A DNA stretch of 58,508 nt, filler included, from Candidatus Woesearchaeota archaeon (GTDB taxonomy: Archaea > Nanobdellota > Nanobdellia > Woesearchaeales > GCA-2685855), in NCBI GenBank assembly GCA_002685855.1. It is 3 parts of 3 records of this genome, joined end to end, with 100 filler letters (N's around TTAATTAATTAA, not from the genome) between each part and the next. Parts side by side here need not be neighbours in the genome. Positions count along the whole stretch, not along the records: positions 18,613 to 42,407 come from NYYS01000051.1; 2 more parts are not named here. One strand, written 5' to 3'. Below, piece by piece: positions 1 to 58,508 of this stretch. A program made the position numbers and the translations under genes. A model generated the notes under the pieces. It did no database searches, had not been told where the DNA came from, and saw only the letters and a program-made list of their open reading frames with translations. Within the stretch, counting starts at the first letter, position 1. The number at the start of each line of letters is the position of its first letter.

Positions 1-28
1 CTATATGGAAACTTAGACGATTGGACCT

Positions 29-48
29 CCCTCGACTGAAGTCGAGGG
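29..48. repeat. Subterminal hairpin of IS200/IS605 element (likely right end)
   Basis: CCCTCGAC-TGAA-GTCGAGGG perfect inverted repeat 5 bp beyond the tnpA stop codon, typical of IS200/IS605 end hairpins. Confidence 0.75.
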
Positions 49-53
49 TTCCT

Positions 54-515
54 TCACTCGCTGGCGCGAGTGAGTCCAATCTGGTTGGCTAAAGGTTTTT
101 GCTTCCAATACGCATGGTCCCCTTGGCTATTACGAATATAGTTCTCTACTACAGCTCCTGTTACTGCTCCCACACTTCGATAAAAGTATCCTCTGCTCCA
201 CAAGGCGTTATACCCCTTCAAACGAGGCATAAACTCCCTTATCTGATGACTACTTGCACCCTTCAAAATCTGCACACACTTACTCACACTCATCGTCGGA
301 GGAATATGCACAAAAACATGCACATGATCCTCCATAACCCTAAGCTCAATAACCTTAATCCCCCACCGCTTCGCCGAATCCGAAATCCCCCTCCACAACA
401 CCCTACGCATACCAGACGTACGACCCAAAGGATAACGATACTTAGGAGTCCATGTCAAATGAAAACAATTCTGACCCACACTATGCTCATTCCGCACCAA
501 CTCTTTATTCACCAT
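54..515 (-). mobile_element. tnpA: IS200/IS605-family Y1 (HUH) transposase TnpA
   Basis: HLTWTPKYR, HUH motif DHVHVF, LKGASS, LWSRGYF..SVG and catalytic Tyr helix VENYIRNSQ; GGAGGTG SD upstream. Confidence 0.93.
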
Positions 516-779
516 AACTCAACACCTCCAAAAGTTTTTTAAACGCGCAGAGCTACAGCTACCCAAAGTTTTGGACAATGAGTGCGCCAGCTCCGCTACG
601 CACCCAATTCAGGGGCACCGCCCCTGAAAAATTTTTCTATCTACCCCAAAAAACAGCCTGATCTGCGGACTAAACTCCGCAGTTCTCTTTTTTTACAGTA
701 TAGAAGTTTATTATAAAGCGGTAAGTATATAAAGTTCGGTTGGAAATGTTTACTACTTTAGAATAGTGTTGGTGAATGG

Positions 780-1250
780 ATGAAGAATCGAAGTGTCTAT
801 GGATTGAGTTTTTTGTTGATTGGTATTCTTCTTGGTAGTTTTACTGCTGAGCTTGCTCTTCCTAATCCTATAGGGTATTTGCTGAAGGAGCCTCAGGCGC
901 CTCAGGATCATCTTGGAGAGGATCAGATTAGGATCTATAAGGATCGTGTTGTTCTTGAGATTCCTGATGCTAAATGGGCTCGTTTTAAGGCTACAGGGAG
1001 CATGGTTCCTACGTTGATGGAGGATAGTAATGCTATTGAGGTTGTTCCTGTTTGTCCTGAAGGGATCGAGGTAGGGGATATTGTGAGTTATAGGGTGAAG
1101 GGGGATACGATTATTCATCGGGTGGCGTGGAAGGATGTTGATGAGGAGGGAGCTTATTTTGTGTTTAAAGGGGATAATAATGCGTTGCCTGATCCGGATA
1201 GAATTCGATGTAGTCAGATTCAGCGGTTGGTTGTTGCGTTGGTATATTAG
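780..1250 (+). CDS. Signal peptidase I (S26, archaeal/Sec11-like)
   Basis: N-terminal TM; TGSMVPTL (catalytic Ser), IIHRV (His), KGDNN..PD. Confidence 0.85.
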   Translation: MKNRSVYGLSFLLIGILLGSFTAELALPNPIGYLLKEPQAPQDHLGEDQIRIYKDRVVLEIPDAKWARFKATGSMVPTLMEDSNAIEVVPVCPEGIEVGDIVSYRVKGDTIIHRVAWKDVDEEGAYFVFKGDNNALPDPDRIRCSQIQRLVVALVY

Positions 1251-1297
1251 TTCTGAAAAACCACAAAAGCTTTATAGTCAGGGCTTTCCTATTTTTT

Positions 1298-2200
1298 ATG
1301 ATCTTAGATTCTAAAGAAGAAGTGCATCAAAGAAAGGCGGGAATGATTGCTGGAAAGGCACTGAAGTTTGCTGGGAAGATGATTAAGCCAGGCGTGAAGC
1401 TTTTGGATGTTTCTGAGGCTGCAGAGCAGAAGGTTATGGATTTGGGGGGAAGTCCTGGGTTTCCTGCTCAGACGAGCAGGAATGAGATTGCTGCTCATTA
1501 TTGTCCGAAGTTTAATGATGACGCTGTCTACAAGGAAGGGGATTGTGTGAAGCTGGATGTGGGTGTTGAGGTGGAGGGTTTTATTGGAGATACTGCGTTG
1601 AGTGTTGATCTGGGTGGGTGGAAGGAGCTTGTTCAGGCATCGCGAGATGCGTTGAATGCGGCAATCAAGGAGGTGCGGCCGGGTGTGGTGACAAGCCAGA
1701 TTGGGAGGAAGATTGAGGAGGCTATTCAGAGCCACGGGTTTGAGCCTGTAAGGAATCTTTCTGGGCATGGGTTGGGGAACTATGATGTTCATACAAAGCC
1801 TTCTATTCCTAACTATGATACTAAGAGTAAGATTGAGTTGGAGGAGAATCAGGCTATTGCGATTGAGCCGTTTGCGACTACAGGCGGTGGAAAGATTCAT
1901 GAGTCAGGAGATGCTGAGGTGTTTATGCAAACAGGTATGCATCGAAGTAGGAGCGTTACTACAAGGAGGGTGTTGGGAAAGATTAATTCGTTTAATGGAC
2001 TTCCGTTTGCTAAACGGTGGCTTGTGGGTATATTTGGAGAGGGAAGGGTCAATCTAGCGTTTCAGGAGATGTTGAGGGAGGGGAGTTTGCGTGGGTTTCC
2101 ACCGCTTCCCGAGGTTGGAGGAGGGATCGTGTCTCAGGCAGAGCATTCTCTTATTGTTAAGGATAGGCCTGTAGTGACGACGAAGGTTGATGAGGAGTAG
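1298..2200 (+). CDS. map: Methionine aminopeptidase type II
   Basis: AAHY, KLDVG, GDTA, NLSGHG, AIEPF, QAEH metal ligands plus type-II helical insert. Confidence 0.95.
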   Translation: MILDSKEEVHQRKAGMIAGKALKFAGKMIKPGVKLLDVSEAAEQKVMDLGGSPGFPAQTSRNEIAAHYCPKFNDDAVYKEGDCVKLDVGVEVEGFIGDTALSVDLGGWKELVQASRDALNAAIKEVRPGVVTSQIGRKIEEAIQSHGFEPVRNLSGHGLGNYDVHTKPSIPNYDTKSKIELEENQAIAIEPFATTGGGKIHESGDAEVFMQTGMHRSRSVTTRRVLGKINSFNGLPFAKRWLVGIFGEGRVNLAFQEMLREGSLRGFPPLPEVGGGIVSQAEHSLIVKDRPVVTTKVDEE

Positions 2201-2238
2201 GTGAAAAAGTTTAAAAAGAGCTTCTTCTGTGTAGGGGT

Positions 2239-3855
2239 ATGTTTACGATTCCGGATCGATTCAGGGAGATTCAGCGTTTTCAGGATATTCTTAAGGCAAT
2301 TACTAGGAATGGGCTGGGGTATGTCCTTGAGAAGGTGGGTTGGAAGAAGGTTCACTTTGCTACGAAGCGAACGATAAAGCCTGTTGCTGTTCGGAAGACG
2401 TTGGAGGATGTGGGGGGTGCTGCGATTAAGCTGGGTCAGTTGTTGTCTGTTCGAATTGATTTATTACCGAGTGTGTATACGTTGGAGCTTCAGAGGTTGC
2501 AGGATTCGGTGAAGCCTGTTTCTTTGCGGGATGTTGAGGGGGTGTTTGTTTCTGCTTTTGGTAAGGGATCGAAAAAGATTTTTTCGAGTTTTCAGACAAA
2601 GCCGGTTGCGAGTGCGAGTATTGGACAGGTTCATATTGCTCGTGTTAAAAGAGGGAAAAAGGTTGCGGTAAAGGTGATGCGGCCGGAGATAAAGGATGTT
2701 GTGGAAACAGATATTGATATTGTTCTTCATTTTGCTGAGTTGCTTGAGAAGAGTTTTCATCCTAAACTGTTTCATCCGCTTCTGATTGCTAAAGAGTTTG
2801 AGGAGTATACAAAGAGAGAGCTTGATTATGTGAATGAGGCGAGGTGTATTGAGCTGTTTCGGAAGGAGAATAAGAATTCTCTTTTGACGATTCCAAAGGT
2901 GTATTGGGAGTTTACGAATGAACGGGTTTTGACAACCGAGTTTGTTGAGGGGAAGAAGCTTCTTGATTGGAAGAAACGGGCTTCGGTGAGTGATAAAAAG
3001 CGGGTTGCAAAGTTGTTGGTTAATACGGTTTTTGAGCAGATCTTTATTCAGGGACGGTTTCATGGTGATCCGCATCCGGGGAACATCCTTGTGACTAAGA
3101 AAGGGATTGCGCTTTTGGATTATGGGATTACAGGTGTTGTTGATCTTGAGATGAAAAAGGAGTTGGCACAGCTATTTGTGTATCTGATTGCAGGGAAAGC
3201 CGAAGCTGTTGCAGATAGTTTATTACGGATGCATATTGCTGATGAACAGATTGATAAGGAAGCGTTTGTGAAGGATCTTAAGGCGCATGTGGGGAAGTAT
3301 TATTTGCTGGATCTTAAACATATTTCTCTTTCAAAGATGATTCTTGATTGTTTTTCGGTTGCGAGAAAGAATAGTATTGTTTTTCCAAAGGATTTTGTTG
3401 TTTTGGCAAAGACTTTTGTGACTACTGAAGGGGTTTGCAGGGATCTTTATCCTGGATTCAATATTGCGGATGAGGCGCGGCCGTTTGCAAAGCGATTATT
3501 GAAGGAGTATTTTAATCCTAAGAAGACTCTTGTGTCTCTATTTAGGGAATCAAAGGAGCTTACTAACTTTTTATTTAACATACCTGGTGAGGCAAATAGT
3601 TTTATGAAGGAGCTTAAGCATAAGGATGTTCTTCTTGTGCAGATTCATAAGGAAATTAATGAGTTGACTACTGAAGTTGAGCGATCGACTACGCAGGTCA
3701 CTCAAACGATTTTGATTGCTTCATTGATTATTGGCTTGAGTCTTCTTTATGCTTTTAATAATGGATTTGTACTGGGGATTCCTGTTTTAAAATATTTTTC
3801 ACTTTTTATCTTACTTGCGATTTCCTATTTTTTAATTCGGACGTTTATGAGGTGA
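2239..3855 (+). CDS. ABC1/UbiB (AarF) atypical kinase-like protein with C-terminal TM helices
   Basis: KLGQ motif, ASASIGQVH Ala-rich loop, VAVKV, HGDPHPGN, LDYG. Confidence 0.92.
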   Translation: MFTIPDRFREIQRFQDILKAITRNGLGYVLEKVGWKKVHFATKRTIKPVAVRKTLEDVGGAAIKLGQLLSVRIDLLPSVYTLELQRLQDSVKPVSLRDVEGVFVSAFGKGSKKIFSSFQTKPVASASIGQVHIARVKRGKKVAVKVMRPEIKDVVETDIDIVLHFAELLEKSFHPKLFHPLLIAKEFEEYTKRELDYVNEARCIELFRKENKNSLLTIPKVYWEFTNERVLTTEFVEGKKLLDWKKRASVSDKKRVAKLLVNTVFEQIFIQGRFHGDPHPGNILVTKKGIALLDYGITGVVDLEMKKELAQLFVYLIAGKAEAVADSLLRMHIADEQIDKEAFVKDLKAHVGKYYLLDLKHISLSKMILDCFSVARKNSIVFPKDFVVLAKTFVTTEGVCRDLYPGFNIADEARPFAKRLLKEYFNPKKTLVSLFRESKELTNFLFNIPGEANSFMKELKHKDVLLVQIHKEINELTTEVERSTTQVTQTILIASLIIGLSLLYAFNNGFVLGIPVLKYFSLFILLAISYFLIRTFMR

Positions 3856-3859
3856 TAGA

Positions 3860-4099
3860 ATGTCGAAACAAACATTAAGAAAGGCGTTTCTTCTTGGTTT
3901 AGGGGTTACTCTTTTAACCAAGGATGTGGTGGAAAAGGAGATTAAGAAATTTATGAGAGAGTATAAAATTACTGAGAAGGACGCCCGTATGATGTCAAGA
4001 CGGATGTTGACAAAGGGGAAGAAATATCAGGCAGATTTGTTACGAACGATTAAGAAGACTGAGAGTGAGTTTAGGAAGGAATTGAAGAAGAGGGTTTAG
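3860..4099 (+). CDS. Phasin-like small helical protein
   Basis: LRKAFLLGLGVTLLTKD N-terminus resembles phasin-like proteins often adjacent to ABC1 kinases; GAGGTGA SD. Confidence 0.6.
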   Translation: MSKQTLRKAFLLGLGVTLLTKDVVEKEIKKFMREYKITEKDARMMSRRMLTKGKKYQADLLRTIKKTESEFRKELKKRV

Positions 4100-4284
4100 A
4101 AACGGGTTTGCCAATTGATGTGAGACATCATCTCCCCTTCGAAGTAGAATACTTTTTTGCAGTGATTACAGGTGCCGGCAATATAGTGCTTCCAGCCGTG
4201 GAATTCCGATACAAAATTTTTGTCGTGCCTTTTTCTACAAAAAGGGCAGTTTTCTCTGCAATGGTGTTCTCTGAAATTGTGAAT
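4096..4284 (-). CDS. Putative 62-aa zinc-ribbon microprotein with ATT start (absent from ORF track)
   Basis: Frame IHNFREHHCRENCPFCRKR...GTCNHCKKVFYF...TRF*; two CxxC pairs; GAGGTGA SD 6 nt before ATT; BRE/TATA-like CGAAACACATATAAA upstream. Confidence 0.55.
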   Translation of the reverse strand: MHNFREHHCRENCPFCRKRHDKNFVSEFHGWKHYIAGTCNHCKKVFYFEGEMMSHINWQTRF

Positions 4285-4433
4285 GGGGTTTCACCTCACT
4301 AAAGGTGATGAATTTCTTATAGGTCGTTTATATGTGTTTCGGAAAGAAGAGCGATGGTTGGTTTACGTGTCTTGATCGGCTAAGGACAGCAGATTGCACA
4401 AAATATTTAAAGTAGGTTGACTCAAGGGTTGGT

Positions 4434-4664
4434 ATGGCTGGAAAGAAGACTACTTTGAAGAAGGGAAAGAAAAAAGCACCGAGCAAGTTGGGACAGGGAA
4501 AGAAGGCTCTTAATGTGTATGATGTGCCAAAGGAGATTGTTGAGAAGAAGGAGCAGTCCGAACGGTTTATTAAGAAAAACCCTATACTGAGTGTTGCGGT
4601 TGCTGCAGTTTCAGGCTATGTTTTAGGAAAAACAATTGGACGGTTGTTCAGGAGAAGAAAATGA
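4434..4664 (+). CDS. DUF883/ElaB/YqjD-like tail-anchored membrane protein
   Basis: C-terminal FIKKNPILSVAVAAVSGYVLG..RRRK tail-anchor pattern; Lys-rich N-terminus. Confidence 0.65.
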   Translation: MAGKKTTLKKGKKKAPSKLGQGKKALNVYDVPKEIVEKKEQSERFIKKNPILSVAVAAVSGYVLGKTIGRLFRRRK

Positions 4665-4975
4665 GTTTTAGAGGTTTTTTTAAGGATGTTTCAAAGGTGT
4701 TTTTGGGTGATTCTATGAAAAGTGTTCTTGCAGGTGTAAAGGAGAAAGTTGAGGAGACGATCGAGGAAACACAGAAGAAGATAGAGATTGTTACGGCAAG
4801 GGTGATTAAGACGTTGGTTGTGTTTCTTATCTGTGCGTTGGGATTTATTTTTGCATTGGTAGGGCTGGCTACGTATCTTACTGAGACTGTTCCTCGTTTT
4901 GATCATGGGCTTGGCTATCTTGTTGTTGGAGGCGTATTGGTTCTGCTTGGTCTGGTTGTTAAAGTTTTACGATGA
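4661..4975 (+). CDS. Two-TM membrane protein, YqjE/holin-X-like
   Basis: Coiled N-terminus then two TM helices; ATGA overlap with DUF883 gene, resembling the yqjD-yqjE arrangement. Confidence 0.5.
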   Translation: MSFRGFFKDVSKVFLGDSMKSVLAGVKEKVEETIEETQKKIEIVTARVIKTLVVFLICALGFIFALVGLATYLTETVPRFDHGLGYLVVGGVLVLLGLVVKVLR

Positions 4976-5406
4976 TTCCGAACCGGTTTGCACGGATTAA
5001 AAGTTATATTGATGTGTTAGAAAAGAATATCAAGATTAAGAATAAACATGATGTGGAAAGGTTAAAGGGTTTGAAGGAGGCGTTTGACAAGAAGTATCTT
5101 GCAGCCCGGACTTTTTTGACGTTGAAAGTTGTGTTCTTTGTTCTTTTGTATGCTTCGGTTCTGGCTGCTTTTTTTGCAACTATTCCTTTTCTTACGAATC
5201 TTTCTACCTACTTGATTATGGTTTCGGGTGTTTTTGGGACAACTATTTCGTTTCTTGTTCTTGCTGTTCTTCATTTTAGTGAGGGAACAGTGTATAGTGA
5301 TCTTATTTTATTAAGCAATCATATGATGATAATCTATGTGCATAATGATCATTTATCTCATCCCGATATTGAAGCATATATTCGTCAAATGGTTGAGAAG
5401 CATTAG
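4972..5406 (+). CDS. Hypothetical membrane protein (2 TM)
   Basis: ATGA overlap with previous gene; two hydrophobic segments. Confidence 0.6.
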   Translation: MIPNRFARIKSYIDVLEKNIKIKNKHDVERLKGLKEAFDKKYLAARTFLTLKVVFFVLLYASVLAAFFATIPFLTNLSTYLIMVSGVFGTTISFLVLAVLHFSEGTVYSDLILLSNHMMIIYVHNDHLSHPDIEAYIRQMVEKH

Positions 5407-7898
5407 TTCTTTTCTATATCTTTAAGAAATCGTTGGATAACGTTGGGGACGTGTTCTTTCTGGGTTCGAAGGATGCGTGCTGCTTCTGTTAAGGGGTCTC
5501 CGTTGAAGGTGTCTGTTGTTGTGAGTTTGAAGGGGATTTGTTTTTTCTTTTTTACGATCTGTTTCCAAAGGGTGAAGAGTTCGTTTGCTCTTCCAGGTAT
5601 CTGGTTGGGGTTGCAGTCGAGGAGTTTAGCTGTTTGTTGGAGGGTGTTTCCTGTTTGTTCTTCTTCTTTTTTTGCTGCTTTTCCTGCTTTAAATTCGATG
5701 CGGACGATTCCGTCTTGTACTTTTGTGCTTTTTAGGAGTTTGATTTCTCCGACGTCTCCTGTGAGGTCGAGGTGGGTTCCTCCGCAGGCTTCTACATCGA
5801 AGTTTGTTATGTCGACGACGCGGATCTTGTTTCCGGGTACGACTCCTCCCTGGTAGAGGCGAAAGCCGTATTTTGATTCTGCTTGATTTCTGGGGAGGAG
5901 TGTTTTGTAGATTGTTCTGTTTTCGTGGACTATTTTGTTTGATAGTTGTTCTATCTTTTTCATTTCTTCATCGGTAAGGGCATCAAAGTGGGTGATGTCG
6001 ATGCGGGATTTTTCTACTGTTTTTGCTGCTCCTGCCTGCCAGATGTGGTCGCCAAGAATTCTTTTGGCTGCACCGTTGATGATGTGTGTGGCTGTGTGGT
6101 GTTGTGCGAGCTGGATTCTTCTGTCTGCATCGATTTTTCCTTTTATGGTTTGGCCTTCTTTTGCTTTTAGGTTTTTGACTTTGTGTATGATGAGATTGGC
6201 TTGTTTAAAGACGTCTATGACGTCTGCATCTCCAAGTGTGCCAAGGTCGTGGAGTTGGCCTCCGCTTGTGGGGTAGAATGCTGTTCTGTCGAGGACGACA
6301 AATTCTTTTTTTACTATTTTGAGGATTTTTGCAGGGAATTCGAGGAGGTCGTGGTGTTGGTAGTAGAGTATTTTGGTTTCAGGTATGTTTTTGAGGGGGA
6401 GTTCTTCTTGTTTTTTTGTTGCTGTTTTTTGTTCTTTTTGTTCGTGAAGTTCTGCAAGGATGCTGTAAAAGTTTTCTGGTGGCGTAATTTTTTTGTTTTC
6501 TTTCTTTGCTTCTGCAACGACTTCTTCAGGTGTGACTCCGTGGCTATCGTAGAGTTGTACGAGTTTGTTTGAGGAGGAGGGTTTTTTTAGGAATTGTGTG
6601 ATGAGTTGTTTGTTTCTTTTTTTTGCGTTTTTGTATTTTTGGTGTTCTATGTCGAGGATTTTTTGTACGTTGTTGAGGGATTCTTTGAGTTCTGGAAAGA
6701 GTTGTTTGATATAGTCTGCGTGCCAGGTTGTGAGATCTGCCATCTCTATTTTCCAGTTGTATTTGTCTATGAATCCCTGGGCTCTTCGATAGAGTGTTCT
6801 GAGGTTGTAGCCTCCTCCTACGTTGCTGGGAAGTTTTCCGTCTGTGAATGCGACGAGAAGGCTTCTTGAGTGTTCTGCGACGGAGTAGAGGGATGCGAGG
6901 GGAAGGATTGCTTCTTTTAATGTAGGTACATCTGTTTCTGTTTTTTTGGCTACCATCTTCCAGGTTGCATCGTGGTCTTCGATTTCGTCGATGTTGAGGT
7001 AGGATGCGTAGGGGAGGAAGCGTTTTATGAGGGGTTCGTCTACCTTTATTCCTGTGATTTTTTTGAGTTTTTTGCAGACTGTTGGGAAGGTGGTTTCGTA
7101 GCTTGTTGATGTGGCTTGGGTGAACCAGGCGTTTCGTTCGTGTCCCATTCCCATGTCGAGGATTTTAAGGTTGAGGGGTTTGTCTCCTTTGGGTGTTTGT
7201 TCGTAGAGCATGTAGACCTGGTTTCCGAGTTCTAATCCTCGTGAAAAGAATTCCATGCAGGGTCCGAAGTTTCCTCCTCCTGCCCAGGCATCTTCGTGGT
7301 AGGTTATTTCGTTGTTTGGAAGGCCAAGTCCTTTGTTGAGCCAGGAGTGTATGTCTTCAAAGTATTTTTCCTGGTCCCATTTTTCAGGTGGCATGAATGC
7401 GTGTTGTCCGATCATGACAAAGCCGGTGTAGTGGGCTCCTGTGATGCCGACGTTGTCGATGTCGTTGAATCTGAGTGAGAATTGGGGGACGACGAGGGGG
7501 TTTGCAGGGGGTTCTACTTCTCCTGATACAACGTAGGGTTGGAAGTCGTAGATGCTTGCTTGTACGAATTCTGTGTCTGCGCGCCATCGTGCTACGACGG
7601 GGTAGCGTTTTATGGGTGTGTAGCCTCTTTTTTCAAAGTGTTTTGCAAAGGCTTTCCATACTCCTATGTAGTCGAGTTTCTTTTTTGCAGGGTTTTTCTG
7701 AAAAAAACGGAATCCGCCGCTGCAGGCAGGGTCTCCACATTGCGGGGAGTTATTGGTTGTCCAGTAGTGGGTGCCGCAGCTACATTTTTTTCTTGAGAAT
7801 CCTTCTTTTTTTAGGATTTTAACAGGATAGTATTTTTCGGGTTGTTTACTTGCGAGGAGTTTGAATCGTTTTTTTACCTCTTTGTCTGACACTACCAT
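5403..7898 (-). CDS. alaS: Alanine--tRNA ligase (archaeal type)
   Basis: RYPVVARW, ASIYDFQP, WAGGGNFGP, GLELGNQV, GMGHER; editing domain HHTATH and CGGTH; start moved to MVVSDKE (7898). Confidence 0.96.
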   Translation of the reverse strand: MVVSDKEVKKRFKLLASKQPEKYYPVKILKKEGFSRKKCSCGTHYWTTNNSPQCGDPACSGGFRFFQKNPAKKKLDYIGVWKAFAKHFEKRGYTPIKRYPVVARWRADTEFVQASIYDFQPYVVSGEVEPPANPLVVPQFSLRFNDIDNVGITGAHYTGFVMIGQHAFMPPEKWDQEKYFEDIHSWLNKGLGLPNNEITYHEDAWAGGGNFGPCMEFFSRGLELGNQVYMLYEQTPKGDKPLNLKILDMGMGHERNAWFTQATSTSYETTFPTVCKKLKKITGIKVDEPLIKRFLPYASYLNIDEIEDHDATWKMVAKKTETDVPTLKEAILPLASLYSVAEHSRSLLVAFTDGKLPSNVGGGYNLRTLYRRAQGFIDKYNWKIEMADLTTWHADYIKQLFPELKESLNNVQKILDIEHQKYKNAKKRNKQLITQFLKKPSSSNKLVQLYDSHGVTPEEVVAEAKKENKKITPPENFYSILAELHEQKEQKTATKKQEELPLKNIPETKILYYQHHDLLEFPAKILKIVKKEFVVLDRTAFYPTSGGQLHDLGTLGDADVIDVFKQANLIIHKVKNLKAKEGQTIKGKIDADRRIQLAQHHTATHIINGAAKRILGDHIWQAGAAKTVEKSRIDITHFDALTDEEMKKIEQLSNKIVHENRTIYKTLLPRNQAESKYGFRLYQGGVVPGNKIRVVDITNFDVEACGGTHLDLTGDVGEIKLLKSTKVQDGIVRIEFKAGKAAKKEEEQTGNTLQQTAKLLDCNPNQIPGRANELFTLWKQIVKKKKQIPFKLTTTDTFNGDPLTEAARILRTQKEHVPNVIQRFLKDIEKN

Positions 7899-7979
7899 GA
7901 ATGTGTGGGGGGTGTTATATTTATAAGCTTTACGTGGTTTGGGCATAATACATATATAGTTTGGAATCTTTGCCTTTGT

Positions 7980-8855
7980 ATGGCTCAGACTACTCTGACC
8001 AATAAGGCTCCTGTCTATCCTCAGGGTGATGAGGAATCGATTCAGGCGTTTCAGAAGTTTCTTCTTGCATGGTATGAGAAGAATGAACGAGATCTTCCTT
8101 GGAGGAAGACGAGAAATCCGTATAAGATTCTTGTTGCTGAGACAATGCTTCAGCAGACGCAGATTGCTCGTGTTATTCCTAAGTATGAGCGTTTTCTTAG
8201 TGTGTTTCCTTTGTTACAGGATCTGGCAGAGGCTGAGACTACGTTGTTGTTAAAGGAGTGGCAGGGGTTGGGTTATAATAGAAGGTGTTTGGGTCTTCGT
8301 GTGATTGCGCAGCAAATTATTCGTGATTTTGGGGGGATTTTTCCTCGGAAGTATGACCGTCTTCTTGAGTTGAAGGGGATTGGTCCGTATACTGCTTCTG
8401 CTCTTTGTAGTTTTGCTTATAATCAGGATGTTGCGTGTCTGGATACTAATGTTCGACGAGTGTTAATTCATACGTTTACGTTACGGGAGAATTGTTCTCA
8501 GGGAGAGCTGCAGAGGTTGGCTGATCTATTAGTTCCGATTGGAAGGTCGAGGGTATGGAATAATGCGTTGATGGATTATGGGAGTTTGCAGCTGACTGCA
8601 AAGTTTACCGGGATTCAGAGTTTGGGAAAGCAGTCGAAGTTTGAGTTTTCAAAGAGGTGGTATAGGAGCAGGATTGTTCGGGAGGTGTTGAAGGTTGGGG
8701 AGATCTCTCTTGACGAGTTGAGTGTTGTTGTTGAAAGGAGTAAGGAGTATGTGCGTTCGCTTGTGAGTGAGTTGGTTCTTGAGGGTTTTTTGCGGTTGGA
8801 AGGGGAGCTTGTTGGGATAAAGGAGGATCGGTTTGTAGGTGGGAAGGAGGATTAA
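7980..8855 (+). CDS. MutY-like HhH-GPD adenine glycosylase lacking Fe-S motif
   Basis: RDLPWR, ETMLQQT (catalytic Glu), WQGLGYNRR, HhH LKGIGPYTA, LDTNVRR (Asp); start moved to MAQTT. Confidence 0.85.
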   Translation: MAQTTLTNKAPVYPQGDEESIQAFQKFLLAWYEKNERDLPWRKTRNPYKILVAETMLQQTQIARVIPKYERFLSVFPLLQDLAEAETTLLLKEWQGLGYNRRCLGLRVIAQQIIRDFGGIFPRKYDRLLELKGIGPYTASALCSFAYNQDVACLDTNVRRVLIHTFTLRENCSQGELQRLADLLVPIGRSRVWNNALMDYGSLQLTAKFTGIQSLGKQSKFEFSKRWYRSRIVREVLKVGEISLDELSVVVERSKEYVRSLVSELVLEGFLRLEGELVGIKEDRFVGGKED

Positions 8856-8935
8856 TGTGATGGAGATTAGGGGAGAAGGGTTGAAGTAAGGGATAGAGTG
8901 TTTAGAAGGAACTGATTATTGTGTGGATGTGTTGG

Positions 8936-9271
8936 TTAATCAAAGTAGAGAGGGTCGTCTGATCGTATGATGAATTCGTTTTGTTTTTTTTGGTCTTCTT
9001 TTTTTGTTTCTTTTTTTAGTTGAAAGGCGTTGGGGTTGAGTTCGCAGAGTTTTGACCAGGAGACGGGTCCACAGGAGAGGCAGAGTCCGAAGACGCCCCA
9101 TTTTCCTTCTTTGATCATGAGCCATTCTCCGCAGACGCATTTAAGGTCGGTTGCTTCTTGGTTTTTGTGTTGGGAGCAGACAGGGATCTGCTGGCTGTTT
9201 TTTGTGAGGGCTCTGCTCTGGCAGAAGGGGCAGGTGTCGACTCTGTAGCTTCCGTAGACTTTTTTTCTCAT
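8936..9271 (-). CDS. Cys-rich zinc-binding hypothetical protein
   Basis: CPFC, CSQH, CVCG, CLSC motifs. Confidence 0.7.
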   Translation of the reverse strand: MRKKVYGSYRVDTCPFCQSRALTKNSQQIPVCSQHKNQEATDLKCVCGEWLMIKEGKWGVFGLCLSCGPVSWSKLCELNPNAFQLKKETKKEDQKKQNEFIIRSDDPLYFD

Positions 9272-9352
9272 GGTTTTGCGGTTAGGGGGGTTATTTAAAT
9301 AGGTTTTGTGTGTGGGGAAAAGCTTTTTATAGGGTGTGATTCAACCTAGGAT

Positions 9353-9937
9353 ATGGCACATCGTGATAGAGAGCAGAAGCGGGAGAAGAGAAACAGGTTT
9401 TGGATGAGTATTGTTCTTATCTTTTTTATGGTTATTGGGATATTTGGTGTGTTTCAGTCAGGAAGTGAGAAGGAAATTTCAGAGTACAAGGAGTACAAAT
9501 TCGAGAAGATTAATGGCATTTATTATGTTGAGATAGACGGGTATCTGAGAGGATTTAATTTTTTTCCAACACGGCTCGTGAATATTAGTGTTGAGGGATA
9601 TGTGAAAAATGTATTTGATAATGCGCAGATGGTTATTTATGCCTTTGATCCGAATTCAGGAACTCTGAGAAGTGTTGATCAGGTGCGGTATGATCTTTCG
9701 GTGAATCTTCCGAAGAGTTCGTATAGTGTTACTACAAAACAGGATCCGATTTACCAGCTTCCTGTTGGTGATTGTTTAAACTCGACCTATCCTATTCCGG
9801 TTATTCTTTTTGAGGAGTCTGAAGAGGTAGGGATTGTTGAGGATAATAGTTGTATCCGATTGAGGGGAAACAGTAGTGATTTTTATCTTCTAAGAGATCG
9901 GTTGTTGTATGAAGTTTTTGGTGTTATGAATGGTTGA
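9353..9937 (+). CDS. Membrane-anchored hypothetical protein
   Basis: Basic N-terminus, TM helix, extracellular domain ending DRLLYEVFGVM. Confidence 0.75.
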   Translation: MAHRDREQKREKRNRFWMSIVLIFFMVIGIFGVFQSGSEKEISEYKEYKFEKINGIYYVEIDGYLRGFNFFPTRLVNISVEGYVKNVFDNAQMVIYAFDPNSGTLRSVDQVRYDLSVNLPKSSYSVTTKQDPIYQLPVGDCLNSTYPIPVILFEESEEVGIVEDNSCIRLRGNSSDFYLLRDRLLYEVFGVMNG

Positions 9938-10841
9938 AAAAGAGATATTAGATAAGGAAGATATTGATGTGGATTCTAAAAAGAAAGGGAAACGTTCTGT
10001 GAAGAAGAAAGTTCAAAAGAAAAAGTCGGGGAAGGTTGGGGATGTTCCTAATAAAAAAGGGATGAAAGGTGAGGAGGGAAGAAGAGGAGGCGGGGAAGAA
10101 GAAACTGCATCTCTAACAGAGGGGGAGAGGATAGATGGCGAGGAAGATTTTGGTGGGAAGAGTGATGATTCTGTTTCACAAGATGTGAAAGGGGAAGAAT
10201 CTGATCGTTTTGATGAATCTGAGGAGGATTCTGTTTCTGCTACCTATCTTCTTATTGGTGTTGCTGGGTTAGTTGTTTTGTTTTTTGTTTTCTTTTTTGT
10301 GGGGAAAGCGATAATGCCTTCGCCTGCGGAGTCAGAGACTTCGTATAATGGTTTTAGTTTTGTTGAGCAGGCGCCTTTCTGGATGACACAGGTTCAGATA
10401 GGTAATCAAAGGAGTACGATTCCATTCTATTTTCACCCTAAGGATCTTGAAGAAATTAATTATGAGGCGGGTTCTGCTTTGAAAATATTGGAGCTCCCTC
10501 CCGAAGGGAGGGTGTTTATTACCCTTGATCCGGATGATGCTACTGCGAAGGTTGCGATTGCAGGGGTTGAGATAAGCAAGATTATAGGTACAAAGAATAA
10601 TTTGTTAAATATTGAAACCCATTCTGCAACGACTGAATCCCGGGAGGATATTGCGGGTTATCCTGTGAAGACTTGTGCTGATGCGAATGATTTTACCGCT
10701 ATTGTATATTTGAAGAAGGGAGACTGGACTCTTATTTCTACTGAGGGTAATTGTATTATTGTTGAGGCGCGTAATGATGAGGACTTGCTAAAAGCTGCAG
10801 ATCGTTTAACGTATGGTCTTTTGGGGATTATGGAACCATGA
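9930..10841 (+). CDS. Membrane-anchored hypothetical protein, paralog of upstream gene
   Basis: Charged disordered N-terminus, TM, domain ending DRLTYGLLGIM. Confidence 0.75.
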   Translation: MVEKEILDKEDIDVDSKKKGKRSVKKKVQKKKSGKVGDVPNKKGMKGEEGRRGGGEEETASLTEGERIDGEEDFGGKSDDSVSQDVKGEESDRFDESEEDSVSATYLLIGVAGLVVLFFVFFFVGKAIMPSPAESETSYNGFSFVEQAPFWMTQVQIGNQRSTIPFYFHPKDLEEINYEAGSALKILELPPEGRVFITLDPDDATAKVAIAGVEISKIIGTKNNLLNIETHSATTESREDIAGYPVKTCADANDFTAIVYLKKGDWTLISTEGNCIIVEARNDEDLLKAADRLTYGLLGIMEP

Positions 10842-11428
10842 CTCATTATTTTGATGAGAAGCAGAAGAGTTTACTTCGTCCAAAAATAGTTAGTTATTCG
10901 CGTGATGGTGTTGAGTTTTCTTTTAAGACAGGATCTGGTGTGTTTGCAAAGGATAAGGTTGATAGGGGGACGGATGTTCTTCTTACTCATATGCGGCTTC
11001 CTGATTCAGGGAGAGTGCTTGACTTGGGTTGTGGGTATGGTGTTGTTGGGATTGTGGTTGCGAAGCGAGGCGGATATTCTGTGGTGTGTAGTGATGTGAA
11101 TGAGCGGGCTGTGAAGTTGTGTAGATTGAATGGGAAGAGGAATGGTGTTGAGCTGGAAGTTGTGAAGAGTGATCTGTTTTCTGGTGTTGAAGGAGTGTTT
11201 GATTGTGTTCTGTTGAATCCTCCGTATGTTGCGGGGAGGAAGTTAGTGTTTCAGATGCTTGTCGAAAGTTTCGAACATCTTCATACAGGTGGCACGTTAC
11301 AGGTTGTTGCGCGGCACCAGAAGGGAGGCAAGGCGATCCGGGATCGGATGGAGGAGATATTTGGGACTGTTGAGGATGTTGGAAGAGGGTCAGGGTTTCA
11401 TTTGTATGTGAGTAAGAAGAAGGATTAG
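10838..11428 (+). CDS. Class I SAM methyltransferase (RsmC/MTS-like)
   Basis: HYF, SGVFAK..VDRGT, VLDLGCGYG, NPPY. Confidence 0.88.
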   Translation: MTHYFDEKQKSLLRPKIVSYSRDGVEFSFKTGSGVFAKDKVDRGTDVLLTHMRLPDSGRVLDLGCGYGVVGIVVAKRGGYSVVCSDVNERAVKLCRLNGKRNGVELEVVKSDLFSGVEGVFDCVLLNPPYVAGRKLVFQMLVESFEHLHTGGTLQVVARHQKGGKAIRDRMEEIFGTVEDVGRGSGFHLYVSKKKD

Positions 11429-11496
11429 TTTGAGGGTGTGAACGGGAGTACGAGGCCTAATGTGTGAGGATTGTCTGTAGAAGGGGGCTTATATGA

Positions 11497-11979
11497 TTAT
11501 GGTTGTGGTTCTTGGTATGTGCCTTTGAGAATGCTTTGAAGAGCTTCTAAACGAAAAGGTTTAGGTATGTGAAGGATTGCATTGAGGTTTTTTGTATCTG
11601 TTCTTGCTTCTGTTATATGTGAGGTATATCCTGAGGAGATAACGAGGGTCATTCTTTGGATTTTGGTTGGGTTTGGTTCGGTACTATTCGATCGGGTTCG
11701 GTTTGTATTTGATTCGTTCGCTTCTTGCTCTAATGTTCGAATCTGACGTGCGATTGAAGCTCCTGAACCATAGGCAGGTATGGAGCTTGGAAAGTTTTGA
11801 TCAAGCCATGCAAGACAATAGGTGTCTAAATCGTTTTTTTCGAGAAGTGCTTGTGCTTGATCTCCTGTTGTTGCGAGATCGGCTGTGTAGCCAAAGTCGT
11901 CGCAGGCCATTTTGATTAATGGACCTAATGCAGGATCATCTTCTACAAGTAATACTCTTCCTTCGAGGGGGGGTGCCAT
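11497..11979 (-). CDS. Stand-alone response regulator receiver domain
   Basis: VLLVEDD, phospho-Asp WLDQNFP, SSG, KPF. Confidence 0.8.
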   Translation of the reverse strand: MAPPLEGRVLLVEDDPALGPLIKMACDDFGYTADLATTGDQAQALLEKNDLDTYCLAWLDQNFPSSIPAYGSGASIARQIRTLEQEANESNTNRTRSNSTEPNPTKIQRMTLVISSGYTSHITEARTDTKNLNAILHIPKPFRLEALQSILKGTYQEPQP

Positions 11980-12104
11980 CTTTGTGGAGAATGCTTTTCT
12001 TTTATAAAGTTTACTGTTTTTGCGTCTTGGAGGTGGTGACAGAATAGAGGAGAGATTGAATGTTTGACAAAAGTTATTTAAAAGGTGAGATTTTGAACTG
12101 TTAG

Positions 12105-12824
12105 ATGAGGAGGTATCTGATCCTGATCTGTTTATTGGTTATTGGGTGTGGTGTTGAGCAGGGTGTTCCAGAAGGTACGAGCATGGTTAATGAAGAAGTG
12201 GGTGTGAGTAGGGTTGTTCTTTCGACAGAGGATGGGATGGGAATTGTTGCAAGCCACTATGCTGCACCGTCTGAGGTTGGCATTATTCTACTCCATCAGT
12301 TGAATCTGGATCGGCATAGTTATGATGAGTTTGTGGGTTTGCTGAAGGAGTATAATACTATTTCTATTGATTTTCGGGGGCATGGTGAGAGTGATGGGGA
12401 TTGGAAGGAGTTTAGTGATGATAATTTTATTGCGATGCAGAGGGATGTAGCAGCTGCAAAGAATGCTCTTCGAGAGTCGGGTAGTTCGAAGTTTGTTATT
12501 ATTGGGGCTAGTATTGGGGCGAATAGTGCTATTAATTTTGGGGCTAAAGAGGATGATGTGATTGGAGTGGGTGCATTGAGCCCGGGTTTGGTGTATCGGG
12601 GAATTCGGAGTGAACACCTTGTTAGTGAGTATACAGGGAATCTTTTGATTGTGGTTTCAGATGAGGATCAGTATAGTTATGAGTCAAGCCAGCACCTTTT
12701 TGAGGCGAGCTCTGCAGTGAAGGAGTTGAAGGTTTATCAGAATGCGGGGCATGGGACAAATATGTTTGAGAATACTGATTTGAAGGTGTATCTTGTTCAA
12801 TGGGTGCGGAAGGTGGTGGGATAG
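12105..12824 (+). CDS. Secreted/lipoprotein alpha/beta hydrolase
   Basis: Signal peptide LVIGC; DFRGHGES, nucleophile elbow GASIG, AGHG. Confidence 0.85.
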   Translation: MRRYLILICLLVIGCGVEQGVPEGTSMVNEEVGVSRVVLSTEDGMGIVASHYAAPSEVGIILLHQLNLDRHSYDEFVGLLKEYNTISIDFRGHGESDGDWKEFSDDNFIAMQRDVAAAKNALRESGSSKFVIIGASIGANSAINFGAKEDDVIGVGALSPGLVYRGIRSEHLVSEYTGNLLIVVSDEDQYSYESSQHLFEASSAVKELKVYQNAGHGTNMFENTDLKVYLVQWVRKVVG

Positions 12825-13424
12825 ATGGGAGTTATTTCATTTTTAGAGGTGTTTGATATTGCTGTTATGAGTTTGTTTCTTGGGTATCTTTTTCATGATG
12901 TGGTATTTCCCCGGCATCGCGCTGTTTTGGTAGATCCTGAATTGACCTATAAGCACGGGTTTGACTGGAAGAGTTTTTGGTATGCGACAGCGGCATTGGC
13001 ACCGAGTGTGATTTTGCATGAGCTTGCTCACAAATTTGTGGCGATGGGGTATGGGATGGAGGCTACGTTCCATGCATTTTATGCTAATAGTTTTACTTTT
13101 CTATTGGGGATTTTCGCGATTGCTTCAAAGGTTTTTAATTTTGGTTTTTTCCTTCTTGTTCCGGGATTTGTGAGCATTCGGGGGACGGGTACGCCGTTGG
13201 AGTTTGGCCTTATTGCGTTTGCTGGTCCTGCGGTTCATTTAATTCTATGGCTGGGAAGTATGCTTGTACTAAAGGTTCACAAAAAGTTGAGTTCAACTCA
13301 GAAGGTGATGGTTATTCTTGTTAAGCAGATTAATATGTTCTTATTTATTTTTAATATGCTTCCAATTCCTGGATTTGACGGATTCAGCGTCTACAGCAAC
13401 ATTTTACGTGGCTTGGGCGGTTGA
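12825..13424 (+). CDS. Site-2 protease family (M50) membrane metalloprotease
   Basis: HELAH, AFAGP, FNMLPIPGFDG. Confidence 0.88.
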   Translation: MGVISFLEVFDIAVMSLFLGYLFHDVVFPRHRAVLVDPELTYKHGFDWKSFWYATAALAPSVILHELAHKFVAMGYGMEATFHAFYANSFTFLLGIFAIASKVFNFGFFLLVPGFVSIRGTGTPLEFGLIAFAGPAVHLILWLGSMLVLKVHKKLSSTQKVMVILVKQINMFLFIFNMLPIPGFDGFSVYSNILRGLGG

Positions 13425-13474
13425 TTGGTCAACAGGATAAAAATCTTTAAATAGTACCTGAAAAATACTAATTT

Positions 13475-15064
13475 ATGCCAAAATGGATTGTTGTTACAGG
13501 AGGTGTTCTGTCTGGATTAGGCAAGGGAGTCGCATCGGCTTCTATTGGTAAGCTTCTTAATACCCAGAAGATTGTTCCTATCAAGTGTGATGGATATTTG
13601 AATGTTGATCCAGGAACGATGAATCCTATTGAACATGGAGAGGTGTTTGTTCTTGAGGATGGAGGAGAGGTGGATATGGATTTTGGACATTATGAACGGT
13701 TTCTGGGAGTTATGTGTAAGAGTGAATGGAATCTTACTATGGGAAAGGTGTTTCATAAAATACGTGAAAAGGAACGTAGAGGGGATTATCTCGGGAAGAC
13801 GGTGCAGTTTATTCCTCATGTCACTCAGCTCATTAAAGACTGGTGGAGAGAGATTGCACAAAAGGAAGAGGCTGACGTGATGTTGGTTGAGATCGGAGGA
13901 ACTGTGGGAGATATTGAAAATGAGTTATATATTGAAGCTGCGCGGCAACTTCAGCACGAAGAGGAAAGAAAGGATTCGCTTTTTATTCATCTCACCTATG
14001 TTCCAACTCCAAAAGGAACAAAAGAACAGAAATCAAAACCCACACAACAAAGTGTAAATCTTCTTCTGCAAAAGGGTATTCAGCCCGATATTGTTATTGG
14101 GAGATGCAGAGAGGATCTGGATGAGTCTGTTAAGGAGAAGATTGCGCTCTTCTCTAATCTCAATAAAGATGCAGTGATATCCGGTATGGATATGGAGGAT
14201 ATCTATGAAGTGCCTGTAACATTTTATGAGCAGGGTATTTTAGATAATATTAATAAAAAATTAAAGACGAATTATTCTGCGGATCTTGTAGACTGGAAAA
14301 AACTAGTTCAACAACGAAAAGAACCAACTCAGGATATTTGTATTGCAATTTGTGGCAAGTATACCCGACTGGAAGATAGTTATGCAAGTATTGTCGAAGC
14401 ATTAAATCATTGTTCTGCACATTTTAAGACACGAATTTCATTGAAGTGGATAGAAACATCAAAAGAAGAAGATATTGATTCTGTGTTAAACGATGTAGAT
14501 GCAGTTATTATCCCTGGGGGCTTTGGGAAACGTGGTATTGAAGGAAAGATTGCTGTTGCACGTTTTTGTCGAATGCACAAGATTCCACTTTTGGGAATCT
14601 GTTTAGGGCTTCAAGTCATGGTTGTTGAGTATGCACGAAATGTGTGTGGTCTTGATGATGCGAACAGCACAGAGTTTAATGAGACAAAGCATCCTGTTGT
14701 TGATATTCTCCCTGAGCAGCTTTCAGTAAAGAATAAGGGTGGAACTATGCGTCTTGGTGCCTATGAGACAGAGCTTGTTGTTGGAAGTCAGATGGCCACT
14801 TCGATTTATCGGTCGGACAAAGCATCAGAGCGGCATCGTCATCGGTTTGAGGTTAATCCTGAGTTTCATCGTGCGTTTGAGGGAAAGGATCTTGTGTTCA
14901 GCGGCACTTCTCAGAATGGAAGACTTGTCGAATTTATTGAATTGAAGGGCCACCCGTATTATGTAGGGACCCAAGGACATCCTGAGCTGAAATCTTCCTT
15001 GTTGAGGCCTGCACCGCTCTTTTGTGGGCTTATTAAAGCCACTCTGGAGAAGAAAGCTTTATAA
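13475..15064 (+). CDS. pyrG: CTP synthase
   Basis: GGVLSGLGKG, NVDPGTM, GHYERF, GICLG, ERHRHR, HPE. Confidence 0.97.
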   Translation: MPKWIVVTGGVLSGLGKGVASASIGKLLNTQKIVPIKCDGYLNVDPGTMNPIEHGEVFVLEDGGEVDMDFGHYERFLGVMCKSEWNLTMGKVFHKIREKERRGDYLGKTVQFIPHVTQLIKDWWREIAQKEEADVMLVEIGGTVGDIENELYIEAARQLQHEEERKDSLFIHLTYVPTPKGTKEQKSKPTQQSVNLLLQKGIQPDIVIGRCREDLDESVKEKIALFSNLNKDAVISGMDMEDIYEVPVTFYEQGILDNINKKLKTNYSADLVDWKKLVQQRKEPTQDICIAICGKYTRLEDSYASIVEALNHCSAHFKTRISLKWIETSKEEDIDSVLNDVDAVIIPGGFGKRGIEGKIAVARFCRMHKIPLLGICLGLQVMVVEYARNVCGLDDANSTEFNETKHPVVDILPEQLSVKNKGGTMRLGAYETELVVGSQMATSIYRSDKASERHRHRFEVNPEFHRAFEGKDLVFSGTSQNGRLVEFIELKGHPYYVGTQGHPELKSSLLRPAPLFCGLIKATLEKKAL

Positions 15065-15087
15065 AAGGGGCAGAGTTTCTGGAGGGT

Positions 15088-15261
15088 ATGAACACTCAAT
15101 TAATGTGCGTTTCCTGTAATACCACCCTTGTAAACAGCAAGGGAGGAGCGGTATTTCCCTGCCCTCAGTGTGGAAAACACCAGATTCTTCGGTGCAAAAA
15201 TTGCAGAGAGATTGCAGCAAAATATACCTGTCCTGAATGTTCATTTACAGGACCTAACTAA
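15088..15261 (+). CDS. Double zinc-ribbon protein (DUF1610-like, 57 aa; absent from ORF track)
   Basis: MNTQLMCVSC...FPCPQCG...RCKNCR...YTCPECSFTGPN; conserved archaeal position directly upstream of aEF-1beta. Confidence 0.88.
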   Translation: MNTQLMCVSCNTTLVNSKGGAVFPCPQCGKHQILRCKNCREIAAKYTCPECSFTGPN

Positions 15262-15263
15262 AC

Positions 15264-15542
15264 ATGGCAGATGCAGTAGTAACATTAAAAATTATGCCTG
15301 AGAGCCCTGATACTGATCTTGAAGCACTTAAAAATGCAGCACTTTCTGAGATAAAAGCGTTTTGTAATGAGACTCAAACCAAGTGTGAGGAACAACCTGT
15401 TGCGTTTGGTCTTAAGGCAGTACAAATAATTTTTGTAATGGATGAATCAATTGGCTCTACAGAATCTCTTGAAACAAAGATTTCAGAAATTTCTGGTGTG
15501 AACTCGGTTGAGGTCACTGATGTTAGAAGGGCTATTGGATAG
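15264..15542 (+). CDS. ef1b: Translation elongation factor aEF-1beta
   Basis: LKIMPES, EEQPVAFGLKA, ISGVNSVEV. Confidence 0.93.
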   Translation: MADAVVTLKIMPESPDTDLEALKNAALSEIKAFCNETQTKCEEQPVAFGLKAVQIIFVMDESIGSTESLETKISEISGVNSVEVTDVRRAIG

Positions 15543-15615
15543 TTTTTGGGGGATTCCAAGTTGCTTTGTTTTGAAGTAGCATAGTACTTTTTTTTAATTA
15601 TTGACGGCGATACCA

Positions 15616-16131
15616 ATGAGAAAAAAAGAAAAGATAAGAACTCAGTATCATTATGTTCGTCCTGATGGCAGCATTTTAGGATTCAGCAGCGATACGTTTT
15701 ATGATAACGGTAAAAAAGCACCGTTTGTATTCCGAGTTAATTTAAAGCGGCATTCTTTTGAAGGGAAGATAGATGCAGGGGGTTTTAACAGGGGGTCTAA
15801 AAGATGGAACTATCTTGTCGAGATGATAGAAATGATTCCTCCCGAGATAGCACAAAGGTATTTTGAATGGAGAGATGATGAGGATATCATCTATAAGTGT
15901 TCAAATCCCCAACTTATCCACTTTGAAAGTGTTCGGAGATTTCCAAAAGGGTTTCTTTTTAGCTTAGGAGATAAGATCGGGCATACGGTTCTAAAAGAGT
16001 ATAAAGCAAGGGTAATTAATTGTTCAAAGTTAGGGAAGGGTATCTATCGTATTCAAGGAGGGATTATTCAGGAAATTCCACAGTGGTTTTGTGAGGAGGT
16101 TCGTGCTGCAGAAGAGGTTCGGAGAGGTTAG
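15616..16131 (+). CDS. Hypothetical protein
   Basis: Long ORF filling intergenic space; no recognised motif; ATG start at 15616 preferred. Confidence 0.55.
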   Translation: MRKKEKIRTQYHYVRPDGSILGFSSDTFYDNGKKAPFVFRVNLKRHSFEGKIDAGGFNRGSKRWNYLVEMIEMIPPEIAQRYFEWRDDEDIIYKCSNPQLIHFESVRRFPKGFLFSLGDKIGHTVLKEYKARVINCSKLGKGIYRIQGGIIQEIPQWFCEEVRAAEEVRRG

Positions 16132-17183
16132 ATTTTTTTCTTTTTTAAAAGATTCTTGAGTAGTGAGATAAACTCTTTTTCTGATGCTGTTGTTTTTATT
16201 CCGTATTGTGAGAAGTGTGTTCTTGATGCTTTGAACTTTTTTTGGGTGAGTGCTTTGAATATCTCTTCTGTTCTGGGAATGTCTTTGAGTTTTTCTTTTT
16301 TTACGATTTTGTGGGTGTCGTAGAAGCCTATTGTGTTGATTTGGGATTCGGCGAGGAGGAGGGAGAGAAATTCTTTGTTCTGTTTGGCAATTTTGCACAT
16401 TTTTTTGAGGAGTTTTTGGTCGGAAAGGTTGCCTGTCCAAAGGGGGCCTGCATTCTGGAATGTGGTGTGGTTGCTGATTAGGGTGTCGCATTGTTGTTTT
16501 CCTTTTTTGCAGAGGAAGAATACGCGCGTGTAATGGTCTTTTGCATAGGACAGGATAGGAAGAAGTGCTTTGTCGTATGCAGTTCCGATGAGTTGGACTC
16601 TTCGTATAAGAATTCGTAATCCGATTTCGTGCATGAGTTCGTTGCGGAGGGGAGTAGCCCAATATTTCCGTTTGCAAGTTGTGGGGAATGTTCCGGCAAG
16701 GGCTCCGGTGTCTGTGGCGGTTACTGCGAGGATTCCGTCTCGGGAGAGTGCTTTGATTGCTGTGTCGAGGAAGGCGATGGGTGGACCGAATGGGTCGATG
16801 TCTATGTAGTCTGCTCCTCTGTTTTCGAGGAGGAAGAGGTTTGCATCTTTGTTTGAGATTGTGATTTTTTTGTTTTTTTCGAGGTTGTTTTTTTTGAGTT
16901 GCTTTTTGAGTTTTTGTTTATAGGATTCTATGTAGTCGTTGAAGTGGATTTGTTTTATTGATTTTGGGGGGAGTTCTTTTAGGAATCGCATACCTCGTAT
17001 GCCTGATGCTGCGAGTGGGAGAAGGATGTTCATGGATTCTTTGTTGAGTGCTGAAAGGAGGAGGACAGAGATGTCTCTGTTGAGTTTCATTACAGGATTA
17101 TAGAATACAGGGAGTTTTTTTGAGATTTTTGTTTCTTTGTCGAGGATTAGGTGGATTGTTTCTTCCTGGATTGTTCTGGGCAT
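16128..17183 (-). CDS. trm1: tRNA (guanine26-N2)-dimethyltransferase Trm1
   Basis: VFYNPVMKLNRD, AASGIRG, DIDPFG, VTATD, GPLW; start moved to MPRTIQE. Confidence 0.93.
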   Translation of the reverse strand: MPRTIQEETIHLILDKETKISKKLPVFYNPVMKLNRDISVLLLSALNKESMNILLPLAASGIRGMRFLKELPPKSIKQIHFNDYIESYKQKLKKQLKKNNLEKNKKITISNKDANLFLLENRGADYIDIDPFGPPIAFLDTAIKALSRDGILAVTATDTGALAGTFPTTCKRKYWATPLRNELMHEIGLRILIRRVQLIGTAYDKALLPILSYAKDHYTRVFFLCKKGKQQCDTLISNHTTFQNAGPLWTGNLSDQKLLKKMCKIAKQNKEFLSLLLAESQINTIGFYDTHKIVKKEKLKDIPRTEEIFKALTQKKFKASRTHFSQYGIKTTASEKEFISLLKNLLKKKKI

Positions 17184-17241
17184 TGTTAGAAAAAGGAGGG
17201 TTTTCTTAAAAAGGTTGTGGATGAGTAATAGATAATTTGTT

Positions 17242-17451
17242 TTATACCATCTGTTTATCAACTTGAAAATCTTCTTTATTTAGTATTTTTGTTGCATTAA
17301 GAATTTCAACACCGATGAGCTTACCGTTTGCATCAAAGTCGAGATTGATGTTTTCATGAACCTGCTTAGTTTTCTTAACTTCGCGGTCTTTTATAGGGAA
17401 TTTTAGATAGATGTATGCAGCGTCCACTTCTTTGTCATATTCGAGTTTCAT
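17242..17451 (-). CDS. DUF2283 protein (putative antitoxin)
   Basis: YDKEVDAAYI...INLDFDANGKLIGVEILNA. Confidence 0.85.
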   Translation of the reverse strand: MKLEYDKEVDAAYIYLKFPIKDREVKKTKQVHENINLDFDANGKLIGVEILNATKILNKEDFQVDKQMV

Positions 17452-17454
17452 TGG

Positions 17455-17664
17455 TTATACCACTGTAATAATCTTTATATAGCTTTCTGTCTGAATATAG
17501 ACAACTTTAATAGATCGTCTATTTATCTGACCCACAGCTTGTTTTCTTCCTTGAAAGGAACTTAGTATTTTTAAGGGGTGTCTTAAAACATGCTTAATAT
17601 CCTGCTTTGTTATGCTTCTTTGGCGCATTCTTTTTAAAGCATGATCTGAAATGATCAGGTTCAT
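17455..17664 (-). CDS. DUF4258 protein (putative RelE-like toxin)
   Basis: SDHALKRMRQRSI...IKVVY...IITV; paired with DUF2283. Confidence 0.82.
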   Translation of the reverse strand: MNLIISDHALKRMRQRSITKQDIKHVLRHPLKILSSFQGRKQAVGQINRRSIKVVYIQTESYIKIITVV

Positions 17665-17772
17665 AGTATATGCGTTTAGGGCTTCTTAATAGGAGTTTCT
17701 GATAAAAATCCGAAGATCTTTCGAAAAATTCGATACAGAAGCATTTAAAAAAAGGGCATGGTTTACATCTAT

Positions 17773-18512
17773 ATGGCTACAAGAAGTCCTATTGTGTCTG
17801 TATTAGGCCATGTTGATCATGGTAAGAGCAGTATTCTGGATCGGATTAGGGGTACGAATATTGTGGCAGGGGAGGCTGGAGGGATTACGCAGGCGATTGG
17901 GGCGAGCATTATTCCGTTGGAGACGATACAGAAGAAGTGCGGGAAGCTTCTTGAGGCGTTGAATATGGATTTAACTATTCCTGGGTTGTTGTTTATTGAT
18001 ACGCCGGGACACGCTGCTTTTACGAATTTGAGAAAGCGTGGTGGGAATCTGGCTGATATTGCTATCTTGGTGGTTGATTTAAATGAGGGATTAAAGGCTC
18101 AGACTAAAGAGGCTATTGAGATTCTTTTGAGTTATAAGACTCCTTTTATTATTGCTGCGAATAAGTTGGATCTTGTTCCGGGGTATCGTAAGGCGAGTGA
18201 GTTTGTTATTCAGGATATTGAAGCACAGTCTCCCCGGACAAAGGAGTTGATTCAGACGAAGATTTATGAGTTGGTTGGGCAGATTTTTGATCTTACTAAA
18301 CTTGAGTCTGATCGGTTTGATAGTGTGGATGATTATACGAAAAAGTTGGCAATTATTCCTACGTCGGCTGTTTCTGGACAGGGTATTTCTGAGTTACTCA
18401 TGGTTTTGACGGGGTTGGCTCAGAGGTATTTTGAAGAGCATTTGAAGATTGATGTGGAGGGTATGGGTAAGGGAACGATTCTTGAGGTTAAGGAGGAGAA
18501 AGGTCTTGGGAC
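17773..18512 (+). CDS. infB: Translation initiation factor aIF5B/IF-2 (5' part, cut by contig end)
   Basis: GHVDHGKS, GGITQAIGA, DTPGH, NKLD, SAVSG. Confidence 0.95.
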
Positions 18513-18612
18513 NNNNNNNNNNNNNNNNNNNNNNNNNNNNNNNNNNNNNNNNNNNNTTAATTAATTAANNNNNNNNNNNNNNNNNNNNNNNNNNNNNNNN
18601 NNNNNNNNNNNN
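18513..18612. other. Artificial contig-joining spacer
   Basis: N runs flanking TTAATTAATTAA (stops in all frames), 100 bp. Confidence 0.97.
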
Positions 18613-18710
18613 AGTCACTAAATCGTTCCTAACTTTATCTTCGATAAAGTATAGTCACTAAATCGTTCCTAACTTTATCTTCGATAAAGTATAGTCACTA
18701 AGTCATTCCT
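18613..18710. repeat. 40-bp tandem repeat (2 exact copies plus degenerate partial) with internal hairpin
   Basis: AGTCACTAAATCGTTCCTAACTTTATCTTCGATAAAGTAT at 18613 and 18653; partial AGTCACTAAGTCATTCCT at 18693. Confidence 0.9.
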
Positions 18711-19028
18711 CTCTTATTCTACAATTAACTACAGAAAATATTCTATGTTTCAGGCGGCCTTCGGCCGGAGAAGAATAGTCCAGAATCACATCCTTTAGAA
18801 ACCTATTTAAACCCTCAAACGTTCCTATAGGATGCCCCAATCATACATACTAGATGTTCAACACAAGCGGTTAGAACAAAAAGTTAGAGTATATACTTCT
18901 CCAATTCCAGAATCAGAAAAAGAGAATCTGTCCTTTTAAGCTCTTTTAATTGGTGTTGGTTTCAATAAAATTTCCATTTTTATAAAAGAACGAGTTGGGG
19001 GCTAAAAACAAGCGGGGCTTTGGCTCAA

Positions 19029-19361
19029 CTATATGAAACCTCTTAGGAGTATCATAAGTGCTAATCCAATCAACAATCCACTAATTAAAACTGCAGGCAA
19101 CAAACAAGCTAAAGCCGCTTTTCCTTTTGAAATATTATGTACCTTGGAAAGACCAATAATCATCAGAATAATTGAATAGATTATTGCTAAAAATCCAACT
19201 ATTGGAACAACACTTATTATCAAATATGGAATCATACTATATGTATAGACATTATATGAACTTGAATATTTTCCTTCTCCTTTAAATGCAATTATTAGGG
19301 CATGAGAAATGGATTCAGCAACTTTATTTATAATTCTTGCAGAAATCTTGAAAGCAAACAC
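19029..19361 (-). pseudogene. Yip1-domain membrane protein, apparently 5'-truncated
   Basis: YSMIPY...PIVG.LAIIYSIILMIIGLSKVHNISKGKAALA matches Yip1 C-terminal half; N-terminal half missing. Confidence 0.55.
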
Positions 19362-19462
19362 ATTCCGTTAAATAACGCCAAAGCCCTTTAATTCTTGTTC
19401 TGGAATATTTCAACATAGAATTATCTGCAAATATGAGAACATCGTAAACTCTAAACAGAAAA

Positions 19463-20860
19463 CTACTTCAAAACACAAAGCTCTCCAAACCTCTTCTCCG
19501 CCAACCGAATAAACTCATCCTCAACATCAACAGGAATATTTGCACCACAGGCAAACTGGTGTCCCCCAGCTTCTCCGCCAGTAACACCAACAAGATCCAC
19601 AACAATACTCTTCAAATCAATCGAAGGATCATTCCCCGTCACCCGAAGAGAAACCTTGGTCAACCCATCATCAGGATTCCGCGCAAGCCCCATAAGATAA
19701 AAACCATCCTCAAAATCACCTGACTTTGAAACAATACTCATAATCGTCCCAATAATCGTATGCAACACATCACTTCCTGCATTAACAATCATATAATTAT
19801 CCCCTCTCAAAACACGATCCCCTTTTTTATTCCGATGATACCATTGAATCCCCTTCACAATCATCCGTCGATAATCCTTCATATGTTCCAAGGCCTCCCG
19901 CTTCTTCACTGCATCATTCAAACACACACCCAACCCCAACTCCCCACGATCAAGCCTTCCACAAGCATTCAACAACGTACTAACCTCCTTTGCATCAGAA
20001 AACAATCCCGTCTCTCCAACAATCCGATACACATTCGTAAGAATATCCTCCGGCCTATCCAACCTCTGCCGCCGCATAACAATTCCAGCAATCAACCGAT
20101 CACGTTCCTCAACTGAAAGATCTGCATACTTCCGAAACCCACATCCATTCCTTACATCAATCCCCAACCCCTGTAAAAAAGCAACCGCTCCTGACTCATT
20201 ACCTGTAACCCCCGGAATCTTCAAATCACTCCCATACTCCAGTAACTTATGAATATCACGCGTCTGCAACCCAAACAACCGCGGACCCCGCTCCACAACA
20301 ATCCTCCCTCCTGCAACAGCATCAGCCAACAACTCACAATTCAACCCTGTAAACCCATCATTCTCCTGCACATCTCCAATAGCACCAATAATCGCAACAT
20401 GCGCCATATCCCTATTTCTGTCATCAACAGCCTTTGCAAAAAGATAGCTCACACCACTCCCAGAAATAGCCTTATCATCATCAATCCCGAATAAATGCGG
20501 ATTAAGCTGGTGAATCCACTCCTCTGCCTCCCCCTGAATATCATGATGATCCATAACAAACACAATCTTCCCCTTCAAACACCTATTCAATGCCTCGAGC
20601 TGCCCCGATCCAAAATCAGAAAACAAGAACACCTCATACTCCTCTCCTCCCATCCGCTCAATCAGATCCTCCTTCAACTGAGCCAGAATCTCAACATCAT
20701 ACTTCCTGCCATCCCGCTCCAGCATCCGGGCAAGAATAGCTCCTGCACTAATCCCATCAGCATCATAATTCGTAACCAGCTTAACCTTTTTATCCTTGGG
20801 AACCTTCCTAAAAACAGCAGAAACCCGATCAATAGCCTCTCTAAACTCCTCAAACGCCAT
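19463..20860 (-). CDS. Archaeal RecJ-like DHH phosphoesterase
   Basis: YDADG, SDFG, MDHH, GDVQE, NACGR, GGHQFACG (DHHA1). Confidence 0.9.
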   Translation of the reverse strand: MAFEEFREAIDRVSAVFRKVPKDKKVKLVTNYDADGISAGAILARMLERDGRKYDVEILAQLKEDLIERMGGEEYEVFLFSDFGSGQLEALNRCLKGKIVFVMDHHDIQGEAEEWIHQLNPHLFGIDDDKAISGSGVSYLFAKAVDDRNRDMAHVAIIGAIGDVQENDGFTGLNCELLADAVAGGRIVVERGPRLFGLQTRDIHKLLEYGSDLKIPGVTGNESGAVAFLQGLGIDVRNGCGFRKYADLSVEERDRLIAGIVMRRQRLDRPEDILTNVYRIVGETGLFSDAKEVSTLLNACGRLDRGELGLGVCLNDAVKKREALEHMKDYRRMIVKGIQWYHRNKKGDRVLRGDNYMIVNAGSDVLHTIIGTIMSIVSKSGDFEDGFYLMGLARNPDDGLTKVSLRVTGNDPSIDLKSIVVDLVGVTGGEAGGHQFACGANIPVDVEDEFIRLAEKRFGELCVLK

Positions 20861-21076
20861 AGAATATCAATTTAGCCCCCCTTTTTATGCTTTTGGATTC
20901 ACCCCCAAAACCCTGAAAAATCGCCCTCTCAGGCCCTCTTTTACCTAAATATTTATAAAGAGATAAGCGTTTTCTACCTTCAGTCGTCAAAGATTATGAA
21001 TTCTCAAGGATTCTAAACTTCAGAACAAAAAATCTGCAAGGATCTTTTGACATAGAGTACTAGGAGGATGAACAAC

Positions 21077-21343
21077 ATGGAAGGAAAAGTTAAGTGGTTT
21101 AATAGAGATAAAGGATATGGATTCATTGAAGGAGATGATGGCGAAGAGTATTTCGTACATCATTCAGCTCTAGCAGAAGGAACATTTTTAAGAGATAATG
21201 ATCGTGTTTCCTTTGATGCAGCAGAAACAGAGCGTGGAAAACAGGCACGAAACATTACCCTGCTCCAGAAAGGAAGCGAACTCGAGCAAGAACCTGAACA
21301 GGAAGCAGCACAGGAAGCAGAGTCAGAACCTGAGCAAGAATAA
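21077..21343 (+). CDS. Cold-shock domain protein with acidic tail
   Basis: GKVKWFN, KGYGFI (RNP1), FVHHS (RNP2); GGAGG SD favours start at 21077. Confidence 0.93.
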   Translation: MEGKVKWFNRDKGYGFIEGDDGEEYFVHHSALAEGTFLRDNDRVSFDAAETERGKQARNITLLQKGSELEQEPEQEAAQEAESEPEQE

Positions 21344-21464
21344 ATTCTACTTTTTGAGCAGAGTTTCTGCTCACTTTTTTTTCTTTTAATATTTGTTGTA
21401 CAATTCTTCTTACAAATTTTCAAAACATTAAAAAGCCACACTATGCTCCCAACACCTGATTCCC

Positions 21465-21701
21465 ATGTTCGGACTATATATAGAATATAAAGGAGAACGT
21501 CACAAGTTAGATAAAGGAGAGATTCCCGGACTCAGAGGCTGGGGAACCATCCGCATATATGAGGACTGTGGATTTGAAGCAAAAGGACTAGCACTATTTG
21601 TTACTCAAATGAACCTCTCCAATAAGGGATCTTCCACCTATATTAACGGAATCAATCTAGATGATTTAGTTGCCAACAAAGCCGAACAAAAGAGCAAGTA
21701 G
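21465..21701 (+). CDS. Hypothetical protein
   Basis: ORF preceded by TATA-like element; no motif. Confidence 0.5.
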   Translation: MFGLYIEYKGERHKLDKGEIPGLRGWGTIRIYEDCGFEAKGLALFVTQMNLSNKGSSTYINGINLDDLVANKAEQKSK

Positions 21702-21783
21702 AACTTTTCAAAAGTATTGAATTCAAGCTCAATCCACGAGGTATAGGAAAAGTTATAAATACCAATTAATTTATATTGTCTGT

Positions 21784-22523
21784 ATGAAGCTTAAAAATAA
21801 AGTCGCAATCATTACAGGCGCGAGTAGAGGGATTGGAAAATCAACCGCATTACTTTTTGCAAAAGAAGGTGCAAAAGTGGTAGTTAATTATTTTTCTTCT
21901 GAAAAAGACGCACTTTCTGTGGTTGATGAAATTAAAAAAATAGGTTCAGAAAGTATAGCTGTTAAATGTGATGTCTCAAAAGAGAATGAAGTAAAAGCAA
22001 TGATCCAAAAAACCATAAAAACATTTGGAAAAATTGACATTCTTGTTAATAATGCAGGGATAGTTTTTGATGTTCCCTTTTTTAAAAGAACTGTTGAACA
22101 ATGGAAACAAACCCTGGATATTAATTTACTAGGAACATTTCTATGTAGTAAATATGCTTCTGAACAAATGTTGAAAATAATTACGGAAAAATAATTAATA
22201 TTTCTTCAACAAATGGGATTAATAGTTTTAGTCCTGAAGCAATGGATTATGATGCTTCAAAAGCAGGAATAATAATCTTAACCAGAGATTTAGCAAAAGA
22301 ACTTGCTCCAAAAATTCAAGTTAATTCAGTTGCTCCTGGCTGGGTAGATACGGAAATGAACAAAGACCTGACAAAAGATTTTGTTAATAAAGAAACAGAG
22401 AAAATTTATCTAAAAAGATTTGCCGAACCTGAAGAAATAGCGAAATCCATTTTGTTTTTAGCTTCAGATGATGCAAGTTATATTACTGGAAGTGTTCTAA
22501 AAGTTGATGGTGGATATGATTGA
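21784..22523 (+). pseudogene. Short-chain dehydrogenase/reductase (FabG-like), frameshifted
   Basis: TGASRGIG and NNAG in first frame; GKIINISS, YDASK, PGWVDT in second frame; one missing A at 22174-22177 would rejoin them. Confidence 0.85.
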
Positions 22524-22616
22524 TATTCTGTATGTGGGAATGCTCAAGCTTAAACAGGGCCTCACCTATTCCAAAGAATCAATATTTATAAATATTATGA
22601 AAAAAAAGAAAAAACC

Positions 22617-23072
22617 CTATTCTACCTGCAACTTAATCCGTTCTGGATCATACTTCCAACTAACAGCCAACTTACCTGTCCGCTTGTAATACTTTGCAAG
22701 ACGATTAATCTTTGACTCAGTCAATTGAAGCCCACGCTTCCCAGGCATATCCTTATGATTCACTGCCATATGCTTTCTGATCAGAACAGCCTTCTTGATC
22801 AACGCCATCAGATCCTCTGGAATCTCCTTGAGCAACTTCCGTTCCGCAAGAATCTCGGTAACAGCCTTCTTTGTAATGAGTTTCACATCAGGAATACCAT
22901 ACACATCTCTAAGATATGTTCCAATCACGCTCGGACTCTTTCCTTCCTTTGCATACTTCACAACCAAAAGCTCCGCCTCCTTCCCCTTGTACTGTAGCCA
23001 GGTAGGCGCCTTTTTTTCAATTGGCTTTGTAGAGCCAGATACTCCTTTCTTTCTTGAATGCATTCGTGCCAT
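22617..23072 (-). CDS. rps15: 30S ribosomal protein uS15 (archaeal S15/S13e)
   Basis: MARMHSRKKG, LRDVYGIPDV, PEDL, LTESKINRLAKYY. Confidence 0.96.
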   Translation of the reverse strand: MARMHSRKKGVSGSTKPIEKKAPTWLQYKGKEAELLVVKYAKEGKSPSVIGTYLRDVYGIPDVKLITKKAVTEILAERKLLKEIPEDLMALIKKAVLIRKHMAVNHKDMPGKRGLQLTESKINRLAKYYKRTGKLAVSWKYDPERIKLQVE

Positions 23073-23180
23073 ATAATCACCTATAAGAAGAATCTCCTGT
23101 TCTTCTCGAGTAGAGATAAGCCGAAACCGATCTCTCTTGTACCCCTCAGAAATGCCACTTTATTTATAAAGCTTTTCCCT

Positions 23181-23744
23181 TTATTCGCTCACAACAAAGA
23201 ACAGGCTCTGCCCCTCTCCCCTCATAAAACAACGACATCCACAATCAGAACTACATCCACCAACCCCCTCCTCGCCCAAACATGCAGAACAACTCATACT
23301 AGCCTCAACCCCCGACAACCTTCCATCCTCTGAAGGCAAAACACCCTCCTTCTGAAACTGTTCAAACCCAGAAGACTCCACAAAAGAAAGAAAAACCCCT
23401 TGTTCTTCAACATCAAGATCAGAACTCTCCATAATATACTCCTTCATCTTCTCCTTTGCATCCGAAAGATCATTCCCAAACAGATACAGCTCAGAAATCA
23501 CCGGTTCAAAAGCTCTCCCCGCAATATTCCCCTGCTCTCCTAGGAAGAGACTATTTTGCGTAAGAAACGGCAGTACCAATACTCCAATCGCAACAACAAG
23601 AACAAGCACGTGAAGAAACCGCTTTCCCTCACCCGATTCACACCTCTTCTTTACACATCTCTTTCCTGTTATACCTGCTTTGGTATGAACTCCTTTCTTC
23701 CTCGTACCTCTTACCTTCTTTGCCTTTTTTCTAGCACCAGTCAT
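23181..23744 (-). CDS. Hypothetical single-TM protein with Cys-rich C-terminus
   Basis: Lys-rich N-terminus, TM helix, C-terminal CSAC..CSSDCGCRC. Confidence 0.6.
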   Translation of the reverse strand: MTGARKKAKKVRGTRKKGVHTKAGITGKRCVKKRCESGEGKRFLHVLVLVVAIGVLVLPFLTQNSLFLGEQGNIAGRAFEPVISELYLFGNDLSDAKEKMKEYIMESSDLDVEEQGVFLSFVESSGFEQFQKEGVLPSEDGRLSGVEASMSCSACLGEEGVGGCSSDCGCRCFMRGEGQSLFFVVSE

Positions 23745-23810
23745 AATTCATCAACTCTACACTACCAACAATCCTTTTTATATCTTCCGAAAGAATTGTA
23801 TTACCAACCT

Positions 23811-24086
23811 ATGACGAATCCACTTGAGAATGATGACAAAATAGAAAACTATTAATAGCGGTTGACTACGGAATTCCATGGGGGAAGTCGTGAGCCAACA
23901 ACCAGAACAAAAAAAAGATCCCTTTGAGATAGCAACACTCGGAGAAATACAGACACTCCCATCATCCCCGAAGAGATGTGGCAATTCAAACGCGGACAAG
24001 AAGGAGTCGGAAAAGCCTGCTACAACTGGCAACTCGAACAAACCTACCTCGACAGAGCAGTTGAAGAATTCAAAAAGGTTGCATAA
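23811..24086 (+). pseudogene. Possible disrupted small gene heading the guaB-purA operon
   Basis: ATG just after TATA-like TTTTTATA; protein-like segments in three frames; final TAA in frame with ATG, just before guaB SD. Confidence 0.3.
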
Positions 24087-24100
24087 AAACAGGTGAAAAC

Positions 24101-25600
24101 ATGTCCAAAAAAGAGTTTTTCAGGGAAATGGGAAGAACAGCACTCACATTCGATGACGTACGACTACAAACAGGCTATTCAAGGGTACCACCTCAACAGG
24201 TCAACCTCGAATCGAAATTCTCAAGAAACATCCCATTAAAAATTCCTCTTGTATCAGCAGCAATGGACACAGTAACAGAATATCAAATGGCAATAGCCCT
24301 GGCAATGGAAGGCGGCCTCGGCATCCTTCATCGCAACCTCTCAAAAAAAGAACAGGCAAAACAGGTCGCAAGAGTAAAAAACAGACTCAACGCACTGAAC
24401 GGCCTTAAGGACAAACCAATAACCGTACAAGAAGAGATGACAATAGAACAGATACTCCAGATGAAACACAGAAAAGACTTTCACTTCGACAGCTTTCCAG
24501 TACTCGATGAAAACAGGAAACTTGTAGGCATCCTGACAGGAAACGACTTTGACCTCTGTGATGATTACACTCTCACAGCAAAAGCAGTCATGAAAACAGA
24601 TCTCATAACAGTACCGACAGGAACACCTTTTGAAAAAGCCTACGAACTCATGAAAAAGGAAAGCAAAAAAGCAATTCCCATCATCAACAAAACAGGCGAA
24701 CTTGTCGGCCTCTATGTACATAAAGATCTTAAAGCAATCAAAGATGGAACTGCCAAAAAATATAATGTGGACAACAAAGGCAACCTTCGTGTTGGAGCAG
24801 CTGTAGGTGTAGGTGAGGACGCATTTGAACGTTGTGAACTCCTACTACAAAAAGGAGTCGATGTAATCGTTATCGACACAGCACATTCAGACACGCTATC
24901 AGCAATACAAACCGTCGAAGAACTAAAAAGAAAATACTCAGTAGACCTTGTTGTCGGAAACATCTCCCAACCAGAATCCGCAAGAAGACTAATAAACGCT
25001 GGTGCAGACGGCATAAAAGTAGGCCAGGGAGGAGGATCGATCTGCACAACAAGAGTCGTATCAGGGTACGGCCGCCCTCAAGTAACAGCAATCTACTGCT
25101 GTGCAGAACTTGCAAGACAATTCGATATCCCTGTCTGTGCAGACGGAGGCCTACGCTATTCAGGTGACATCCCCATTGCTATCGGAGCAGGTGCCCACTC
25201 TGTCATGATGGGAAAACTCTTTGCAGGAACAGATGAAGCACCCGAAGACATCATCTACTATCAGGGAAGACAATGGAAAAAATTCAGAGGAATGGGCTCC
25301 ATGAGTGCAATGCGTGAATCAAAAGGATCCCGAGATAGATACAACCAATCAGAAAAAGAGGAGGATCTTGTTCCTGAAGGAGTAGACACCCTCGTCCCCT
25401 ATAAAGGATCTCTCCACGCAACTATTGTTCAGCATCTCGGCGGCCTCAGAAGCGGAATGGGTGCAGTTGGTGCAGCAAACATAGAAGAACTCCAACAAAA
25501 AGCAGACTTCGATCGAATTACACAATCAGGACAAACAGAATCCCACCCCCACGATGTTCACATCATAGAAGAAGCCCCAAACTATTCTCCAGGAAGATAA
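24101..25600 (+). CDS. guaB: IMP dehydrogenase (with CBS pair)
   Basis: LTFDDV, SAAMDTV, GSICTTR (catalytic Cys), ADGG, RGMGS, flap DRY, PEGV. Confidence 0.95.
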   Translation: MSKKEFFREMGRTALTFDDVRLQTGYSRVPPQQVNLESKFSRNIPLKIPLVSAAMDTVTEYQMAIALAMEGGLGILHRNLSKKEQAKQVARVKNRLNALNGLKDKPITVQEEMTIEQILQMKHRKDFHFDSFPVLDENRKLVGILTGNDFDLCDDYTLTAKAVMKTDLITVPTGTPFEKAYELMKKESKKAIPIINKTGELVGLYVHKDLKAIKDGTAKKYNVDNKGNLRVGAAVGVGEDAFERCELLLQKGVDVIVIDTAHSDTLSAIQTVEELKRKYSVDLVVGNISQPESARRLINAGADGIKVGQGGGSICTTRVVSGYGRPQVTAIYCCAELARQFDIPVCADGGLRYSGDIPIAIGAGAHSVMMGKLFAGTDEAPEDIIYYQGRQWKKFRGMGSMSAMRESKGSRDRYNQSEKEEDLVPEGVDTLVPYKGSLHATIVQHLGGLRSGMGAVGAANIEELQQKADFDRITQSGQTESHPHDVHIIEEAPNYSPGR

Positions 25601-25615
25601 AAGAGAAAACGAAAA

Positions 25616-27373
25616 ATGAAAACAGCAACATCTGAACAACCAACACTTGAACTTGATCAAAGAGTCCTCGAAGCATCTGACTATTTAAGAACCTGTCTTC
25701 GAATACCCGAACTAGATTTCCCCATCAAAGCACGCTATGCAATCGCATCAGAACAGGAAGTCCTCCACCCCATCATCCATAACAACGACGTTATCGCAAT
25801 CGTCGGAGCCTTTTACGGTGATGAAGGAAAAGGAAAACTGATCGACGCAGTCGCACACCATCCTCTCATTCAACTAATCATGCGTGCAAACGGCGGAGAG
25901 AATGCAGGCCATACCGTCTTCCTGAATGGTGTTGAATACATCTTCCACCTTACCCCTTCAGCAATCCTCGTACCCGACAAAACCTGTCTCATCGGGCAAA
26001 ACTGCGAGATTGATCCCCTCACCTTTATGCCGGACGAAATCCAGCCATTACAAAAAGAAGGAATATCCCTCGACAAACTCTTCATAGGCAATGCACACAT
26101 CGTAACACCCTATCATAAACTCATGGACCTTATCGGAAACCCAAAAAACACATCCACACTTCGGGGAATGGGACCCTCCCATGCCTCAAAAGCCGCAAGA
26201 AAAGGACTCCGCCTCAACGACCTCTATCTCTCGGAAAAAGAACAGGCATGCTACCTCCTTGAGGACATGCGATCCTATGAGGGACTCCTTCACACTCTCA
26301 GCATATCCGAATCAGAACTCATTGATCGCTGTAGAGAACTCAACACATCCTTCAAACGCATCCCCGATCATGTCATCCAATTCCTCAGGGAAAAAGATAA
26401 AGTATCCTTCCTCATCGATCTCTACCAAAAAACAGTAACCACAAACAGCGACTTTCCCAAACAAGTCAACTCTACACAGCTCCTTAATGAAACACTCGAA
26501 CAAGGAAAAAAGGTTCTCCTCGAAGGATCCCAGGCACGCATGCTCTCAAACGCTGAAGGAACCTGCTGGAGAAAAAGCACCTCTGCAGACACAACAGCAG
26601 CAGGACTCATCGCAGCAGCAGGATACAATCCCACAAAATATGGAACCGCAGTAATTAACGTTGCCAAGTTCCCCTCTTCAAAGGTCGGTGCAGGACCAAA
26701 CCCGACAGCCTATGTTCCCCAAAACTTCTTTTCATCGAGGAACGTTGAAACACTCGATGACATCGTAGATGTATGTGATGACTTTGACGCAATCCAGAAA
26801 AAATTCTTTGAATCAATACGGGATAATGGAACAATGTTCGAATCAACCTATACAGACAAAGACGGAAGAACCTATGCAATCAGTGCAGCAATGGCAATCG
26901 CCTCCTCACGCCACCATAAAGAAAGAGGAGCAACAACAAAAAAACCCCGCATTACCGGACTCTTTGACTGTGTCGTCCATCACAGCGTCAACCAGGCACA
27001 AGGACCTCTCCTCGCAATCAATGCCCTTGACAGAGGAGACGACTACGACAACGTAGGAATCACCATAGCCTACATCGTCTACAGCCCCGAAGGCGAGCTA
27101 ACAGCAGATGGAAGAACCTATAAAACAGGAGACATCATCAAAGCAGGCCAACCCCTTCCAAACGAAACAGTACTCTCAAAATGCTACAAGATCATGCGCG
27201 TCCTCCCAGGCTGGAAAAAAACACCTCTTAAAAATCTAAAACCCACAGACCCTCTTCCCCCGGAAGCAGAACACTATATCGGAGCAATAAAACTCTACAC
27301 AGGAGCAGACCCCATCTCTATGGGGACAGGAACAGGCAACAAAGATATACACTATCTAAAAAGAACAAACTAA
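25616..27373 (+). CDS. purA: Adenylosuccinate synthetase, long divergent form
   Basis: GDEGKGK, NAGHT, LEGSQ, GATTKKPR, LPGW; 585 aa with N-terminal extension and insertions. Confidence 0.9.
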   Translation: MKTATSEQPTLELDQRVLEASDYLRTCLRIPELDFPIKARYAIASEQEVLHPIIHNNDVIAIVGAFYGDEGKGKLIDAVAHHPLIQLIMRANGGENAGHTVFLNGVEYIFHLTPSAILVPDKTCLIGQNCEIDPLTFMPDEIQPLQKEGISLDKLFIGNAHIVTPYHKLMDLIGNPKNTSTLRGMGPSHASKAARKGLRLNDLYLSEKEQACYLLEDMRSYEGLLHTLSISESELIDRCRELNTSFKRIPDHVIQFLREKDKVSFLIDLYQKTVTTNSDFPKQVNSTQLLNETLEQGKKVLLEGSQARMLSNAEGTCWRKSTSADTTAAGLIAAAGYNPTKYGTAVINVAKFPSSKVGAGPNPTAYVPQNFFSSRNVETLDDIVDVCDDFDAIQKKFFESIRDNGTMFESTYTDKDGRTYAISAAMAIASSRHHKERGATTKKPRITGLFDCVVHHSVNQAQGPLLAINALDRGDDYDNVGITIAYIVYSPEGELTADGRTYKTGDIIKAGQPLPNETVLSKCYKIMRVLPGWKKTPLKNLKPTDPLPPEAEHYIGAIKLYTGADPISMGTGTGNKDIHYLKRTN

Positions 27374-27455
27374 TAATACTAGTGTATATGTAAAAACTTA
27401 TGCCGATATTTATAAAAAAAAGATTATTTCTTTTACATGATAAGAACTGACAGAA

Positions 27456-27653
27456 CTATTTTTGAATAGTTGGCTTAAATACCTCTTGTAATGAGAACCG
27501 GGTGGTTGCCACATTTTTACTAAACGAAAGTATTGCATCTTCAATATCTTTTGAATCATGGCCTTTTTTAAGAAGATACGCTCTTAATTGTTTTTCAGAA
27601 TACCCTTGCGCTTCCTCTGATTTAATCCAATCAGCCAGCTCCTTATTCACCAT
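27456..27653 (-). pseudogene. Truncated hypothetical protein
   Basis: Short helical domain (LADWIK..GYSEKQLRAYLLKKGH); an extra A in the run at 27459-27463 would continue into KIVLSVLIM*, a TM start. Confidence 0.4.
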
Positions 27654-27850
27654 ATCCCCTATATAAAGGATATTCTATTTAAATACTTCGATTAAAGTTT
27701 TCATCTATTCAACAGGAGGAATAATGTTATGCTAAATACAGATATAAACTATTAAACTTTATTCCTAAGACTTCTAAACCCCTCCTTTTCCCCCCTCATT
27801 AAACAATACACTTAAAAACACCACCAACCCAATAAAACAGAGGTGATCAT

Positions 27851-28264
27851 ATGTGTTTTGAATGGTGCAAGCAAAATAAGGAAAGTTGGTATGCAATCTT
27901 TAGAATATTCGTTGGACTCATGTTTCTCCAACACGGACTCCAAAAAGTCTTTGGACTCTTAGGCGGAGTAGGAGGAGCATCTGTAGAACTCTTCACCCTA
28001 ATGGGTGCAGCAGGTATCATAGAACTCATTACCGGAATAACAATAACCCTGGGACTATTCACACGACCCTCAGCAACCCTGGCCGCAATAACCATGGCAG
28101 TAGCATTCATCTACGTCCACGCCTGGCAGGGAACAAGCTGGATACCTGCCCTGAACGGCGGAGAGCTCGCACTCCTCTACTTTGCAGCATTCCTCGTACT
28201 CGGAAGTTATGGTGCTGGAAAATGGAGTCTTGAGACAAAACTCTGGAAAAAGGAGAAGTTTTAA
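27851..28264 (+). CDS. DoxX family membrane protein
   Basis: RIFVGLMFLQHGLQK, GLFTR, NGGELALLY, GAGKWSL. Confidence 0.9.
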   Translation: MCFEWCKQNKESWYAIFRIFVGLMFLQHGLQKVFGLLGGVGGASVELFTLMGAAGIIELITGITITLGLFTRPSATLAAITMAVAFIYVHAWQGTSWIPALNGGELALLYFAAFLVLGSYGAGKWSLETKLWKKEKF

Positions 28265-28296
28265 TCCTTTTTTTTTCTTTTTTTGTAATAATTAGT

Positions 28297-28647
28297 TCAA
28301 ATACCTAACGCCCGCAGGATCTTATCAAGTTTTTCATTAATAGCATCTAGTTCTCGGGAAGACTGCTTCTCAGAACCACTATTCTCTTTTTTCTTAAAAC
28401 AGTCTTTACAAAACACAGGTTTATTTAAAGTTGGCTTGAAGGGAACTTCACATTCCATTCTACAAGAAGCACACCGCGCCTTCGTCAGCTGAAAACCCCC
28501 ACGATCTCTTCCACTCCGGGTAGAGCCTCTGCCTGTTTCTCTTCTTCTACGAGGTTCATCATCGAAGATTTTCTTGCGCTTATTAGGGGATCTATCTCTG
28601 AAATCTTTATTTCCTTTACGGTCTTTCGAACGATCAAATCTTGCCAT
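28297..28647 (-). CDS. CxxC-x17-CxxC zinc-ribbon protein with Arg-rich N-terminus
   Basis: CASC..ECEVPFKP..KPVFCKDCF; C-terminal INEKLDKIL; start moved to MARFDR. Confidence 0.85.
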   Translation of the reverse strand: MARFDRSKDRKGNKDFRDRSPNKRKKIFDDEPRRRRETGRGSTRSGRDRGGFQLTKARCASCRMECEVPFKPTLNKPVFCKDCFKKKENSGSEKQSSRELDAINEKLDKILRALGI

Positions 28648-28812
28648 AATTAAGTGGAGTGAGGATGTATTTATAAGGGTTTGTGAAGTTAGTTCATTTT
28701 CTGAATAAAAAATTAATATTTTCATAAAATACGCCCTACTTCAAGGCAGTCAGGACAACAAACTCACCCCAAAACAGAAAGGTTTTAATCCTTTCCCTTC
28801 TTCTTTTCTTTC

Positions 28813-29550
28813 ATGATCAAGATACTCATCGGATTCCCAACCTACGACGGCCAGAAATACTGCGCAGACCGCTTCTACACACACCTCAAACAACTTGAAA
28901 TCCCCGAAAACACAGAAATAGAGATCTTCATCGTCGACACCTCAAAAACAGACGATTACGCAAACGAACTCAAACAAAAAGGATTCGACGTCGTAAAACT
29001 CCCCCACATCCCCAACACAATGCAGAACATCTCTCAGGGAAGAAAACGCGTCAGAGAAGAAGCCCTCAAAAGAGATGCAGACTACCTCTTCTTTGTCGAC
29101 ACCGACATCATGCTCCCCCCAAACGCATTAAAAAAACTTCTCAACCACAACAAAGACATCATCAACGGACTCTACCTTGGAATCCTTGAATTCGACGGAA
29201 AAAAAAGAGTCGTTCCCATCGCCTACGCCATCGTTGACCAGGAAAGCGTACGACACCTCACAAAAAAAGAGGTAGAACAACCCCAACTCATGGAAATAGG
29301 TGCAGCAGGACTCGGATGCACACTCATAACAAAACAGGTCCTCAAAAAAGTCGACTTCTCAATAACAAGAGAAGACAACTGCAACGAAGACGCAGGCTTC
29401 TACAAAGACTGCAGAGCACACGGATTCAAAATATACCTCGACACCTCAATCAGATGCATCCACCAGGACTACCCAGAAAACGACCCCAGAAACAATCTCT
29501 TTCTCTTTGAACAACCAAACACCTCTGCCTCCTTCTCCTACAACCTTTAA
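28813..29550 (+). CDS. Glycosyltransferase family 2 (GT-A)
   Basis: IVDTS, FVDTD (DxD), GLGCTLI, EDAGF. Confidence 0.85.
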   Translation: MIKILIGFPTYDGQKYCADRFYTHLKQLEIPENTEIEIFIVDTSKTDDYANELKQKGFDVVKLPHIPNTMQNISQGRKRVREEALKRDADYLFFVDTDIMLPPNALKKLLNHNKDIINGLYLGILEFDGKKRVVPIAYAIVDQESVRHLTKKEVEQPQLMEIGAAGLGCTLITKQVLKKVDFSITREDNCNEDAGFYKDCRAHGFKIYLDTSIRCIHQDYPENDPRNNLFLFEQPNTSASFSYNL

Positions 29551-29570
29551 ACCCACCAGATCCAATCACC

Positions 29571-31049
29571 CTATAACCTATAAGGAATCTGAATCCGAAA
29601 CACCGTGCCCTTTCCCTCCTTTGATTTAACAACAATATCCCCGCCGTGCAAGTCAACAACCTTCTTCGCAATACTCAACCCCAATCCAGATCCTCCCTGC
29701 ACCCGGGTTAGATAATGCTCGGCCTGATAAAACTTATCAAACAATTTCGGAATTGCATCCTCCGGAATACCCTTCCCTGTATCCCTAATAACAAGCTCCC
29801 AACACTTATCCATCTTCTTCGTACTAAACCTTACAGACCCTTTATCAGTAAACTTCACAGCATTTGAAAAAATATTCGTAACAACGTGCCGAAACCGCTT
29901 CTCATCTACCAACACCTTCATCCGCTTTGGAATTGTATTCTTAACCTTGAGCTTTTTCCTCTTTGCCAGATTCCTGAAAATATTGCGCTCCACAAAATCA
30001 TACAACCCAACCTTTTCCACACACAATGCAGCCCCCTTCTGCTCCAGCTTCGCAAGCCCAAGCACATCATCAATCATCATCCCCAATCGAGTAGCCTCAT
30101 CCTCAATAATAAGCATCTGATCCCTCTGCTTCTTTTTCAGCTTCCCAAACTTCCCATCCTTCAAAAGAGAACTATACAACTTAATACTCGTCAACGGCGT
30201 ACGCAGTTCATGACTAATCACAGAAACAAACTCCTCCTTCATCCTTCCCAACTCCTTCTCATGCTCATACTTCTCCTTAGTCTCACTCAACTGCTCCCGC
30301 AAATGCGCCTTATCAGACAACTTCAAATACACAATCCGTGTAAACAACAAAACAGAAATCAAAGGAAACGGATGCGCCAACACCTCCAACGCAGGATTCC
30401 GATTCATATAAAACACAATATTTATCACATGAATAAACGGCGTAATAGCATACACACACAAACCCAAAATCGTATGTATTCTATACTTCCCAAACAAAGA
30501 AGAATCCTTCACCATAAAATAAACAGGAACCATCAACAACACAACCTTCACAACCTCAAGAAATAGAAACTCTCCACTCTGCTGAAAGTGAATACTTCCC
30601 CTATCAAAAAGCCAAAACAGATGCATCACACAAATAAATACCAGTCCCGCAATCAACTCAAGAACAACCTTTCGCTTCACAAAAGGATACTGCTTCTTCA
30701 AATGAGGAAACAGAAACCCGTTCGTCAAAATAACTAAACCCAACACCTCCAAACTCACAAGCGAAGGAATAATCAGCGTATGCCTCTCAATAAATCCGCT
30801 CCCTCCAAAAACTGCATATGCATACAACCCTGTAAGCACCAACTTCTGCACAGCAAAAAAACCAAACGCACACTGCAACAAACGAAGATGCTTACTCTTA
30901 TTACGCAAATACTCTGATGTAATCATATACGTAATCAGAAAAAAGAAAAGCGTCTCTATTCCAACCTTAAAAAATGTCCCTGCATCAGTAGATAAAAACG
31001 TGTTAAACCTGTGAATAACATCAACACTTAGACTCAAGAAATAACTCAT
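29571..31049 (-). CDS. Membrane sensor histidine kinase
   Basis: About 7 N-terminal TMs; SHELRTPL (H box), NAVKF, DTGKGI, GSGLGL. Confidence 0.93.
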   Translation of the reverse strand: MSYFLSLSVDVIHRFNTFLSTDAGTFFKVGIETLFFFLITYMITSEYLRNKSKHLRLLQCAFGFFAVQKLVLTGLYAYAVFGGSGFIERHTLIIPSLVSLEVLGLVILTNGFLFPHLKKQYPFVKRKVVLELIAGLVFICVMHLFWLFDRGSIHFQQSGEFLFLEVVKVVLLMVPVYFMVKDSSLFGKYRIHTILGLCVYAITPFIHVINIVFYMNRNPALEVLAHPFPLISVLLFTRIVYLKLSDKAHLREQLSETKEKYEHEKELGRMKEEFVSVISHELRTPLTSIKLYSSLLKDGKFGKLKKKQRDQMLIIEDEATRLGMMIDDVLGLAKLEQKGAALCVEKVGLYDFVERNIFRNLAKRKKLKVKNTIPKRMKVLVDEKRFRHVVTNIFSNAVKFTDKGSVRFSTKKMDKCWELVIRDTGKGIPEDAIPKLFDKFYQAEHYLTRVQGGSGLGLSIAKKVVDLHGGDIVVKSKEGKGTVFRIQIPYRL

Positions 31050-31414
31050 CGCATAAGCACTTGCTTCACAACATGAAGAAGTTCATCAGCTTCAAACGGT
31101 TTCATAATGTAATCATCAGCTCCGAGCTTCATTCCATCTGCCTCATCCCTATCAGCAGTCTTGCTCGTAACCATAATTATCTTTGTTGCCGCAAGATCAG
31201 GATCTTCCCGAACATGCTTACAAACCTCAAAACCATTCATCTTCGGCATCATCACATCCAGCACAACAATATCTGGCTTCAACTCCTTGATCTGATTCAA
31301 CCCCTCCTCGCCATCACGCGCCAATGTAACACTATACATATCTTTAAGAATAAGTTGTTCTGCCTCTGCAATACGGGCATCATCCTCTACGATTAAGACA
31401 GTTGGCTTCATCAA
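31046..31414 (-). CDS. Single-domain response regulator
   Basis: IVEDD, LDVMMP, VTS, KPF; ATGA overlap with kinase. Confidence 0.93.
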   Translation of the reverse strand: MMKPTVLIVEDDARIAEAEQLILKDMYSVTLARDGEEGLNQIKELKPDIVVLDVMMPKMNGFEVCKHVREDPDLAATKIIMVTSKTADRDEADGMKLGADDYIMKPFEADELLHVVKQVLMR

Positions 31415-31516
31415 TACCTCTCCCTCACCTCTAACTCCATAAAAACCATTCTTTTATATGAATTTCGGTTGAATATTAAAGAATACGTTTAAATAAAATA
31501 CTATCCTTCACTCACA

Positions 31517-31771
31517 ATGCCAAAAATTGAAATATACACAAAAAGCTTCTGCCCCTTCTGTGCACGCGCAAAACAGCTCCTCAAGCAAAAAGGAGCAGAA
31601 TACAAAGAATACAACATCGAAAACAACCCCGAAAAAGCAAAAGAGATGGAAGAACGCTCCGGCCGAAGAACCGTCCCTGAAATATTCATCGACAACAAAC
31701 ACATAGGAGGCTCCGACGACCTCTACAAACTCGAAGCAGAAGGAAAACTCGACCCCCTCCTAAAACAATAA
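31517..31771 (+). CDS. grxC: Glutaredoxin 3-like protein
   Basis: CPFC, TVPEIFI, IGGSDDL. Confidence 0.9.
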   Translation: MPKIEIYTKSFCPFCARAKQLLKQKGAEYKEYNIENNPEKAKEMEERSGRRTVPEIFIDNKHIGGSDDLYKLEAEGKLDPLLKQ

Positions 31772-31826
31772 CCTCAAACACAACACCATCCGACACCTTT
31801 TTATACTTCTCAAAACAAAAACACCC

Positions 31827-32549
31827 ATGGCACAACCCTTCTGCTCAATCCACGACCACGAAGTACGAGGATTCAACCTCTACCTCCCCGACTTTGTCTA
31901 CGGCGGCATAGACGGAGCAGTAACCACCTTTGCAGTCGTTGCAGGAGTGGCAGGCGCCAGCCTCGGGGCTGGCGTAGTACTCATACTTGGTACAGCCAAC
32001 CTCATCGCAGACGGATTCTCCATGGCAGTATCCAACTACCTCTCTGTAAAATCAGAACGCGAATACTACAACCAGCTCCTCCAAACCGAAAAAAAAGAGA
32101 TCAAAGAGATCCCCGAAGAAGAACGAAAAGAGATCCGCATAATCTTCCAAAATAAAGGATTCAAAGGACCTCTTCTATCCAAAGTTGTTGACACCATTAC
32201 AAAAAACGAACAGGTCTGGCTCGACACCATGATGGTAGACGAACTCGGCCTCCAGAAAGACAAACGCTCCCCCACAAAATCAGCCCTCTCCACCTTCATC
32301 GCCTTCGTCCTCATGGGATCCATCGCATTAATCCCCTTTGCCCTCCTCTACTTTCTCAACACCGCCATTCAAAACACCTTTCTCATCGCATCCATTCTCA
32401 CCCTTCTCGCACTCTTCATCGTCGGCCTCATCAAAGGCAGAGTCGTCAAGAAAAACCTCCTTGTTGCCGGCCTCGAAACCGCCCTCCTCGGAGGAATCGC
32501 AGCCTCATTGGCCTATGGCGTGGGCTATCTCCTGGCATTAGTAGTCTAA
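31827..32549 (+). CDS. VIT1/CCC1 family Fe/Mn transporter
   Basis: VYGGIDG, ADGFSMA, Glu-rich loop, MMVDELG. Confidence 0.9.
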   Translation: MAQPFCSIHDHEVRGFNLYLPDFVYGGIDGAVTTFAVVAGVAGASLGAGVVLILGTANLIADGFSMAVSNYLSVKSEREYYNQLLQTEKKEIKEIPEEERKEIRIIFQNKGFKGPLLSKVVDTITKNEQVWLDTMMVDELGLQKDKRSPTKSALSTFIAFVLMGSIALIPFALLYFLNTAIQNTFLIASILTLLALFIVGLIKGRVVKKNLLVAGLETALLGGIAASLAYGVGYLLALVV

Positions 32550-32598
32550 AACAAACGTTCTCTTTTTTATCCATATAGTAAACAAATCAACCCAGCCA

Positions 32599-32622
32599 TT
32601 TGACCACTAAATAGTGGTCAAA
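32599..32622. promoter_or_regulatory. Perfect palindrome, candidate operator
   Basis: TTTGACCACTA-AA-TAGTGGTCAAA just upstream of TATA-like ATTAATAAA of the next gene. Confidence 0.55.
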
Positions 32623-32662
32623 CAACCATAAGATTAATAAATGCCCCCCTATCCCAACATTC

Positions 32663-33970
32663 ATGGACATCAGACAGCGTATAGAAGAACTTTTAAGAAA
32701 AAAACCCGTTCATATAGACAGTGAAACAATTAAAAGAGGGTTTCGTAATGCAACACCTGCAACAAGAAGAGAGTTCCTATACTTCTTTGGAGGAGCCCTC
32801 TGCGGTTCGGCCTTGGGTATAAGTGGCCTTCTTTATCTCGCAAAAAACTACGACCCACATGCCCCAAAAAACAACGGCGTCCATCCCATCCCAATTGAGA
32901 ACAGAACAATAACCAATTTATCAGACATCCAGGGAATCCTTGGTCTCCAAAGAGATAACCTCCTTGGACCCCAAACCAAATACGGCCTTGAAACCCTCCT
33001 CCTTGATATTGAAGCAGAACACAACATCCCCTTCCAAAAAGTCCCCTACCCCCAAATAGATCGAAGAACATTCCAGATTCTTAATGCAGTTCATAATGAT
33101 ACCCTTCCAACAACCGTACGCAACATCGAAGCACTCGCCTTTCAACACTACGGAGCATATATCATGAGCCCAGACTATAGGAGCAGCCATACTATTATCC
33201 AAACAAAAGAACAGGCAGCAGCATTCCTAGGTCTTCAAAAATTTAGTGATCAAAAACTTAGAGAAAACGTTCTTGCATTCAAAGCAATCCTTAACTATTT
33301 AGAAGGAATATCTCTTCCTATCAATACAAAACTCGATCATACAGCATACATTGCATTAACCTATGCAAGAGATAAACATATTCCCTTTATCATGAAAGGA
33401 TTCTCGCACAGTGAAGTAGAGATACAAGCAAATAGAAGAGGATATTCTTTCCTTATACCAAACGTAGCCCTATTTCAAAGGCCTACAAAATATGAATCAG
33501 TTGAAAATATAGTAAATGCAGTTGATCCCCGTGATCCCGTTATTAGAAGAATTGCACTAAACGTAGCAGACAGCGGCCACACACCAAAACAAGAGGCACA
33601 ACGACTCCTTAACTTTGTTCAGGGACCTAACTATTCCTTTGATGTCGTCGGAGGTAACACAGTAAAACACCCTGTCCAGACGCTCGACGATAGAACAGGA
33701 GACTGCGAAGACTCAACCGTCCTCTACCTCTCTCTTCTAAGAGCAAGAGGAATCGAATGTGCATATATTCATATCGATGACCGTCGACCAAGAGAACCCG
33801 GCCACGCAATAGCAGGAGTTGTAGGAGACTTCGGATATAGACACGGATTAACAAGAAAAGGTAAAAACTTCTATTTTGCCGAAACAACAGGAAAAGGACA
33901 TGCCATTGGTGACCCTGTTTTGCCAAGTGTTGATAGTAGACATCTGGGATTTCAGCTTGTCCCTATTTAA
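32663..33970 (+). CDS. Membrane-anchored transglutaminase-like (Cys-His) domain protein
   Basis: TRREFL plus TM near N-terminus; PVQTL..GDCEDS, GHA, FAETT. Confidence 0.8.
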   Translation: MDIRQRIEELLRKKPVHIDSETIKRGFRNATPATRREFLYFFGGALCGSALGISGLLYLAKNYDPHAPKNNGVHPIPIENRTITNLSDIQGILGLQRDNLLGPQTKYGLETLLLDIEAEHNIPFQKVPYPQIDRRTFQILNAVHNDTLPTTVRNIEALAFQHYGAYIMSPDYRSSHTIIQTKEQAAAFLGLQKFSDQKLRENVLAFKAILNYLEGISLPINTKLDHTAYIALTYARDKHIPFIMKGFSHSEVEIQANRRGYSFLIPNVALFQRPTKYESVENIVNAVDPRDPVIRRIALNVADSGHTPKQEAQRLLNFVQGPNYSFDVVGGNTVKHPVQTLDDRTGDCEDSTVLYLSLLRARGIECAYIHIDDRRPREPGHAIAGVVGDFGYRHGLTRKGKNFYFAETTGKGHAIGDPVLPSVDSRHLGFQLVPI

Positions 33971-33986
33971 TTTCTAAAGAAAAAAG

Positions 33987-34150
33987 TAGCCCCGCGCGGA
34001 CTTTCGAGAACTTTTTTCATAAGGTGACTAAGCTTTCCAAAGGAAAGCGCATGTCTCCTCTCTTTTTCCGAGGTTTTTTGAAAAAAGCTCTTTCGAACCG
34101 CGGTCCCAAGCTCCAAAGGCTTGGATGATTGGCCACTACACCACGGGGCT
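33987..34150 (-). tRNA. tRNA-Gln(TTG) with 91-nt intron at 59/60 (intron 34001-34091)
   Basis: Acceptor AGCCCCG/CGGGGCT-A; anticodon arm CAAGC-CTTTGGA-GCTTG; T-loop TTCGAAT restored after splicing; 73-nt mature. Confidence 0.9.
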
Positions 34151-34229
34151 ATATCTATACTGGAGATAATGCTTGTTTTTAAATCTTTGTTCTCAACAAG
34201 CTTAAATACACCCCCTTCTTCACCCTTTC

Positions 34230-36281
34230 ATGCAGCTCCTCTGGATAGAACTCAACAACATCAGATCCTATACAAAAGAAAGAATCGACTTCCCAGAAGG
34301 CTCTCTCCTCCTCTCCGGAGACATCGGATCCGGCAAATCAACCATCCTCCTCGCCATCGAATTCTCCATCTTCGGCGTCATGCGCAGCCACCTCTCAGGA
34401 AACGCCCTCCTCAGACACGGCTGCAACCAAGGAAGCGTAGAACTCGCCTTTAAAATAGAAAACAAAGAGATCATCATCAAACGAACCCTCAAACGAACAG
34501 CCACAGGCATCAAACAAACCGCAGGCCACCTCATCCTCAACAACACAAAACTCGACGCCACCCCCCTCGAACTCAAAGCCAAAACCCTCCAACTCTTAGG
34601 CTACCCCGACGAACTCGTCTCAAAAAATAAATCCCTCATCTTCCGCTACACAGTCTACACCCCCCAGGAAGAGATGCTCCAGATCCTCCTCGAATCAGAA
34701 GACGAACGCCTCGACACCCTCAGAAGAGTCTTCGGCCTCGACAAATACAAACGAATCCGCAACAACACTGCCCTCTATCTCAAAGAACTCAGACAAAAAC
34801 GCGCAATCCTCGAATCAAAACTCGAAGACGAACAGGAAATCAAAACAAAACTCAAAAATGCACAACAACAAGAAGAAGAACTCAAACAATCCAACATCCA
34901 AACCAAAGAAACCCTCCAAAACATCCAACAACAACTAACCAAACTAAAACAATCCCTCAAAGAACTAGAAAAACAAGAACAGGATATCCAGAAAGCACGC
35001 CTCGAAAAAGAAACCCTCATAGGAACACAAAAAACACTCGAAAAAGAAACCATCCTATTAAACGAAGAAACCCTCCAACTCAACGAATTTCTCGCCAAAC
35101 ACAAAATAACAGAACAACTCACCTCCCCTGAACAAGAACTAACAGCAATAAAAGAGAAAATAAAAAACCTCAACGAAAAACAACGATCCATACAGGAAAA
35201 AACCGCGTTCTTCACATCAAAAAAAGAAACCGCAGACAATATCAAAAACAAACTCCTCAACATCGACAACTGCCCCACCTGCCAGCAAACAATTTCACAA
35301 CAACACAAAGACCACATCTGTACAAAACAAGATGAAACACTCCAAAAAATCCAAAACAACATGGAAAAACTCACCCAAGCAAACACCCAGATAACAACCC
35401 TGCTAAAAAACCTCGAAGAACGAGAATCAACAGCACAAACCAACCTAAAAACCTACCTCCAGAAAAAAACCCTCCAGCAAGAAGTCAAAAATAAAGAAAA
35501 ACGAAAACCAGAAATAGAAAAAAGAAAAACAGAGATCCAGGAACAAACAAAAACCCTGCAAGAAAAACTTTCCCAAATAGAAAAACAGCTCACTCAATCA
35601 GAAACCCTTATCACAACAATACAACAAACAAAACAAGAAGAACAAACACACTCCCAAAAAGAAAAAACCCTCCTCATAAAAACAACAGAACAAAAAGAAA
35701 GAATCGACTCCTTAGAAAAAGAAATAAAAGAAACACAGGAAAAACATAAAAAAATCCAAAAACACAAAAAACAATTCCAAACACTCACAGAACTCGAAGA
35801 GTGGCTACAAAAACTCTTCATCAACCTCCTCTACATCATCGAAAAACAGGTACTTCTAAAAATCCATTCCGAATTCGACCAACTCTTCCAAAACTGGTTC
35901 TCAATCCTTATGGAAGACTCCCTCCTCTCAGTACGCCTAGACGATTCTTTCTCTCCCCACATCATCCAGAACACCCACGAAACATCCTTCCTTCACCTCA
36001 GCGGAGGAGAACGAACAAGCATCGCCCTTGCCTACCGATTAGCCCTCAACAAAGTAATCAACGACTTCGTCTCAACAATACAAACAAAAGATCTCCTAAT
36101 CCTCGACGAACCAACAGACGGATTCTCATCAGAACAACTCGACAAAATGCGAGAACTCCTCGACGAACTCAACGCCCACCAGATAATCCTCGTAAGCCAC
36201 GAAACAAAGATCGAATCCTTTGTCGACAACCTACTCCACGTTGTAAAAGACGGACACGAATCAAAAGTTCTTCCTACATAA
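34230..36281 (+). CDS. rad50: Rad50/SbcC-type SMC-like ATPase
   Basis: GDIGSGKST, central zinc hook CPTC in coiled coil, LSGGE, LDEPT, SH. Confidence 0.88.
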   Translation: MQLLWIELNNIRSYTKERIDFPEGSLLLSGDIGSGKSTILLAIEFSIFGVMRSHLSGNALLRHGCNQGSVELAFKIENKEIIIKRTLKRTATGIKQTAGHLILNNTKLDATPLELKAKTLQLLGYPDELVSKNKSLIFRYTVYTPQEEMLQILLESEDERLDTLRRVFGLDKYKRIRNNTALYLKELRQKRAILESKLEDEQEIKTKLKNAQQQEEELKQSNIQTKETLQNIQQQLTKLKQSLKELEKQEQDIQKARLEKETLIGTQKTLEKETILLNEETLQLNEFLAKHKITEQLTSPEQELTAIKEKIKNLNEKQRSIQEKTAFFTSKKETADNIKNKLLNIDNCPTCQQTISQQHKDHICTKQDETLQKIQNNMEKLTQANTQITTLLKNLEERESTAQTNLKTYLQKKTLQQEVKNKEKRKPEIEKRKTEIQEQTKTLQEKLSQIEKQLTQSETLITTIQQTKQEEQTHSQKEKTLLIKTTEQKERIDSLEKEIKETQEKHKKIQKHKKQFQTLTELEEWLQKLFINLLYIIEKQVLLKIHSEFDQLFQNWFSILMEDSLLSVRLDDSFSPHIIQNTHETSFLHLSGGERTSIALAYRLALNKVINDFVSTIQTKDLLILDEPTDGFSSEQLDKMRELLDELNAHQIILVSHETKIESFVDNLLHVVKDGHESKVLPT

Positions 36282-36384
36282 AAAATCAGCCAACAACACA
36301 GATTATGTGCAAGAGTGTAAAAAACGTGTTAAGCCAAAAAGTCCTGTGAAAAACTATATAAATATGAATCTTTATTAACCTAAT

Positions 36385-37155
36385 ATGGCTGAATACGCAT
36401 CAGATAAGATATCTAGTTACATATGCCGGGATCTGAGAGGTAAAAAAGACTATCTTACATCAGCGCAGAAAGAAAGCAGGAAAGAGCTGGCACGACACTA
36501 CTATCACTTGAAGAAGTTAATGAACGAGAAGTTGATAGAAGATCCTGATTCAGTATATCCTGACATCTCAGAGCATCTCTATCGGATAGGTATAGCTTTA
36601 AGAAAGTTCTCCATATCATCAACTCTTCTGAATAAGTTCATTATGTCCGCTCTGGATATTTCATATTCTAACTATAAGGCCAATCCAAACGACCTCCTTA
36701 GGGAAGTAATGTCTGAAATGGAAACGATCATTCACCACCTGCGCGAATATCAAATAAGAATGGAAAGATTAAGAGTTCACATCCCCCTCGAGATGGCTAA
36801 AAATCTTGGTGTTAACCAAGTTCTTCCATCAAAACAGATAAAGTCATTTATGAATGAGATGAGGGAGCTTGAAACATTGGAAAAAGAACTGGTACGGATG
36901 TTAAAACATTTTTTCCACAAGCACAAACGAGACATTAAAGATCTTTTCGAAGCAGTACGCACATTGGAAAAAGGAAGAACGAATGTAATAGAGAAATTTA
37001 TTTCTAACCATCCTCCCACGGTTGTTGGTTCTCTCTGCCTGTGCTTTACTGTAATAGGGTATACGGGAGTTTTTATAACTTTAGGGTATGGCCTTTTAGC
37101 GGTTGTTGGGGGAGCTTCTGTTTGGGGGGGCCCTTTTTGGGTTAGCTCGGAATAG
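36385..37155 (+). CDS. Hypothetical helical protein with C-terminal hydrophobic segment
   Basis: 256-aa ORF after TATA; no motif. Confidence 0.6.
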   Translation: MAEYASDKISSYICRDLRGKKDYLTSAQKESRKELARHYYHLKKLMNEKLIEDPDSVYPDISEHLYRIGIALRKFSISSTLLNKFIMSALDISYSNYKANPNDLLREVMSEMETIIHHLREYQIRMERLRVHIPLEMAKNLGVNQVLPSKQIKSFMNEMRELETLEKELVRMLKHFFHKHKRDIKDLFEAVRTLEKGRTNVIEKFISNHPPTVVGSLCLCFTVIGYTGVFITLGYGLLAVVGGASVWGGPFWVSSE

Positions 37156-37307
37156 GAGTGCTTTGAAGATTTTAGGTAATTTTTTCTTCAGCAGCGGTAC
37201 TTCTACAGTTTCAATAATTGCCAAAAAAGGTATTGATATGTTGTCTCAACATAAATCTTATTAGATAACTGAACAAATTCTTAACAAAAAAATATACAAT
37301 CAAACAA

Positions 37308-40300
37308 CTAAAACTTAGGCCGCTCCTCATCAGGAGGACTATGCGTCTTCCCTTCCCACCAGCCAAACACCGCAATCCCCAACAGAACAACAACCGCCAA
37401 AACAAGCAGCCAATAATTAAAACCAGACTCCACAACCTCCTCAACCCCTTCATCAAAACTAACAGTCTCATACACATCATCCGTAGGAGTCTCAACAACA
37501 ACAGGTACAACACCAACAACAGAAAAAACCCCTACCTCAGAACTAACAGCCTCATACACAACAACATCCCCACTCGAAACCGGACTAGTAGAAGTAGCCT
37601 TCCACACCTTCTCCTCTGCATCCCACAAATAAAGAACAATATCCTTCTCCCCCAACCCCTGACTATCAAGCCAACTCTTCTCAACACCAAACCCAATCGT
37701 CACCAATTTTAAACTATCAACAACCTCTGAATCAGGAAGAATCTGAAACAACACATACGATTCACCCGGAATTACACTCTTTGACCGATACGGAAAATCA
37801 TTCACCTTCTTCACAAGCACAGAACTACTCACCTTTTCACTAAACTCAAACCCAACACGATCAACACCATGAATACTCGCATTCAACTCCACAGAAAAAT
37901 TAATTTCATCCTCGATCTCAACCAGCTCATACTCAACAACCGTACCCCCACCCGTACTCGAAGTTGAACTCGAACCAAGACCGCCGCCCCCTCCACTACT
38001 CCCTCCCCCACTAGAACTACTCGAACTGCTAGAACTTGAACTCGAAGAACTGCTCGAACTAGAAGAACTCGTACTCGAAGACGTAGAAACAGAAAACTGC
38101 AGCAACCCACTATGAAGCAATCCGCTCACTCGATAAAAATTAGAAAACAAAGAATCATTCGTACACGTATACCCGCTCTGCGCAGTCCCATTACAAACAA
38201 CCTGCGTCTCATTCGTCTCACTACACCCGCTGCTAATATTCGAAAGATTAGTAATATTCTCCCGATCAGCAACACAAACCCCATTCTGCGTTCCAACCTT
38301 TGTCACAAGAACACTCTTACTCCTACCTGACTGAAGCTCCAACCCAGAAACAAGCACACTCCCATGCGTACTATTACTCGCATTAGAAATAAACAACTGC
38401 CCCAGCTTCAACGAATAATTATCACTCGCAGAAAAATTAATAGGAACATCAACAACCGTCACCCCCCCACTCGTAATATTAACACTCTGCAACCCTGAAA
38501 AATTCTGAGAAACATTCGTACTCCCATTAATCCTCACACCAACACTGCCCGGACCATTCACATTAAAACTACTTCCAATAATCTTATCCACAGTATCCAA
38601 AATACTATCATTATCAGCATCCGTCTCATTCACATCAGGATTCCCATCCCCATCCGTATCCAGCATCAACGTAAAATTCCTATTTGTCGTATTCATATTA
38701 TTATACGTATCATTCGCATACATATACACACTGTGATTCCCCAACCGCTTCAAGTTAATACGAAAAGAAGTCGTATTACACACAGTACACGCCGTAGAAT
38801 TCCCCTCACTATTCACATCATAGATAATACTCCCATTCTCAGTCGTATTAACCTGCAACAAAATAGAAAGATTACTACTCGTCATATTAGCCAAAAGATT
38901 ATGACTAATATCAGGACCCGACCCATCAACAGTAAAACTATAGCTGTCACTCCTATTCGAGTTATTCACACTATCCTTACACTCAACACTCCAATTATAA
39001 CTCCCCTCACTCAACGTCCGACCCATCGTCACATTACTACTATTCGTAGCCAACACACTCCCATTATCAACCCCACTCAGATTCAAACTACAATTCAACT
39101 TCGTCGCATACTCATCCGTACCCAAAAAAACAAAACTCACACTCGTCCCCTGAACAGAACCATTAGCCGGAAGAGACTGCGTCAAACTCGGAGAAACATT
39201 ATCATACACAAAAAACATCACACCCGACCCACTCTCATTCCCATTCGTATCACTACAATTCACACTCCAATTATTCACCCTCCTCGTAAGATTAACACTA
39301 TACGTAAACGTCGCATTCACACCATGACTCCTATTAATAAAAAACACCCCATTAACATACAAACCACACGTCGCATTATAACTCCCACTCAAACTATAAT
39401 TAAACTCAGTCAAATTAACAGAACTATTCGAATTGTTCTGAGGATGATTAGCAACTACAGAAACACTCGTATTCAAAGCAGTAAATGAAGCACTCCCTGT
39501 CGACGTCCGATTCTCAGAATAATCAAGACAACTCACATTCCAATTATAAGATGACAACGAAAGATTATACAACGTAACATTATTCGTCGCATTCACCGTA
39601 GCACTCACATTCACCACAGTATCATTCACACTCACATTACAATCTATGACAGACTGCAAATCATCCGTCACATTAAACGTAAGATTCAGAGGAACTTCCG
39701 GACTCGAACCATTTGCAGGACCCACAAGCACAACACTCGGAGCCGAATTATTATCATCAGTAAACCCCTGCACAAAATCAACATTTTCCGTCAAATTCCC
39801 CCCAATCTCCAACACCTTTGCATACAACCTCTCCCGAAAACTCACATGATACTCCTTACTAAAATCTGTTTCCAGATCACTCCAATCATTCAAATTCGAA
39901 TTCGAAACACCATTCCCACTCAACGGCGTAACACCCACAGTATAGTTCCCTGGAGGAATCCCAGTCATATTATAACTCCCATTCGTAAACGCATCCGCCT
40001 CACTCAACGTCCCCACAACAGGCGTAGTCCCATTAAACAAGATAACACTCCCGCCAAGAATACCATCCGTAACATTCCTCTTCACCTTCCCAAGAATCGT
40101 ACCCAACGTACTAAACGAACTATTCGGCTTCAACGCACTAATCCCTGCAAGATCATCATGCTCCAGTGTCCGAAGATGAACCTGACCTGTGCTCCCAAAC
40201 GGATACATCGTAGGAACAGAGGTAGAACCCCTCCCCCACGGAGCAGTTACCCCCAGATTACTATGATCCAAAGCCAAAAAATGACCAATCTCATGCGTCC

Positions 40301-40757
40301 CAATCGACTCAACATCCATCTTTCCCGACTCCCCACTCCCACTAAACTGAAAATTCTCCTCATTAAACGCAATATCCGCATCCACAATATTCCCTGTTAT
40401 CGTATTATACGTTATCGTGGTAACCGCAATCGTCCCAGCACTCCCACTCCAGCTCTCAGTAAAATAGATAATATTACTTCCATCATTCCCCGTAGTCGCA
40501 TTCGACGTATTCCCTAAAAACGTAATCGTAATATTCGCAGTACTCACATTCTTCCACCGATCAAACCCTGCCTGAATCGTCCGATTCACCTCACTACTAT
40601 TAAGATCTCCACTCCCATCCATATTCAACCAAAACGTCACAGGCCACGTCGGCCACTTCCAATGCGTATTCCTATTATCAAGATTAATCAAAACATACCC
40701 AGACAACGAAGGAGCAACCAGAACAAGAACAACCAAAAGTACAACCACCCTCCTCAT
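37308..40757 (-). CDS. Large cell-surface protein: matrixin (M10 metzincin) protease, Ig-like repeats, Ca-binding DxDxD repeats, Ser/Gly linker, PGF-pre-PGF-like domain, C-terminal TM
   Basis: Signal peptide; HEIGHFLALDH zinc motif and Met-turn TMYP; DTDGDGNPD; many N-x-S/T sequons; start moved to MRRVV. Confidence 0.88.
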   Translation of the reverse strand: MRRVVVLLVVLVLVAPSLSGYVLINLDNRNTHWKWPTWPVTFWLNMDGSGDLNSSEVNRTIQAGFDRWKNVSTANITITFLGNTSNATTGNDGSNIIYFTESWSGSAGTIAVTTITYNTITGNIVDADIAFNEENFQFSGSGESGKMDVESIGTHEIGHFLALDHSNLGVTAPWGRGSTSVPTMYPFGSTGQVHLRTLEHDDLAGISALKPNSSFSTLGTILGKVKRNVTDGILGGSVILFNGTTPVVGTLSEADAFTNGSYNMTGIPPGNYTVGVTPLSGNGVSNSNLNDWSDLETDFSKEYHVSFRERLYAKVLEIGGNLTENVDFVQGFTDDNNSAPSVVLVGPANGSSPEVPLNLTFNVTDDLQSVIDCNVSVNDTVVNVSATVNATNNVTLYNLSLSSYNWNVSCLDYSENRTSTGSASFTALNTSVSVVANHPQNNSNSSVNLTEFNYSLSGSYNATCGLYVNGVFFINRSHGVNATFTYSVNLTRRVNNWSVNCSDTNGNESGSGVMFFVYDNVSPSLTQSLPANGSVQGTSVSFVFLGTDEYATKLNCSLNLSGVDNGSVLATNSSNVTMGRTLSEGSYNWSVECKDSVNNSNRSDSYSFTVDGSGPDISHNLLANMTSSNLSILLQVNTTENGSIIYDVNSEGNSTACTVCNTTSFRINLKRLGNHSVYMYANDTYNNMNTTNRNFTLMLDTDGDGNPDVNETDADNDSILDTVDKIIGSSFNVNGPGSVGVRINGSTNVSQNFSGLQSVNITSGGVTVVDVPINFSASDNYSLKLGQLFISNASNSTHGSVLVSGLELQSGRSKSVLVTKVGTQNGVCVADRENITNLSNISSGCSETNETQVVCNGTAQSGYTCTNDSLFSNFYRVSGLLHSGLLQFSVSTSSSTSSSSSSSSSSSSSSSSSSSSGGGSSGGGGGLGSSSTSSTGGGTVVEYELVEIEDEINFSVELNASIHGVDRVGFEFSEKVSSSVLVKKVNDFPYRSKSVIPGESYVLFQILPDSEVVDSLKLVTIGFGVEKSWLDSQGLGEKDIVLYLWDAEEKVWKATSTSPVSSGDVVVYEAVSSEVGVFSVVGVVPVVVETPTDDVYETVSFDEGVEEVVESGFNYWLLVLAVVVLLGIAVFGWWEGKTHSPPDEERPKF

Positions 40758-41296
40758 CCACACACCACCTTCCAAACAACCTCTTCAATAAAACCTCTAT
40801 CCTTCTTTGCACAATACACTTTCATCTGCAACAGATCATACTCCACCTCAATCCCCTCATAAGCCAACAACCCTCCCTCAAGCTGTTGCACCGCCATTCG
40901 AACTCCAGTAACATCATCAACAACAAAATGCCCCTGACTAAAGCCAGTCACCCACTGCCTCTGCTCAGCCTCCTCAAGAAACAGCAACGCCTCCTCCCCC
41001 AACTCAAAATGAGGACTCCCCGGCACATACTGCCCCAGATGCGAATCCTCATCAATCCCCCCAAAACTCACAAACCTAGTAGAAGCAGAACTCCCAAACA
41101 GCACCTCATCAGGCACAAAAAGATACTGGGTCATCAACCGCCCCTCCTCCCAAAAACTATCCTTCCCAACAACCCTTCCTTCCAAGATCTGATCCGAACG
41201 ACCTATAAGCTCATTCAGATCCTGTTCAACAACAAGCGTACCACTCACTACAGGAACTAACAACAATACAACAAACAAAAGATATCCTTTCCCCAT
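40754..41296 (-). CDS. Secreted TIMP/NTR-like or protease prodomain-like protein
   Basis: Signal peptide; LNELIGRSDQILEGRV...GG...VPGSPHFELGEEALLFL pattern; ATGA overlap with matrixin gene. Confidence 0.6.
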   Translation of the reverse strand: MGKGYLLFVVLLLVPVVSGTLVVEQDLNELIGRSDQILEGRVVGKDSFWEEGRLMTQYLFVPDEVLFGSSASTRFVSFGGIDEDSHLGQYVPGSPHFELGEEALLFLEEAEQRQWVTGFSQGHFVVDDVTGVRMAVQQLEGGLLAYEGIEVEYDLLQMKVYCAKKDRGFIEEVVWKVVCG

Positions 41297-41348
41297 CTTC
41301 CCAAAACCCTTCAGAAAAACTCCTTTAAATACCTTTCTTAAAAAAAAG

Positions 41349-41450
41349 TGGGGTGGGGGAGATTCGAACTCCCGATCTCACGCTCCCCGAGCGTGAATCA
41401 TAGGTGCTCAAAAGCCCTAAAAGACTCTATCCAAGCTAGACCACCACCCC
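41349..41450 (-). tRNA. tRNA-Pro(GGG) with 27-nt intron at 19/20 (intron 41404-41430)
   Basis: Acceptor GGGGTGG/CCACCCC-A; anticodon arm CACGC-TCGGGGA-GCGTG; T-arm GGGAG-TTCGAAT-CTCCC; BHB helix GCTT/GAGC. Confidence 0.85.
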
Positions 41451-41554
41451 CTTTCCCTCCGATACCCCATTCGGTTTTTATATCTTTTGGATAGATCCCA
41501 TTGCATCATACAAAACAGAAAGCCTTTTATACAAAAGAATTCAAAAAAAGTCCT

Positions 41555-41896
41555 ATGGCAGAATACATCAAGTTGGTAATAACTCGTAAATTTAAAGAAA
41601 GAGAAGCAGTTAGCGTTGTAAGTAAATTCGAGCTTGGCACAATAACTATCGGAAGAGCCTCCGACAACGATGTCAGTGCCCGACTCAGTATTATTAGTCG
41701 TAAACATGGCACAATTACCTATGAAAACAAAACACTCTCCTATGAGGACCACAGCAGAAACGGAACCGTTGTCAATGGAAAAATGAAACATAAAGAAAAA
41801 GTAAAAATATCTCAGGGTTCTACACTCTTAGTGGATTATAAAGGAGAACAGCTAAAAATCGATGTTTTAAAAGTAAAAACAGGATGGTTTGGTTGA
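41555..41896 (+). CDS. FHA domain protein
   Basis: TIGR, SRKHG, SRNGTVVNG; start moved to MAEYI. Confidence 0.88.
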   Translation: MAEYIKLVITRKFKEREAVSVVSKFELGTITIGRASDNDVSARLSIISRKHGTITYENKTLSYEDHSRNGTVVNGKMKHKEKVKISQGSTLLVDYKGEQLKIDVLKVKTGWFG

Positions 41897-42037
41897 AACG
41901 TCCAACCCTTTCTTCAGCAGTAGCCCTAAAGCATAAAAATCCCTTTCTCAAAAAATTGAACCCATTACCAACACCCCTTTCCAATAGAAAACTATATAAA
42001 TAGCCTCGGATAAGGTTCAAGTGAGGAGGGTCAACAC

Positions 42038-42407
42038 ATGAAACTGCATCATTATATTACAGTAGCACTAATCTTTCTACTAGTCCCCTCTGTCCTGGCA
42101 GCATCATTCACCGTCGAGACAGAACCCATCAAGCCAGAGATCTACATCGATGAAATCGCAGAGTTCACACTCAGCATCACAAACAACGGTGCAAACGACG
42201 CCTTTGAACAACCCTCCAGTGCCGATGTCCGTTGGATAGTAGAAACCGACCCCTTCATCGGATCAATATCGAGTGGCGAAACCAAAAAGGTCACCCTGCG
42301 ACTGATCCCCAAAAAAAGCGCCCAGCTCGGCCCCCAAAACGTACCTGTCCGAATCAAAAGTGATGTCACAGGAGAATTTATCTCCACATCGGTACTTGTC
42401 ACCATCG
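42038..42407 (+). CDS. Secreted Ig-like protein (cut by contig end)
   Basis: Signal peptide, beta-rich FTLSITNNG...GETKKVTL; GAGGAGG SD. Confidence 0.7.
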
Positions 42408-42507
42408 NNNNNNNNNNNNNNNNNNNNNNNNNNNNNNNNNNNNNNNNNNNNTTAATTAATTAANNNNNNNNNNNNNNNNNNNNNNNNNNNNNNNNNNNNN
42501 NNNNNNN
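42408..42507. other. Artificial contig-joining spacer
   Basis: N runs flanking TTAATTAATTAA, 100 bp. Confidence 0.97.
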
Positions 42508-43423
42508 CAGCCTCGTGAACTCCTACAACCCCCTTCACATAAAATCATTCTCAAACAGAATAACCGAAACCCTCCAACACACAGCACAAGCAAAAACACC
42601 CACAGACATCGAAGTGAAACTCTCCAAAACCCCCCAATTCAACATCTCATTCGACTCAGACAGACTCCCCCACGGCCCCTCAATAGAACTCAAACAAGCC
42701 AACACAACAGCAAACCCAAAAATCCCCAAAGCAGTCGAAAAAGCAGTAGCAGACACATCACTTAAATCAGCACCCGCCATCAACACCCTCTACCAAAAAG
42801 GCCTTGAAGAATCCTACCTCACCAGAATCCTCTCATCAGGATCCCTTGGTATCGGAAAAAACAGAAAATTCGTACCCACACGCTGGGCAATCACCGCAAC
42901 AGACGACACCCTGGCAAAAAACCTCCTCAAAGAAGTAAAACACTACCCTCTGGCAGACCACCTCCTCTATCGAGGAGGCGGGTGGGGCAACCACTACTAC
43001 ATCCTTTTCTTCCCAAGACTCTTCTCCTACGAACTCTTCGAAACCCTTGTAAGAACAGGCAACTACTCCACAGATTACGAAAGCTACAAAGGAAGAACAA
43101 CCTATGCAAAAGAAACAGTTGGAGGATACTACGCAGCACGCCTTCCAATTATCGATAAACTTAAAAAGATACAAAAACAAGCCTCTGTTCTTGTCTTACG
43201 CTTCATCACAGACGACTACTGGATGCCGCTTGGCGTCTGGGTATGCAGAGAAGCAACAAGAAAAACACTTGTAAACAAACCCCTCCACTTCAGCGACCCA
43301 AAACAGATGATCTCACACATTACACAGGAAATCCAAAAAAAGTTCAAAATAAACATCAATCAACACCTCAACCAAAGCAAACTCTTACAATCACTCACCC
43401 AACGCCAACTTTCCGACTATTAA
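42508..43423 (+). CDS. nreA: Nre family DNA repair protein (5'-truncated by contig end)
   Basis: VPTRWAITATDD, GGYYAARL, PLGVWVCRE; C-terminal PIP box QRQLSDY. Confidence 0.88.
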
Positions 43424-43506
43424 AAAGAGAAACCACCAACCCCCAAAACATCCAATTAAACATTGCTAACCTGAAATCAGAAAACTCAAAAACCAACAAC
43501 CAAAAA

Positions 43507-43902
43507 ATGAAAACAACATACTCATCAGGAGGAATAGTCTACTGTTGCAATAAAGTAGCAGTCGTTTCTAACAACGGAACATCCTGGACATTTCCCAAAG
43601 GCCACATAGACAAAGGAGAAGATCCCTTAACCACAGCAAAAAGAGAAATCTATGAAGAAACAGGACTGAAAGAACTTATTCTTATAAAAGATCTCGGATG
43701 CTATGAAAGATCATCTCTTTCAGAAAAAGACACTATAAAAAATATTCATATGTGCCTCTTCACCTGCAACCAAAAAAAACTCTGTCCAGTCGACCCACTC
43801 AACCCAGAAGCACGCTGGATTCCAATCAATGAAGTCACTAAACTCCTCACTCACGAAAAAGAACAGGAATTCTTTCTCAGCCAACTCCCCCTTACGCTTT
43901 AA
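43507..43902 (+). CDS. NUDIX hydrolase
   Basis: Nudix box GHIDKGEDPLTTAKREIYEETGL; start moved to MKTTYS. Confidence 0.9.
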   Translation: MKTTYSSGGIVYCCNKVAVVSNNGTSWTFPKGHIDKGEDPLTTAKREIYEETGLKELILIKDLGCYERSSLSEKDTIKNIHMCLFTCNQKKLCPVDPLNPEARWIPINEVTKLLTHEKEQEFFLSQLPLTL

Positions 43903-44212
43903 CCCTTCTCCGCACCATTCCTACCAAGAAAATTGCTGCACCATACCCCACACACAACTCAATACCAAGCGTCTGCACATCCTTTTCTAAAAAAAGAAGA
44001 AGCACATACACAAGATTCATCAAAACAAGAGCCAATAAAAACCCATACACCATACGCATCCTCGAATAATGAAACACCTCAAACAACATCCAAACCACTA
44101 AAATAAGAAAAATCAGAACAACCAGAGTATGCGTAAAAAACAAGCTCAACACACAAAAAAGAAGTAAAATAATCAGAAGCACAACCAACCTTTGAATACC
44201 TTTCCTCTTCAT
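43892..44212 (-). CDS. Hypothetical membrane protein (about 4 TM)
   Basis: Almost entirely hydrophobic. Confidence 0.65.
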   Translation of the reverse strand: MKRKGIQRLVVLLIILLLFCVLSLFFTHTLVVLIFLILVVWMLFEVFHYSRMRMVYGFLLALVLMNLVYVLLLFLEKDVQTLGIELCVGYGAAIFLVGMVRRRVKA

Positions 44213-44286
44213 AAATCCAGAAACAACTCCAGGTATTTATTCCTTACTGAGAAAAGCTTTATTAATAAGCTCACATTTACCCAACA

Positions 44287-44865
44287 ATGAAGTTTTCCAA
44301 AACAGAACTCAAAGAGCTCGCAAAAGCCTGGATCGCAATCAGCGTAGCCTTTGGAATCCTGATAAGACCCGGTTCAGTATCCGAACCCTCCTTCCTCATC
44401 TCAATTCTCCTGGCCGCCCTCACCGTTGGCCTCGGATTCTTCCTCCATGAACTCGCCCACAAATACTTTGCCCAGAAATACAAATGCTTTGCAGAATTTC
44501 GTGCCCACGACGGAATGCTAGTCCTAGCAATCCTCATGAGCTTCTTCGGATTCATCTTTGCAGCCCCTGGCGCAGTAATCATCAGCGGCTACGTAGACAA
44601 AAAAAGAAATGGCATCATCTCAGTAGCAGGCCCCATCACCAACCTCGTATTAGCCATCATCTTCGCACTTCTTCTTCCTATCCTTGGATCAATAGCATAC
44701 TACGGATTCCTCATCAACGCCTGGCTCGGCCTCTTCAACATGATTCCCCTAGGAAACTTTGATGGAACCAAGGTCCTTGCCTGGAACAAAGGAGTCTACG
44801 CCATCACCCTAATCATAGCTCTATTCCTTGTCTTCTTCAGCAGCCTCCTCGGCATAAGCCTCTGA
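44287..44865 (+). CDS. M50 family membrane metalloprotease
   Basis: HELAH, AAPGAV, AGP, FNMIPLGNFDG. Confidence 0.9.
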   Translation: MKFSKTELKELAKAWIAISVAFGILIRPGSVSEPSFLISILLAALTVGLGFFLHELAHKYFAQKYKCFAEFRAHDGMLVLAILMSFFGFIFAAPGAVIISGYVDKKRNGIISVAGPITNLVLAIIFALLLPILGSIAYYGFLINAWLGLFNMIPLGNFDGTKVLAWNKGVYAITLIIALFLVFFSSLLGISL

Positions 44866-44903
44866 TCACTACTTTTTTAAAGCCCCTCATTCTTCTTTGC
44901 CCT

Positions 44904-45056
44904 ATGAAATGCGATCTCTGCAAACAAAAAGTCGAAGAAACCTTCCTCAAGAAGATGTTTGGAACCTATGTAAAAATAGGAAAAAAACAGAAGCTCATCT
45001 GCAGCAGATGCCAATCCCAGAAACCTATGGAAGAGATCAGGAAACAAATCTCATAA
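44904..45056 (+). CDS. 50-aa zinc-finger microprotein (absent from ORF track)
   Basis: MKCDLCKQKVEETFLKKMFGTYVK...ICSRCQ; ATG just after TATA-like TTTTTTAAA. Confidence 0.75.
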   Translation: MKCDLCKQKVEETFLKKMFGTYVKIGKKQKLICSRCQSQKPMEEIRKQIS

Positions 45057-45060
45057 ACTC

Positions 45061-45155
45061 GCCTCTGTAGCTCAGTGGCTAGAGCATCTGCCTCGTATCC
45101 ATCCACACGATGAAAAGAGAGCAGAAGGTCGGGGGTTCAAATCCCCTCAGAGGCT
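45061..45155 (+). tRNA. tRNA-Thr(CGT) with 22-nt intron at 37/38 (45098-45119)
   Basis: Acceptor GCCTCTG/CAGAGGC-T; D-arm GCTC/GAGC; anticodon stem TCTGC/GCAGA; T-loop TTCAAAT. Confidence 0.88.
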
Positions 45156-45206
45156 TTTTTCTACAAATCCATAAAACTTTTTAAACTCCTCTATCTAAAA
45201 CAACCC

Positions 45207-46379
45207 ATGAAAAAACCCTTTATCCTCCTCATTCTCCTCCTCACAGCATGCTATCAGACAATAGAACCACCTGAACCTATAGAACTACCACTAAACCTCT
45301 CAGAAGAAAACCAAACAGAAATCCCCAATCTTCTAAGCGAAGAACCTCCAGATACCTGCCCACAAAACAACTCATCATGCCAAAACAATTCACAGCCAAC
45401 CATCGAAAAAATCCCTTCAAAATATGCAGAATTCCTTATAGAAGAAGACATCAACAACACAATCTACAAAAGAACACTCGAAGTAAGTCAAGAAATAGAA
45501 ATCGAAAACAACATCGCCAGAGGATATCAGGCAACATACATCCAAAACGACATCATATCAACAATAACAGTCTGGGACTACTTCACAGAAAACAAGATAA
45601 AAGAATCCTTAGAACGAACCATGTTCCAAAATATCTATGCCCGTGATAAAGGAATAGGCGACTATCTTCTTGCAGACAGAGAAATTAGCCTCATCACCTA
45701 CCCAACAACAACAAACACAGTCTATTCCTATGAAGACCACACAGTCGAATTAAAAAACTATTATATCTGGACCAACAACAAAAAAATCATAAAAGCAGAA
45801 ACAAACAATAACGAACTCATCCTTGCATACCTGGAAAAACATCCCTCTGACTTCACTCCAATACTTGGTTGCTATGACACAGACGGAGGAGACCGCATAC
45901 TAAGTAAAGGCTTTGCAATCGAACTCAACATAAACCATAAAAGAATCGAAACCGATAGCTGCCTGGACAACTTTCAACTCTCTGAAAAACTCTGTGAAAA
46001 CAAAGAACCAATAGAACAAATCCATCTCTGCCCTGGCGAATGCGATATAGAAAAGGGGCTGTGTGTTGACGACACGATTCCACCGAGAATCACAAACCTT
46101 TATCCACAAAAAGACTCCTTTGTAAAACTCAACTACACAATAATTCAATTAGACACGCACGAAAATTCTAACTGCACCTTCAAACACAAAATCTATGTTC
46201 ATACATACTATTCATCTCCACAACCCCTGGAAATCACCGGACTCAAACATCACGAACACAATCTTTCAGATTTCAAGCAAGGGGAAATTCATTTTATTGA
46301 GATCGAATGCCTCGATCGTTTTAATAATTCAAACATTGAATCAACATCATTCACAGTAGAATTTAATATATTAACCTAA
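45207..46379 (+). CDS. Putative lipoprotein/surface protein with Cys-rich CYDTDGG module and C-terminal Ig-like domain
   Basis: Lipobox-like LLTAC; CYDTDGG...C; DTIPPRIT...CLDRFNN. Confidence 0.7.
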   Translation: MKKPFILLILLLTACYQTIEPPEPIELPLNLSEENQTEIPNLLSEEPPDTCPQNNSSCQNNSQPTIEKIPSKYAEFLIEEDINNTIYKRTLEVSQEIEIENNIARGYQATYIQNDIISTITVWDYFTENKIKESLERTMFQNIYARDKGIGDYLLADREISLITYPTTTNTVYSYEDHTVELKNYYIWTNNKKIIKAETNNNELILAYLEKHPSDFTPILGCYDTDGGDRILSKGFAIELNINHKRIETDSCLDNFQLSEKLCENKEPIEQIHLCPGECDIEKGLCVDDTIPPRITNLYPQKDSFVKLNYTIIQLDTHENSNCTFKHKIYVHTYYSSPQPLEITGLKHHEHNLSDFKQGEIHFIEIECLDRFNNSNIESTSFTVEFNILT

Positions 46380-46413
46380 ATTCTTAAACGCATACTCCTC
46401 ACTAGAAAAAATT

Positions 46414-46854
46414 CTATGCAGCAAGATCATACTCGTTCTCAACTGCATAAAGATCCTCATTCAGACGAGCACGAGAACCGGGAACAACACTATCCAAATC
46501 TCGTATCTGTGATGGTGTGATAAGACCTAACTCTCTTGCTAGATCAAGAGTGCGTAATCCACTTAAGCCAGCATCCCGTACTGTGCTTTCCTTAATCATA
46601 GCCACCATCGGACTTTCTGTATGTTCATGAGATCCACATATATGATTTCTTCCCCGATAGATCAAAGAATCGCTTTTTAATCCTCTTTGAGGAACGAGCT
46701 CAAGAGGTTTTCTATAGGCAACAGGATCAAAATTTCTCTCTCTATATCCATAATCTTCCTTACCTTTTCTAGGAATATCATTACCTGTGGGGCTGTCAAC
46801 TATATAAGACTTCAAAGGTTCATACGATTCCCTGAGACCATGAACAGGCACCAT
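46414..46854 (-). CDS. Hypothetical protein
   Basis: 146-aa ORF after TATA-like element. Confidence 0.55.
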   Translation of the reverse strand: MVPVHGLRESYEPLKSYIVDSPTGNDIPRKGKEDYGYRERNFDPVAYRKPLELVPQRGLKSDSLIYRGRNHICGSHEHTESPMVAMIKESTVRDAGLSGLRTLDLARELGLITPSQIRDLDSVVPGSRARLNEDLYAVENEYDLAA

Positions 46855-46896
46855 TCTTCACTTAAGAATAACAAATTTATTTAAAAAGCTTTCTAT

Positions 46897-47157
46897 TTAA
46901 CGTCTCGTGACCCCTCTTTTCTGATAGAGGTAACCGCTTCTTAGACGTTCTCGTCGGTCCATTTTCAAAGTATGTAAAAACGTCTGTTGTACTACTTCAG
47001 AACTCAGTTCACCATTCCATCCCATTTCTGAATTCAACGAATGATCCAAACACCTCTTTGCACTCCCATCAAGAACAGGATCTTCTAAAAGATCTCCATA
47101 TACGACTCCTGCTAAGAGAAGAATTAAGATTACACCAACAAGAAATTTAACCTTCAT
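46897..47157 (-). CDS. Small secreted hypothetical protein
   Basis: Signal-peptide-like N-terminus. Confidence 0.5.
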   Translation of the reverse strand: MKVKFLVGVILILLLAGVVYGDLLEDPVLDGSAKRCLDHSLNSEMGWNGELSSEVVQQTFLHTLKMDRRERLRSGYLYQKRGVTRR

Positions 47158-47203
47158 CTAACCTTTAGAAATCCTGCTTTTAAAAACTTTTCTTTTATCA
47201 TAT

Positions 47204-48649
47204 TCAGGTATCAATAGCTTTTTGAAAAAGTTCATCAAGTGAAGCGTTTTTCACCAAGTTAAGACAGTTTTTAATATCCGCAAGATAAATACCTCTGCGA
47301 ATACTATTATCTCGCATAGGGTGATTCTTCACAAGCTCGGCGTATTCATCAGGATAATTCAATTCAATAAGGACATTTAATGCATAACTCTTCATAGTTG
47401 AATACAATTTGAAAAGGTGATATCTTTCAGGATCTACCCCCTCAATTTCTCCTCGCGGATTAAGAAACTCATCTGTTCGAGGTACATACGGGTGGCTTGC
47501 TAGACGCGCATAATCAGTAGCAATTGGACCAATACACATCTCGCCAAAATCAACAATTTTTCCAAAGAGGGAATCATGATGATCCATCCAGCGATAATGA
47601 TCTAAAATATTTGCATCAATAATGATCTGTTGAGCATCATCACTATAAACAAACGGATTAATAAGCATACTTCCTAACTGCAATACGTCTCCAGGGGTGA
47701 TTTGCTGATGAGAGCCATTCGTTGTATTCCTCTTGATAACTAATTGTTCATAAACAGAAATGATGTTGAGATGTCTTGCAATACGTTTTGCGATTTCAGG
47801 ACTAGTATATCTATCAATAATAGCACCTCTTCTATCACCTATATCTTGTTGTCTCCAAATTTCTCTCCAACGGTTAGGATTCTCAGGGTCTCGAAGACGT
47901 TCAAATACTTCTTTATATATGTCTTCGCCCTTTCTATATATCCGGGACCTTTCCGAACGTAAAAAGTTACGTCGGGTTTCAATTTTTCTCAGATAATCTT
48001 CCCTCGATATTTGATCAAATATTTCTGAAAACGATTTAAATAATGTGAGCATTTCTTCTGTTGAATGATCGATGAGCCTGTAGTGAGACAAGGTTCGTAA
48101 CCACCCATCACTTTTACTTTTTGAAGGGAGCTTCTTTTTGCAAAGTAAGGAATGAACATTTTCAAGAATAAAATCTTCAGCAAAATAGGGTTCAAGAACA
48201 TCCTCAAGTGTAGGTCCCGGTACATATTCAGAATCCAACCGTGAAACAAAACCTCTCTTTAAGGCAAAGAACTCAGGCACTCGGTCTGGACATAAAAATC
48301 GCATAAACTGGGTTTGATACGCTTCATACTCTAGAGGATTCTTTCTTTTGATAACGCTTCCTGTGCGTTTTGAACGTGAATAATCCCTTTCATTTATTTT
48401 TGAAAAAATTAACTCTTTTTCAAAAAAGGGTTCACCCTCCTCTTGTTTGTAAATCCCTGAAACAACCACATATTGACGTCTATCAAATTCATATATCTTG
48501 TCTCCTATAAGACGTTCTCTCAGTTCAAACGTTCCATGATCCAAGATTTTGATTCTACCCGTTACAACTCGTCGTAATGTTTCTTTAGTAACCTCTCTAA
48601 GAGGTAAAAGTATATTCCTCTCTTCCGTAAGCTGATTTGTATGTTTCAA
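47204..48649 (-). CDS. Protein-kinase-like (APH/phosphotransferase-fold) protein
   Basis: IFSK, EYVPGPTL hinge, KIVDFGE.CIGPIATDYARL; TTG start with GGTGGGGG SD. Confidence 0.55.
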   Translation of the reverse strand: MKHTNQLTEERNILLPLREVTKETLRRVVTGRIKILDHGTFELRERLIGDKIYEFDRRQYVVVSGIYKQEEGEPFFEKELIFSKINERDYSRSKRTGSVIKRKNPLEYEAYQTQFMRFLCPDRVPEFFALKRGFVSRLDSEYVPGPTLEDVLEPYFAEDFILENVHSLLCKKKLPSKSKSDGWLRTLSHYRLIDHSTEEMLTLFKSFSEIFDQISREDYLRKIETRRNFLRSERSRIYRKGEDIYKEVFERLRDPENPNRWREIWRQQDIGDRRGAIIDRYTSPEIAKRIARHLNIISVYEQLVIKRNTTNGSHQQITPGDVLQLGSMLINPFVYSDDAQQIIIDANILDHYRWMDHHDSLFGKIVDFGEMCIGPIATDYARLASHPYVPRTDEFLNPRGEIEGVDPERYHLFKLYSTMKSYALNVLIELNYPDEYAELVKNHPMRDNSIRRGIYLADIKNCLNLVKNASLDELFQKAIDT

Positions 48650-48675
48650 GATGTTCCCCCACCATATATTTAATT

Positions 48676-49626
48676 TTACCCTGCTCCGCCATACACAACG
48701 CGTGTTATCTTGTGGATATCCAAGATCAAAGTTTTGAGCTTGTCAGAAACGCTTGGAAGATAAGCCGTACGAAGATATTTTTTGAAAAAACCATCTGCAC
48801 CTTCAACAAGTCCTTTCTTCTTATTTGCCAAAACAAGGCCGGTTTGCTGATTTTTCTTGTAGAAGCATGTCATGGTTTCAGTATAGTGTTTATCTATTCT
48901 TTTAAAAATTTCCAAAAAATCCTTTTTTTGACCTGAGCTCATTTTTGACTTATGAATATCTCGCGCTATTCGTTTTATCTGATCTGCAACAGACTCCAAA
49001 TTGGTAACGATCTGCCACATATTTAGAGCGTATTGCGGGCTTATATTTATGGATTTTGCATAATTAGGGTTATCCAGAAGAAATTTAATAGTTCGGAAAG
49101 ACAAGAAATTCAACCTATTCACGTCCTCATCTCGTATATAGATCAATTGATGGTTATCTTCATCCATGGTCTTCTTAGTATCAGCAAACATACTTCTAAT
49201 AATATTGTCCATGCGCCGAATACTATTCTCTATTGAAATTTCCTTCATATTTAAAAAACAACGAGCAACCATCTTTGTCTCTGTTTGCTCCAGAATCTCG
49301 AGAGCAATCATGCTATGAAGATTCTTTTTAAGGGCATATTCATTCTCCGCAGACCGCTTCCCAAGCAAGGTAATAGTAGCATGACCGTTGATATAAGCCG
49401 CTGTAACCTCTCTTTTAATACAATCAGGGTCCTTATTAGCAATATCAATAATGATCTCTGTAGCTTCCTCGGTAAGGGGCCTTTTTGTCAATACGTGCAA
49501 ATCATCCCCTGTTTCGTCTAATTGGACCGTATCCCCCTTTTTAAGCTTATTCTGCTCAATCCAGCTCTTTGGAAGAGAGATTACAAAGCTATTATTCCCG
49601 AATTTGATGATCTTTCTGAACTGCAT
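48676..49626 (-). CDS. phoU: AbrB-N/PhoU phosphate-uptake regulator
   Basis: RKIIKFGNNSFVISLPKSW AbrB domain; DEDVNRL and LESVADQ PhoU motifs; start moved to MQFRK. Confidence 0.85.
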   Translation of the reverse strand: MQFRKIIKFGNNSFVISLPKSWIEQNKLKKGDTVQLDETGDDLHVLTKRPLTEEATEIIIDIANKDPDCIKREVTAAYINGHATITLLGKRSAENEYALKKNLHSMIALEILEQTETKMVARCFLNMKEISIENSIRRMDNIIRSMFADTKKTMDEDNHQLIYIRDEDVNRLNFLSFRTIKFLLDNPNYAKSINISPQYALNMWQIVTNLESVADQIKRIARDIHKSKMSSGQKKDFLEIFKRIDKHYTETMTCFYKKNQQTGLVLANKKKGLVEGADGFFKKYLRTAYLPSVSDKLKTLILDIHKITRVVYGGAG

Positions 49627-49731
49627 CGTACAATCGTAAAGCATATATGCTATATATAATATATGGATAATTTATATATTTATAAATATTATTGCTAAGT
49701 ATACGTAAAATGAAAACAAGGGGGTGTAACC

Positions 49732-49866
49732 ATGTATGAAGAAACAGACCCAGATGATATCGCAAACCCTGAAATGTGGGAAAATAAAGTGAAGAATGAG
49801 GAAATGGATGATTGGGAAGCTGGCTTTTTACAGGGATACTATAAGGAAGAAGAGGAAGAAGAATAA
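49732..49866 (+). CDS. 44-aa acidic microprotein (absent from ORF track)
   Basis: MYEETDPDD...MDDWEAGFLQGYYKEEEEEE; GGGGGTG SD and TATA upstream. Confidence 0.65.
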   Translation: MYEETDPDDIANPEMWENKVKNEEMDDWEAGFLQGYYKEEEEEE

Positions 49867-49905
49867 AGCTATTTCACAAATTCAACTCATTGGGGTTAAG
49901 CCGTC

Positions 49906-49946
49906 GGATGGTAGAGGGGCTCTCGGGCCCTTTTACCTCCACTTTT
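49906..49946 (+). terminator. Long G-U-containing hairpin followed by T-run
   Basis: GGTAGAGGGGCTC/GGGCCCTTTTACC stem then ACTTTTT. Confidence 0.5.
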
Positions 49947-49972
49947 TCTATTTCAACACAAAATCCGTCCTT

Positions 49973-50419
49973 TTAAAGATCTTTTCTTAGAAAGCGTTCT
50001 TGCTCAATCTCACTAATGATGTGGTGCATCCCGCAGACCGTGATTCCCTCTTGTTTCCCTAAAAACTCCATAAAATCAGCCGCAGCTCCATAATCCATAA
50101 TAATAAACTCTGCTACAAAATCAAAACTACCCACAGTGCTATAAAGCCTATTCAGCCCCTCTACACGCCGAATATATGCAATAATATCTTCCCTCCTCTC
50201 CTTTTCTACCTTCAAGAAAACACAAATCTGACACAAACCCAAATCAGAAAAGCGAATAAGGCTGGTGTGACGAACAATAAAGGTGCGTTCTACCTGTTTC
50301 AGCCATTCATAGGTTGTAGAACAAGGAAGTCCCAACTCTCTACTCAATCGGGCCAAACTAAGACGTGCATTCTTCCTGAGATAGGGGATAAGATCAAGAG
50401 CCTTCATATGATCCTTCAA
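49973..50419 (-). CDS. Lrp/AsnC family transcriptional regulator
   Basis: LRKNARLSLARLSRELGLPCST HTH; C-terminal RAM-like GSFDFVAE. Confidence 0.8.
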   Translation of the reverse strand: MKDHMKALDLIPYLRKNARLSLARLSRELGLPCSTTYEWLKQVERTFIVRHTSLIRFSDLGLCQICVFLKVEKERREDIIAYIRRVEGLNRLYSTVGSFDFVAEFIIMDYGAAADFMEFLGKQEGITVCGMHHIISEIEQERFLRKDL

Positions 50420-50560
50420 ACAGGAAGCCTAAAAAAAGCTACTCCCTCAATTTTCGAAAACCTTCCGACAATATCGGTTTTTTTCCATTTTACGTGTAAA
50501 AAACATACTTATTACTCCTCTATTCTCCCAAAAAAACCACAACATATTTAAACCCCCTAA

Positions 50561-52546
<1,986 letters not shown>

Positions 52547-52596
52547 CATTTTCTATGCATAACCTTTATAAACCCCCTGAAGTTCCTCGGCTCTAG

Positions 52597-53382
52597 ATGA
52601 AAAAGAAGGAGCTTACAAAAAAAGTCAAAAAAAAGCGATGGTATCCTGTCGTAGCTCCAAGACTCTTCCGCGAAATGCTCCTAGGAGAAAGTTATCTCCC
52701 TGATCCAGCCCTTCTTGAAGGAAAATTCCTCACCCTTAACCTTATGAACCTCACGGGTGACGCAAAGAGACAAAACATCAATATTGGCTTTATAGTAGAC
52801 AAAGTAACCGATGGAAAAGGATTTGCTAAAGTCATAAACTATTCAATGATTCCGAGTTCCCTTAAACGAATTGTTAGACGAGGAAAAGATAAGGTAAGCG
52901 ACAGTTTTCTCGCTAGAACAAAGGACAAAGTCTATGTCAGATTAAAACCCTTATTGATAACCACCTCAAAAACACCAAAATCAGTCCAGCAAAAAATGCG
53001 CGCCGAAACAAGAAAATTCATCCGTGCAGCATTGTCTGAAAAAAACTATGATGATCTCGTGCCTGAAATTGTTGGATGGAGACTCCAGAAATCCTTGAAA
53101 GAGACGCTTACAAAGATTCATCCCTTGCGGTCAGTCGAACTCCGCTACTTTGGTACAGTAAAACTCAACCTTTATGGAATGGATGAAGAAGAAGTAGACC
53201 TGGATAAAGCAGAAGAAAAAATAGTTGAAAAAGAGATAACAAAAGAAGAGGAACCAACCCAGACAGAAACAGCTCCTGATATAGATAAGGAAGCCCCTTC
53301 AGCCCCTGAAAAAGAGACTTCTTCAGAAACCCAGACCCCCCTACAAGACACTCCTCAGGAAGAGAAACTTCAAACAGAATAA
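52597..53382 (+). CDS. rps3ae: 30S ribosomal protein eS1 (S3Ae) with acidic tail
   Basis: KKRWYPVVAP.LF, NLTGD, RIVRRG, KIHPLRSVELR. Confidence 0.88.
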   Translation: MKKKELTKKVKKKRWYPVVAPRLFREMLLGESYLPDPALLEGKFLTLNLMNLTGDAKRQNINIGFIVDKVTDGKGFAKVINYSMIPSSLKRIVRRGKDKVSDSFLARTKDKVYVRLKPLLITTSKTPKSVQQKMRAETRKFIRAALSEKNYDDLVPEIVGWRLQKSLKETLTKIHPLRSVELRYFGTVKLNLYGMDEEEVDLDKAEEKIVEKEITKEEEPTQTETAPDIDKEAPSAPEKETSSETQTPLQDTPQEEKLQTE

Positions 53383-53471
53383 ACTCTTCATCTTAATCCA
53401 CATTTTTCTAATGAAAATCTTCCCTTTTGGAATTAGTAACCTTTAAATAATGCTATTTTCCATAAAAGAAG

Positions 53472-54701
53472 ATGCCCACAAAATTCTCTCTGGATTGGGA
53501 AAGAAAATTTGGCTGGAATAGCGATCCATTTGTTGATCACATCCCTGAAAGTGTAGACCCTTTTTTAGCAGGATTAGATGATGCAAAACAAGGCCTGAAC
53601 CTTTTCATCCTCAAAGAGAAACAATTTGGCCTTATTAGGGGAGCCAAAGGGTCAGGAAAGAGTATACTCACGAAGTGGTTCACATTAGAACTAAAAAACT
53701 TTGAAAATAGAATAGAAACAATACATCTTGATGTTCCTCCTGTTTTTTCCGAACAAGCATTATGCAAGCAGATAACAGAACCATTGACCTCTTTTACTGA
53801 GAGAAAAAAGAAAAAAGACTCTCCCTACACCTTTGAAGATGTTCTCCACGCAATAGGGAAAAAAACCAAAACAAAACGCTGCATTATTATCTTTGATCCT
53901 CTTGATAACCTTACAAGAGAAGCACTCTACGTAGCTGTAAAACTCTTTGCACTACCGAATGTACAAGTGGTGGCTACCTGTTCAAAAGAGTTCTATAGCA
54001 ATCTTCCGAAAACAGTAAAAGACCAGGATTGTTTATCTCTTGAAATAAAATCTCTCACTCCAACTGAACTAAAAGACCTCTTACAAAAAAGGATCGCTTT
54101 TTTCGGAGGGAAAAGTATCGAGCCCTTTACAGAAAAGGAACTTCAGAGTCTGCACAAAAAAACCATAGGAAACCCTCGAGAACTACTAAAAGAAGCCAAG
54201 GAGATCGCTCTTAAGAAATCACTCTCCCTTGAAATGCCTAAAAATCTTCCCAGACACCTAAAGAAAGAATCAGAACTCCTTACTCTGAATGTTGGATCGC
54301 TTACCTTGAAATTTCTGCCCAATAAAGAACAACAACCCCTCTGGGTGTTTGGTGCAGAAAGCCTACCAACTGAAGAAACAGCAGAAACTAAAGCCGATGG
54401 AGACCTAGAAACCGAAGACATTCCGTCTGAAGAACCTAAAGGAAAAAAGCTTTCTGCTCTTAAAAACAAGCTCTCAGCACACGTCAACAAGTTTCATAAA
54501 GGTGTGAAAGAGGCTCTTTTGCCAAGCGAGCTTGAAGATAGACCTGGAGAAGCAGAGCTCGGCGTTTTTAAAAGCAGTTCATATACAGATAAATCAGGTT
54601 CTGAGATGGAATTAAATGAGCAACTTATCAAAGACCTTGCACGTCAAAGTCGGCTCTCAGAGAAAGATTTAAAAACTATGAAGTCAAAGAGGAAAAAATG
54701 A
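53472..54701 (+). CDS. ExeA-like AAA+ ATPase with disordered C-terminus
   Basis: FGWNSDPF, Walker A GAKGSGKS, degenerate Walker B IIIFDP, GNPRELL. Confidence 0.7.
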   Translation: MPTKFSLDWERKFGWNSDPFVDHIPESVDPFLAGLDDAKQGLNLFILKEKQFGLIRGAKGSGKSILTKWFTLELKNFENRIETIHLDVPPVFSEQALCKQITEPLTSFTERKKKKDSPYTFEDVLHAIGKKTKTKRCIIIFDPLDNLTREALYVAVKLFALPNVQVVATCSKEFYSNLPKTVKDQDCLSLEIKSLTPTELKDLLQKRIAFFGGKSIEPFTEKELQSLHKKTIGNPRELLKEAKEIALKKSLSLEMPKNLPRHLKKESELLTLNVGSLTLKFLPNKEQQPLWVFGAESLPTEETAETKADGDLETEDIPSEEPKGKKLSALKNKLSAHVNKFHKGVKEALLPSELEDRPGEAELGVFKSSSYTDKSGSEMELNEQLIKDLARQSRLSEKDLKTMKSKRKK

Positions 54702-55417
54702 AAGAAATTATTATCCGTCCCATATATCTTGAGCGTGCTGCCTATTGGCTCATCATTCTCATTCTTCTCTTCACAATCATTAAATCAGACACAGAAAACG
54801 TATTAAATGGTTTTGGAACATTAGAGGATGATCTCCTTTCAAACTATAATAATACAAACAATACCGAAAACCTCACAGCAAACCTCACAGATAACACATC
54901 AGAAACTCCTGAGCCAGAAGAAGAGATAATAGAAGAAACCTGTGAAGATGGCATAAAAAATCAGGATGAAACGCAGATTGATTGCGGAGGTGTGTGTGAA
55001 GGATACTATTATGATGAAGCCTGTCATGATGATCCAAAACCAATCGTTCGCCTAACCTTCAACCTTGACTCAGCATCATGGGAGTATGGCTCTGGAGATG
55101 AAACAAACGCCCGACTAAGTTCAGTCACTCTTACAATCGACAACGGCCTTGCTACTGTTGCTTCAGGCTACAAGTTCCAGGTATATGTCTATGACGATGA
55201 TGATCTGGACTACATCAAAACCCTGAACCAGGTCGGAGGAGCTGATGACTACATCACTATCATGGATATTGCAAAAGAAGCAAAAATCACAAAAGAGTTC
55301 GAATTCTCTGGAAAACTCTTCTCCAATCTGGGGAATAAAAAAAGCATAGATGTAAAAATCTATGATTCGGGCGAGAATCTCATAACATCAGAGTCCCTAT
55401 TCCTTGATATAGAATAA
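54698..55417 (+). CDS. Membrane-anchored surface protein with Cys-rich CxDGxxNxxExxxDCGGxC module
   Basis: N-terminal TM; TCEDGIKNQDETQIDCGGVC; ATGA overlap with ATPase. Confidence 0.75.
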   Translation: MKEIIIRPIYLERAAYWLIILILLFTIIKSDTENVLNGFGTLEDDLLSNYNNTNNTENLTANLTDNTSETPEPEEEIIEETCEDGIKNQDETQIDCGGVCEGYYYDEACHDDPKPIVRLTFNLDSASWEYGSGDETNARLSSVTLTIDNGLATVASGYKFQVYVYDDDDLDYIKTLNQVGGADDYITIMDIAKEAKITKEFEFSGKLFSNLGNKKSIDVKIYDSGENLITSESLFLDIE

Positions 55418-55557
55418 TGGGTTGGGCACTTCTTTAGAGCTCCACCAGATTTGTGTTGCTTGGTTTCAGCATATCCCTCCATAAAACAAGCTGTGTTGCC
55501 ACTATAAAATAGTAAATAACCGAAACCTTTATAAATGGTGATGGGTTCTAGCCTTCT

Positions 55558-55743
55558 ATGGCAAAAAAACTCCTAAACATGACCATAGACCTGGGGAACG
55601 GTGTAAAGCTCCTTGCCCCTATAAAACTCCATATGACCTATGAGGAATGGCAACGAATGTCCAGCTTCATCAACAGTCTCATCCACGAAGAAGAGCAAAA
55701 AGAACTTCCCCTTCTTCAACAATTGAAAAATGGAAAACCCTAA
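55558..55743 (+). CDS. Small hypothetical protein
   Basis: ATG right after BRE/TATA CGAAACCTTTATAAA. Confidence 0.55.
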   Translation: MAKKLLNMTIDLGNGVKLLAPIKLHMTYEEWQRMSSFINSLIHEEEQKELPLLQQLKNGKP

Positions 55744-56719
55744 TCTCGTCGAAAGACTTACACAGCTCTCAAGCGATGAACCCCTTCTCAAACAAGAGAT
55801 AGTCCGCATCCTCAGACTTCCTCCAATCGATCCCAGAAGACAATTTGCAGATCTCCCCCGATTAAAAGACGATCTTGCTCAGAGAATCTATAACTTCTTT
55901 GTATTTGAAAAAGATCTTCCCTTTGAGTCCGGACCAAACTTTGCACGAACAATAGAATCAAGTATTAACAAAGACCCCTTAAAAAATGTAGAATACGGCA
56001 TCCGGTCAGCACATGAGATGCCCACTTCCTTCCTATCAGCATTTCCAGACTGGGGAAGACTATATCTTATGGCAGGTGTTTTTGGTGTTCATCAATTCCG
56101 TCCAGGAAAAACAGATACCCGCTGGAAGACAATAGAACCATTACTTGATGACATGAACATTGCAGAAATAGGTGCCATCTACACACGAACAGGAATGGAA
56201 ACCCTCGAGCGAAGTCATATGATCCGAGTAGGACTACAAAACAGAGATAGAGCAAGCAGAGGAAGAACATATACAACAGATATTAGTCTGCCTTACGCAC
56301 GTCAAATAAGAGACCAAATCAGAAACATAACAATGCGATCTGTCAAAGCATCAGTTACTAAAGCAAACGTCCATTCAGAAGAACATCCCTATAACTCCAA
56401 TAACGATGCAAGAACGCACATAAGAAGAACCTACCAAAGAGTAGACGAACTTTCATCACAACAAACAGACACAATGGAACTCTTCCCTACAACACCTCCT
56501 CCTTCAGAAGAAGAATGTAATAGAACTGAACAGCATCTGAAAGAACGACTAAGAAAATGCAGTCCAAGCCAACTTCAACACATCATCAAAACAGCACCTG
56601 AAAAAATGAGGGAATCACTTTTCACCACCCATATACCTCAGGAATCTCTAAAAAGAGTTTCCCCTGGATTCTTAGCTGAATATCTCCCTGCTGAAAAACT
56701 CAGAGAAATATTTTACTAA
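55730..56719 (+). CDS. Hypothetical protein
   Basis: 329-aa ORF, no motif recognised. Confidence 0.65.
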   Translation: MENPNLVERLTQLSSDEPLLKQEIVRILRLPPIDPRRQFADLPRLKDDLAQRIYNFFVFEKDLPFESGPNFARTIESSINKDPLKNVEYGIRSAHEMPTSFLSAFPDWGRLYLMAGVFGVHQFRPGKTDTRWKTIEPLLDDMNIAEIGAIYTRTGMETLERSHMIRVGLQNRDRASRGRTYTTDISLPYARQIRDQIRNITMRSVKASVTKANVHSEEHPYNSNNDARTHIRRTYQRVDELSSQQTDTMELFPTTPPPSEEECNRTEQHLKERLRKCSPSQLQHIIKTAPEKMRESLFTTHIPQESLKRVSPGFLAEYLPAEKLREIFY

Positions 56720-56762
56720 GAAGTCATAATCTTTATATATTCCAGCCATTCTATTTCCCATT

Positions 56763-57023
56763 ATGAACTCCAACTACTCCTTTGACCTTAAAACAGCAAT
56801 CCAAACAATAAAAAAGAACAAAGCAAAACAGGTTCTTCTCCAACTTCCCGATGGAATCAAACCCTATGCAAAAGAGATCCAGGATAAACTCGAAAAAGAG
56901 ACAAACACCCAAATCCTGATCTGGGGAGGAACATGCTTTGGAAGCTGTGATCTGCCTCTAGAAGCCAAATATCTCAATATCGACCTTGTTCTGCATTTCG
57001 GTCATTCTCAATGGCTTTTTTAA
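56763..57023 (+). CDS. Dph2 (diphthamide synthesis) N-terminal domain only
   Basis: VLLQLPDGIK, TCFGSCD, HFGHS; ends at 86 aa. Confidence 0.85.
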   Translation: MNSNYSFDLKTAIQTIKKNKAKQVLLQLPDGIKPYAKEIQDKLEKETNTQILIWGGTCFGSCDLPLEAKYLNIDLVLHFGHSQWLF

Positions 57024-57064
57024 AAGAAATAGGGCAGTAACTTTTTAAAGACCTTCTTGTTCGC

Positions 57065-58508
57065 ATGAAAATGGGCTATGAATTAATCATTACCGAAAAA
57101 CCTGCAGCAGCTAAAAAGATAGCAGAAGCCTTAGCAGATGGAAAACTAATCAGAGAAACAGAGAACAAGGTAGCATACTACAAAGTAACCCATAAAGGAA
57201 AAGATCTCATCATCGCCTGCGCTGTTGGCCATCTCTACTCTGTGGCAGAGAAAGAAAAAACCTTCAACTACCCAAGCTTTGAAATCGAATGGGTTCCTGC
57301 ATCTGAAGTAGATAAAAATGCATCCTATTCTAAAAAATACCTTACAGTCATAAAAAAACTCGCAAAAAAAGCAGAAAGCTTCACTGTCGCATGCGACTAT
57401 GATATTGAAGGAGAGGTAATAGGACTGAATATTATTCTCTTAGCATGTAAACAGAAAGATGCCCAGCGAATGAAATTCTCAACACTCACAAAGCCCGATC
57501 TTGTTCAAGCATATGCCACCAAACAAAAAACAATTGACTGGGGACAAGCAAAAGCAGGGGAAACCCGCCACTTTCTTGACTGGCTCTATGGAATTAACCT
57601 CAGTCGAGCCCTAATAACATCAATAAAGAAAGCAGGAAGATACAAAACATTGAGCATTGGCAGAGTACAAGGACCTGCGCTTAAACTTATCGTTAACAAG
57701 GAAAAAGAAATCAAAAAATTTGTCCCTGTTCCCTACTGGCAACTTCAACTCCTGGGTGCACTCAATAAAAATCCCATAGAAGCTTGGCACGAAAAAGATA
57801 AATTCCAGAATGAAAAAGAATGTCTTGAAGTCCTGGAAAAGACAAAAGGAAAAGATGGGAAACTCGCAGACATCTCTGCAAAACAGTTCTCAGTAGCAGT
57901 TCCAGTCCCTTTTGATCTCACAACACTCCAAACAGAAGCCTATCGTTCTTTGGGAATAAACCCCAAGCAAACCCTTGAAATCGCCCAAAACCTCTACCTT
58001 GAATCATACATCTCCTATCCTCGAACCTCCTCTCAAAAGATACCTAAGACCGTAGGAATCCCCCAAATTCTTTCAAATCTCACAAAAAACAAGGAATATA
58101 CAGAACTCGCAAAAAAAATCCTATCAGGAAAAATGATTCCAAACGAAGGGAAAAAAACAGATCCAGCACATCCTTCCATATTCCCAACAGGTCTCTACCC
58201 CAAAGTTCTCGACGGTAGAGAAAAAAAAGTATACGATCTCATTGTAAGACGGTTTCTCTCTGTCTTTGGAGAGCCTGCAACACGCGAGACAGTAACACTT
58301 AAGATTGATGTTGAAAAAGAGATCTTTCTTGCTAAAGGTACCCGAACAGTAAAGAAAGGGTGGCACCAATTCTACCAACCCCACCTTAAACTTGAAGAAC
58401 AAACCCTCCCCGAGGCTAAAATTGGCGATACTGTAAACATAAAAGAGATCATCAAGCACGATAAAGAAACCCAACCACCCAAACGCTTTAGCCCTGCCTC
58501 ACTCATCA
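57065..58508 (+). CDS. topA: Type IA DNA topoisomerase (runs off window end; absent from ORF track)
   Basis: LIITEKP, AVGHL, CDYDIEGE (TOPRIM), SIGRVQGP, active-site YISYPRT. Confidence 0.95.
   Translation, partial: MKMGYELIITEKPAAAKKIAEALADGKLIRETENKVAYYKVTHKGKDLIIACAVGHLYSVAEKEKTFNYPSFEIEWVPASEVDKNASYSKKYLTVIKKLAKKAESFTVACDYDIEGEVIGLNIILLACKQKDAQRMKFSTLTKPDLVQAYATKQKTIDWGQAKAGETRHFLDWLYGINLSRALITSIKKAGRYKTLSIGRVQGPALKLIVNKEKEIKKFVPVPYWQLQLLGALNKNPIEAWHEKDKFQNEKECLEVLEKTKGKDGKLADISAKQFSVAVPVPFDLTTLQTEAYRSLGINPKQTLEIAQNLYLESYISYPRTSSQKIPKTVGIPQILSNLTKNKEYTELAKKILSGKMIPNEGKKTDPAHPSIFPTGLYPKVLDGREKKVYDLIVRRFLSVFGEPATRETVTLKIDVEKEIFLAKGTRTVKKGWHQFYQPHLKLEEQTLPEAKIGDTVNIKEIIKHDKETQPPKRFSPASLI

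Follow-up and report, generated by a model that had tools for sequence, protein, structure and literature searches.

How does a DPANN-type archaeon come to encode an adenylosuccinate synthetase (ADSS, or PurA) like that of kinetoplastid parasites, and in which direction did the gene travel? The kinetoplastid enzyme acts in purine salvage, is discussed as a drug target, and has a substrate tolerance that underlies allopurinol selectivity, according to PMC3940079 and PMC10208901. The archaeal gene lies in the window, by which we mean the whole 58,508-nucleotide stretch of DNA analyzed here. A first-pass annotation of this DNA had likened its product to the enzymes of Leishmania and Trypanosoma and had proposed a prokaryotic donor or a cross-domain transfer. 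Full-text literature searches, with subscription-only papers (including Boitz 2013) outside their scope, returned no report of a link between DPANN and euglenozoan ADSS.

The gene is an ATG-initiated ORF of the position and length first annotated (Table 1). Its translation holds every motif that had been named: GAFYGDEGKGK..DAVAHHP (aa 64 to 83), GENAGHT (aa 94 to 100), IVTPYHKLMDL (aa 162 to 172), STSADTTAAGL (aa 321 to 331), VPQNFFS (aa 367 to 373), AMAIASSRHHKERGATTKKPRITGLFDCV (aa 425 to 453), and ALDRGDDYDNVGITIAYIVYSPEG (aa 470 to 493). It is the only PF00709 gene in the genome. A profile search of the protein matched PF00709 with an E value of 1e-74 and 252.2 bits (gathering cutoff, 27), aligning aa 61 to 577 with profile positions 1 to 414 of 416. 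All NCBIfam PurA equivalog cutoffs were missed (NF002223, 209 versus 402 bits; TIGR00184, 207.6 versus 395.55 bits), as is expected of a separate subfamily when the cutoffs were curated for canonical enzymes. Identity to canonical PurA is about 24%, and the best solved canonical PurA aligns in three pieces at 21 to 25%. The AF2 model (pLDDT, 90.7; pTM, 0.90) nevertheless has the same fold as canonical PurA of about 430 aa (Escherichia coli 1ade; Bacillus anthracis 4m0g and 4m9d); Foldseek returned more than 20 solved PurA entries with E values of 1e-24 to 7e-33 and TM(target) of 0.79 to 0.87. At the opposite size extreme of the same family (E value, 3e-23), the short PurA of Pyrococcus horikoshii (about 340 aa; 5k7x and 2d7u) shares 19% identity with the window protein, with TMq of 0.48 to 0.49. 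No long-form structure was found among the PDB sequence or fold matches.

The protein is predicted to consist of a canonical PurA core to which a helical N-terminal segment and three internal insertions have been added. These four segments (window aa 1 to 58, 205 to 283, 366 to 434, and 487 to 515) have occupancies of 0.82 to 1.00 among the long forms, versus 0.09 to 0.52 in a comparison set of 91 canonical or intermediate PurA sequences. Residue and occupancy counts for the long form refer to 157 sequences: 26 archaeal, 23 named euglenozoan, and 108 other. The N-terminal extension, with helices modeled at aa 7 to 24, 31 to 34, and 46 to 55, is occupied at 0.82 to 0.85 in long forms and 0.09 in the comparison set. 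For the main insertion the values are 0.97 to 0.99 and 0.20; this segment is structured and confidently modeled (block pLDDT, 85 to 97).

Table 1. Features of the guaB-purA locus and of a lineage marker on the same contig, in window positions
Feature	Position	Strand	Basis
uS15, archaeal/eukaryotic-type ribosomal protein, lineage marker	22617..23072	-	PF08069 (2e-22) plus PF00312
guaB, encoding a 499-aa IMP dehydrogenase with a CBS pair, immediately 5' of purA	24101..25600	+	PF00478, TIGR01302
guaB-purA spacer, 15 nt, A-rich	25601..25615	+	TAA stop ends at 25600, ATG at 25616
Long-form adenylosuccinate synthetase (PurA/ADSS), 585 aa	25616..27373	+	ORF, PF00709, AF2 model, tree
N-terminal extension, aa 1-58, mostly helical, lacking in canonical PurA	25616..25789	+	Alignment occupancy, model
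P-loop GDEGKGK, aa 68-74; D13 = D69 (catalytic Asp), K16 = K72	25817..25837	+	1ade alignment
NAGHT, aa 96-100; N38 = N96, H41 = H99 (catalytic His)	25901..25915	+	1ade alignment
Main insertion of the subfamily, aa 366-434, longer than E. coli 282-295 by about 55 aa	26711..26917	+	Alignment gap, occupancy
Aspartate/IMP loop GATTKKPR, aa 438-445	26927..26950	+	1ade alignment
Guanine-recognition motif NALD, aa 469-472	27020..27031	+	1ade alignment

Residue equivalences were read from an alignment of the window protein with E. coli PurA (1ade). The roles of the P-loop residues Asp13 and Lys16 and of the catalytic His41 in NAGHT are those described for the E. coli enzyme. The equivalents of D13, K16, N38, T129, Q224, and R305 are invariant in the 157 long forms, those of T239 and D333 are kept in 156, and that of H41 is kept in 148, with Arg in the remaining 9. 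At the IMP site, T129, R143 (from the partner subunit), Q224, T239, and V273 correspond to T181, R195, Q306, T322, and V357 of the window protein. The catalytic Asp and His, the P-loop, the IMP contacts, and the guanine-specifying Asp are thus the same in the window protein as in canonical PurA, whereas canonical R303, K331, and R143 are typically Lys, Ala, and Lys in long forms (Lys at the R143 position in 146 of 157, with the window protein keeping Arg). Both substitutions singled out by the first reading, KKPR for the canonical Arg aspartate loop (G302 to R305) and ALD for TKLD (within T330 to D333), appear in the alignment. In the aspartate loop, T300, T301, and R305 are retained as T440, T441, and R445, and G302, R303, and R304 become K442, K443, and P444. 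The change of R303 to Lys is conservative; Lys stands there in 151/157 long forms, versus Arg in 90/91 canonical sequences, and P444 and R445 are each present in all 157. In the guanine motif, NALD replaces T330-K331-L332-D333, so that K331 becomes A470 (Ala in 146/157 long forms versus Lys in 77/91 canonical sequences) and D333 is kept as D472 (156/157). The PurA of B. anthracis has NSID at this site, which shows that the guanine-motif Lys is not universal among canonical enzymes either.

The upstream gene matches PF00478 (3e-141) plus CBS and exceeds the TIGR01302 cutoff (496.4 versus 481.5 bits). The short spacer implies that guaB and purA are co-transcribed, and a guaB homolog immediately precedes long purA at 8 of 17 other archaeal loci and at metagenome locus L116, a synteny spread over several archaeal subclades. 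Co-transcription would express the two IMP-consuming first steps together. The operon proposed at first therefore holds, while the accompanying statement that it covers both branches from IMP is only half right: PurB (Lyase_1), the GuaA C-domain, Pribosyltran, and SAICAR synthase (PurC) were not found in the 94%-complete genome, with controls positive in 14/14 cases for each. A tblastn search of the genome with a PurB domain gave no match either, so that no enzyme consuming the PurA product was found there, and Lyase_1 was likewise not found in 2 of 5 near-complete carriers of long purA. Elsewhere in the subfamily, a single 1,110-aa ORF of a relative (G276) fuses Lyase_1 and ASL_C (PurB) to long PurA, and Lyase_1 adjoins long purA in G016. 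Co-transfer of partner enzymes was considered and dropped: for both the window GuaB and the G276 PurB domain, the named matches among the best 120 of 8,000 scored were from DPANN, CPR, and other bacteria only, with no euglenozoan. A tRNA scan of the window found none.

The relatives that match over the full length, at 44 to 55% identity, come from Woesearchaeota/Nanoarchaeota and, as ADSS, from Euglenozoa. The likeness to kinetoplastid ADSS that was first proposed is confirmed: the enzymes of Leishmania donovani, Leishmania major, Trypanosoma brucei, Trypanosoma cruzi, other named trypanosomatids, and Bodo saltans are colinear with the window protein at 44 to 47% identity over 94 to 99% of the query. 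They have the N-terminal extension and three internal insertions (occupancy, 0.84 to 1.00), and the K443, P444, R445, and A470 signature occurs in 23/23 named euglenozoans. The label "trypanosomatid-type" was too narrow, however, since the form is shared with trypanosomatids but is pan-euglenozoan, occurring also in diplonemids, the euglenid Entosiphon, Neobodo, and Bodo; every named euglenozoan retrieved has it. Euglenozoan ADSS differs from the archaeal form in length (582 to 861 aa versus about 570 to 630 aa), in having Lys at window R195 and, in 15/23, Val at T440, and in being encoded by stand-alone eukaryotic genes rather than in a guaB-purA operon.

Within the archaeal order the long form is rare (15 of 401 sampled genomes, including the window's genome, G000). 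Among relatives sampled one per family, 2 of 40 carry it, and most same-order relatives have a PurA of canonical length or none. A score gap separates the two kinds, with long forms above 250 bits in one stretch and others at or below 171 bits in three pieces. The archaeal long forms diverge to 33 to 38% identity among themselves and to the window protein. A basal group comprises P0145, P0138, P0140, and P0143, from contigs as long as 515 kb, and a search of the 401 genomes with P0138 gave nothing above 45% identity. Most metagenomic rows in the trees carry no taxon label; the 66.6-kb contig of one of them, P0058, encodes an archaeal tRNA-splicing endonuclease and a TrmB regulator. Proteins labeled by NCBI as Methanosarcinales (L002 and L003, from genomes of 2.2 and 1.4 Mb) and Bacteroidota (P0026) nest among same-order archaeal sequences. 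The scan of genome contigs used a generic GDEGKGK pattern that drew canonical PurA, and long forms made up 3 of the 80 loci kept (L002 to L004); the metagenome scan with a euglenozoan-sister alignment returned L117 (the P0058 contig) and L116 and missed the 110-kb contig of P0014.

When the phylogeny called for at the outset was inferred, the window protein fell with kinetoplastid ADSS in a long-form clade that excludes canonical PurA, with support of 100 (FastTree, 248 rows), 100/100 (IQ-TREE with C20-PMSF, 72 rows), and 100 after 8 long-branch rows were dropped (64 rows). The placement among canonical PurA that would have refuted the first reading was not observed. Long-branch warnings apply to the 248-row and 72-row trees, and the ultrafast bootstrap of the latter was not fully settled (correlation, 0.982). 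Euglenozoa and Bodo saltans virus (BsV) form a single clade (100/96 in the 72-row tree) nested within archaeal diversity, and the same nesting of Euglenozoa was obtained with FastTree and in the 64-row tree. The successive outgroups of this clade are P0013 plus P0017 (labeled Woesearchaeota by NCBI), then P0014, and then P0058; the three successive branches have support of 99/93, 100/91, and 99/87 with 72 rows and 95, 88, and 97 with 64 rows. Branching among the euglenozoan long forms mirrors the species tree, which, together with their pan-euglenozoan presence, places any transfer before the euglenozoan radiation. The giant-virus homolog, whose inclusion had also been proposed, sits within kinetoplastids in all three trees, so the BsV copy looks host-derived rather than like a source.

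A cross-domain transfer of the long form is well supported. A mis-binned euglenozoan or viral contig in an archaeal MAG would remove the archaeal long form altogether, and the genome is indeed a 66-contig MAG, with the window made of three of its contigs joined by N runs. The bin (953 kb) is 94% complete and 0.86% contaminated, however, and the contig carries the archaeal-type uS15 gene (Table 1) and a gene for a DHH-CID protein in a compact prokaryotic layout. By tetranucleotide profile the contig is a typical member of the bin (10th closest of 66), from which the guaB-purA segment does not stand out (fraction, 0.418). Same-order homologs occur in G016 (1.3 Mb in one contig) and on a 1.0-Mb contig of G199, two further same-order genomes (G173 and G194) encode proteins identical to ones labeled Nanoarchaeota and Woesearchaeota by NCBI, and no euglenozoan sequence exceeds 47% identity to the window protein. 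Contamination was rejected on composition, archaeal markers, and the homologs in near-closed genomes, and we regard it as exceedingly improbable; the gene resides in a DPANN-type archaeon. The direction of transfer is less easily settled. The long form might instead have arisen from the eukaryotic ADSS in the euglenozoan stem; a single capture would then have brought it into a Woesearchaeales-type archaeon, perhaps a cohabitant or neighbor of euglenozoans, and it would have spread patchily through the order. Rarity in the archaeal order combined with presence in all named euglenozoans means that distribution alone fits transfer from eukaryote to archaeon, and fast DPANN evolution could pull the outgroup into DPANN sequences. 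The topology required, with all 44 non-euglenozoan long forms as one clade (a group defined after the tree was seen), was not rejected by the AU test (delta lnL, 29.2; p-AU, 0.17), which leaves the direction unproven. Against such a capture, Euglenozoa lie behind the three supported branches, and the canonical outgroup joins within the archaeal part in all three trees, although the exact root shifts there between the P0145 group (72 rows) and the window's branch (64 rows). Outgroup-free minimum-variance rooting agrees in placing the root away from Euglenozoa, with the euglenozoan stem ranking 1,623rd of 2,478 positions. The archaeal long forms are also more diverse among themselves than the archaeon-euglenozoan distance, and their guaB-purA synteny spans several subclades. 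We consider the eukaryote-to-archaeon direction rather unlikely. Nesting under maximum likelihood and outgroup-free rooting favor transfer from archaeon to euglenozoan, so that of the original proposal the transfer stands and the prokaryotic donor is favored, yet with the reverse rooting still accommodated by the AU test. We lean toward transfer from a Woesearchaeota-like archaeon to a euglenozoan ancestor, with later capture from a kinetoplastid by BsV.

Another alternative is a shift in the function of the enzyme. A PurA-fold ligase using another nucleotide, amino acid, or energy donor, as in the phage succinoaminodeoxyadenylate synthetase PurZ/DgsS, could explain a genome without adenylosuccinate lyase, and PurB was not found in the window's genome nor in two of the near-complete carriers. 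The substrate-loop changes (R303 to Lys, G302 to Lys, and K331 to Ala) and the missed equivalog cutoffs point the same way, in that specificity could differ. The Leishmania enzyme, unlike the human one, can reportedly use allopurinol ribotide instead of IMP (PMC3940079, citing Spector 1984), which shows that specificity is relaxed in the subfamily. Yet the catalytic residues, IMP contacts, and guanine-specifying Asp are all conserved; the PurB fusion in G276 and the Lyase_1 neighbor in G016 tie the clade to the route from IMP to AMP; and the kinetoplastid orthologs are genetically ADSS, their knockout or knockdown in Leishmania and T. brucei being reported to block conversion of IMP to AMP (PMC10208901, citing Boitz 2013 and Mony 2014). 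PurZ/DgsS has a PurA-like fold in common with the window protein, but its structures are far more distant (11 to 16% identity; TMq, 0.37 to 0.45) and rank below all PurA structures, and the PurZ model scores 63.1 bits against a cutoff of 300; that identity was rejected. We judge a shifted function to be quite improbable. Given the intact catalytic residues, guaB upstream, and the PurB fusion in a relative, the window protein most likely functions as a GTP-dependent ADSS, as judged from sequence and model. It would convert IMP and L-aspartate to adenylosuccinate with GTP, as its residues, fold, and orthologs indicate, presumably by way of the conserved Asp/His pair and 6-phosphoryl-IMP. The subfamily occurs in all sampled Euglenozoa but in only a minority of the Woesearchaeales-type DPANN archaea, which points to one ancient cross-domain transfer. 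Taken jointly, a functional long-form ADSS that is co-transcribed with guaB and shared through such a transfer is a reading we hold to be probable.

The exchange links DPANN archaea with an entire eukaryotic phylum, and a giant virus acquired the gene secondarily. It also explains why the parasite ADSS is unlike that of its host, as the parasite enzyme is not the canonical eukaryotic form. That a Woesearchaeales-like DPANN archaeon gave the long ADSS to the euglenozoan ancestor, and that the descendants use it as their ADSS, with which Leishmania aminates allopurinol ribotide, is a proposition we find evenly balanced. If true, it would mean that a core enzyme of nucleotide metabolism passed from DPANN archaea to eukaryotes long ago, and in structural and biochemical work the small, intron-free archaeal orthologs would be natural stand-ins for a parasite drug target that lacks a solved structure. 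The presence of the same subfamily in DPANN archaea offers compact prokaryotic orthologs for structural and inhibitor work.

The 953-kb window genome is in 66 contigs, and purA, encoding long-form adenylosuccinate synthetase (ADSS), lies on contig C51 (window positions 18613-42407). All motifs quoted in the first-pass annotation are present in the 585-aa translation. PF00709 matches the protein at 1e-74 with the whole profile covered; against the curated NCBIfam PurA equivalogs it reaches about half of the score that any of them requires (209 bits versus 402), and solved PurA structures align to it by sequence only as three separate pieces. The protein belongs to the PurA family and, within it, to a subfamily so far known from kinetoplastids; relative to the curated family, only the canonical-equivalog thresholds are failed, and two substrate-loop residues differ.

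When 5.8 billion proteins were searched with a word index, 319 of 8,000 scored candidates were matches; the best 120 of the 319 are all full-length (529-861 aa), with 41-55% identity to window PurA. Among these matches listed are at least 16 named kinetoplastids (including Bodo saltans and eight Trypanosoma species; other genera are Leishmania, Leptomonas, Herpetomonas, Strigomonas, Novymonas, and Porcisia), at least one Bodo saltans virus (BsV) protein, at least seven EukProt transcriptome proteins, at least eight relatives with NCBI archaeal labels (Woesearchaeota, Nanoarchaeota, or "archaeon"), and at least one labeled Bacteroidota (P0026). The likeness to kinetoplastid ADSS named in the first-pass annotation is thus real. 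The label "trypanosomatid-type" proved too narrow, since cluster look-up assigned the EukProt proteins to diplonemids (Diplonema ambulator, D. japonicum, Rhynchopus, Flectonema, and Sulcionema), the euglenid Entosiphon, and the bodonid Neobodo, making the long form pan-euglenozoan. In an exhaustive HMMER search of 1.84 billion cluster representatives, a clear gap separates the scores: long forms exceed ~250 bits in one full-length stretch, whereas canonical ~430-aa PurA, aligned in three pieces, does not rise above 171 bits. Archaeal long-form copies are already auto-annotated as adenylosuccinate synthetase in databases. Two metagenome contigs, L156 (26.5 kb; positions 8001-11078) and L157 (9 kb), carry a long-form homologue (31-59% identity per piece) broken into at least seven exon-like pieces in different frames over ~3.1 kb, which resembles a eukaryotic genomic copy with introns.

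Trees were built with FastTree from 248 rows (157 long forms of ≥480 aa and 91 sequences of 390-530 aa, canonical or intermediate, drawn from the HMMER search) and with IQ-TREE (LG+C20+F+G4 PMSF) from 72 chosen rows, for which the bootstrap is not fully settled; the two give matching pictures. All long forms fall in one clade (100/100), in which window PurA stands with the kinetoplastids and apart from canonical PurA. Euglenozoa and BsV form one clade (100/96), ordered euglenid, diplonemids, and then kinetoplastids. Its nearest outgroup is the Woesearchaeota-labeled pair P0013 and P0017 (99/93), followed by P0014 (100/91) and P0058 (99/87), the last from a 66.6-kb contig that also encodes a TrmB regulator and a tRNA-splicing endonuclease of archaeal type; around these branches, the relations of the remaining archaeal subclades stay a polytomy. 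The tree disagrees with the NCBI labels of P0026 ("Bacteroidota bacterium," 41-kb contig) and of loci L002 and L003 ("uncultured Methanosarcinales archaeon," in genomes of only 2.2 and 1.4 Mb), since it nests the three proteins among those from the window's own order; this points to mislabeled MAGs, mis-binned MAGs, or further transfers.

We regard a single ancient cross-domain transfer of long-form ADSS, one part of what the first-pass annotation had proposed, as secure. As to direction, the canonical outgroup in the 72-row tree joins a basal group of four unlabeled long forms (P0145, P0138, P0140, and P0143), and minimum-variance rooting, which uses no outgroup, picks the same branch and ranks a root on the euglenozoan stem 1,623rd of 2,478 positions. 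With eight long-branch rows dropped, the outgroup shifts to the window's own branch and Euglenozoa are still nested (95, 88, and 97). The reverse rooting, in which the 44 non-euglenozoan long forms make one clade (a group chosen after the tree was seen), was not rejected by the AU test (delta lnL, 29.2; p-AU, 0.17), so that the proposed prokaryotic donor is favored only: transfer from an archaeon to a euglenozoan is the somewhat more probable course, not an established one. The BsV ADSS (P0077) is nested within kinetoplastids, beside the bodonids Bodo and Neobodo, in three trees, and so looks captured from the host; passages of the paper on the BsV genome mention the gene only within a list.

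On contig C51, genes are arranged compactly as in prokaryotes, and their products include a uS15 of archaeal/eukaryotic type and a DHH-CID protein. By tetranucleotide profile, C51 ranks 10th of the 66 contigs in typicality, and the guaB-purA segment does not stand out. Long-form genes also sit within almost closed assemblies from the same order (e.g., a single 1.3-Mb contig in G016 and a 1.0-Mb contig in G199), and two genomes of that order (G173 and G194) encode proteins identical to NCBI-labeled Nanoarchaeota and Woesearchaeota ones. The long form is rare in the order, being present in 2 of 40 one-per-family relatives and 15 of 401 sampled genomes, the window genome included; in one family (f47), 5 of 42 genomes carry it, with sequences that group together at 100/100. 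Elsewhere on C51, a short-chain dehydrogenase is split into adjacent ORFs covering the N- and C-parts of adh_short profiles, which looks like a frameshift, pseudogene, or assembly error, and histidine kinase and receiver genes lie a few kilobases downstream of purA in this very small DPANN genome. A GC skew sign change near 18 kb coincides with the C50/C51 join; it is therefore an orientation artifact and was ruled out as a replication feature.

Features of the window and residues of window PurA aligned to E. coli PurA (1ade numbering)
Feature	Window position	Strand	Description
purA (long-form PurA)	25616..27373	+	ORF, 585 aa
Dehydrogenase, N-part	21784-22194	+	136 aa
Dehydrogenase, C-part	22242-22523	+	93 aa
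Histidine kinase and stand-alone receiver domain	29571-31408	-	HisKA + HATPase_c, multi-pass N-terminal region
N run	18513-18612		joins C50 and C51
N run	42408-42507		joins C51 and C53
D13	D69		kept
K16	K72		kept
N38	N96		kept
H41	H99		kept
T129	T181		kept
R143	R195		kept
Q224	Q306		kept
T239	T322		kept
T300/T301	T440/T441		kept
R305	R445		kept
D333	D472		kept
G302-R303-R304	K442-K443-P444		changed
K331	A470		changed

We take the catalytic roles of the mapped residues to be those of the E. coli literature; mutants K16Q, R143L, and R303L have been studied, per PDB titles. Residues of the catalytic set show little or no variation across the 157 long forms and the 91 canonical or intermediate sequences. 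Clean subfamily signatures occur at three positions: R303 (K in 151/157 long forms versus R in 90/91 canonical), K331 (A in 146/157 versus K in 77/91), and R143 (K in 146/157 versus R in 91/91), where window PurA is among the 11 long forms retaining R. Four regions account for the added length, an N-terminal extension (aa 1-58) and three insertions (~205-283, ~366-434, and ~487-515), with occupancies of 0.82-1.00 in archaeal, euglenozoan, and unlabeled long forms versus 0.09-0.52 in canonical ones. An AlphaFold2 model from a 30-sequence alignment (pLDDT, 90.7; pTM, 0.90) matches solved PurA with TM(target) of 0.79-0.87 at 21-25% identity; PurZ/DgsS structures are far more distant, and no long-form structure was found among PDB matches by sequence or fold. 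In one archaeal sub-clade (9/157 long forms: L003, L004, L093, L094, L095, P0130, P0132, P0133, and P0136, including a PurB-fusion protein), the position of the catalytic H41 is Arg (NTGRT, not NAGHT), which may point to a changed mechanism or to an inactive paralogue.

A bona fide IMP dehydrogenase gene with a CBS pair (guaB) lies directly upstream of window purA, with a 15-nt gap. By crude ORF calls, guaB is immediately upstream in 8 of 17 other archaeal loci, as it is at metagenome locus L116; in G016, a Lyase_1 gene adjoins guaB-purA. On a 573-kb contig of G276 (C1; L097:3820-7152, minus strand), a single 1,110-aa ORF fuses Lyase_1 and ASL_C (adenylosuccinate lyase; aa 122-460) to long-form PurA (aa 555-1105), joining consecutive IMP-to-AMP steps. 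In the 94%-complete window genome, searches found no Lyase_1 (PurB), GMP_synt_C (GuaA C-domain), Pribosyltran, or SAICAR_synt (SAICAR synthase) domain, each detected in 14 of 14 control genomes, and tblastn with the G276 PurB domain gave no match. The operonic pairing with guaB stands, and of the two IMP branches said to be covered, only the first steps were detected; the missing second steps may reflect an assembly gap, host dependence, or an unrecognized enzyme. Among five near-complete long-form carriers, three have Lyase_1 and four the GuaA C-domain.

From the conserved catalytic set and the confident PurA-fold model, we infer that the window protein would be a working GTP-dependent ADSS. 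Independent support comes from guaB synteny, the PurB fusion, the G016 Lyase_1 neighbor, and kinetoplastid genetics: passages of the review PMC10208901 (citing Boitz 2013 and Mony 2014) describe Leishmania made dependent on adenine or adenosine by ADSS or ADSL knock-out and Trypanosoma brucei slowed by knock-down. According to passages of PMC3940079, allopurinol ribotide can replace IMP as a substrate of the Leishmania enzyme but not of the human one, a hint that the altered loops matter.

The best 120 relatives listed for window GuaB, and likewise for the G276 PurB domain, include no Euglenozoa, their named members being DPANN archaea, CPR bacteria, and other bacteria; among these sequences, the euglenozoan link appears confined to PurA. 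Full-text literature searching found no report connecting the euglenozoan enzyme with archaea. The PurA family and its long kinetoplastid subfamily were already known; the new part is, apparently, the evolutionary link between archaea and Euglenozoa through long-form ADSS.
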